DNA of 64,000 nt, taken from assembly GCF_035084215.1 (NCBI RefSeq), contig NC_090354.1, positions 21,762,001 to 21,826,000 on the forward strand, written 5' to 3'. Source of the DNA: Heptranchias perlo. Its lineage: Eukaryota. Of this stretch, positions 1-64,000 are shown one piece after another. Each line of letters begins with the position of its first letter. Position 1 is the stretch's first letter. Position numbers and translations under genes: made by a program. The notes under the pieces are model-generated. The model was given only the letters and a program-made list of their open reading frames with translations. It searched no databases and was not told the DNA's origin.

Positions 1-12879: not shown

Positions 12880-13295
12880 TATGCACTCATCACTCTTGGT
12901 CCACCAACACCTCAGATTTAAAATTCTCATCCTCATGTGTAAATCCCTAATGTCCTTGCCCTTCCCTATCTCGATTACTTCCTCCAGCCCTAGAACCTTC
13001 TCAGAACACTTCATCCCTCCAATTCCTGGTCTCTTGTGCATCCCCCCTCCATTGGCGGCTGCGCTTTCAGCCATCAAGTCCTCATGCTCTGGAATTCCCT
13101 TCCTAACCACCTCTGCCTCGACACCGCTCTCTCCTCATTAAGACCCGACTTAAAACCCACCTCTGACCAAGCTTTTATTAGGAGGGGTACCAATTCTTTC
13201 TTTGATTAGACACATTTTTGTCTGATTACACCTCTGAGGAGCGCCTTAGAACATTTTTCTATGTTAAAGGCACTATATAAATGTAAATTGTTACC
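12880..13295 (+). mobile_element. L2 LINE 3' end
   Basis: Reads LRFKILILMCKSL and has the same 3' terminus as 6130-6484 and 27800-28170. Confidence 0.8.
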
Positions 13296-14029
13296 AATAA
13301 AATATGTGGAGCATATAGTGTTAGTTGTATAGATTATCCTCAACACAAAACTGTAAGTCTGTGTGACGTACTTGCTGCTTAGAATGATTACTATTTTCGA
13401 AAAGGATTTTTCTTGAGAATTTGCCACTATTTCTGTTGTAAGTGACAGAGATTTAAATATTACATCACTGTAACCTTTTTTCCCCCCAACATTTTTTTTC
13501 TTAAGAACCTATTTTATCAGTTAAATTGCTACTGTTCAACTTACTTGCAGTAATGCAGTCACAGTAACTGATGAAAACTGAGTTCTGAAATGACAACCGT
13601 ATGAAAATAACACCAGCGTAAATTTTGTTGATGTGGTTGAAAAATATCACTGAAGTAGAAAAGGGGAGTTCACTGTTTAGTCATTTTCCTTTGGGGTCAT
13701 AATAGCTTCAACATCTATGCTGTTTCTTCATCATGTCATAAACTGCTTCACCCTAGTTAAAGGAGCTTTTTTGAGGGCCTGTCATAGTTTTATATGTAAT
13801 GAGGTATTTTGTACAATACTTAAAATTAACACTGCGTGTTCTTGAAATATGTGGCCCTGTTTGGAGCTAAAAGTAAGGGAATGGTCTTATCTGTGGGACA
13901 TAGCATCTTCTAGTTTGATTGATGGGCCCAGCAGCAATATCATACCCATGTGTTCCTGGTACTGTTTGTGTTGCTGCAGTAGCAGCAGCAGCATACCAGT
14001 GCAGTTCTTGGTCCCTCTGTTCCAGGACT

Positions 14030-14225
14030 GGGGTATTTAAATAGCAGTTGTCCTCTTGACCAGTTTTGGCTCTTGCTGCTGATTTTTAAGTTTGTAACCA
14101 TCAGGCCAAGTTGTTGCTGATTTTAAAATCAGCGACAGCCCTCCAGGCTTGGTACAAGGAGCTCAGATTTTAAGCAGTGAGAGGCCGAGGGTGAAGTTGG
14201 AAGGGAGATCCACCATTTAAATATC
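14030..14225. repeat. Degenerate fold-back element (old palindromic MITE)
   Basis: Perfect central palindrome GCTGATTTTAAAATCAGC (14116-14133) with weakly complementary arms out to GGTATTTAAAT / ATTTAAATATC. Confidence 0.5.
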
Positions 14226-14379
14226 AAAACGTTGGAGAAGCACAGTGCATTCCTGTCAACTGTTAATCTGTTTGTCCAGCACTAAGATACTTAAATGGCA
14301 ACTGTTGTTTCTGACTGACTTGAGTCCAGGCTCCCACTGCAGATTTTTAAAATTGGAATCTGGCCAGCAAAATAGATAA

Positions 14380-15860
14380 ACTAACAACTTGTTTTTATAC
14401 GGCACCTTAAACGTAGAAAAATGTCCCAAGGCACTACACACAGGTGTAAGAAACAAAATGGATGCCAAATCAAAGAAGGTGGGATGACTCAATAGTTTGG
14501 TCAAAGATACAGTCCTCACCACTTACACTGTCCCGCTTATCCCGGACAGCCACCTACACAGGGCGTTTGCCATCATCATTGGCGTCAATTACAAAGGTGC
14601 CACTTAAAGTGGGATTACCTGTCATTTAAGGCCTTTCAGGTAGCCCCGCCATCTTCAGTCACCACTACCCCCTCCTCCCCAGCCCCCCCCCCCGCTCCGT
14701 GGGCCTGCGGTTGCGGCTTATTGGTTTTAGGAGGAGAGGGAGGTGGAGGGGCAGAACGGTTTAAGGAAAGATTAGAGCATGAGGCCTACATGGTTGAAGT
14801 CATGGCCTCTGAGAGTGGGGCGAAGGAAGGGTGCATGCACAAGAGGCTGGGGTCAGAAGAATGGAGAGCTCAGATGGGGTTGTAGCACCAAGAAGGTTAT
14901 GGATAAAGGGAAGGAATAAGGCCATGTAGGGATTTAAACACAAGAATGAGAATTTTAAATTAGAAGCATGGGAGGACCTGGGAGCCAATTAGTTCAGCGA
15001 GGACAGGGATGACGGGTGAGCAAGAACTGGTGTGGGATAGGATGGGCAATAGAATTTTGGATGAGCTAAAGTTTACAAAGGGTGGAGGATGGGAAGCTGG
15101 CCAGAAGAGCATTGGAATAGTCAAACCTGGGAGTAACAAAGGCATGCGAGAGGGTTTCAGCAGCAAGGGGCAGAGGCAGTGATATTAGAGGTGAAGGTAG
15201 GTTATCTTCTCAATTGGGAGGATATAAGTTCGGAAGCTCAGCTTGGGTTTGAATATGATACCGAGGTTGCAAACAGTCTGGTTCAGACTGAGACAGTGTC
15301 TGAAGAGGGGAATTGGGTTAGTGCAAGGGTACGGAGCTGAAGATGATCTCATTGGTCTTCCTAATACTCCGCTGGAGGAAATTGCTGCTCATCTGAGTGT
15401 TGGACCAGCAGTGTGACTGCACCGAGACAATGGAAGAGTCGAGGGAGATGGTGGAGATGTATGGTTGGGTGTCATCACCGTACACCTGAAAGCTGACTCT
15501 GTCTGTGGATGATGTTGCAGCACGTAGATGAGAAAGAAGATGGGATCAAGGATAGACCTTAGGGTATTCTCTAGGTGTCAGTGCAGGGGTGGGAAGCGAC
15601 GACATTGGTAGGGATGCACTGGCTAAAATCAGATAGGCAAGAGTGGGCCCTAGCAAGAGCAGTCCCAATAAGTTGGACAGTGGAAGAGGATGGTGTGGCT
15701 GACCGTGTCAAGAGATAATGAGATGGATAATGTACCACAGTAAGATAATGTAATTTATGCCTTTGTTTAGGGTAGTTTCGAAGATATGGAAACCTGATTG
15801 GAGGGATTCAAACAGAATTACGGGAGAAATGGGCATGGATCTAGGAGGTGACGTTTTGTT
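14380..15860 (-). mobile_element. L2 LINE fragment (RT to 3' end) with a GC-rich insert at about 14515-14720
   Basis: Reverse complement matches 26900-28170 (SPVIPVLAEL motif, GGTGATGACACCCAAC, L2 tail at 14380-14430). Confidence 0.85.
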
Positions 15861-16439
15861 TGAGAGTTCGGCAGCAGGAACCAGATCTGAAGTTGAGAGG
15901 GAGAGTTGTCATTTTAAATATTGCAGCACTGGAGGAGCAGAGCAGTAGTCAATAGGAAGTTACCTGTTGAAAAGAGAAATATATATTAGTTGTTGTTAAC
16001 CATCATGAAGGTGAGAATTTTGGTAGATAGAAGTTTTGTAATGTTGACCCATGTGTTATACAAAGACCATGAAATCCTTCAAGAGATCATCTTGTATGCA
16101 GGTTACCTGAAGTTTTGCCTAATGAGGAATGCAACTCACAAGTTATGACATATCAGAGAAATATTTATAGTATTAGCACATTAGATGTTTCAAATTAACA
16201 TTTAACTGCTAGCTAATTTTGTGTTCGATTCTTAAAATAATGAGATTAGAATTGCTCAAAGCCCCTGTTAGAACCTGTTCTCAAAAAAATTGAGTAGCCA
16301 TAACGCGAACATTTTGTCTGCTGAAATTAGCAATACATTAAATGCACAGTTGAAATCTGTGTTGATCAGGTTATGGGTTAAGATAGAGGTTACAGAAATT
16401 GTTTGATGTGTCGGTCTGTGTTGTCCTTTTTAAAAAAAA

Positions 16440-17650
16440 AAGCAAGGGGGTGAGGTAGTTGGGGTTGCTGCTCATAAGGAGACAGTGACGGATGCCTCGA
16501 TGGACCCTTTGGTGAACGTTGAGAGGGGCACAGAGGTTAGGTGTGGAATTCAAGCCTGGAATAGTGGCAGGAGAGTAGGAAAGCAGAGGAATAGTGAAGG
16601 GTTGGGGTAGGGATTGTGGGGGCAAAATACCCATGAGAGGAGAAATGAAAGCTAACATGACTAGGTTACAGAAAGGGGGGGGAGACGGGAAAGAAGGGCC
16701 TAATGGGGGTCAAGAGAAGAGGGGAATAAAGGGGAGGTAGAAGTAATGGGCTCAGGTCTGGAGTGGCAGACAAAATGCGTACATGAATGGAAAAGGGAAT
16801 TCAGGTTACAAAGGCAAGGCAAAGATTAGGATAGCTATGTCCTCATTGTAAACAGAGGATAGGGAGGAGACGATATGAAGGAGTCCAGAGTTAAAGTCAG
16901 AGGTCCAGTGGTGGGATGAAGTTGACTTGTAGACACAATGGAGTCAGCTTGGAGCATAAATGAACTAATGTCCAGGTTCGGAGATAGTTGTGAAAGGCAA
17001 GTAAGTCCAGAGTATCAGTGAGTAGACTGCTGGAGGTTGTCCATTGGGAGATGGAGAGGTGAGTAGCGGCCTCGTGATTAGTAAAGCACAACAACTGATC
17101 CAGTATTCCAGCCGAAGAATGAGAAGCAGTTGGAGTGAAACCCAAGGGCTGAGAGTAGTAAAGCCTAGGGAGCTTGGAAACCGTGATAGGGAAATCCACA
17201 AGATCAATACAGATGAGGAAGCTGGTCCATTGAACAGCTGTGGGGAGGTGCGGAACACATAAGATCTGGAGCAGCAGTAGGAGCTTGAGAGAAGGTGACG
17301 GAGCTGTTCTATAGCATGACTGGAGTCACCGGTTACTGGAAGCAAGCGGAAGGTGGTGAAGCAAAGGTCAGTTGGAGCAGAATCCAGAGCAGGATGGGAA
17401 CCAGCAGGAGCAGATCAGAGCTAGCTCGGCATAAAGTGAAAATGTCCCGGCAGAGGAGCAGAAAACTAAGGACGCAGAAGCAGGCCAGGTACTAGAGTAG
17501 AGGCAGCCTAACAGAGAATGCAGTCTCCTTAGAAAGCAGTGACAATGGTGGAGGTCACTATAAGATCCAGAAGCTAGCGGAGAAATAGGCATCGGCCCCG
17601 AAAAAAGGGGATTTCTGTCCAGGCCCGTAAAGCAGAGAAACCAGCAGTGC
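16440..17650 (-). repeat. Unclassified purine-rich interspersed repeat
   Basis: 16455-16540 is the reverse complement homologue of 1409-1486; strong purine skew; no family recognised. Confidence 0.5.
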
Positions 17651-18829
17651 ACTGAAGTACAGTCAGAAGGATGACACAAAAAAGATTCACACATGTCAGC
17701 CTAAAAGCTCTTCCTGTGTGCTTGAGACTTTATCCAACTGTATAAACAGCACCAAAGCAAGATCTCACCTGTTCACTGAACAATTCAGCATTGTATGGTA
17801 TGTAATGTGTTCTGCCTTGCATTTAGATGGCTTTTGACGAGCATGTTAATTTTATTTGTCTAGTTTGTACTTTTGTCTTGTATGCTGAGTACTGGCATTT
17901 CATAATGAGAATAATGATATCTGGGCCACTGATGTATTTAAAGTAAAAAGAGATTAGTCAAGCTGTTCTTTACTCAAGGCCTTGTTACCAATAAGTCAGT
18001 TACCTACCACAGACATAGCATTAAACTTCATTATTCAGAAAAATACTCTTCCTGTCACCTGACTATTATAATTGTAATCTGGCATCAAAATTGTATAAAA
18101 CCACCCTCTTCCTGTCATGCAATGCAGAGATATGGCAAAATTGTGTAGCCATAATAACTATTGAGGAGAAAATTGGAAAATAGAAACTCCGACAGCAAGG
18201 ACATGAACAGAAAAACGTATAACCATCATAAAGAATAAGGCTGCATTTATATCTAAATAATGGTAATTGGGAAAGATTGATAACTTGGCCAAGGTTTGCT
18301 ATTGTAATTTATTAAACTACCCAAATTCATTGGATGGAGTGCAACTTTGTAACAAACTCTTAACCATCTGTTATTCTAAGAATAAATGAAGTCCATGGAC
18401 AAGAAGGTAGAAAACTCCTGTATGTTTGTGGCAGCTTGTCTGACACATTGCCTTGTTTGAAGGATGGCTTGTCTAGCCCCTTGTTTTTTTTATTTTAAGT
18501 ACACCACTACTCCAGATAATGCTGCTTCCATTAAAAAAAATGTTGGTACTGAGCATATACTGCAAACACACTGATTAGATAGCGATGGACATAATTAGGC
18601 GTGCTGAATAAGAGTGGTTGAGAAACTTGGGTTGAAAGTGATAGGTTAGGATAGTAGGGCGACTGTGTGAGGTGCAGAGATGAAAAAATGGGTGTTCAAA
18701 TTATCAGCTGCATTTCTTTGCTAATGCTATTACTGTTTGGATTGTGATAGAATTGCTATATATCTGGCTACCTGTGGCCAGCAGTGCTTTTGTTTCTTGT
18801 CTAGTTGAGTATCTTGATGGTGAGGTATT

Positions 18830-19560
18830 CATAGTATCATAGTATGATGCAGCACAGAAGGAGGCCATTCGACCCATCATGCCTGTACCTCTTTGGTAGA
18901 ACTATCCAATTAGTCCCACTCCCCTGCTCTTTCTCCATAGCCTTGTAAATTTTTTCCCTTCTAGTATTTATCCAATTCCCTTTTGATAGTCATTATTGAA
19001 TCTGCTTCAACCATCTTTTCAGACAGTGCATTCCAGATCATAACAACTCACTGCGTTTTAAAAAAAAACATGTTTCCTCATGTTGCCTCTGGTTCTTTTG
19101 CCAATCACCTCAAACCTGTGTGCTTAGGTTACCAACCTTTCTGCCACTGGAAACAGCTTTTTCTTATTTACTCTATAAAAACCATTCATGATTTTGAACA
19201 CCTCTATCAAATTTCTTAACATTCTCTGCTCTAAGGAGAACAACCCCAGCTTCTCCAGTCTCTCCACATAACTGAAGTCCCTCATCCCTGGTACCATTCT
19301 GGTAAATCTCTTCTGCACCGTCTCTAATGCCTTGATATCCTTCCTAAAGTGTGGTACCCAGAATTGAACACAATACTCCAGATGAGGCCTAACCAGTGTT
19401 TTATAAAGGTTTAGCATGACTTCCTTGCTTTTGTACTCTATTAATAAAGCCCAGGATCCCATATGCTTTTTTAACAGCCTTCTCAACTTGTCCTGCCACC
19501 TTCAAAGATTTATGTACATACACCCCCACCTCTGTTCTTGCACCCCCTTTAGAATTGTAC
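18830..19560 (-). mobile_element. CR1 LINE 3' fragment
   Basis: ORF 19124-19486 reads LYKTLVRPHLEYCVQFWVPHFRKDIKALETVQKRFTRMVPG. Confidence 0.93.
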
Positions 19561-22500
19561 TATTCTTAAAGTCTGTTCCTAATTTCCTATCTCCAATTAT
19601 GTGAAACTTTAAGAAAAGTTCAGCAAAGTAATGAGAAACACAATTTAACTGCAATCTTATTGCTAGTAGAAATATTATATATGGAAATGCAAGTGACGGC
19701 TATTGATAAAATGGCAAAGCTCAATATTAATGTTATCAGCTAGTACAAATGAATGACTACTTGCTGAGGAATTAACACTAGCATCTGTGGTCCTTTTCTC
19801 TCTAGTGGTAATGCAGAAGTACTGGCAGGACATTTCTTTGAAAACAGTTACCCACCGATAGTCAAAAGGCGAACTACAAGTTCATCTGTACTCAGTAGCT
19901 CACAGTAATATATAACTTTTATAAAAGTTTTCAGTATTTTTGCTCATGGATTTATCTGTCTGAATAGCATTGATGACAGGAACCTCATAGCATAAGCAAT
20001 GTGTGACCTCCTTTTTACCCTGAGTGGTGGTTTCAGTCATTTGGTGGTTGTAAGTCTCAGTATGCTACTGGAGAACAGTACTATACTATTTTGTACTCAA
20101 ACTGAAACGCTACATTGACGTTGAGGTTTTAAGATGTGCACTTTCTTGGTAACTCTCTATTTGAAACCCACTTGAGTTCTGTGATTTAAAATGACTGTAA
20201 AATGTTATACCATCTGTTGTCAGTGGTAGCACTTGACCTCCAAAAATAGGTGAACTTTTCCCGTCCATCCAAAATTGGATGAAGCCAAGGCATAGATGCA
20301 GGTTTCTATTTGAGATTTTAATAATAGGCATTTGAAATTTATAAATTTGCTTTCATAATGTTTAGTTATTGAATTGCTGCTGCAGTCAGTGAAATAATTA
20401 CTCTTTACACTACAAGAACTGCCTATTTGTATCCGTCAGGCATTCTTTATCCAGTGCAAATATTAGATTTTTTAAATACACATATTGAATCAATCTTATT
20501 TAACCATTAGAAATCAGTTTACATGATAAATAGTGGCACAGAAACATGCATACATACAATGTCTCCAAAATGGTTTGAAAGAATTACTGTTAAATTGTGT
20601 TAAATGTTCCTAGTAATTTACTAGAGCAATTTTTTGATCACACATTTACAACACATTACAACAATCTTTAAAGCATATTACTTCCTAAAGGACAGTTGCT
20701 GTTAATTATAACCAAAATTTAATTGTATGCAAGTATATTTCTTAGTATTCTATGTAACACTAAGAAATATTCCATAAATGTTTCTACTGCTACTTGAAAA
20801 TATCTGCTAGCACATGACAGTACATTGCTGCAGATAAACCAGATTTGAGGCAAGTGCCGAGGATAAATGAAAATTCACCAAATCGGAAACAAGTGATTTG
20901 TTATAGGCTTAATATGCTAACTTGTAAAATGTTTTTGTTGCCTTTTATTTGGAAGCTTTTATTTGAAGTGCTGGTTAGTAGAATATTAATATTGGAATTT
21001 TGTACCTGACTTGACACTTTGTAGCCTAGCCTGGCATTGAAGATGTATAGATGTTTATTTTTTTACTGTAATTTGTGAAATATACTCTGATATTTGAACA
21101 ATGACGTGTAATTTTTAAAATCAATTGACGGTAATAATGTCAAAGCCCAAAGCTAAGAGGGTTGAATTCGTCAGAGGAAAAATGGAGATAATTCAGTTCT
21201 ACTTATCAGAAGTTGATTATATTTATTGTACCATAAACAAGTTTATTAAAATCACACCTTTGAGAACGCCAATACTTTTTATTTTTTTTAAATCTTAAAA
21301 TTCAGCAAGCATTGAGAAAATGTTGAATATTTTTTATTATTCAGAAGACGTTCCTTTTTAAAGCACAGATTCACGTATTTACAGAATTTTGCTTTTCTGC
21401 TGTATATTTTAATTTGGTACATATCTTCACAGGTAGCAGTAGAAACTTTTATGGAAAAACCCATTTGTTTGCAGAGCATATTTTGAATTTGGTTAGAGTA
21501 CCTGTTGAGGCCGCAGGATAATTTTATGTCATGCTTCATTCCCAGTATGCAGCTTCACTTGGTTGTAATGCAGATGAGAGAATCAAGTGTGGGGGTCATT
21601 TACTGTATCTAAAATGCCTGTGACAGTACTTTCTATTCGAGGCTTGTACCTTTATACCTGAGGCCTATACCTATACCCGTGTACCTGAAGTCTCAGCTTG
21701 ATGTTTGTAGAGGTCCCAGAGCCATAATTCTTGGCTGAAGAGATTTAACAGGATTTCAAGCTACAGCTCCCAGCATGTATTTGGCCATTCATAGAGCATG
21801 CCCAGTCTTGCTGTTTGTAACCTCTGCCCCCTCCTATCAATGGAAAATTACCATAAACAAAAAATCCCAGAGAAGCCACCATAGAAGCATTTAAGGCAAG
21901 TTGAATTTGTGTGTGGGATGGGGGTGGTTCGCACAAAATATCGAAAACATGGTAAAGAATTAACTCCTATAGTTATTTTCTGAGGTAACTGAGAACCGAA
22001 ACAGTGCATAGTATTTATTTGTTAGGGTATCTTTACACTCGTTTGAGACCGATAGCCGATGCTTGGTTCCCTGATTAGCCTGCTCAGCAGAGAGCTCTTT
22101 GCATGCAAAGAAACATGCATGTGCAGTGTATTCCCAGTAGTAAAACAAATTAACATTTTAGAGCACAAGGAGAGATTACCCCCTGAAAATTTTGTAAACC
22201 AGGTTTGACACACACTTGATTTACGCTACGTGCCTTGTCAACCTGAAGTGGGGTGATATTCTATCTTTCAGGGAGTTTCACTCCACTATAGAGATGGGCA
22301 AATCCCAAAGGGAACCAAACAATGATGCAGCAGAGGAGATAAACAGCAAGTGGCAAAGTCCTCAGGTTGCACTGACTTGGAGCAGGACTTAATATTTTGT
22401 AATATATTCTAAATGGTTACAGCAGCTGCCTTGTACTTATAGTTATACCCCAAAATAATCTTTTTCATATAAACAAGTAGCAAGTTCTGGAAGAACTGTG

Positions 22501-23999
22501 CCATCATTTTGGAGGAGGTTATGAATAAAAGTCCCGATTTAAATATGTATATTTATGCTTGGCAATATTTCAGTATTGCAAAGATGGAAAGATCTAAATT
22601 AGTTTAATGTTTTCTTAAGTTTTATATACTTATTGACATTTGCTACTAAAATGCACCCTAAACAGATGAGCAGTGAAAGTAAAGAGCTGCTTCCTCATAT
22701 TATAGGCAATTTATTCATTCAGCTACTTGCAATGGATAGGGAATACATTATCAAGAAATACTTTATTGCCTTTGAAGAGATCTTAGACAAATGTCTTTCC
22801 AAATTCACTGGAGATGTGTACCCTTCCCTCACCCCTTGCAGCAGGATAACCTCTGACATTGTGAGCAATGCTATGAGAGATCTAGTAGTTTGAAAATTTC
22901 ACATGACCACTAATATTGATGACAGCACAGTACTCATTTTCTTGTACTGATGATACCCTGCACAAACACTGAAGCTTCATAAATTCACAATTGTTAACTT
23001 GCCTCATGCTGGTCCACGTTGTGCATTAATTGCAGTTAAGAACATAATTATTTTCTGGCTACTGTTGATTTTTTGCATTGCCTGACTTAATGGTGCCAAA
23101 ATTTGGAAAAACTGGGAATGTGAAAATAGTTGTCTTTTGCTAGCATTGTCTGCAAAAAAAATGTATAATGTGGGTCATAGATTCCTGTGGTTTACGTAGA
23201 GACTTCACTTTAAATGGGTTTATCTTTGCTTATTGCACAGTACACGAAAAAACAATCTAGGTATAGACATCTTCAAATTTTGGAAATCTTGCAAGAACTT
23301 CATGTGGGGTTACATATTGGATGTGGAGCAGGATGGGACTGTGGGTAAAGCTGATGGTTGATTTGTTACATAAATTAAGTTAATACATGGGCCAGAGGCT
23401 CCCAGCGATAATAATTTTGCATGATTTTAGTAGTTGCGTATAATTATTCTCACATATAGTCAAAATCTAATCATAGCAGCTGGTTGCAAATTACAGGTTA
23501 CCTTTTTACACACACTGTTTGGGTTGAGAAAGCAAATGGGTAAGGTTACAAGATTACAACATCAACACAGAATTGAGGTTTTCTTCAATAGTAATTTAGA
23601 TGATATGAGTCCATGAAATTCAGACAACTGTTTTGTATTTAATTATTCTGACTGGCACATTAGTTTGTTTTGGCTGTTAAGTTCCATTTTATGTGACCGT
23701 AAACACTAACGACTCAAAATATCTGAAAATCTCATGTCACTAGTATCAGGTTATGTGCTTCCACTTCACTAGAGATACTTGTATTCAACTATGTTGACTG
23801 TTGGGTACAATTACGATATAAACTGGATAGTTATTTTTGTGTGTAGTAGGATTGATGAGAGGATTGTCAACTTAATTTTCTATTCCTAGCCTAGTTAATG
23901 TGAAATACAGGAGACTTGTTCAACTGTTAATAAGAACGGTAAACTTCTTAAAGTGATCATTTTAACAATCGTACACCCAGGATCAGAAATAGACATATT

Positions 24000-25737
24000 G
24001 GGGTCAATTTTAGGATGGCTGAGCAGGTGCATTTGTGGCGGGGGGTTCCTAAAATTGGGGAATTCTGGAGCAGATTGGGAGCCTGGCTCCAACCCGCCCA
24101 CTTCCGGGTTTCCCAATAACGCGAATCGGTGCGTGCGCAGCCCCCGCATGTGGGATTCCCACCGGCAATTAAAGTCGGCGGGATGACAGTTTAGATAGTT
24201 AGGGAGGTATTTGAGGTCGTTGACAGACCTCATTGGGAAGAGATTTTAGCAGGGATGTGATTTTGGACTCTCCTCAGCATGTTTCCCATGCTGTGGGAAA
24301 CGCTCCCTGTTGTTGCAGACGTGTTTCAGTCAGCAGACATTGGGAGATGCAGAGGATTCCTTGACAATTGGGGGGAATACCTCATTCATTGCAGCAGGGC
24401 ACTCTGTCACATCAGACAAAGTTTTGCCTGCCACACCGTTGCCTCCATACTCAAAATTATTACATCATACCCTAAACTCTGCCGTCCAAACACAATTACC
24501 TACTTTGCGGACCCCCTCACACTCACACCGTCAGGAATGGGGGGCGTTCCATTGCTGCATTCATCACTCCATTGGAGGACGAGCAACATCACCAGCCTCA
24601 CCAGCCATGCCGTCCACCTCCGCCACGTGGAGCTACACAACAAAGTGCTGCGCAACAGGCACCTGCACAAAGTAGTCATGCAACTACACATACACCCACT
24701 GTAGGGTGACCCAATGGGTGGCAATAAGGGTGTTCATGGAGAACCTCATGAAAGGGCCTTATTGCACAAGCCAGTCAAGGATGGCCAAGATGTGGCAGTA
24801 GTGGTGACAATATAATATGTAATGTGAGTTGATCAGAAATCAAATATAAGTAAAAACCATGACAAACCCTCAAACACCCTTGTGCATCCCCTTCATGCTC
24901 TCGACACGTTTGCCTTATGCTTCCTACTACACATACGTGTTGCATGCCCTTGTGGCTGCAGCACAGGTAGTGGCAGGTTGGTTGAGGCTGACCGTGAAAG
25001 AGATGCATGAGAGGGTGAGTGTAAGACAGAGCCATGAGATTGTATGAGGATTGGGTTGAGTGGTGGTGGTGGGATGAGTACTGGGGAGGTGAGGAAGTGC
25101 AGGTAAGATGAGGGTTCAGTGGGTGTGTGGAGTGATGTGACAGAGTAGTGTTGGCAGTGCAGAAGGAGATGTGGGGTGGAGGCGGTGATGTGGCAGACGG
25201 AGTGTAGGGGAATGAGTAAGAGTACTCACTTCGGCTGACCTGGTTCGGTCATTGAAGTGCCTCCTGCACTGTATGCAGGTGCGTGATATGTTGGTGGTGC
25301 TGGTGACCTCCTCTGCCCCCACGAGCCAGGCCTTCATGGTGTTAGAAGCAGGCCACTTCCTCCCGTCCGCCGGGTGGAAGATCTCCCTCCTCCTCCTCCT
25401 CCTCCTCACCCCATCCATTAGGACCTGGAGTGAGGCATCATTAAACCTGGGAGCAGCCTTCCCCCTGGAATGCTTCATGCTGAAATTTTGCCTATTTTCT
25501 GCAGCATCATTCAGTGGAGGACTGCCCCTTTAAATAGGTCTCCTCCAGCTGACAGCCTATGATGCAGGTGCGCAGTCCGCCCGCTGCGCAGCTTTCCAGC
25601 GCGAAACCCAGAAGTCAAGGTAAGTGGCTTCAATTTACTTACGATCGCGAGCCAAACCACCGATTTCACTGGGCGGGTTACCCACGTGCCCAGTCGACCC
25701 CCCGCTGCCAACCTGCCTCCCTCCTAATATCGGGCCC
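24000..25737 (-). mobile_element. Non-autonomous PIF/Harbinger element with a Myb/SANT-like exon
   Basis: Termini GGGGTCAATTTT...AATATCGGGCCC; 3-bp TSD ATT (23997-23999 and 25738-25740). Minus-strand exon 25478-25230 reads MKHSRGKAAPRFNDASLQVLMDGV...KAWLVGAEEVTSTTNISRTCIQCRRHFNDRTRSAE, followed by GTGAGT. Confidence 0.88.
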
Positions 25738-26559
25738 ATTGTGTGCAGAATAGTATTGTTCCATTGATTTTAAATTGAGGGAAACATGTTTTTGGTTCCT
25801 TTTCTTTATACATTTTTCCAAGTCCATCTGTTATCCCCTATTTTAGTAGTCTTGCTGTTTTTTTTATTTTTCTCTTCCTGCTTGCCTTTTTCCTTTCACT
25901 TTCTATTTCTTTCAATTAATATTTAGACTGATGTATGGAGCCTTATTTAAAAAAAAAGCCCCTTCTACTTCTCCCCAAAAGCAATAAAATAATAAAGAAA
26001 CTCAATAATGTTCATTCACTGATCCATTGAATATCTAAGTTTTTTTTCTTGCTGATCTGGGCGTTATATTAAGTTTTATTGTATTTATCTCAACGTTATA
26101 ATTGCATATTTAGTTTTCTGTATTTGATCTAATTTGAGAAGGTGTAAATGCAGTTTATATGAACAAATGGTTAACTTAGAAACTTCCCGCATGAATTGTA
26201 ACCAACATACATAGTTGTCAGCACGTTCCCACATATGCTGTTAACCTTTTTGTGTTAATGTCTTTGACAAAAATGTACTATTTTGACAACCTGTTTTCTA
26301 CTCAGTTTATCATGCAAAAAGGGTCTCTTCAGCTACACTGTTCTCGGGAGCACTTTGTGACAGGTTGCTGCTTAGGCATTCTATTCAGTTCACTCATTAT
26401 GATTATTTTGGTGTAGGCAGTCAGGCCATGAGAAGTCTCCATTCTTCACTGGAACTGGCCATGATGGTAGAGTAGGCAAGCATTCCAAGTTCTTATCATT
26501 TCAAATTATAACCCAAGGTTCACCCCTGCCCTAGACATGAATCCGCATCTATAGTTTCT

Positions 26560-28170
26560 CTCCTATTTCCCCTCATACCTTCTCTGAGTTCATCTTGTCC
26601 CTGAGACCCACCTCCTGCTCGACCCTGTTCCAACTGAACTGCTGACCACCCGACTTCCCTTCCTGGCCCTCATGATAGCTGATACTGTAAGCAGTTTCCT
26701 CTCTTCAGGTACTGTCCCCCTCAAATCTGCTGTCATCACCCTCTTTTTAAAAAAAAACACTCTTGACCTCCTCTGTCCTTGCAAATTATGGTCCCATCTC
26801 CAACCTCCCTTTCCTCTCCAAAGTCCTTGAACATGTTGTCACCTCCCAAATCCATGCCCATCTTTCTAGCAACTCCATGTTTGAACCTCTCCAGTCAGGT
26901 TTCCACCCTTGCAACAGCACTGAAACGGCCCTAATAAAAGTCACGAATTACACCCTCTGTGACTGTGACCATGGTGCACTAACCCCCCTCGTCCTTCTCG
27001 ATCTCTCTGCAGCCATTGACACGGTTGACTACACTATCCTCCCCAATGCCTCCCATCCATTGTCCAGCTGAGTGAGTCTGCCCTCGCCTTGTTCCACTCT
27101 TGCCTATCCATTCAGCTGCAATGGCTTCTCTTCGCGTCTTTGCACCGTTACCTCTGGAGTCCCCCAAGGATCTGTCCTTGGCCCCCTTCTATTTCTCATC
27201 TACGTGCTACCCCTCAGTACCCAAAGACATGACGTCAGGTTCCACGTGTATGCTGACGACACCTAGCTCTACCTCACCACCACCTCTCTCAACTCCTCCA
27301 CCGCCTCTGTGTTGTCAGACTGTTTTTCCCACATAGAGCCCTGGATGAGCCGTAATTTCCTCCAATTAAACATCAGGAAGACCGAAGCCATTGTCCTCGG
27401 CCCCCACCACAAACTGTTCCCTTGCCACTGATTCCATCCCCTTCCCTGGCCACTGTCTCAGGCTGAACGAGAGCGTGCGCAACCTCAGCGTCCTACTTGA
27501 CCCTGAGCTGAGCTTCTGACCCTATATCCTGTCCCACCACAAAGACTTCCACCTCCGTAACTTCACCCATCTCTGCCCCTGCCTCAGCACATCTGTTGCT
27601 GAAACCCTCGTTCATTTTTACCTCCAGAATCTACTATTCCAATGCTCTCCTGGCCAGCCTCCCATCTTCCACCCTCCATAAACTTCAGCTCATCCAAAAC
27701 TCTGCTGCCCATGTCCTAACCAGCACCAACTCCCGCTCACCCATCACCCCTGTGCTCGCTGACCTACATTGGCTCCTGGCCTACCAATGCCTCGATTTAA
27801 AAAAAATTCTCATCCAGGTGTTCAAATTCGTCCCTTGCCTCACCCCACCCTATCTCTGTAACCCCTTCTAGTCCTACAGCCCTCCAAGCACTCTGCGTTA
27901 CTCCAACTCTGGCCTACTTGGCATCTCCCACTCCCTTCACCCCAACAATTTGGTGGCCGTGCCTACAGCCATCTAGACCCTAAGCTCTGGAATTCCCCCC
28001 CTAAAGCGCTCGAGCTCGCTCTCCTCCTTTAAGACCCTCCTTAAAACCTACCTTTTTTTCCAAGCTTTTAGCCACCCGCCCTAATATCTCCTTTTGCTCG
28101 GTGTTAAAATTTGTCTGATTATACTCCTGTGAAGCACCTTGAGACGTATTCCTACAAATAAATGCAAGTC
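26560..28170 (+). mobile_element. L2 LINE, 5'-truncated, degenerate RT
   Basis: [73 protein letters not shown] and ITPVLADLHWL motifs, plus the L2 3' end. Confidence 0.93.
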
Positions 28171-30099
28171 TTTTTTTAACCTATGCATGGTTGTTGATTT
28201 GAGATAGTTGAAAGATGTAGCCTTGCGTTTTTGTATAATTTTAAAGGAGGTTGGATTGAATTTATATGGGAAGCTTACTTTATCTGAGGATCAGTCTATA
28301 GTCAGAGTTTCTTAGCTCCTTTAAGTGTTGGGCCAGCCAGCAAAATAGCTGAGCTTGATTTCAAATGGTTGCCTGTTTCACAGGGTAAGAAATGAGGCTG
28401 TATTTAAGTCTGTGTTTAGAGAAAAAGCAAGTGGCAGCTTTATTATTTTATACTGTTTATTGTTCATCTGTCTTGCATAAATAAAGCCACTTGTTGGTTC
28501 TGAGTCTGGGAAGAGTACACATTCAATCTGCTTTGAAAGAGAGGAAATTCATGATGACGTATTATACATTCCAGTAGCCTGTGTACAGAGTAACGGTTCT
28601 CTGTTACAATCCTTGGTCTCACTGTCGTTTACCTAGATATTGGGCCGAAAAAGACACACCCTGTATCATAGAGGATGTGAGGCCCACTTATAGAAGTGGC
28701 CAGTGATGCTGAACCCGAGTATGTATCAAGCATAAAAAGTCATGTGACAATCTTACTGAATTTAATATCACATTAATTGTGTTTACAAAACTGAACATGT
28801 GAGAAGTTAGAAACAAATATTAACATTTTATGTTAAAACAAATGAGTTTGGGAAAGGTAGTAGTAAATGCTCACTTAAATACAGGGTATGTATGTTGGAG
28901 GAAGTAAAGAATTTGGAAATATTTGCACAGTGATGAAAAGTATCTTTTTAGTGACCGTGTAATAAATTAAAAAGTTAATTCTGGGAAGACTGAAGTAGTA
29001 TTTTGCTCTCATTGTAAATTCCCCTTTTTATGATCTCCAAAGATCATATTTCTTGTTTGTTTATTATCTGCTCCTCAGGTGCCCTTTGAATAGCATTTGG
29101 CAAGATTAGAATAATTTCATCCACAGGCAGTATTGGCAAAGAATAGACAGTTTTCCTTTGGATGCTAGTTGAGTTCTACAGTGCTCTCCCTCAATCAATA
29201 TCGGTCAAATATTGTTGTTTGTTATGAACATAGCACAATTGATCAAGTTTTGGTTTGAGAAGTGAATCATGACTGTTAATTGACATTCAGGAAGGAAAAC
29301 TATGGCATTTTGGTATAAAATAATCAGGACCCACAATCTGTTTCCTAGACTAGTGCTGGCTAAAATATCCTGAGTTCACAGTTAACCAATAAACTAAGTT
29401 GAACGCACTTGGTTTAGGAAGTGAACTGTGCTTCATGATTGACACCAGGAGCCTTATGCTGAACTTTGTTCTGCAAAGTGACCTTACAGCAGATAGCACT
29501 GATCTGTCTGCAATTAGACACAATGCTAATTGTAATTTTTCAAATCATGGCTAATGTTTATTTGTTCCTTTGCCATACCAAAATTTTGGCAGCTATCTAC
29601 AGGAGCGGAAAGTTTTGTTTTTGGCCATGTGTCGTGTAATACATGGATCATAAATGGCAACAAATGACTTTGTAACATTTTCACATTTTACCTGGAAACA
29701 TTTGGTTCTTTAAATTTGCATGGAATTATTTTACATCAACAAAACATTTTTGGAGCCAGGTTTTGATTTTCTTTTAAATGTTGGTGCTAGAACACACACT
29801 AAATGTCAATAGATTAAAAATCTACTGGTGATCAGTGCATGATTTTTTGGTTCTAATTCAAAACTGTAGACCTGTTGGTGACCCAAATGATTATCGAATT
29901 GAGGATTACCTATAAAGAAGTGTAATAACCACAGTGGAGGAGGAGCCCTATCCTTGGATGTCAAAAGGAGATTGTGTGAGACCAAAAGCTGGACCTTAAC
30001 AAAATCAGAGGCTGGGTACTTTTTGATATTGGGTGGGATAGGGATAGGGAGGGGGTGTGGGGACGGCTATGACATAATAGCATGCTATGATAAGATTGT

Positions 30100-30290
30100 G
30101 ATGGTAGATCATGTACCATATGGCTGAAGATCACTATCCTCAGAGAGTGTTTGAACGGATCACACGTGGGAAAAACACCATGTGGAAAGCCAAACCTGAT
30201 ATGGTGGGATTGTGTAAGGGAAGACTCAAATGTTAAGAATGATAACGGACAGAAGGCTGTGACAGCCGGCAGAGGGAATTGCAGGATGAT
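30100..30290 (+). mobile_element. Possible RTE-clade LINE C-terminal remnant
   Basis: GKTPCGKPNLIWWDCVRED resembles the RTE GxRxRGRPxxRWxDxVxxD motif. Confidence 0.45.
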
Positions 30291-30300
30291 GAGGTCATAT

Positions 30301-30450
30301 GGGGGTAATTTTCAACTTGGCTGCCTGGGTGGTAAACTGGTGGAGCGAATCTCCTTCCCGTTGCAGAACCCAATCGGGCAGGTTTCATAAAGGGAGGGTG
30401 ATCTGTTCCACCAGGTTACTGCCCAGGCAATGAAATTGAAAATTACCCCC
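30301..30450. mobile_element. 150-bp fold-back MITE (Harbinger/Tourist-like)
   Basis: TIR GGGGGTAATTTTCAA / TTGAAAATTACCCCC; arms complementary over most of the length; ATG at both boundaries is compatible with a 3-bp TSD. Confidence 0.85.
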
Positions 30451-32002
30451 ATGGTGTCTGCAATGAATCTGGTTATGATGATTGATTGCAATGATTGAAC
30501 TGAGGGATGTCACTGCGGAACATTTGAACACTTTAGGCATCTATTGTCAGCATCAAAATCAGGTAGTACGTTGCAGGATGCAGTGCAAAGGTTACTCAGC
30601 TCTGATCCAGCAATGTGCTTTAACCATGCCCTGGGTTAATTTCAAAAGAGCAGCCCTAATCCAGCATGGAATTTTTTCACTCCCCATGCTAACCATTTTA
30701 TGGCCTTTGAATGACAAAAGGCATTTCAACCCATGAAGCCTATCTCCCTACAGATTATGTACAGTCTGGACTCTATCAAACTTTCACCTTACACTCACCC
30801 AAATGCATACATGCAAATTTACACCATCTATAAAATGACACAGTACATGCCTAACCATGCAAGTGCATTCTTTCCATGACCCTAACAGCTCAGGAAATGT
30901 TGTTTTCTGCAGGGTACTTGAATAGTTTTATCTGCGCTTGCCAATTATAAATTTTAATCCTGTTCCTAATCAAATATTTATCCAATCTTTCTTCAAGGGA
31001 GAGCCCATCAGATTATGGCCACTTTTTTGTATTGTAGGTCTGTGCCCACTCAGAGCTGGGTTTAGACTTCTGATTTATTTCACATAGGACACTTGGGTAG
31101 TATACCATCATATCTGCAGCCTCAAGTGATCTCTGCATGAACTCACCTGGGACAGATTTACCTCTGGGTCCCTATGGCAGCACAACTTTAATGGACGGAA
31201 CTTCTGCTTGGCCCAGGCAAGCGCCTCTATCCTCATTTTTCTCAGTCACAATCATTATCATAAGTTTGGTGGTCTCCCGATGGTGTTTCCACCGCCACTA
31301 GTATACCTGTCTCAGGTGTGGAGAAGGAAACGGCTGTGGTGCCAGCTGTACTGCAGCATAACCAGTGGCCTCGGCAGCAGACCGAAAAATTTTGAATAAA
31401 AAAAATCTCCTGCTTTGCCTGATGCTGTTGCTCACTGTGCTATTGATTGCACTAGGCAAGTCATTCCTTTAAAGTTTAAATTCCATCATGTACCATTTTA
31501 GCAACCCTGTCACCAGGAACATACTGATATTCCTGGTGCAAATGACTAGAAATACATCTCCAGAAGACTGCAGTTAGCCCATGACTGAATCACAGTCAAA
31601 ACCAACTAACAATTTACTCCTTATAACTGAGAATGCCCTTTTCACTCAGGAACTTGTCAGGGTTCCCCACTAGCGGACTGTAGTGACTCCATACTCTTCA
31701 TTACTTGATAGATGCTAGGAACAAACTAACCTAACTTTCTGTCAATGGATTTGTAGGCATGGCCTCTGGTCCTATTATCCATATCCATTTCAAAAGTACT
31801 ACTACCTACACAACTCAAACTGTAGTTCCTATCTTCACAGAACTACATTCATTCCTGGGGATGTGAATTATGCTAATTACAGGTAATCTATATAATCACA
31901 ATTAGATTAATTTTTTCCAATATTTTTAGTAAATAACCATTGTATAAAGTTGACTTCAAATTACCCGTAGTATCTTCTCCCAACTTTTAATGTGTTTTGC
32001 TT

Positions 32003-33722
32003 TAGAAGTCCTAAATGAATATTTCACATCAGTATTTACGGTTGAGAAAGGCATGGATATAAGGGAACTTGGGGAAATAAATAGTGATGTCTTGAGGAGT
32101 GTACATATTACAGAGAGGGAGGTGCTGGAAGTCTTAACGCGCATCAAGGTAGATAAATCTCCGGGACCTGATGAAATGTATCCCAGGACGTTATGGGAAG
32201 TTAGGGAGGAAATTGCGGGTCCCCTAGCAGAGATATTTGAATCATCGACAGCTACGGGTGAGGTGCCTGAGGATTGGAGGGTAGCAAATGTTGTGCCTTT
32301 GTTTAAGAAGGGCGGCAGGGAAAAGCCTGGGAACTACAGACCGGTGAGCCTGACATCTGTAGTGGGTAAGTTGTTAGAGGGTATTCTGAGGGACAGGATC
32401 TACAGGCATTTGGAGAGGCAGGGACTGATTAGGAACAGTCAGCATGGTTTTGTGAGAGGAAAATCATGTCTCACGAATTTGATTGAGTTTATTGAAGGGG
32501 TAACCAAGAAGATAGATGAGGGCTGTGCAGTAGACGTGGTCTACATGGACTTTAGCAAAGCCTTTGACAAGGTACCGCATGGTAGGTTGTTACATAAGGT
32601 TAAATCTCACGGGATCCAAGGTGAGGTAGCCAATTGGATACAAAATTAGATTGACGACAGAAGACAGAGGGTGGTTGTAGAAGGTTGTTTTTCAAACTGG
32701 AGGCCTGTGACCAGCGGTGTGCCTCAGGGATCGGTGCTGGGTCCGCTGTTATTTGTTATTTATATTAATGATTTGGATGAGAATTTAGGAGGCATAGTTA
32801 GTAAGTTTGCAGATGACACCAAGATTGGTGGCATTGTGGACAGTGAAGAAGGTTATCTAGGATTGCAACGGGATCTTGATAAATTGGGCCAGTGGGCCGA
32901 TGAATGGCAGATGGAGTTTAATTTAGATAAATGTGAGGTGATGCATTTTGGTAGATCGAATCGGGCCAGGACCTACTCCATTAATGGTAGGACGTTGGGG
33001 AGAGTTATAGAACAAAGAGATCTAGGAGTACAGGTTCATAGCTCCTTGAAAGTGGAGTCACAGGTGCGTAGGGTGGTGAAGAAGGCATTCAGCATGCTTG
33101 GTTTCATTGGTCAGAACATTGAATACAGGAGTTGGGATGTCTTGTTGAAGTTGTACAAGACATTAGTAAGGCCACACTTGGAATACTGTGTACAGTTCTG
33201 GTCACCCTATTATAGAAAGGATATTATTAAACTAGAAAGAGTGCAGAAAAGATTTACTAGGATGCTACCGGGACTTGATGGTTTGACTTATAGGGAGAGA
33301 TTGGATAGACTGAGACTTTTTTCCCTGGAGAGTAGGAGGTTTAGGGGTGATCTTACAGAAGTCTATAAAATAATGAGGGGCATAGATAAGGTAGATAGTC
33401 AATATCTTTTCCCAAAGGTAGGGGAGTCTATAACGAGGGGGCATAGATTTAAGGTGAGAGGGGAGAGATACAAAAGGGTCCAGAGGGGCAATTTTTTCAC
33501 TTAAAGGGGGTGAGTGTCTAGAACGAGCTGCCAGAGGCAGTAGTAGAGGCGGGTACAATTTTGTCTTTTAAAAAGCATTTGGACAGTTACATGGGTAAGA
33601 TGGGTATAGAGGGATATGGGCCAAGTGCAGGCAATTGGGACTAGCTTAGTGGTATAAACTGGGCGACATGGACATGTTGGGCCGAAGGGCCTGTTTCCAT
33701 GTTGTAAACTTCTATGATTCTA
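32003..33722 (+). mobile_element. Young, 5'-truncated CR1 LINE (ORF2 RT almost intact)
   Basis: ORFs 31990-32649 and 32671-33504 are one frame broken by a single TAG. Motifs [39 protein letters not shown] and KFADD; tail TTCTATGATTCTA. Confidence 0.97.
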
Positions 33723-34329
33723 AGTGTTTGCAACTGGAGCAGCTAGATCAACTGTCTTAATTTGGGGCGCATTTGTAGTGAAAATGGTTCTACAGTATTT
33801 TTCTTAAGCGTCCTGGCGCGGATCAGATTTCCATCACAGCCACAACGGTTATGTACATTGGAATATGTAATTTTCTTTTCTTTTTAATCTTGACTATGTT
33901 GCATTTTTTTCTGAATACCTATTTTCTCTCAGCAAAAGCATTGTTATTCAACAACCTTAACCAATTCTAGCCATCATCTAAGAGCAGTCATTTGCTCTCT
34001 ACAAAGCCTCAAAATGTTGGGACTTGATTTTGCCCAAAAATGAGGATGGGAAGGAATCTCCTCCCAAATAAATACTTAAGACCAAATGTTTTGATTAAAA
34101 ATGTCCTTTTGAAATGTATGTAATTTGGAAATGAGATACATTTGTCACTTTGTGCTCAAAGTAAGGACAAAAAAGCATTGGGAATTGTGTTAACATACAA
34201 GGTATTGAATTTTGCTGTTATTCACTGACACATACCCTGGTAATACTGTAAAATTACATTTCAGGTCCTACCTTGTGGCATTTATCACTGAGTAATGTAC
34301 TTTTATGGAATAAAGAACCTAGAAAACTT

Positions 34330-34900
34330 TATCAACAACAACTGCTTGTACATAAAAGGCACCATATAAATACAAGACATCCCAAGGCATTTTACAAAGA
34401 AAGAATAAAAGGAAGAGATGCTGAGCCATGGGTGTGAGGTTGAGCGAGGTGACTGAAGGTCAGATTGAAAAGATGGATTTTGAGAAGGTTTTTAAAGCAG
34501 ACCACAGAACAGAATTTTTAAAAAGTTCATTTTCAGGACATGGCATCGCTGGCAAGGCTGCAATTTATTATCCATTCCTTGTTGCCCTAAAAAGGGGGTG
34601 GTGGGCTGCCTTCTTGAACCGCTGCAGTCTTTGTAGTGGTTTGATACAACTGAGTGGCTTGCTCGGCCATTTCATATGGCAGTTAAATGTCAACTACATT
34701 GGTGTGGGATTGAAGTCACAAATAGGCTAGACCAGGTAAGAACGGCAGGTTTCTTAAAGAACGTTAGTGAACCAGTTGGGTTTTTACAACATTCAAATAG
34801 CTTTTTTTAATGAATTCAAATCTCAAACTGCCATGGTAGGATTTAAACACTCAGGTCTCTGGATTACTAGTCCAGCAACATAACGATTACACTACCAAAT
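34330..34900 (-). mobile_element. L2 3' end (34330-34505) plus a tRNA-headed SINE-like element (34515-34895)
   Basis: L2 tail reverse complement at 34335-34400; 34730-34895 is the reverse complement homologue of 41020-41240. Confidence 0.65.
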
Positions 34901-34975
34901 TATATATGCTGCATTGATGTAAAGTACGACGCATTGTAGCTTTGAGAAGTGCCAAGGTGAGTGAGGTGTGGGTTC

Positions 34976-34999
34976 TGTGTGTGTGTGTGTGTGTGTGTG
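34976..34999. repeat. (TG)n microsatellite
   Basis: Direct observation. Confidence 0.95.
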
Positions 35000-36740
35000 T
35001 TAGTGTAAAGTACTTGTTCCTTACTTAATGTAATGAAGTTAAAGCTTCGACCAAACTGCTTTATTCAGTGTAGCATGTTTTTTTCATGTCACCATAGGTT
35101 GCCGAATTATATTGAGATTTTCATGATGGTCATTCACTACGGTTAAGTGGCAACTGACATGACATCATACATACTATGACACCCTTTCGCAATAATCCTA
35201 TAAGGGAAAGTGTAAATTTGTTAGCTGATTTAAGCAAAGATCTACAATTTTTTTTGCTGGAGTTTTATGTAAGCCATTTGTGAAGATAGCCTTGCCTCAC
35301 ATGTCACTGTTATTATCCAGTTGCTTTGGCCTCTTCATTTGTGAAATAAATTCTTTATTCCATTTTATGTTCTCTTGAGAATTTGTATCTCTTGCAGGAA
35401 TTTTTTCACTTTTTTTATAAAAAAGAAAGTAAGATACATACAGTTGTTTGTGTTTAGAAAACATAGTTCTGTGAGATCACATATTCTGTGATTATTAGCA
35501 GCATCTTCATGTGCCTGCACCAAATAGAAGGATGTAAGTTTGGATTCCACTCCCCCCACCCCCCCCCTCCTCCCTCCACTACCTAAGCTTCCAATATCAG
35601 CCATATCACTGGAAGTGTCTGACTTTTGCTTGGACCTCACTCTGAGAAGAGAAAATTGGAGGGGGATTCTTTGGGCTAGTTGAAGAATGGCATTTTGGAG
35701 ACCTGGCAATATGTCTTCCAGCTTCATGCCAACTGGAGGTAAATGACCCACCTACACCTGATTGAGGGATTTCACAATCTCATAGAAATAGTTTATATTT
35801 CTATCCATTTTTCTTGGTCTACTCATAACAGAACTCCCAGTTTCATAGTCGTTTGAAATGTAATATATTTCAAACTCTACTCCTTATTTCTACATTAGGA
35901 TTTTCAGCTGTGGTTAAGGATATCAAAAATGCTACATTTTATTTTCTCCTTATTTTGTTTAAAGTGTATATGTGCCAGAATTTTAACTTCTGTGACAACT
36001 TAACCTTTATATGTGTATATTTTTGTCTGGTTACCAATGCAAATAAAAAAGTTAGTGCTAGAATAAAACATTTTCCCACATTTGTATACTCGCGCCAACT
36101 TTTTTGCGCTCACAAAATATGGAGGAAAATATACCTGATAATTCTTGGAACTTTTGATGTAAAGGATTCAGAGTTAATGATCTGTTGAATACTAGAGGAC
36201 ATTTCTATGCACGATACAGTCAACCAGCCACAGTCAAGAGCTGACCAGTGTCAACATATGAGATCCATGAGCTTAATTGTAGTTATTGGGATCTAGACTC
36301 CAGGTTTTAGTGGTGCAAGATGAATATGCTTATTCTTTAACATTCTATTTGTTAATAGATTTTCAATTTATCCAAGGAATTTCTATTCACTTGATTTATT
36401 ACTGTGGTGGATTAATTGTTAACTTAATCACTGTGTTAAATTGGAAAACTTTAATAGAATGACAATGGAATTGTGCTCATTGATCTGTAGATAGTATATC
36501 TTGTTGCAAATTATTCTAAATAAATTAATAAAACTGAATTACAGGAAAAATTTGGTAATTATGTTCATAGAAAGAAGCTGAAGATTCTTGCGAGGTGTAT
36601 ATATGGGCCTGATAATGTGATGGAGCCATACATGTTTAAAGAGGCTACTGTTATGCTTTCTCACAGTTATTGTCAAACTGCCAAATGTACTAAGTTCACT
36701 GATTTTCAGGTAATGATAGGATTTTTGTTTCTTATTACAG

Positions 36741-37150
36741 CTAAAGATTGAAAAGGTTTCCATCTACCCTTTGGTTGAGTACCCTCTACAGGAGAATGTC
36801 TGTTTCCATTGTACATGTTTGATGAACAAACAGAGCAGCGTATGTTTGAGCCTCACCTCTGTGATGACAACATTGTTGTGGTAAGACGGAAGCAGTCGTT
36901 TGTTGCTAACAAAATAGTGCTGACTGCTTTCAGCTGGTTCTCTCTATTACTCTTCACACAGACCAAGTGGTTGCAGCAATTTGAACTCATTACTGAGGTC
37001 TTAACATCGCAAAGTTTCAATCAGATCCTATGCTTTATTTATACATCTAGCCTTAATGTGATTGCATGCGATGTATGGGAGGTGGTAAATATAGTCAGGG
37101 TCCTTCAGACGAGTCACATTGCCAACTCTTGCAAGAATCTGATTGACAGC
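36741..37150 (+). pseudogene. Degenerate, frameshifted BTB/POZ domain of ZBTB47 type at the 5' end of the large exon
   Basis: Frame from 36741 reads LKIEKVSIYPLVEYPLQENVCFHCTCLMNK; after a 2-nt offset (36831-36832) the main frame reads EQRMFEPHLCDDNIVVVRRKQSFVANKIVLTAFSWFSLLLFTQTKWLQQFELITEVLTSQSFNQILCFIYTSSLNVIACDVWEVVNIVRVLQTSHIANSC. This is collinear with the recalled ZBTB47 BTB. Confidence 0.85.
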
Positions 37151-37999
37151 TGTGCTTCGTATGTTGCTGGAATGGCCCAGGAGGGAAAGCAGTGCTCTCA
37201 GATCTCACCTCCATTTTATTGTAATGCTGACAAAGAACTTGATTTATCCACCAAGATTTACCCGAGAGAAGGGAATAAACCTTATTTGGTGAAAGTTGAG
37301 GATACGATGGCGAAACGACACTTGAAAGCAAGAGACCAAACGTATTATGAAGAAAGTAAGCAAGTTGAAGATGTTCATGGAATGGAAGGAGATGCAGAAG
37401 ACTCTGATGACTCAGATGACCAACGATCCTATAACCGGGAACAAATCATAGTTGAGGTGAACCTTAATAACCAGACTTTACATGTTTCAAAAGGGGCAGA
37501 AGGTGTGTCTTCACGGTCTGAGAAAAATGCCATGGTTGACTCCAGTGATGGGGAAAATGAAGATGGGGATGATGAAGAGGATGAAGATGCGGATGAGGAA
37601 GAGGAGGAGGAGGATGACATTGACTCTGAAGATGATGGACAAGACGATGAAGAAATAGAAGAAGACAACATCAAACACAGAAAACCCAAGGAAACTACCA
37701 GAATGGGGACAGCAGAAGCAACTCCTTCAAGAGAAAGCACAAAGATTGTAATGCCTGAGCAGAGAAAGAGAAAAAGTAAAGACTCTAAAGCTCCAACCCA
37801 GAAAGGAAAGCAGATTGAGGAAAAACAGAATCTCACCTGTGAGAAATGTCCCAGAGTCTTCAACAATCGCTGGTATCTTGAAAAACACATGAATGTCACT
37901 CACAGTCGAATGCAGATCTGTGACAAGTGTGGAAAAAAATTTGTGCTGGAAAGTGAACTCGTCCTTCATCAACAAACTGAGTGTGAAAAGAATATTCAG
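36815..37999 (+). CDS. ZNF652: ZNF652 first coding exon (degenerate BTB relic, acidic region, first C2H2 fingers); start codon uncertain (ATG at 36815, 36842 or 37172)
   Basis: Translation contains SHIANSCKNLIDSCASYVAGMAQE, ELDLSTKIY, REQIIVEVNLNNQTLHVSKG, a D/E tract and LTCEKCPRVFNNRWYLEKHMNVTHSRMQICDKCGKKFVLESELVLHQQTECEKNIQ, matching recalled ZNF652. Acceptor ttgtttcttattacag at 36740; phase-0 donor CAG|GTAGGC at 38000. Confidence 0.93.
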
Positions 38000-39944
38000 G
38001 TAGGCTACAGCTTTTTGTTTCATAAGTAATTGGTAAAGTATATTTTGCATTTTCTAAGTTCATCATAAAATGGGTCTTCTGGCAGAATTTGGAAATAAGA
38101 CAGAATTTCTTTCAGGATCTGCTTTCCTTCGAAGAAGTGTGCTCACCATTTTTGTCATTTCAAATCTTGCAAGTTTTTCCTTGGGCAGCGTACCCCTGTG
38201 GCGGCAGGGGTAAGCGGCCTGCTCCCAGGCCATCTATGTGGTGGTATTAGTTGATCATTCAGAGGTGTGCAAAATTTTCAACAGTGGCATAATGGCCAAT
38301 TGATTTCTCTATTTCCCCTCTCCCACATGCAGGTGGGATGATACCCAGCTGCCATCAACCAGTTTGCCACATAGCTGAGATGAGGTGGAGATCTCAGTGG
38401 ACTAGAGGCTACAACCTGCATTATTCCTCTCTGTTACGTTTAACTTCAGTGGATTCAGCATGCCATGTTTCCTGATATAAAGGATCTCAAAACACCATAG
38501 CAGTTGCTGGTCCTGAAGCTTAAACCTGTTTTGTATACATTGTTTAAAAAGATTATTTTATGTTTTATATTTATTCTAATGAATGTTTTACTTAGAAATT
38601 AGGTAAAAGATATTATTCCTTCTTCTAACTTTTTAAAAAGAAATGTGAGGAGTGGCAGGAAAGAAACACAATGCATATATTTATCACCTGATCTTAAGTT
38701 TAAACTTTAAATGGCTCAAAACCCTTTATATGCATTGGATGTCTGGATTTTTATAGCAAGTTGTACGCATGCTGATTTTCTGAATAAAATCATTTTGTTG
38801 CCAAAAGTTTATTCTCTATACAATAGTCCTTATTTTAAAAAAAATTATTGAATATGCAACTGTTTAATTTATGCTTTGATGCCCTTCAAAGTTGTAAAAT
38901 CAGTTCACTGTTTTAGATCCTTTCTGATTTTATTTAGCTTTTTTGGTAACGAAAGGGGAATCTATTTTTCAGGAAAAGAATGCAGATTTTTTTAAGGCAT
39001 GAATTAAAAGTATAGAACTAAAACCATTTTTGCAAGAAAAGATCAATGTTGGGGGAACAGAATACACAAAGCAACGTCATTATGTAAATTTATGTAATAA
39101 ACTTGGCTACTGATTGATCTTTATACAATATAATTATGATATATTTTGATTTTCAAGTTAAATAAGCCAATTTGTAAGTGGTAAATTAAAGACTGAAAGC
39201 ATATATTTTAGTGATTGTTTTGGTATTGAGTAATGTAAACTGTTTTATCCTTAGATCTGAGCCTGGATTACTATTGAGACTATTGTGCAGTTTAACCATT
39301 TGCCCACAGGTCCATCCAGGCTAGTTTGACAACAGGATAATTCACTTGCTATTTGTCATTTCAAAGATCAGCTGATTGGCATATTGATTGGTAATAGTTA
39401 TGGTGATTTATTCTGGCAGTGTTTCATATGTTCTTACTAACAAATTACATCAATTAACATCAAATAAAATACTGCTGAGCAAAATGCAATGATGGGTCTC
39501 TGCAGCTGTCTTCAGCATTCCTGGGCTAAGGAGGAGAAAAATCAGCTTTTTTTTGTTCTTGATCATTTTCCAATTATCCTCATTTTTTGTTGTGGGGTGG
39601 GGGGGTGTGAACTCTGGGTAAGAAAATAGTTCCACAAAAGCTGCCTGCTCTTGTGGAAAAATGAGCAACTTTTTAATTAAAATGAGTGGATGGCCGAATG
39701 GGTGTGGTGAGAGCCATCTGTGTAGTGTGTACATCTCCATCTATATTGCTGAATTTTTGCTGCAGTAAATAAATGGAACTTTTGTTAAAGTTTTAATCCC
39801 TCATCAAGTTTGAGGTTCCTATGAAAAGTGGCTATTTAGGATATTGCATCTCGAGTCTTTTGGTTACCTCTAACTTATCTCTTTACTGAGTTTTTTATTT
39901 TATGTGTCATAGCATATTCAGGTGAGCTGTTCATTTTTTTTTCA

Positions 39945-40135
39945 GGAGCCCAAGGTGGCATAAAGGATTAGTAAACTGCTCTTTGTCTCGGGGGCCAGGG
40001 ATTACATCCAGGCCAGGCTTCTCTGATGAAACTGCCACATGTTAACTGTTATTATGTAAAATGAGTTTGGACTATTTCAATCCAATTAACAGTGGGTGCA
40101 GACCCACAGCATACACTACCAAATTGACACTGTGC
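39945..40135 (+). mobile_element. Degenerate LF-SINE-like element
   Basis: TATGTAAAATGAGTTTGGACTATTTCAATCCAATTAACAGTGGGTGCAGACCCACAGCATACACTACCAAATTGACACT resembles the recalled LF-SINE core; a decayed tRNA-like head lies upstream. Confidence 0.5.
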
Positions 40136-40504
40136 AGGAAAGAGGTTTAAAGTGCATATTTGGTAGAGTGTTGGGTGCTTTACTCTATATCGAGCTGTAC
40201 TGTGTCCAATCTGCGAGAGCTTGATTCTGATCCTGAGTCACAAAAATTGAAAGAATCATGGGAATGGAATTGACACTGCAAGTTTTCCGTCAAAAAAACT
40301 CCAATTATCTGGACAACTAGCATGCCGAAATGTAATTTTGCAATTCTAAACTGTAGTATTGATGTTTTTTTAAAAAAAAAGCTCAATTCATAATTTGTCA
40401 TGCTTTCATATTGGGTCAACATGCTAACTTGACTAAATCAGGAAGATGATTGTCTCTTGTAAAATTTAAGAAGGAAAAGGAACAGAAATTCCCATTATAC
40501 CTAT

Positions 40505-40770
40505 ACACATCAGGAAGATCCCAAATTCAATCCCTGGTCTATGTTTAATTTCAGTCAGGTGGCAGCAAGGGCTCTACAGTTGGCTTCAGCACCTCTGGGT
40601 TAGGGAGGAGATAAATCCAGAATTGGATTTGCGTGGGCACTGGGTGAGGGCAGGTTCAGGCTTAACTGTGATGCCCTTGGGGTGAAATAGCCTGGTGGCA
40701 CTTGTTGTCAACACTCATACATGAATAATTTGGGCAAGGTGCCAGAGGGCAACAGATGCTCATTGAGGGT
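40505..40770 (+). mobile_element. Old tRNA-derived SINE-like repeat
   Basis: B-box-like CAAATTCAATCCCTGGTCT. Related minus-strand fragments appear at about 515-590 and 38290-38430. Confidence 0.45.
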
Positions 40771-41019
40771 GGGAGGTCTGACATTTTTTTGGATGCTCTG
40801 AGACTGGCAGCACTTTGGTTAAATATAGTGCAGAGCCCAGTAAGGAAAATTCAAAAATAATACAGAATGAAATTACTAAGGACTTGAAGAAATGTGAGTT
40901 AATCAGAGCCAGTCAGCATGAATTTCTAAAAAGCAGGTAGTGCTTGACCAACCTGGTATAATTTTTCAAAGAAATAAGAGATATGGATCATGAGAATTTA
41001 ATGATGGTTTATAGGGTAC

Positions 41020-42070
41020 GGTAGTGATTATGTTATTGGACTAGTAATCCAGAGGCCTGGACTAATATTCCAGAGATTGTGAGTACAAATCCCATGGCAG
41101 TTTGAGAATTTGAATTCAGTTTAAAATAAAAAGCTGGCACCAGTAAAATTGACACTGAAGCTGTTGAATTGTTATAAAAACACAACTGGTTCACTGATGT
41201 CGTTTTAGTGAAGGAAACCTGCCGTCCTTACCCGGTCTGTCCTATATGTGACTCCGATCTCTCACCAACTTGGCTGACTCTTAACTACTCAAGTGTCCTA
41301 GCAAGCCACTCAGCTATATCAAACTGCTACAGAGAATAACAACGTCCTTCAACCTTCCATCCTTACCCTGTCTGGCCTACATGACTCCTCTTAACTTCCT
41401 CTGAAGTGGCCTAGCAAGCCACTTAGTTGTATCAAACCACTAGAAAGGAACAAAAGAATAAGACCGGATGGACCACTCAGCTACAATCCAGGCATTGAAT
41501 CAGGTCACGACAATTGCACACGCAGCCCTCTCAACCCTGTAGTCCTCCTGGTTAACATCTGAGGACTGATGCCAAAGTTTAGAGAGCTGTCTCACAGACT
41601 AGTCAAGCGACTGTCATTCTCAAAGAATAATACTTATCAGCCATCACCACTGGCAGGACAGACCCACCAGAGGTGGAAGCACTGTGTCATACAGTCTGTC
41701 TAGGGTTGTGGCCTTGGGAGTCCTCATCGTTGATTCTGGACTCCATGAAACCTCATGGTTTCAGGTCAAACACGGGCAAGAAAACCTCCTGCTGATTACC
41801 ACCTACCACCCTCCCTCAGCTAATGAATCATCCATGTTGAACACCACTTGGAGGAAACAGAGAGTAGCAAGGGCATAGAATGTACTCTGGATGAGGGACT
41901 TCAATGTCCATCATCAAGAGTGACTCGGTAGTACCACTAATGACTGACCTGGCCGAGTCCTGAAGGTCATAGCTGCCAAACTGGGCTTGCAGCAAGTGAT
42001 GAGAGAATCAACACTAGGGAATAACCTACTTGACCTCATCCTCACCCATCTACCTGTCGCAGAGTCGCAA
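41020..42070 (+). mobile_element. tRNA-like head followed by a CR1-type apurinic endonuclease fragment
   Basis: Head GGACTAGTAATCCAGAGG...GAGTACAAATCCC. Downstream broken frames give HETSWFQVKHGQENLLLITTYHPPSA, DFNVHHQE and NLLDLILTHL (EN domain motifs). Confidence 0.7.
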
Positions 42071-42109
42071 TGTTTTTCCTGTGGTGGGGGGACAAAAAGT
42101 GGACACAAT

Positions 42110-42510
42110 ACTTTAAATAAGGTGCTTACAAAGCCTAATATAACTGAATTATTGTGATCCTAGTTTTGTAATGAATGGTCCAGGCAATACAGCCGAGGAC
42201 CCTGTTTGCCTTTGATGCAGCTTACTGACACTGCATTGAAATGTTGAGAGAGAGGTTAATGATGATTCCCAAATCCTTCTCCCTCATTGTTCCCTTTAAC
42301 ACTTGTGTTGTATTCCACACCCTTATTATGTGCAGCCAAGTGCATAACTGCACTTGCCAATCTTGGGCCCACTTCAATCTATCCAGATCAATTTGTAAGT
42401 TATAGTAAGGTCATTACTCAGCTGCACATTTGGTGTCATTGTCAAATTTAATTACTGTGCTGCTGATGTCCTCCTCCAGATCATTAATGAGTATAATGAA
42501 CAGAAGAGGA
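42110..42510 (-). mobile_element. Highly degenerate CR1 RT fragment
   Basis: Reverse complement of 42430-42510 gives a PLLFIILINDLEED...KFDNDT-like RT segment. Confidence 0.5.
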
Positions 42511-43621
42511 TTTAATATGGTATATGACTAGGTGGCTCATGTGGAGAAAGAAAGGGGGGGGGGGTGGGGGGTTGGTGGTTGGGAAAGCAAGCCATCTGCA
42601 GTGTGCTGACTGATACAAGGGAAAGATAGTTGACTGTAGTACAGCTGTTTCTGCTGCTGGTACTTTGATTTTTGGATCTAATTTGACTTTTATCTGAGTG
42701 TCTGGATAGGTGTACTAATTCTATGGTACAGTTTCCATATCTGTGTTGCATTTTTGCCCTCTAGTGGAAATTGAGGGTAATAATTTTGGGGGGAATTTCA
42801 TTGGAATATATATTCAAAGCTTTTAAAAGCAGATAATGCTGGAAATACACAACATTCCCAATAAATGTCTGAAAAAACAAAAGAAAGGTTACATGTTTTA
42901 GGTGTCGATCTTTCACTACAGAACCAATACAGTTTCGCCTAATCAGTTGTCACTTATCGTTTGATGATCTTCCTAAAAGTAACACTGCACTTCATTTATA
43001 ATTTGACAAATGTAAGAATGGGGCAAGAATCTAAATGTTTTGAAAACACTAAGCTTAATTACAAGAAATTTATAGTAGGAATGAAGAGCCCATGTGGCAC
43101 ATTAAACGTACACCTTCTACATAACAATAGTGATGACTACTACTACAAAAGTAATTCATTGGTTGGGATATCTGGAGGACACCTTATAATTCCAGTCTTT
43201 TCTTCCTAACCAACTATGTGCAATTTCTGCTGTCTTACAGTCTGCCCCCAATTAAGTCTTCTGAAGAAGGGGTCAAAGATCTATTTATTTATTTATTTAT
43301 GTGCTCAATTATATTCTACCTAGTTGAGTAATGTGAAGTTTAGATTTCATGATTTTATTGTATTTAAAGAAAATTCCTGAGGGAGACAAAGAACGACAGC
43401 GCTTTGAAATCTCTCTGATCCCTAAAGCAGTCAAACAAAAAAAAAAGTGAAGTATTTAACCTTGATCAGCTTAGTTTATTGGTTCCAATGATGCTATCAA
43501 AACTGGAGATTGCAGGGCTATATTCCACATCTGTTAGACTGCCTTAATTTTACAATTTCATTTCTGTCTGATGAACCTTCTTGATGGAGGAATGGGAACT
43601 ATCAGCAAATTGCATTAGAAA

Positions 43622-44060
43622 AAAGAAAGAATTGAATTTATATAGTACCTTTATGTTCTCAGAAACTTCTCAAAGCACTTCATACACTGGATGGATTACT
43701 TTGAAGTGCATTGTCCGTTCGGTAAGCAAACACAGGAGCATTTTTTGTGAAATGAAATGCATGGCCAGTTAATGTGTTTTTGCTAGTGTTGGTTAATGGA
43801 GGAATGCTGATTGGGCCACAGGGAGAACCCACTGCTGTTCTTTGAATAGTTTTGTGGTATCTTTTTAACCAGAACAAACGGATGAAACTATGGTTTAACA
43901 GTTCATCCAATGGATGGTACCTCCAACAATGCAACCCTTCCTCAGTACTGTACTGGATTATCAGTCTAGAATATGTGCTGAAGTCCTGGAGTAGAATTTA
44001 AACTCTGATGGAGGTAAGAGTGTTACCTGAGTTGACACTCTTAGCTGAGCTAAGCTGACA
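43622..44060 (-). mobile_element. Degenerate DeuSINE copy
   Basis: Reverse complement is collinear with 2332-2762 (TGTCAGC head, Deu domain, TATAAAT tail). Confidence 0.75.
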
Positions 44061-44659
44061 TTACTGCCTTGTGAGGGTAGACTAAGCGCCCAGCTGACCT
44101 GCGACCAGAAAAACATCGGCAATCAGTCAGATGTGTTCTCACAGATAGTCTCGCCATTAACTCATTCTTTTTGATGAAACTGTGGTGCACTTCCAGTTTT
44201 AAAAAATTTCTGCATGAATTATTTGCCTATGTATTCTGAATATATTATAAATGTAAAAAAGACAGGGAGCTAGAAACAGGTTAGATAAATAAATGGTTGT
44301 AGGACTGTGGCTACCTGTAACTTATAAATGCTACCTGCTGATGACATTTGCAAGTTGGTGAATATAGTCTTTGAGAGGGGCAAAAGTTGTTTCGAGCAAA
44401 GGTTTGGGTGATATTAAAGTGGCTGTGTATGTAAAATAGAATTTTAATTGCCTTATATTATACTTTTATATCTCATTTTATAAACCAGAGGGTGAGTTAC
44501 TGTATCTGTACTTTTCCTTAAAGAATAGGACTTGAAAAATTTGTTCATATCTGTGACATTTGACAGTTATTCAGTTCCCCTATCGTTAGATAAATATTGC
44601 ATTAAAGAGCTTAACAGCAAGTGCTCTTCACAGGGTAAATTCACTAATCTCAAACTCCT

Positions 44660-44762
44660 AAAATAAAAACAGAAAATGCTGGAAATACTCAGCAGGTCAG
44701 GAAGCATCTGTGAAAAGAGAAACAGAGTTAACATTTCAGGTCGATGAACTTTCGTCAGATCT
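44660..44762 (-). mobile_element. Solo Penelope-like pLTR fragment with decayed hammerhead core
   Basis: Reverse complement CTGACGAAAGTTCATCGACCTGAAATGTTAACTCTGTTTCT... matches 5068-5165. Further fragments at about 42825-42925, 46640-46735 and 63165-63203. Confidence 0.8.
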
Positions 44763-45704
44763 GCGAGTGGGGAGTGTTATAGCCCTGTCTCTGATCTATG
44801 CTCCCATCAAACACAGGATTGGTGAATTTATCCTTATTACTGCACTTGCCTCTCTAATGTTTAGTCTTTTTCATGCCATGTGATGAGAAGGCCACAAGTA
44901 TTCATTAAGAAAATATATTGTGTTCTAGCCCATATCTAAGTAATTTGTTTGTTGATAGTTTTGTCTATAAATCTATTAATAATAAGTATGAATTTCCCAA
45001 AATCTAATGTATGATTGAAGCCAGAATATGCTAGTGACATGTTAGTGATTTGTTAACACCATGCAGATACAAGCAGCTATTTAAATCAGCAAATTTAAAC
45101 ACCTAGGATATAATTGTTCTCAGATTTTGTTGGCATTCTCTAAGCTTCACAACTCAATGGTGTATAAACTTTCCTCTGCAATTGTGCTGTGTAATGAAAT
45201 AAACTTGATTTTAAACATCAAACCTATAGGACAGAAATTTGTGCAAGTTCATTGCTGATTGCAGGCTGGATTTTACTGCAAAACAGTTTCTCCACTAGAT
45301 CTCTTGTGACAGAGGAAGCCCACCACAGGTGGCCAGTAAAATTCAGTTGCGCTGCAGCAGGACAGCTGCTGCAGTACCTTGAGGAGGAGGAGCCAGGTTT
45401 AATGGGGGCAGAAGCCATCCCCTGAAGATTTCTATTTAAATGTTAGAAAGATTATTAGCCACAGGTGTTCCAGCTGAAGGTAAGGGGCTTGAAGAGTCTG
45501 CCCACTACTAGCCCTCTCCCAAATAACAGCAATAGTAAGATTCCCATCATTGTCTCTGGGTGTACCGTCATCCCACTGGAATCAGCAGCATTTGAGGCAG
45601 TAGGGCAGGGAAATCGACACTTCCCCAACCCCCCCCCCCCACCACTACCATTATTTAAATACAGCAGCATAGCCACGTTCCCTACTGGGAGGAGGTAAAT
45701 TCAG

Positions 45705-45890
45705 TATTCCCAACGTATAGCTGGAGGAAATTACGCTCATCCAAGACTGGATGCCGGACTAATAATCTGACAACACAGAGGCAGTGGAGATTTTGAGAGA
45801 AGTGGTGGAGAGATAGAGCTGGTGTCAATCAGCATGCATGTGGAAGCTGATTCCATGTCTGCAATTATGTCACCAAGGGACAGCATGTAG
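45705..45890 (-). mobile_element. L2 RT fragment
   Basis: Reverse complement matches 27230-27375 (YADD region). Confidence 0.7.
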
Positions 45891-47029
45891 AGAATAGCTT
45901 AAGTTCAGCTTAAATATTGCTTCAAGTAAAATACCAGATACAGCAAGATCTCAACAAAGACAACTGAAATGAATCTTTTGTGGAAAATAAGTATCTTCCA
46001 CGTGGTCTAGTTTTTAACCTCCTTGCTTAATAACTTTATGTACTATAATAAAATTGTGTGGGCGGGCGTGTGTTAAAATAATTCAGGCTGATAACTGATG
46101 TGTTTCTGACGGGTGGGGTGGATTTTCTACAAAGCATCAGAACTTGCTTGATTTTAAGCCCTTACTGATGTTGGAAAAACAGTAAAGATTTGTGTTGTGA
46201 AATTAAGCCACCTACTGTAAAGACTCAGATTGTGTACAGTTAAAAGGGAAGAAAAGTGTAGGCAGTTCATGTACTACCTCTTTTATAGGGGGTTAAAAAA
46301 AAGTCTTACCAGATATTTCTTGGTAACTTTTTCAATTTTATTGTTGCCATAAAATCCCACAATTTAGCTCTGCTCCACTAATGTCAATTGTAAGAAGTGT
46401 CCTGGAGCAGGAAGCAGTGGGGTGGGATGGGGGGGGGGGGTGGAGACGGGGAACAAACTTAAAACCAACCTGAGAGCTGCACTGGAGCCACCCAACTGCA
46501 GGAAACTATGCCACAGGCTGGGAATGGTCCTAATAATTTACATCACCAGTATGACCTGGCAAGACCCTGCTCAGGATCTTCATGTTGGCAATAAAATTCC
46601 TTCCTTTTTTCTTGAAGAGCTTCCACCCAAAATTTTAAACCTGTCTTATGTTTCTGATGCTGACAGTGTTATTATGTATTTTCAGAATTTTCTGGGTTTT
46701 TTTTCAGATTTCCAGCATTTACATTTTTTTTGATTATAGTCTAAAATGTTGCAATTCCAATCTTCAGTTTTGATAATTGAGCAAGTTGCGTTTGTGTACA
46801 ATGTCATTTTTTGGTATGGAACTGTGCAAATACACTGAAATGCAATGGTAATATAGTTTTTATTCTCTTGTCCTCCCTCAGAAAATGTGAACTATTTTGT
46901 TATTGCTTAGGCATGCTCAACTTAATCGTTCCTGGATTTCAGAGAGTCTGTAGATCCGTAATAAAGTGACACCTTCCATTTCTATCTTGGGCTCCTCTTG
47001 GCATTTCATCTGTGAAGTGATGAGATTGT

Positions 47030-48178
47030 GGGGTAAAAATTGGTTAAGGGTCCATTCTGGACGTTGCGCTAACACCTGCGCCTGACGGACCCTGGGCAGG
47101 CAAGACGCAAGTTTGGGCCCAAGGGAGCACTTACCTGCAATCAGCGTTCCTTTTCAGGCCTTGCATGTGGAATGAAAGTAATTTGCACTTTCCACCACCA
47201 GAGGGAGCTCCATCTCTTAAAGGGAAGATTTTTCTTAGAAATCTCTTAAAGGTAGATTGTACCTGTTTGCTGAAAATAACAGTTTACTGTCTGCATGGAG
47301 TCTGAACAGAGATCATACATCGCACACGTAAGACACAGATGCAGATGCCATCCCTATGTTTACACACTGATGAGCTATGTTAAAACATTGAATAAAGGTT
47401 GCGCATTACTAAATCCCACATCCTCCAATCTGCACACCAGACCTCACCAATCAGCCGATCTGAGTTGGTATGCCTGCGAGAGCGCATGCACCAAAGTTAT
47501 CTGCTGATGCACTAGAGACCTTGAGTGCAAGAGGTGGTCAGAAGGAGGGGACATCCTATATCCACGGTAGGGGGGGGGTTGGCGAGAGGCTCTCCAGACA
47601 TATTCTCAAAAGACAGTGGGAGGCAGCGGGGGACAAAGTTAATGCCAGGTGCACAGCATCATGAACATGGATGCAGTGCAGAAAGAACTTCAATGCTGTG
47701 ACATGAGTGGGCAAGGTGAGTGAGGTCAACTGTCAAGTGGCATCTCCTACCAACTGCACCATGCACTACACCCCCATCCCCCACATACCAATGAATTCTT
47801 TCCATCAGTACTCAACTTTTCCCATCAGATGCTTCCTCCCGCCCTTACAAATTACCATTGTTTCAAGCCGCCCACCCACAACTCACTAAGACACGTTCGG
47901 ATGGTCGGGGTTAAGACTGTGTGTTGAGTTGAGCGTTAAGTCCCAAAATGGCGTCTATCACTTTAAATCAGCGTTGCACACTGATTGAAGCCATTTTCTC
48001 CCTATTTTACATAATTCCACTGTTTCTTATCTATGGCTGCGTAAACTCCTATACCAAGATGGTGTCTGGCACACATCACGCAGGAAACGTGCGTGCGCAT
48101 CCAAGACGCCATCTTGGATGTTGGAGAGGCCATGTAGCGTCGAAACAATGGGCGCTACATGGCCCAATTTAGTGCCCC
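47030..48178 (+). mobile_element. Second-family non-autonomous Harbinger element with a decayed Myb/SANT-like exon
   Basis: Termini GGGGTAAAAATTGG...CCAATTTAGTGCCCC with GTG flanks. 47470-47715 reads MPARAHAPKLSADALETL/VQEVVRRRDILYP/...KRQWEAAGDKVNARCTAS*TWMQCRKNFN, followed by AAG|GTGAGT. Confidence 0.8.
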
Positions 48179-49058
48179 GTGTGTTTATAATCTCCCAAAA
48201 TTGTTCTGTGCCAGTTATCTCTGTCTGCGAAGCCACCTACCTTTTTTGACTTGTCAGACCAAGGCTTATTTAGTTAGGCTTTTAGCATTCATTTTTCATT
48301 TTCAAAGCATAATTATAGAATTGCCATAGACAGTTTTATGTTTTCTATTGTGGAACGTTTTCTGCTATTTACCTTCATTTCAGTCACTCAGTGCCACCGG
48401 ATCCTTAACATTATCCTCCTACATTTGCTTTTGAATCTTTTAAATTTCTCTATTTCAAACCTTTCCAACACTCTGCACCATACAAAGAACACTAATCCTA
48501 ATACTATTGAAGATTCTGATCTTTATCTTAGCTGAGAATGCTGAGTTTCTTGAAGATGGTTGCTGCTTTTCCAAGGCAAGATATTGCCTTGCCAAATATG
48601 TTTGTGTTATGATTTAGGTTTCCTCCCTACACTTTTAATTTGTGTTCACAGTAAAAACATGGTTTCCATAAGCAGACTGAGTTTCCTATAAACCAATACC
48701 TGCAACCATATGTATGCAAGGAATGGGATAGCTTGCTACAAGACCTTTCAATTGTTACACTTCAATTGGGATAAAACACACTGGAGACCATATGATATGT
48801 TTGCCACCATTTATTCTGAAAGATGGTAAATACCACAATGTCAAGTTGTTGTGTTCAGGTTACACAGAAGATGATATACTGTAAGATGGTACAAATACTT
48901 AGAAAACAATAAAGATTGAATCAGTCTATTTGGGGTTAAAATATCTTTTTTTCAAAACATATTTCTCTCACAGACCGATACTCTGCCAGACTTTGAGGAA
49001 GCAGAATTTCATAAACTTCCCGATGTGGTGATATTCTTGCCTACCACATGGAGTATAA

Positions 49059-50763
49059 GGGCCCGATATTAGGAGGGAGGCGGGTTGCCAGCAGGGGGTC
49101 GACTGGGCGCGTGGGTAACCCGCCCAGTAAAATTGGTGGGTTCCCCACGCGATCACGAGTAAATTGAAGCCACTAACCTTGGCTTCCGGGTTTCGTGCTG
49201 GAAAGCTGCGCAGCGGGAGTACTGCGCACCCGCATCATAGGCTGTCAGCTGGAGGAGCCCTGTTTTAAGGGGCAGTCCTCCACTGACTGATGCTGCAGAA
49301 TGGAGCCAAAATTACAGCATGGAGCAGCCCGGGGGAAGGTTGCTCCCAGGTTTAATGATGCCTCACTCCAGGTACTATTTGATGGGGTGAGGAGGAGGGG
49401 GAGGACAGAGATCTTCTCCCCGGCGGACAGGAGGAAGTAGCCTGCCTCTGCCGCCACGAAGGCCTGGCTCGAGGTGGCAGAGGAGGTCACCAGCAGCACC
49501 AACATATCACGCATCTGCACACAGTGCAGGAGGCGCTTCAATGACCTAAGTAGGTCAGCCGAAGTGAGTACGCTTACTCACTCCCCTACACTCCGTCTGC
49601 CATATCACCGCCCCCACCCCACATCTCCTACTGCACTGCCAACACTACTCTATCATGTCACTCCTCACACCCACTCAAAGCTCATCCTCATCTTACCTGC
49701 ACTTACTCACCTCGCCAGTACTCATCCCACCACTACCACTCAACCCAATCCTCGTACAATCGCATGGCTCTGTCTCACACTCACCCTCTCATGCATATTT
49801 TTCATGGTCAGCCTCACCCCACCTGCCGCTACCTGTGCTGCAGCCACAGGGCATGCATCACGTATGTGTAGTAGGAAGCATAAGGCAAACGTTTCGTGAG
49901 CATGAAGGGGATGCACAAGGGTGTTTGAGGGTTTATCATGATTTTTACTTATATTTGATTTCTGATCAACTCATAACATATATTGTCACCACTACTGACA
50001 TGTCTTGGCTATTCTTGACTGGCTTGTGAAATAATGCCCTTTCATGAGGTTCTCCATGAACACCCTTGATGCCACCCATTGGGTCACCCTACAGCGGGTG
50101 TATGTGTAGTTGCACGACTACTTTGTGCAGGTTCCTGTTGCGCAGCACTGTGTTGTGTAGCTCCATGTGGCGGAGGTGGACGGCATGCCTGGTGAGGCTG
50201 GTGATGTTGGTCGTCCTCCAATGGAGTGATAAATGCAGTAATGGACCCCCCCCATCCTGACGGTGTGAGTGTGAGGGGGTCCACAACGCAAGTAAATGTG
50301 TTTGGACAGCAGAGTTTAGGGTATGATTGAATAATTTGAAGTGTGGAACAATGGTATGGCAGGCAAAACTTTGTCTAAGGTGACAGAGTGCCCTGCTGCA
50401 ATGAATGAGGGTTTACCCCGCACCTGTTAAATGGACCTTTGCAGCTGCTGCCGGCTGCAACACGTCTGTTTAAACAGGGAGTGTTTCCCCAGGGAAACAC
50501 GCTCTGGGTAGGCCAAAATCCGAATCCTCCTAAAATCTCCAACTAATGAGGTCTGTAAACGACCTCAAGTACCCAGATAATGATCTTAAGTGGGATCCTG
50601 CCGACTTTGATTGCCGGTGGGAGTCCTGCATGCAGGGGCTGCGTGCGCACCGATGTGCATCATTGGGGAACCCGGATGTGGGCAGGTTGGAGCCGGGCTC
50701 CGGACCCACTCCAGGAATCCCCAATTTTAGGAGCCCCCGCTCGGCCATCCGAAAATTGACCCC
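49059..50763 (+). mobile_element. Non-autonomous PIF/Harbinger element, inverted sister copy of 24000-25737
   Basis: Termini GGGCCCGATATT...AAAATTGACCCC; canonical TAA TSD (49056-49058 and 50764-50766). Myb-like exon 49319-49563 has a frameshift and a TAG (49438), and a GTGAGT donor at 49564. Confidence 0.9.
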
Positions 50764-51559
50764 TAAGTGTCAGTTTCAGAAACAGAACCAAAATAACCTG
50801 GCTGTATATTGAACACTGAACTAAAGAAACTGAGCAATGTCTAAGGTATATATCACAGCCCAAGAGGCCTCTGAATAAAACTTCTTTAGTTCAAAGTTCA
50901 AAGATACAATGGTGCATCCTTAGCACAAAATCACTGGATGAGATGCCCTTCATACCTTCTCCATATGTTGTATAACTATTAATACTTTTACCACGTATAA
51001 TCTGATTAGTCCCAGGAAAAAGCTTTGTATTCTTGCCAAACTGCAGATTAAAGAGCATGTCTATGACTTGCAGACCATTGGGCTCCACACGCCATCTTGT
51101 AATTTAGTAGTAAGGTTAAACGACTTTCATCTGCATTCTAGTTTTTTCTTAAACACTTTTATTCTATCCATCCTAAGATGATATATTAAAATAAATTCAA
51201 TAAATCTGGTCATTTGTGGGCTAGCAATATACAAATAACAATGAAAACTTCCAGTTTGTCGTAAAAACCTAACTGGTTTCCATTCCTACCTCGTCTGGCT
51301 GCTGCGACTCCAATCCCACACTGCTAATGTGCTCTGAAGTGGCATAGCAAACCACTTTGCTTAGGTGTAAACATTTGCTACAAAGTTTAATAATTAGAAA
51401 ATGAGCCCTACCTCATACCATTGTAGGAGAACTATCACCACACGGATGCAGCGGTTTAGGAAAAAGGTCTACCATCACAGCCTCAGGGCAATTAGGGATA
51501 GGCAGTAGATGTGACCTTGCCAGAATCTCCCACATCCTCAGAACAATGTAAACAGAACA

Positions 51560-52440
51560 GTGGCTGGAGTCATACCTGACGCAAAGGAAGATGGTTGTGG
51601 TCGTTGGAGGCTAATCATTTCAGCCCCAGGATATTGCTGCAGGAGTTCCTCATGGCAGCATCCTAAGCCCAACTAACTTTAGCTGCTTCATCAATGACTG
51701 TACCTCCATCATAAGGTCAGAGGTGGGGCTATTCACTGATAATTGCACAGTGTTGAGCTCCATTTGCTATTGCTCAGATAATGAAGCAGTCCATGCCCGC
51801 ATGCAGCAAGACCTGGACAACATCCAGGCTTGGGCTGATAAATGGCAAGTGACATTCGCACCACACAATAACCATCTCCAACAAGAGAGAGCCTAACCAC
51901 CTCCTCTTGATATTCAGTGGCATTACCATTGACCAGAAACTGAAATTGACAAGCCTGGATGGGTGCAGCTCCAATACCACTCGAGAAGCTCGACACTATC
52001 CAGAACAAAGCAGTCCACTTGATCGGCACCCTATCCACTGGCTTAAACATCCATTCCCACCACCATCGGAGTACCGTGGTTGCAGTGTGTACTATCTACA
52101 GGAAGCACTGCAGCAACTCACCAAGGCTTCTTCATCAGCATCTCCCAAACCCACAACCTTCACCACCTAGAAGGACGAGGGCAGCAGGTGCCTGGGAACA
52201 TCACCCCCAAGTTCCCCTCCAAGTCACACACCATCCTGACTTGGACATATATTGCCATTCCTTCATTGTTGCTGGGTCAAAATCCTGGAACTTCCTTCCT
52301 AATAGAATTGTGGGAGTACCTTCACCACATGGTCTGCAGTGGTTCATGAAGGCCCACCACCACCTTCTCAAAGGCAACTAGGGATGGGCAATAAATGCTG
52401 GCCTTACCAACGATGCCCACATCCTGAGAATGAATAACAA
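51560..52440 (+). mobile_element. CR1-like LINE RT and 3' end
   Basis: GVPxGSILSP-like and FTDN motifs, QQDLDNIQAWADKWQV and KLDTIQNKA; 3' end CTAGGGATGGGCAATAAATGCTGGCC. Confidence 0.8.
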
Positions 52441-52889
52441 AAGTAAGTAATTCAACCTTTGCACCAGCCTTTTATAAAGATTTGTGATAATCCAAAAGTC
52501 TGATGGAAAGCTACATTTGGCTTTTATTTGCAATTTTACCGACTGTCACTGTGCTTGCACATTTTTGAAACATTATCCATGATATCGGGTACATTTTTTA
52601 TTATGTATTTATTTCCTGGATTCATACATTTGAATTTTTCCAGTTTCTTAAGTAAAAAGGATACATGTAGAGCTGTCTGTATTCATTAGAGGCATTCAGA
52701 TCATACTGTCAACCACTACTATCTATACTGTAATAGTTAGAGGAGAAGCATTTTGTTTTCTTTGTGAGGGCAGCAGTAAAACCCCTAATTATGAGGTATT
52801 ATCCTTTCTACTTTCTTTTAGCACGTCTCCCTCAATCATGCAACCGCTGTGTTTGAAAGAGGAACAGATGACCTGCTCCCTGCATTGAA

Positions 52890-53251
52890 CAAGGGCTAGA
52901 CAGACTGGATGCAGGGAGGATGTTTCCCTTGGCTGGGGGGGGGTCCAGAATGAGGGGTCACAGTCTCAGGATACGGGATAGGACATTTAGGACTGAGATG
53001 AGGAGAAATTTGTTCACTGAGGGTGGTGAACCTGTGGAATTCTCTACCACAGAAGGCTGTGGAGGCCAAGTCACTGAATAGATTTAAGAAGGAGCTGGAT
53101 AGATTTCTAGACACAAAAAGCATCAAGGGGTATGGGAAGAGAGCGGGAATATGGTACTGAGATAGAGGATCAGCCATGATCATATTGAATGGCGGAGCAG
53201 GCTCGAAGGGCCGAATGACCTCCTACTGCTCCGATTTTCTATGTTTCTATG
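52890..53251 (+). mobile_element. CR1 LINE 3' end
   Basis: Near-identical by eye to 60975-61335; TTTCTATG tail repeat. Confidence 0.9.
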
Positions 53252-53528
53252 TAACAATACTACTCCAATCTGCCTGCGAAGAGGTGGACAGTATAGCCTG
53301 GTGGTAACTCTTCTGCCAGTATACTGTCCCCCCTCCCCCCAGAGTTAGACATAAAATTCATTAAATATCTAAACAAACATAATAATTAATGCCATTAATT
53401 TTCAATTTTTGAAAATGCGGACAGTCATATAATTTGCACCTAAATGTGTCACGAACACTCCCATATAACTTGGAATAATTGAAAATGCATTTTTATTACA
53501 ATCATCATAAATCAATGTGCCTTATGTT

Positions 53529-53622
53529 TTTTACCCTACATAGCACGAAACAGCGTTTGTATTTTACCCTACATAGCACGAAACAGCGTTTGTATTTTAC
53601 CCTACATAGCACGAAACAACGT
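53529..53622 (+). repeat. 33-bp tandem repeat, about 2.9 copies
   Basis: Unit TTTTACCCTACATAGCACGAAACAGCGTTTGTA at 53529 and 53562, partial at 53595. Confidence 0.95.
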
Positions 53623-54169
53623 ATTCTCCAACTCACAGTGAGCAATGCCACTTGGAGATTGAGAATATATTAAGAAAACTGTAAGCATGAAACTTCATTT
53701 CATGAGATCTAAATTTTACTGATTTGAAAATCAATGTGCTAAAATAGCCTTTGTACCACCTATTGCTGCTTTAATTTTAGTTTTTTTTACTGACTTAAGT
53801 CAATTGCTAGCAGATATTTTCACAGTACTTTTGAGTGCTCATTTTAATTAAATCCTAACACTTGCTGGGTTTTGATTTCGTTGTCCAATCAAAAGTTGTA
53901 ATGACCTAGGAAATGGTGTGGCAACAGCAGTTTAGCACACCTAGGTTTGAACCAGTCCAAATTAAAAGAATGAAAGCCTACCTGTTTTCTGTCTCCTGAC
54001 TGTAAGGGTCCCCTACATGACATGAGCTTGGGCGCTCTAAAACCAGTTCTCACAGTGCAGACCAACAGCATAAAACTGACCACTTAGCTCAAATTTGAAA
54101 TCTCGCACACACCGGCCATAAGAATGGAGGGCCAAGAAATATTACACATATGATACCACATATGAGATG

Positions 54170-54390
54170 AATAACCAGTTAATCTATTTTTGTTGGTAAT
54201 CATTGAGGGAGGAATATTGTCCAGAACACTAGGAGAGCTGTTCTTCGAATAGTGTCATAGGCTCTCTGATGATCATGGAAGAGATAGACAAGTTCTTGAT
54301 CGAACGTCTCATTGATGAAGCGACCCCTCCCAACAATGCAGGGTTCTCATTGTAATCCACTGGAGTATCAGGCTAGATTTTGTGTTCACA
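54170..54390 (-). mobile_element. Degenerate DeuSINE fragment
   Basis: TTCTTCGAATAGTGTCAT and AACGTCTCAT are reverse complements of Deu-domain motifs in 2332-2762. Confidence 0.65.
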
Positions 54391-55877
54391 GAATTATGAG
54401 CACAGAAAAAAGTAAATACACCTTTATAAAATAGCTGTTTTCATTTTGAATAACTGTTCATGCATTATTTTCAAGTGAATTTTTAAAATCCTGATGATTA
54501 TTTTGTTGCAGATCATTACTGTAAATTAACTTTCACTGCAGAATGCTGTATCACAATATGAAGGTAAATTTAATAATCTATGGCATGTGTTGTATTTTAT
54601 CAACTGTGTCATACAAAATGGAATATGGGGCTAGCTTCTGATTGTCGAAGTACTTGACAAATGCTGTAATTTGACAATAAGTATTGTATTTGCAGTGTTT
54701 TTGAATATAAGAATGCTGTATTAATCTCCAGTTTGACCACAATGTACTGTTGATGAAAGGATCTTTGAAGCTTCAATTCTCACATTGATGCAATAAAAGG
54801 TAGTACAATATTTTGCCTTAAGTTTGCAGTAACTCTGCAGTCACTGCATACTTCCTGCAGATGGCACAGCAATCCAACTGATTTCATTGTAGACTTAAAT
54901 GTGAAATACCTCCCCTAATGCATGTGGTTCCACACATTTGTGCTTAACTGTACTAACACTTCAGTATTCTCGTTTAACAAAACTATACTTCATAAAATGT
55001 ATGTCTTTTTTCTTTCTGAATAATAAAATCTGATGGTGGATATCAGTTTCCACAAGTAAAGGGAGAGTGTACATGCTGTGGTCAGAAGATAGTGATAGTG
55101 CACTCGCATTGAATGGTGAGTTGTTCGGTTCACCCATGCTGTTCGTGATGAGCTTCTGGTACCTGCTGTCCAATGTTTCAGTTGTCTAACGGCTGGCTAG
55201 TGACTACCCTCCTGGTAGGGTCAAGCGGCTGCAAGATGACATGCCTGACGATGGAGGTTCGAAACCAAGTCAGTCCTCCGTGGAAAATTTGGTAATTTGA
55301 TACCTGAGCCAAATAAGTCCCCAGAACTCTAGATTACTGCTTGGCTGGTAAATGGAACCTGTTGCTGAAAGCTGGGCCCCACTTGGCTTCAAATAATCCT
55401 TTCCTAATGGGTAGGGTGACCAAAGCTGGGCAAGTAGTAGGAAACTTACCAGTGATCTGCTCTGGTATGATGTGCAGTTTTAGCTGATTAAACTCCAGCA
55501 GTGCCTTTAGCCACACTTGGGGATCCTAAATCTTGGGAACTTGCATCTAAACTAACTAGGACTATGTAACTGGAAAGAAGCTGTGCCCTGCACATTGAGA
55601 AAATGGAAACCTTACAGGTGGGTGTAGACTTCAGTAGCTTGGTTTGCAAACTGAAACACAGCATTGTGAGCATTGTGTTTCCATGTGTCTGAGACCCAAC
55701 TGATCAAAAATAAAGTTACGGTATCAAATACGTTTTGTGTAAACAGTGAATTCAGGTTACACAGATCTGAAACACATGACATGAGTTTATGTTTCTTAAT
55801 AGATCTGTGGAAATATATTCTCCATCCTATAACTCACTAATTGGGCCATATTACCCACTTGGTGAAAATAAAGGCTA

Positions 55878-56250
55878 ACTTAGGAGTAGGCCATTCAGCC
55901 CCTCGAGCCTGTTCTGCCATTCAGTTAGATCATAGCTGATCTGTGCCTCAACTCCATTTACCCAGCATCCACAGCTTCTTGGGGGAGAGAATTCCATATT
56001 TCCACTACCCTTTGTGTGGAAAAAATGCTTCTTGACTTCACTCCTGAATGGCCTAGTTCTAATTTTAATATTGTGTCCCCTTGTTCTGGATTCCCTCACC
56101 AGAAGAAATAGGTTCTGCGTATCTACACTTATCAAATCCTTTTATAATTTTAAAAACTCAATTAAATCACGCCTCAACCTTCTAATCGTGGGAATGTAAG
56201 CCAAGGTTATGCAACCTGTCTTCACAATTTAACCCTTTCAGCCCTAGTGA
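55878..56250 (-). mobile_element. CR1 LINE 3' fragment
   Basis: Minus frame reads LFLLVRESRTRGHNIKIRTRPFRSEVKKHFF. Confidence 0.85.
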
Positions 56251-56842
56251 CCTCACACTTGCCTGGAAAAGACATTGTTCCATTGTATGGCCAGAATTAT
56301 ATTTGGTTGTATATTAAATAGGCCCATGGCAAAGTGTAATGAGTTTGTACTAATCAGTTCTGGATTTTAACTGAGCTGCCTGAGGGTGGGAGGTGTAGTG
56401 GAGAAAACTGTTTTTCTGCCTCTACTAGTGGCTAGTTACAGGGCAATATCAAAAGCAATTCTTGCTCTGGGTCTTTTATTAAGAGTGCACAAGGCAGCTG
56501 TCACAGCCTATTACTTCCCTCTGGCTGAAAATATATTTGGGGAGCAGCCAAGTTCATGAAGAGCAATGGGGAAAATTAAACAATTTGTATCAGCTTATTC
56601 CACATAATCAAATAGCCTCTGGCACTTGCGGTTTAAGCTTGTTTGTCACTTCCTCAATGGTCACTGGGGGAAGTGCCAGAGGGATGTCAGTGCCTGTGGA
56701 ATTGTATCCCAAGATGGGTCACTGCCTTTAGGAGAGGAAGAAAGAAAGGGGATTTAATGCAGTATATTCCATGCCATGTTTCAGCTAGTCAGATACACCC
56801 TGTACTATGTAGGATGCCTAAAATATTTCTATTTTCCCTCAG

Positions 56843-56990
56843 TGTGTATCCTGTGGAAAATGTTTCAAGAAGCTGTGGTCTCTGCATGAGCACATCAAAG
56901 TTGTTCATGGCTTTGCTGAAAAGAAATTCTCCTGTGAGATTTGTGAGAAGAAGTTCTACACAATGGCTCATGTTCGAAAACACATGGTCG
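56843..56990 (+). CDS. ZNF652: ZNF652 internal coding exon (C2H2 fingers)
   Basis: Acceptor ttttccctcag at 56842; reads [49 protein letters not shown] plus 1 nt; donor G|GTGAGT at 56991; 148 nt, phase 0 to 1, in frame with the previous exon. Confidence 0.97.
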
Positions 56991-57589
56991 GTGAGTTGAA
57001 AATACGATTATATTACCTTTTAATCGAAGAAAAATAATATGCTTCCTTATACACCTAAATCAAAAAAGAGGATGAAAAATCTCTTGATGTCATGAAGTCA
57101 TGTAAAAAGAAAAATACAAAAATTGCACTCACATGTAAGAGGTCACTTAAACATAGTGTGCTGAATGAATGATTGTAGATTGCAAGGTTGCAATGCTTTG
57201 CCAGAAATCCAGCCATTTCAAATTTGATATCGTTCGTTGAAGCCACAGAATAAGAGTTTATTTTGGATGGTAAATTACAGAAGAATATATATAATAGCTT
57301 GAACAAATGCCTATTTAAATCAATGATTCCTTTTCGTTCCCCGTGAATTTTGAATGTGCACTGAATATTCAGGAATTGTTTTGTTGTCATTATTATAAAG
57401 CCATTGAGCTTAACTTCTTCCCAATACATCTCCAGTCTTTTAGTTCAGTTTCCTCAAAGTTCCAGTACATGGGGCAGGCACCCTGTGTATTGTAATGTGT
57501 AGTTATATGCACTAACTCTTCAAGATCATAAAATAATTATGGATGAGAAAGATCATTTGGCCCATATTAGTTCATCCACCCAGACTATA

Positions 57590-57715
57590 TGGTGACCATC
57601 TCGAATGAGTGGAAGCTCAGCCATCTCCCCTTTTCCTTCAAAGGCTCCACCATCACCGAATATTCCACCATCAACATCTTGGGGGTCACCATTGACCAGA
57701 AGCTTAACTGTAACG
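57590..57715 (+). mobile_element. Short CR1-like fragment
   Basis: TINILGVTIDQKLN; homologous to 51870-51950. Confidence 0.6.
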
Positions 57716-60114
57716 GACATACTTTTTTTTCTCAAACGTCGTTCTGTGGTTGTCACACTGTCTTTTTTCACTTGATTAATGACTCTCATAATTCAACTTT
57801 TAAGGATTTAAGGCCCAGAAATCATGGGTTAACAACCACATTCAAATGAAGAAATTTCATATGAATGTTTTAAATGTCCTTATGATTTTCACAGCTTAAT
57901 TTCAAGGCCCAAATCTTGGCTTTATGTTGCAAGTATTTGTGTTACGACTATGCTATCATGTCCTTTCTGTTGATTTAGTTGTAGAATTTAATCCAATGTA
58001 CATAACCTGATTAGCAGCTCTCAAAAGTTAAAGGTAATTTTAATTATTTAGCCATATGCACTTCAGGTTCTGCATTATTCTTTTTTTTGCAATCTCCACA
58101 CCCCATAGAAATATAGCCTAGCTGGAGGCGAAAACATGTGAAAATATTTTTTTTTGTCACACAGTGACATTGCAGATAGGTGGTGCCACACATGATTTCC
58201 TACGCCTGCAGCATAAACCTGAACCTGACCATTGCATTAGCTCAGTTTTCCCCAGCTATTTGCTCTTCAAGCAGGTCTCTTGATATGGATTGTTTGGGAC
58301 TAAGTTTTCAGCCTCGTTACAGGAGGAGGTTAGATTAGACAAATGTCAAACATTCTGTTAATCCAGCCTCTTTAGTTTTTGTGTTTCATTTCAGGTTTCT
58401 CAGGAGCCTAAAATTCTCAATAACAGTCGACACTGGCTAACAAACCGCTAGAAAATGTCATAATTAAGCTGTGTCCTTTTCAGGACAAGCATACTAAAGA
58501 AAGAAAACCAATGCTATTTGCGTCACATCAGCAACCAATCCATAGCAATGCTTTTCAATTTTTTCTGTGTATGGGAGGTCCCTGCAAATCATAAAAAAGA
58601 CATAGTGCCATGCAATTTTTGATCTAATGTCCTCTAGTAATGATGGCATAAGCTGAAATGGAACTTGCATAATGTCATGAAGAAGGTATCCAAAGTTCAA
58701 TATTTCTATTTACAGCTTTCAAAACTTCAGACAGCAAATTCATGATCACTTTAATTGTGCTTTATCAGAGTTTACCAGCTGAAGTTCAAGGTGCTGAATT
58801 ATAACCAACTAGGGAATTGCAAAGGGAGGTGTTGCCACATGCCTAAATGCTCCTGTCCTGAGGCACTAAGGACTATTTCTTAAGTCCAAGCCACGGAAAC
58901 ACATTGTAGGAGATAACAACCTACCTGCACTGAAAAGAGCCTTTCAAATATGCTTGAAAATCCAATACCAACTCCCACCTCATTCCTAATTGTTTAAGGC
59001 ATGATTCTTACTCATCACCCCTACCCCCACCCCGGAAACTGCCTCGTCTCTCACTCTGCTGCCATCTCTTGGGTCTATTCCCATACACACTTGGTAGTTA
59101 TGGACCCTGAGAACCCCTTATAGACTTGAGTTTGAAAATCACTCCTGTGGATGGTCAAATAGAAAGCAATGAAAGCAGGCAAAAAAAACCAATGAATTAG
59201 CATTAAAGGAACTAAGGGACAAATTAGAATTTTACACAGCAGTGTGCCTCAGTTGGCTGAAATGACATTGTATCTCCTTAGGTGATGCATTGTATGGATC
59301 AGTACCAATCACCTGCATCAAAATAAATTAAGTGCCTCCATAGTTCGCACACTCTACCAAAGGCTATAAATGCTGTGTAAAACACATTCACAATCATTGA
59401 CACGACTGCTGCAATATTGACACCAAATTCTATGCAAATCTAAGGCAGATTACACTCTTTTCCTCTAAGAAGGTAACTATAAATCTAGTCAAAGACATGA
59501 AATTTTCAGCCCAGAAATCCAGGGACATTGCTCTGAAGCATCTCAGTGGTGCATGACACCTACACCTTCAGACAATGCTGCCTCAGGTATAAACAAAACA
59601 AAACATAAGTATCCATCTGGGGAGCATTGGGAGCCTCCCAAACCATTACCAAACAAAGTATCTTGAAACAAATCCACTATGGAGAATGGGTATTGCATGG
59701 TTGTGGTCCCTATCCACACCATTTTCACTGCAGCCTCCTTACATCTGTAAAGTAGGATTTCAGGAAACTGGGGCAATTCTGGCATCCATCTACAGATCAT
59801 TTGCCAGGGAACAACAGAGCACACACTGTGACTGAGTTAGCACTTTGAATAAGAGCATTGATAATTTTGCTGAATCAGTAAGAATCAGATGACTGGATCA
59901 CCCCCACAACCAGCAGAGATCCTGGAGCCTGCTTAACAACATCCTATCTGCCTGTAGGTGGTTTGGAACAAGACTCCTTTGAGGTTAAGGAGGAGCAAGA
60001 AGGAGTTAGTGTTAAATTGCCCTATGGTGCATTGTTAGTTGAAAGCTTTAAGTACATTGAGACATTTAACATGAGCGTCACCCAAAGCTTCAATGTATTG
60101 TTTCAACTGGTCTC

Positions 60115-61335
60115 TTTTTTTGAGGATGTAACTGGTAGAATAGATAAGGGAGAACCAGTGGATGTGGTTTATTTGGATTTTCAGAAGGCCTTTGATAAAA
60201 TCCCACATAAGAGGTAAGTGTGCAAAATTAAAGCACATGGAATTGGGGGTAATATACTGGCATGGATAGAAAATTGGTTAACAGACAGGAAACAGAGAGT
60301 AGGAATAAATGGTGGTTTTTTGGGGTACCGCAGGGATCAGTGCTTGGGCCCCAGCTATTCACAATATATATCAATGATTTGGATGAGGGGACCAAATGTA
60401 ATATTTCCAAGTTTGCTGATGACACAAAACTAGGTGAGTTGTGAGAAGGATGCAAAGAGACTTCAAGGCGATTTAGACAAGTTGAGTGAGTGGGCAAATA
60501 CATGGCAGATGCATTATAATGTGGATAAATGTAAAGTTATCCACTTCGGAAGGAAAAACAGAAAGGCAGAGTATTATTTAAATGGTAATAGGTTGGGGAA
60601 TGTTGATGTACAAAGGGACCTGGGAGTCCTTGTACACCAGTCACTGAAAGCAAATATGCAGTTGTAGCAAGCAGTTAGGAAGGCAAATGGTATGTTGGCC
60701 TTCATTGCAAGAGGATTTGAGTATAGGAGCAAGGAGGTCTTAATGCAGTTATACAGGGCCTTGGTGAGACCACACCTAGAGTATTGTGTGCAGTTTTGGT
60801 CTCCTTACCTAAGAAAGGATATACTTCCCATAGAGGGAGTGCAGCGAAGGTTCGCCAGACTGATTCCCGGGATGGCACGACTGTCGTATGAGGAGAGATT
60901 GGGTTGACTCAGTCCGTATTCACTCGCCTTTAGAAGAATGAGAGGGGATCTCATTGAAACATATAAAATTCTGACAGGGTTAGACGGACTGGATGCAGGG
61001 AGGATGTTTCCCCTGGCTGGGGGGTCCAAAACGAGGGGTTACAGTCTGAGGATACAGGGTAGGATATTTAGGACTGAGATGAGGAGAAATTTCTTCACTC
61101 AGAGGGTGGTGAACCTGTGGAATTCTCTACCACAGAAGGCTGTGGAGGTCAAGTCACTGAATATATTTAAGATGGAGCTAGATAGATTTCTAGACACAAA
61201 AGGCATCAAGGGGTATGGAGAGAGAACGGGAATATGTTGAGATAGAGATCAGCCATGATCATATTGAATGGCAGAGCAGGCTTGAAGGGCCGAATGGCCT
61301 ACTCCTGCTCCTATTTTCTATGTTTCTATGTTTCT
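60115..61335 (+). mobile_element. CR1 LINE, 5'-truncated, degenerate RT
   Basis: [42 protein letters not shown] and FFTQRVVNLWNSLP motifs; TTTCTATG tail. Confidence 0.95.
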
Positions 61336-63582
61336 CTCACTCTGGTTTAGAACCCTTTCTGTGGGTCTTGCATAAACAAATTAAGGCAGTTTTACAGTTT
61401 CCTCATGACCGCACTGCAATGGATTAAAATCAGAAAGGTCTGAGCTAACACACCGAGGTTATCGACATCCATCCTTAAAGTAGACCGAGCATACAGGACT
61501 ATTTTGAAATAGATCAATAGTGCCATCCAAACAACATTGCTGCAAGTGCCCCCCTAAAGAGGAGGGCGCCACTAATATAACATCACAGATGGTCCATGAA
61601 AACTAAAAGTTACTCAAAAATAAAATAAACTGAATTATAAACTTGTCCTCATCATCTATGATACAAGTAGCATCCTGCGGCGCCCACTGCCTCAAATGTA
61701 CTGGTGGACACTTCGTTATCCCCAATCCCTCTCCAAGGCCACCTGGGACCAAGCATAAAGGTTGCATCAAATCTCAGCAGAACGTTAAATTGTATAACAT
61801 TTACTAGCTCGACAGTTGTACTTCAGGTCTTGTCCTGGCATAGGAAATCCAGCAACCAAAGAGCATTTGACAGAGTATGGGGCAAGTGACTTTCTTCTGA
61901 CCAACTTGCAATGGATGATCTTTGGAGCAAATGTTATTTATTTTTTTGCTTGGCTGAAATACCCTCAACATCTGCACATGTCTTGATCTCCGTTCAATGG
62001 AAATTAAAACAAAAATAGTGGATAAGTGTACTGTACTCTGGTTGGAGGGTAAGAATCTGCAGATTTGGGATGTTCTGAAGTCTGCTTCATCTTCAAGTAT
62101 CTTCACAGTGCAAGGTTCTCTGCTTTATTTCCACTGAGCTAAGATCAAAGCAAGTGTAAATGTTGAGGGTAACCCCAGTGGGCATGTGGATAATATGCTT
62201 CTCTAAATCACGCAGCCAAAAATAACAATGTATTTAATGCCCTCTTCAAGAGAAGTGGTTTAGTAATATGTTGGGGCTGCCACTGCTGTGGAATCAATTT
62301 GCATTGTAGGATGGATTCTGTAGCACCATTGGCAACGCAAAAACAACTGCATTTGTGCACAAGCAGTTGTTTGAATATTGTGATCACAACTTTTATCCAG
62401 ATAGGCCAATGACATGAAACCATAATACAAATGTAAAATAGCAGTAGCAATTTACCTTTGCCACCAACACCACTGTTTCCTGTAAAGGAACAGCCAAATA
62501 CTGTACTTTTGAACTGGTTCTTTGCAACTCTGGTGGCAGCAGTAATGCCTAATTTACATTACAGTACTGCCACCAAAGTCAGGACTGCTGTTGATAGCAT
62601 TGCTGCAAATATATAGGGGGCATAAGCTTTATTCGAACTTCTTATAGCGCCAATTTTGGAATTTGAAAATTCCTTTAGATCCAGGTCCAGAAAAGGTCTC
62701 AAGCTTTTGAACAAAACCTGTAGTATCTTGACCCTTTGGGAATCCGAAAATCCCTATATTCTTTCTGCACCCAGTCTAAGAGGGAATGTGATTTTTTTTT
62801 AATGTGATCCAATGGTCACCTGCACAGGTTTGTTCATCTGCTGCATCATCTTAGCCAGAGCAATATTCTCTTTTCAGATCTGTTGCACTCTTTAACTGGG
62901 CTCTTGGTGTTTCTGGGGAAACACCTAATCAAGGGAAGGCAGAATATTGTATGCAGATTGACATCCTTCATGAGAGAATTTACAGACTTGTACTGTCTTA
63001 TCTTCCTGGTTCTCTGTATCTTTATTTAAAATAAATAATACCAAATAAAATCTACTCCAAATATACTGACTTGGTAACATTTGTAGTTATTAAAAGTTCA
63101 GCAAGTATAAAATAAATGTTTTACTTAACAGGTTGTGCGAATAACAACATAGGATTAACATTACAACAAAAGCAAAATACTGCGGATGCTGGAAATCTGA
63201 AATAGGATTAATATTGCTGCGTTCCGTCTGTAGTAAGGTGCGGCTGAGATATGTAACACCTGCACTCAATACAGTGAGAATTATTAATTATTGTACTAAG
63301 TCCAGGTGATCCATAATCTCTGTCACGAATACAGACCTGTCCTAGTCTAGAGCTTTAATGCTGGTTTAAAGAACTATGCCAGCAAACTTTTATGTAAAAT
63401 TTGCTTGGGATCCATGTTTCATTTTAGAAGAACTCGATGGGTTTGATTCCTCTGATTTAGTAAATAATTAGCTTCATTGCATTGCGGAGTTTAGTAAATT
63501 GTGATTTTTCTTTTGCATTGAAGAGTACTGTGTACTACTTAAAAATTGATACAAATGTGCCAATGAAATGCATTTTCTGTAG

Positions 63583-63735
<153 letters not shown>

Positions 63736-64000
63736 TAATATATTAAGATTGTTTTTCGTGATTCAAATGTTATGAATTGATACCTAATCATATTTATCTA
63801 CTCCTATGATGTATTTTTTGACCTGGATTTCCATATGGTTGCAGTCCAAAAATATTTAAACTTGGTTCCGGAGATGCCATTCTAAAACCCTTGTTCTTCC
63901 ATGGAAATATATTCAGTTTCAAGACTATAAATTTGTTTGCTGCATGGAACAGATTTATTGCCTGTTACAGAATCATTCACTTTTGTACTGTCACAATTTA

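Follow-up and report, generated by a model that had tools for sequence, protein, structure and literature searches.

A ZBTB47-type BTB domain in ZNF652 of sharks and rays carries a shared frameshift and is probably translated in truncated form

ZBTB47 (ZNF651) resembles the ZNF652 gene of the shark Heptranchias perlo in its exon acceptor, in the lineage of its BTB domain (58% identity over 107 codons) and in zinc fingers 1 and 2, which are 90% identical. However, ZBTB47 keeps an intact BTB domain that does not vary among 8 elasmobranchs, whereas that of ZNF652 is frameshifted, truncated at its front and drifting. The orthologous ZNF652 of bony vertebrates (coelacanth, squamates, birds, mammals and a teleost) has the same MAQE/ELDLS linker and the same fingers; it differs in that a Pfam BTB domain is absent from all four proteins tested, while the elasmobranch protein carries one. 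MAZ and VEZF1 are likewise without a BTB domain, and we know of no frameshifted-BTB intermediate among PATZ1, MAZ and VEZF1. These proteins have related zinc-finger arrays, PATZ1 being the member with a BTB domain (available part of PMC11613955). MIZ1 (ZBTB17) is similar in another respect, since its BTB domain lacks strand β1; it nevertheless keeps helix α1 and homodimerises (PMC9468604, in the portion available), whereas in elasmobranch ZNF652 another frame supplies the front of α1 and the surface lacks conservation. The same portion of PMC9468604 counts β1 and α1 among the interface elements of ZBTB BTB domains and stresses a charged pocket. ZNF651 and ZNF652 are both bound by MTG16, as stated in the accessible part of PMC5735743. 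Searches of a largely open-access full-text literature, to which the original ZNF651/ZNF652 studies did not belong, gave no description of a BTB domain in ZNF652 or of its loss at the level of listings and the openings of abstracts, and a term search of the available part of PMC4540963 did not find the ZNF652/ZBTB47 genes named. Elasmobranch ZNF652 proteins are already in RefSeq with precomputed BTB matches; the open frame itself is thus annotated.

The window, that is the whole stretch of 64,000 nucleotides analysed, contains the following features, and two more ZNF652 exons lie beyond its end:

9719-9749, plus strand: exon 1, 3' end of the upstream leader, with donor GTGAGT at 9750; matched by the overhanging ends of two contigs, X5 and X9
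ATG 9731 to TGA 36749-36751, plus strand: 9-codon uORF, from translation of the spliced leader
36739-36740 and 38000, plus strand: acceptor AG and donor of exon 2, from the sequence
36741-37999, plus strand: exon 2, with the BTB remnant, acidic linker and zinc fingers 1-2; matched by P0138 residues 1-395
36741-36830, plus strand: pre-break BTB remnant (β1 and front of helix α1), out of frame, reached by no start codon
36815-36817, plus strand: new in-frame ATG in weak context, likely translation start; 10 named elasmobranch proteins begin there
36831-36832, plus strand: site of the 4-nt deletion, from alignment to the ZBTB47 gene (L002); no gap in 4 of 4 runs
36833-37153, plus strand: post-break BTB core, sharing its frame with the linker and the zinc fingers; Pfam BTB E 2e-11 (36833-37150)
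37109-37111, plus strand: codon ACG (Thr) aligned to the annotated start Met of bony-vertebrate ZNF652, from alignments and N-termini
37172-37174, plus strand: in-frame ATG (MAQE) in strong context, possible BTB-less start; Hypanus P0005 is annotated from here
56843-56990, plus strand: exon 3, zinc fingers
63612-63729, plus strand: exon 4, zinc finger

The protein of the gene has a C-terminal C2H2 finger array. In and around the introns lie reverse-transcriptase-like frames (31954-33504, 5160-5486, 19124-19501 and 60908-61240), which we take to resemble CR1-type LINE fragments.

The initial annotation named the gene ZNF652, and this identity holds. The frame from 36815 is identical to P0138 (RefSeq, "zinc finger protein 652-like", Heptranchias perlo), residues 1-395 of which correspond to 36815-37999 with 100% identity. 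An unrooted tree of 22 proteins, built without the BTB columns, separates ZNF652 from ZBTB47 with support of 100/100, sharks and bony vertebrates standing on both sides; in a quick tree of 37 rows with all columns, the SH-aLRT value of the split is 100. The window gene falls outside the ZBTB47 clade and the genome has its own intact ZBTB47 on C2. Besides ZBTB47, a single gene of this type is present among the four genome matches. In human gene order, ZNF652 is presumably flanked by PHOSPHO1 and PHB1, neighbours that had been proposed as a synteny check. A PHOSPHO-family phosphatase gene (PF06888) lies on the same strand about 52 kb past the ZNF652 stop (C33:21885943-21886644); a profile search for the prohibitin family (PF01145) gave no match on C33, the contig of the window.

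The proposal that a ZBTB47-type BTB sequence stands at the front of exon 2 is also confirmed, although it is divided between two frames. The frame from 36741 reads LKIEK...LMNK for 30 codons to the break, with 15 of the 30 residues identical to ZBTB47 of the same genome, and reaches a stop at 36882. The second frame, whose post-break part gives the 58% identity cited above, is open from 36779 to the end of exon 2, through the acidic linker and two fingers (416 amino acids from stop to stop). The Pfam BTB profile (PF00651) matches this second frame at positions 5-107 of 110 with E 3e-10 and 40.7 bits (cut-off 20.5), and P0138 with 39.8 bits (cut-off 20.5); the 39-residue pre-break peptide alone gives no match. 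The closest solved structures of the post-break frame are BCL6, ZBTB8A, LRF and Miz1. The other two frames downstream of the break contain 8 and 9 stops. An open frame of about 92 codons had been described after the break; it is indeed without a stop, but instead of ending there it continues into the zinc fingers. In nucleotide alignment, the window and L002 share the acceptor and are separated by a 4-nt gap at 36831/2; the aligner also placed a compensating pair of 1-nt gaps near 36990, with which a gap-free codon alignment dispenses.

The 4-nt deletion is real. Of the 21 listed sequencing runs, four were compared, three of them from other organisms (B, C and E) and other studies; all four carry the deletion and none shows a gap at the break position. 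Contig X5, which stems from the sample that may be the source of the window, has 0 differences to it and contig X9 (organism B, another study) has 13 substitutions. Both are taken to be spliced from the leader exon because they continue upstream into letters matching 9719-9748. Since spliced contigs and three other organisms carry the break, the assembly error against which the initial annotation had advised a raw-read check is ruled out. The ATG at 36815 is the start, with the same frameshift-born first residues, in 10 of the 12 named elasmobranch species with a protein (Heptranchias, Cetorhinus, two Scyliorhinus, Stegostoma, Rhincodon, Chiloscyllium, Hemiscyllium, Amblyraja and Rhinoraja), and it is from these protein N-termini that the break is deduced in the named species other than that of the window. 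Its presence in both groups, as judged from these sequences, places the break before sharks and rays separated, some 250-300 million years ago; the idea of a loss special to this lineage is not supported.

The Narcine proteins (P0004, P0142 and P0144; isoforms X1/X2) read the pre-break frame past the break and rejoin two codons short, and a second deletion, of 2 nt, would therefore have occurred there, to judge from the protein. Narcine has Thr-Phe where the others hold the new ATG, which implies, again at the protein level, that this ATG is gone. The Hypanus X2 record (P0005) is annotated from MAQE, without the BTB remnant. The pre-break part behaves as an untranslated fossil, organism C having an extra 5-nt deletion at 36752; skate proteins, examined by eye, imply a further deletion in this part. 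For Carcharodon, Mobula and Mustelus the searches found ZBTB47 and no ZNF652, so that broken copies may be missing from the sample. No ZNF652 of chimaera, gar or bichir occurred among the best 120 matches of each of three protein searches, nor among 58 representatives. Over the 95 bases 36746-36840, no substitution is listed that separates the window from organism B or C, against about 6% just downstream. This quiet stretch spans the uORF stop and three ATGs; Narcine differs at 9 of 31 residues, and the effect may be local or due to chance.

Where ZBTB47 reads ACT TGT, the window reads ACA TGT: one silent change creates the ATG at 36815, 17 bases upstream of the deletion, and the loss of 4 nt brings this ATG into frame with the post-break BTB. 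The stretch 9201-9749 contains 5 ATGs, and from none of them does the pre-break frame run open into exon 2. The context of the 36815 ATG is weak, that of the 37172 ATG strong, and a uORF from 36796 overlaps the former. Because seven out-of-frame ATGs lie between them, 37172 is a poor target for scanning. Translation likely starts at 36815, giving a front-truncated BTB domain, an option that had been raised from the outset and is now supported; it seems possible that the 36815 and 37172 forms may both be made. The exon-1 ATG at 9731 was considered as the original start of the BTB domain, corresponding to a candidate first exon of ZBTB47 on C2; 112 of 1000 shuffles do as well, and the idea is not supported. 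The candidate exon itself (L011, near 159252941) ends in ATG TGG before a GT donor, which fits the MWLIVEK isoforms. Directly upstream of this exon stands a tandem repeat of about 40 bases containing runs of G.

Selection on the remnant was assessed from parsimony changes at residues 17-113 (97 columns) in 11 species. The remnant has accumulated 1.10 changes per column (107 changes); the corresponding rates are 0.56 for the near linker, 1.15 for the acidic linker and 0.04 for the fingers, and the BTB domain of ZBTB47 is identical at 107 of 107 positions in the 8 elasmobranchs; constraint is therefore much relaxed. The frame after the break is nonetheless open in all 11 species, where neutral simulation with 107 changes expects 6.7-8.1 stops and leaves 0-1 of 500 runs without one. 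Four post-break indels preserve the frame (three by protein alignment, the other a 3-nt deletion in organism E), and Narcine has an additional frame-rejoining indel. In terms of invariant columns, BLOSUM scores and polarity swaps, the bulk pattern is indistinguishable from neutral (P 0.10-0.58). A reading in which the frame is kept and the residues are free is, however, overturned by the distribution of changes over the fold. With a core mask of 40 columns drawn from 9 unrelated BTB domains, 26 changes fall on the core and 81 on the 57 other columns (P 2e-4; permutation P 1e-4). A near-identical mask of 39 columns receives 0.243 of the changes, against 0.41 +/- 0.04 in simulation. The contrast persists between hydrophobic core and hydrophobic non-core columns (P 0.004) and in 7 of 7 jack-knives (P under 0.05), and when the mask is slid through 41 positions the minimum falls at the true register (0.65, all others being at least 0.85). 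Three further core masks were tried, the strictest of which gives P 0.065. At the nucleotide level (36815-37123, pooled), 11 of 23 changes are synonymous (ω about 0.4, P 0.026); the window against organism C alone gives 8 of 20 (P 0.14), the list for organism C being taken, from table order, as whole to 37123, with changes private to E outside it.

Constraint is uneven across elasmobranchs. Galeomorph sharks show 10 core against 43 other changes (P 5e-4), batoids alone 9 against 20 (P 0.18). Radical changes occur at core columns in organisms C and E (L36P, T77R and Q98R), Heptranchias has F43S and M99T at core positions, and catsharks have lost 3 residues of a core helix, including two core columns. 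Among the eroded positions first pointed out, the change of FF to FS is local and not general, most other species keeping F. Of 11 extension-bearing elasmobranch proteins, 9 pass the Pfam BTB threshold of E 1e-5 (31-44 bits, compared with 85.7 bits for ZBTB47), and the remnants of Chiloscyllium and Hemiscyllium fall below it. Given the shared start, the open frame and the slower change of the core, these sequences speak against both a fresh accident and a dead relic; the remnant is most likely a translated, N-truncated and slowly decaying BTB domain. Against the molecular fossil that had been considered stand the frame kept open after the break and the protection of core positions. The helix pair after the second strand (36899-36955 in the window) is more hydrophobic in all 11 species than in ZBTB47.

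The truncated domain may still fold. AlphaFold2, given a 32-row alignment with 21 intact BTB rows, predicts a BTB topology (pLDDT 64.2), closest to PLZF, LRF and BCL6 with a TM of about 0.7; with 12 elasmobranch rows only, a shallow alignment run with no matched control, the model is not confident (pLDDT 44.5). Two-copy prediction of the remnant scored 0.00 in two runs made without an alignment and with the fold of the single copy itself uncertain, and it speaks neither for nor against pairing. The N-terminal extension that contributes to the dimer interface, β1 and the whole of α1, is encoded out of frame at 36741-36830 and has no start; the frameshift-born first residues resemble the helix that they replace. 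In elasmobranch ZNF652, Asn or Ile replaces the histidine of the AHK motif, and the charged-pocket residues Asp17 and Lys33, mapped through alignments to Miz1 and BCL6, do not vary among the 12 elasmobranch rows. We consider it likely that the remnant folds but lacks most of the ZBTB dimer lock, and that it pairs weakly or not at all. The probable lack of dimerisation suggested in the initial annotation is nonetheless a guess, in view of the unvarying pocket residues and of MIZ1, which homodimerises without β1.

In bony vertebrates, the ZNF652 records of coelacanth, squamate, bird and mammal start at a Met aligned with the LQM of the last helices of the BTB domain, which makes roughly their first twelve residues a leftover of that domain; this Met corresponds to Thr in Heptranchias and Rhinoraja. 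Upstream of the mammal-type start, a weak trace is left: residues resembling the preceding BTB helix in 2 of the 7 records with at least 11 such residues (P0183, P about 0.003; P0219, P 0.01-0.045) and not in the other 5. The descent of ZNF652 from a BTB-zinc-finger ancestor, proposed at the start, is supported. The break is poorly datable because synonymous sites elsewhere between ZNF652 and ZBTB47 are saturated (pS 0.77-0.90). The dN to ZBTB47 is 0.38 before the break and 0.32 after it, the former standing on the weak ground of 30 codons beside a splice site; the sequences hint that the break arose long after the duplication, and hence as a separate elasmobranch event.

On balance, the explanation that we favour, and hold to be somewhat probable, is that ZNF652 possesses a ZBTB47-type BTB domain with a 4-base deletion common to sharks and rays, and that a new ATG likely starts a truncated BTB predicted to fold. 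After the ZNF652/ZBTB47 duplication, the BTB of ZNF652 would have come under relaxed selection; the deletion would have removed strand β1 and the front of helix α1, and the chance ATG at 36815 would have rescued the reading frame. Selection since then would have kept the frame open, because any stop would remove the zinc fingers from the protein, and would have preserved the packing of the core, the surface being left to drift. The product would work much like the BTB-less ZNF652 of bony vertebrates, as a zinc-finger repressor binding MTG16/CBFA2T3. Bony vertebrates would be further along the same path, with their start at the Met of the last BTB helices.

A working MIZ1-like BTB, pairing with itself or with ZBTB47 and recruiting partners, would make elasmobranch ZNF652 functionally a ZBTB protein. 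The invariant pocket, the protected core columns, the helix-like new first residues and the homodimerisation of MIZ1 without β1 (PMC9468604, portion available) are all consistent with this, but it is unlikely in view of the interface elements named in that portion, β1 and the front of α1, which are out of frame, the replacement of the AHK histidine, the low Pfam scores relative to ZBTB47, a surface drifting at about the neutral pace and the radical core changes of organisms C and E. It is improbable that the jawed-vertebrate ancestor had a full ZBTB protein whose BTB was lost twice, by a shift of the start to the last BTB helices in bony vertebrates and by frameshift and chance ATG in elasmobranchs; in the latter the lock-less BTB would still pair, with itself or with ZBTB47, as it would have done since before the shark-ray split, and Narcine would have regained the front through its second deletion. 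The remnant could instead be a fossil in an untranslated leader, or an indifferent passenger, preserved by slow shark evolution while the protein begins at MAQE (37172). The contexts of the two ATGs, the Hypanus annotation, the near-neutral bulk pattern, the non-significant comparison with organism C alone and a possible ascertainment bias all point in this direction. This is nevertheless quite unlikely, since there are zero stops where about 7 are expected (P 0.036 still at half tree length), post-break indels are in frame, and untranslated DNA could not produce a contrast that follows the register of the BTB core; moreover, it was DNA and not annotation that led to organisms B, C and E, and none has a frame-breaking indel after 36833.

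It is very improbable that the remnant, through its increased hydrophobicity in the helices, has taken on a new role as membrane anchor or as a degradation signal tuning the level of ZNF652. The best 19-residue Kyte-Doolittle window is 1.64-2.03 in 11 of 11 species, against 1.09 in ZBTB47, but an unrelated intact BTB reaches 1.61 and the protected columns are those of the BTB core along the whole domain rather than of one segment; the excess of polar-to-hydrophobic changes (11, against 5 in reverse) is weak and was noticed after the fact. Production of a full-length BTB, whether because the break is an assembly error or because it is bridged by an alternative exon or start or by ribosomal slippage, is scarcely credible and largely refuted for this species: none of the four runs has a gap there, the pre-break frame is out of reach of every exon-1 ATG, and that part has suffered further deletions in organism C and, by implication, in skates. 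The Narcine isoforms annotated with the pre-break frame joined, and the 50% identity that the pre-break peptide retains with ZBTB47, are what speak for it. There is, finally, a negligible chance that the gene is a third paralogue kept by elasmobranchs. The midpoint of the unrooted 22-row tree does fall between bony ZNF652 and all others, and the prohibitin-family search found no match on the contig; the fully supported split with sharks and bony vertebrates on each side, the PHOSPHO-family neighbour downstream on the same strand (as in the human order) and the presence of just one such gene besides ZBTB47 in the genome matches argue against it.

The truncated, decaying BTB domain favoured here is of interest since domain loss after duplication is usually inferred from states before and after, whereas living animals here offer a graded series. 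It runs from ZBTB47, intact and invariant, through most sharks, in which the domain is frameshifted, rescued and constrained in its core, to the bamboo sharks and organisms C and E, in which it is eroding; in Hypanus it is possibly gone, and in bony vertebrates it is reduced to a terminal helix. The description of the gene as caught mid-way through domain loss is therefore apt only in the sense of a long-lived, unevenly decaying state. The series explains the origin of the human-type ZNF652 N-terminus and includes a frameshift rescued by a single silent change. A natural BTB domain without its N-terminal lock also constitutes test material for the role of that element in dimerisation. The locus is an evolutionary case study and introduces no new mechanism. 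Database names blur the ZNF652/ZBTB47 family: bird and alligator records labelled ZN652 or ZNF652 and having an intact BTB (P0010, P0044 and P0232, the three tested) are ZBTB47 by tree, and many further "ZN652" names occur on BTB-bearing records in the protein matches.
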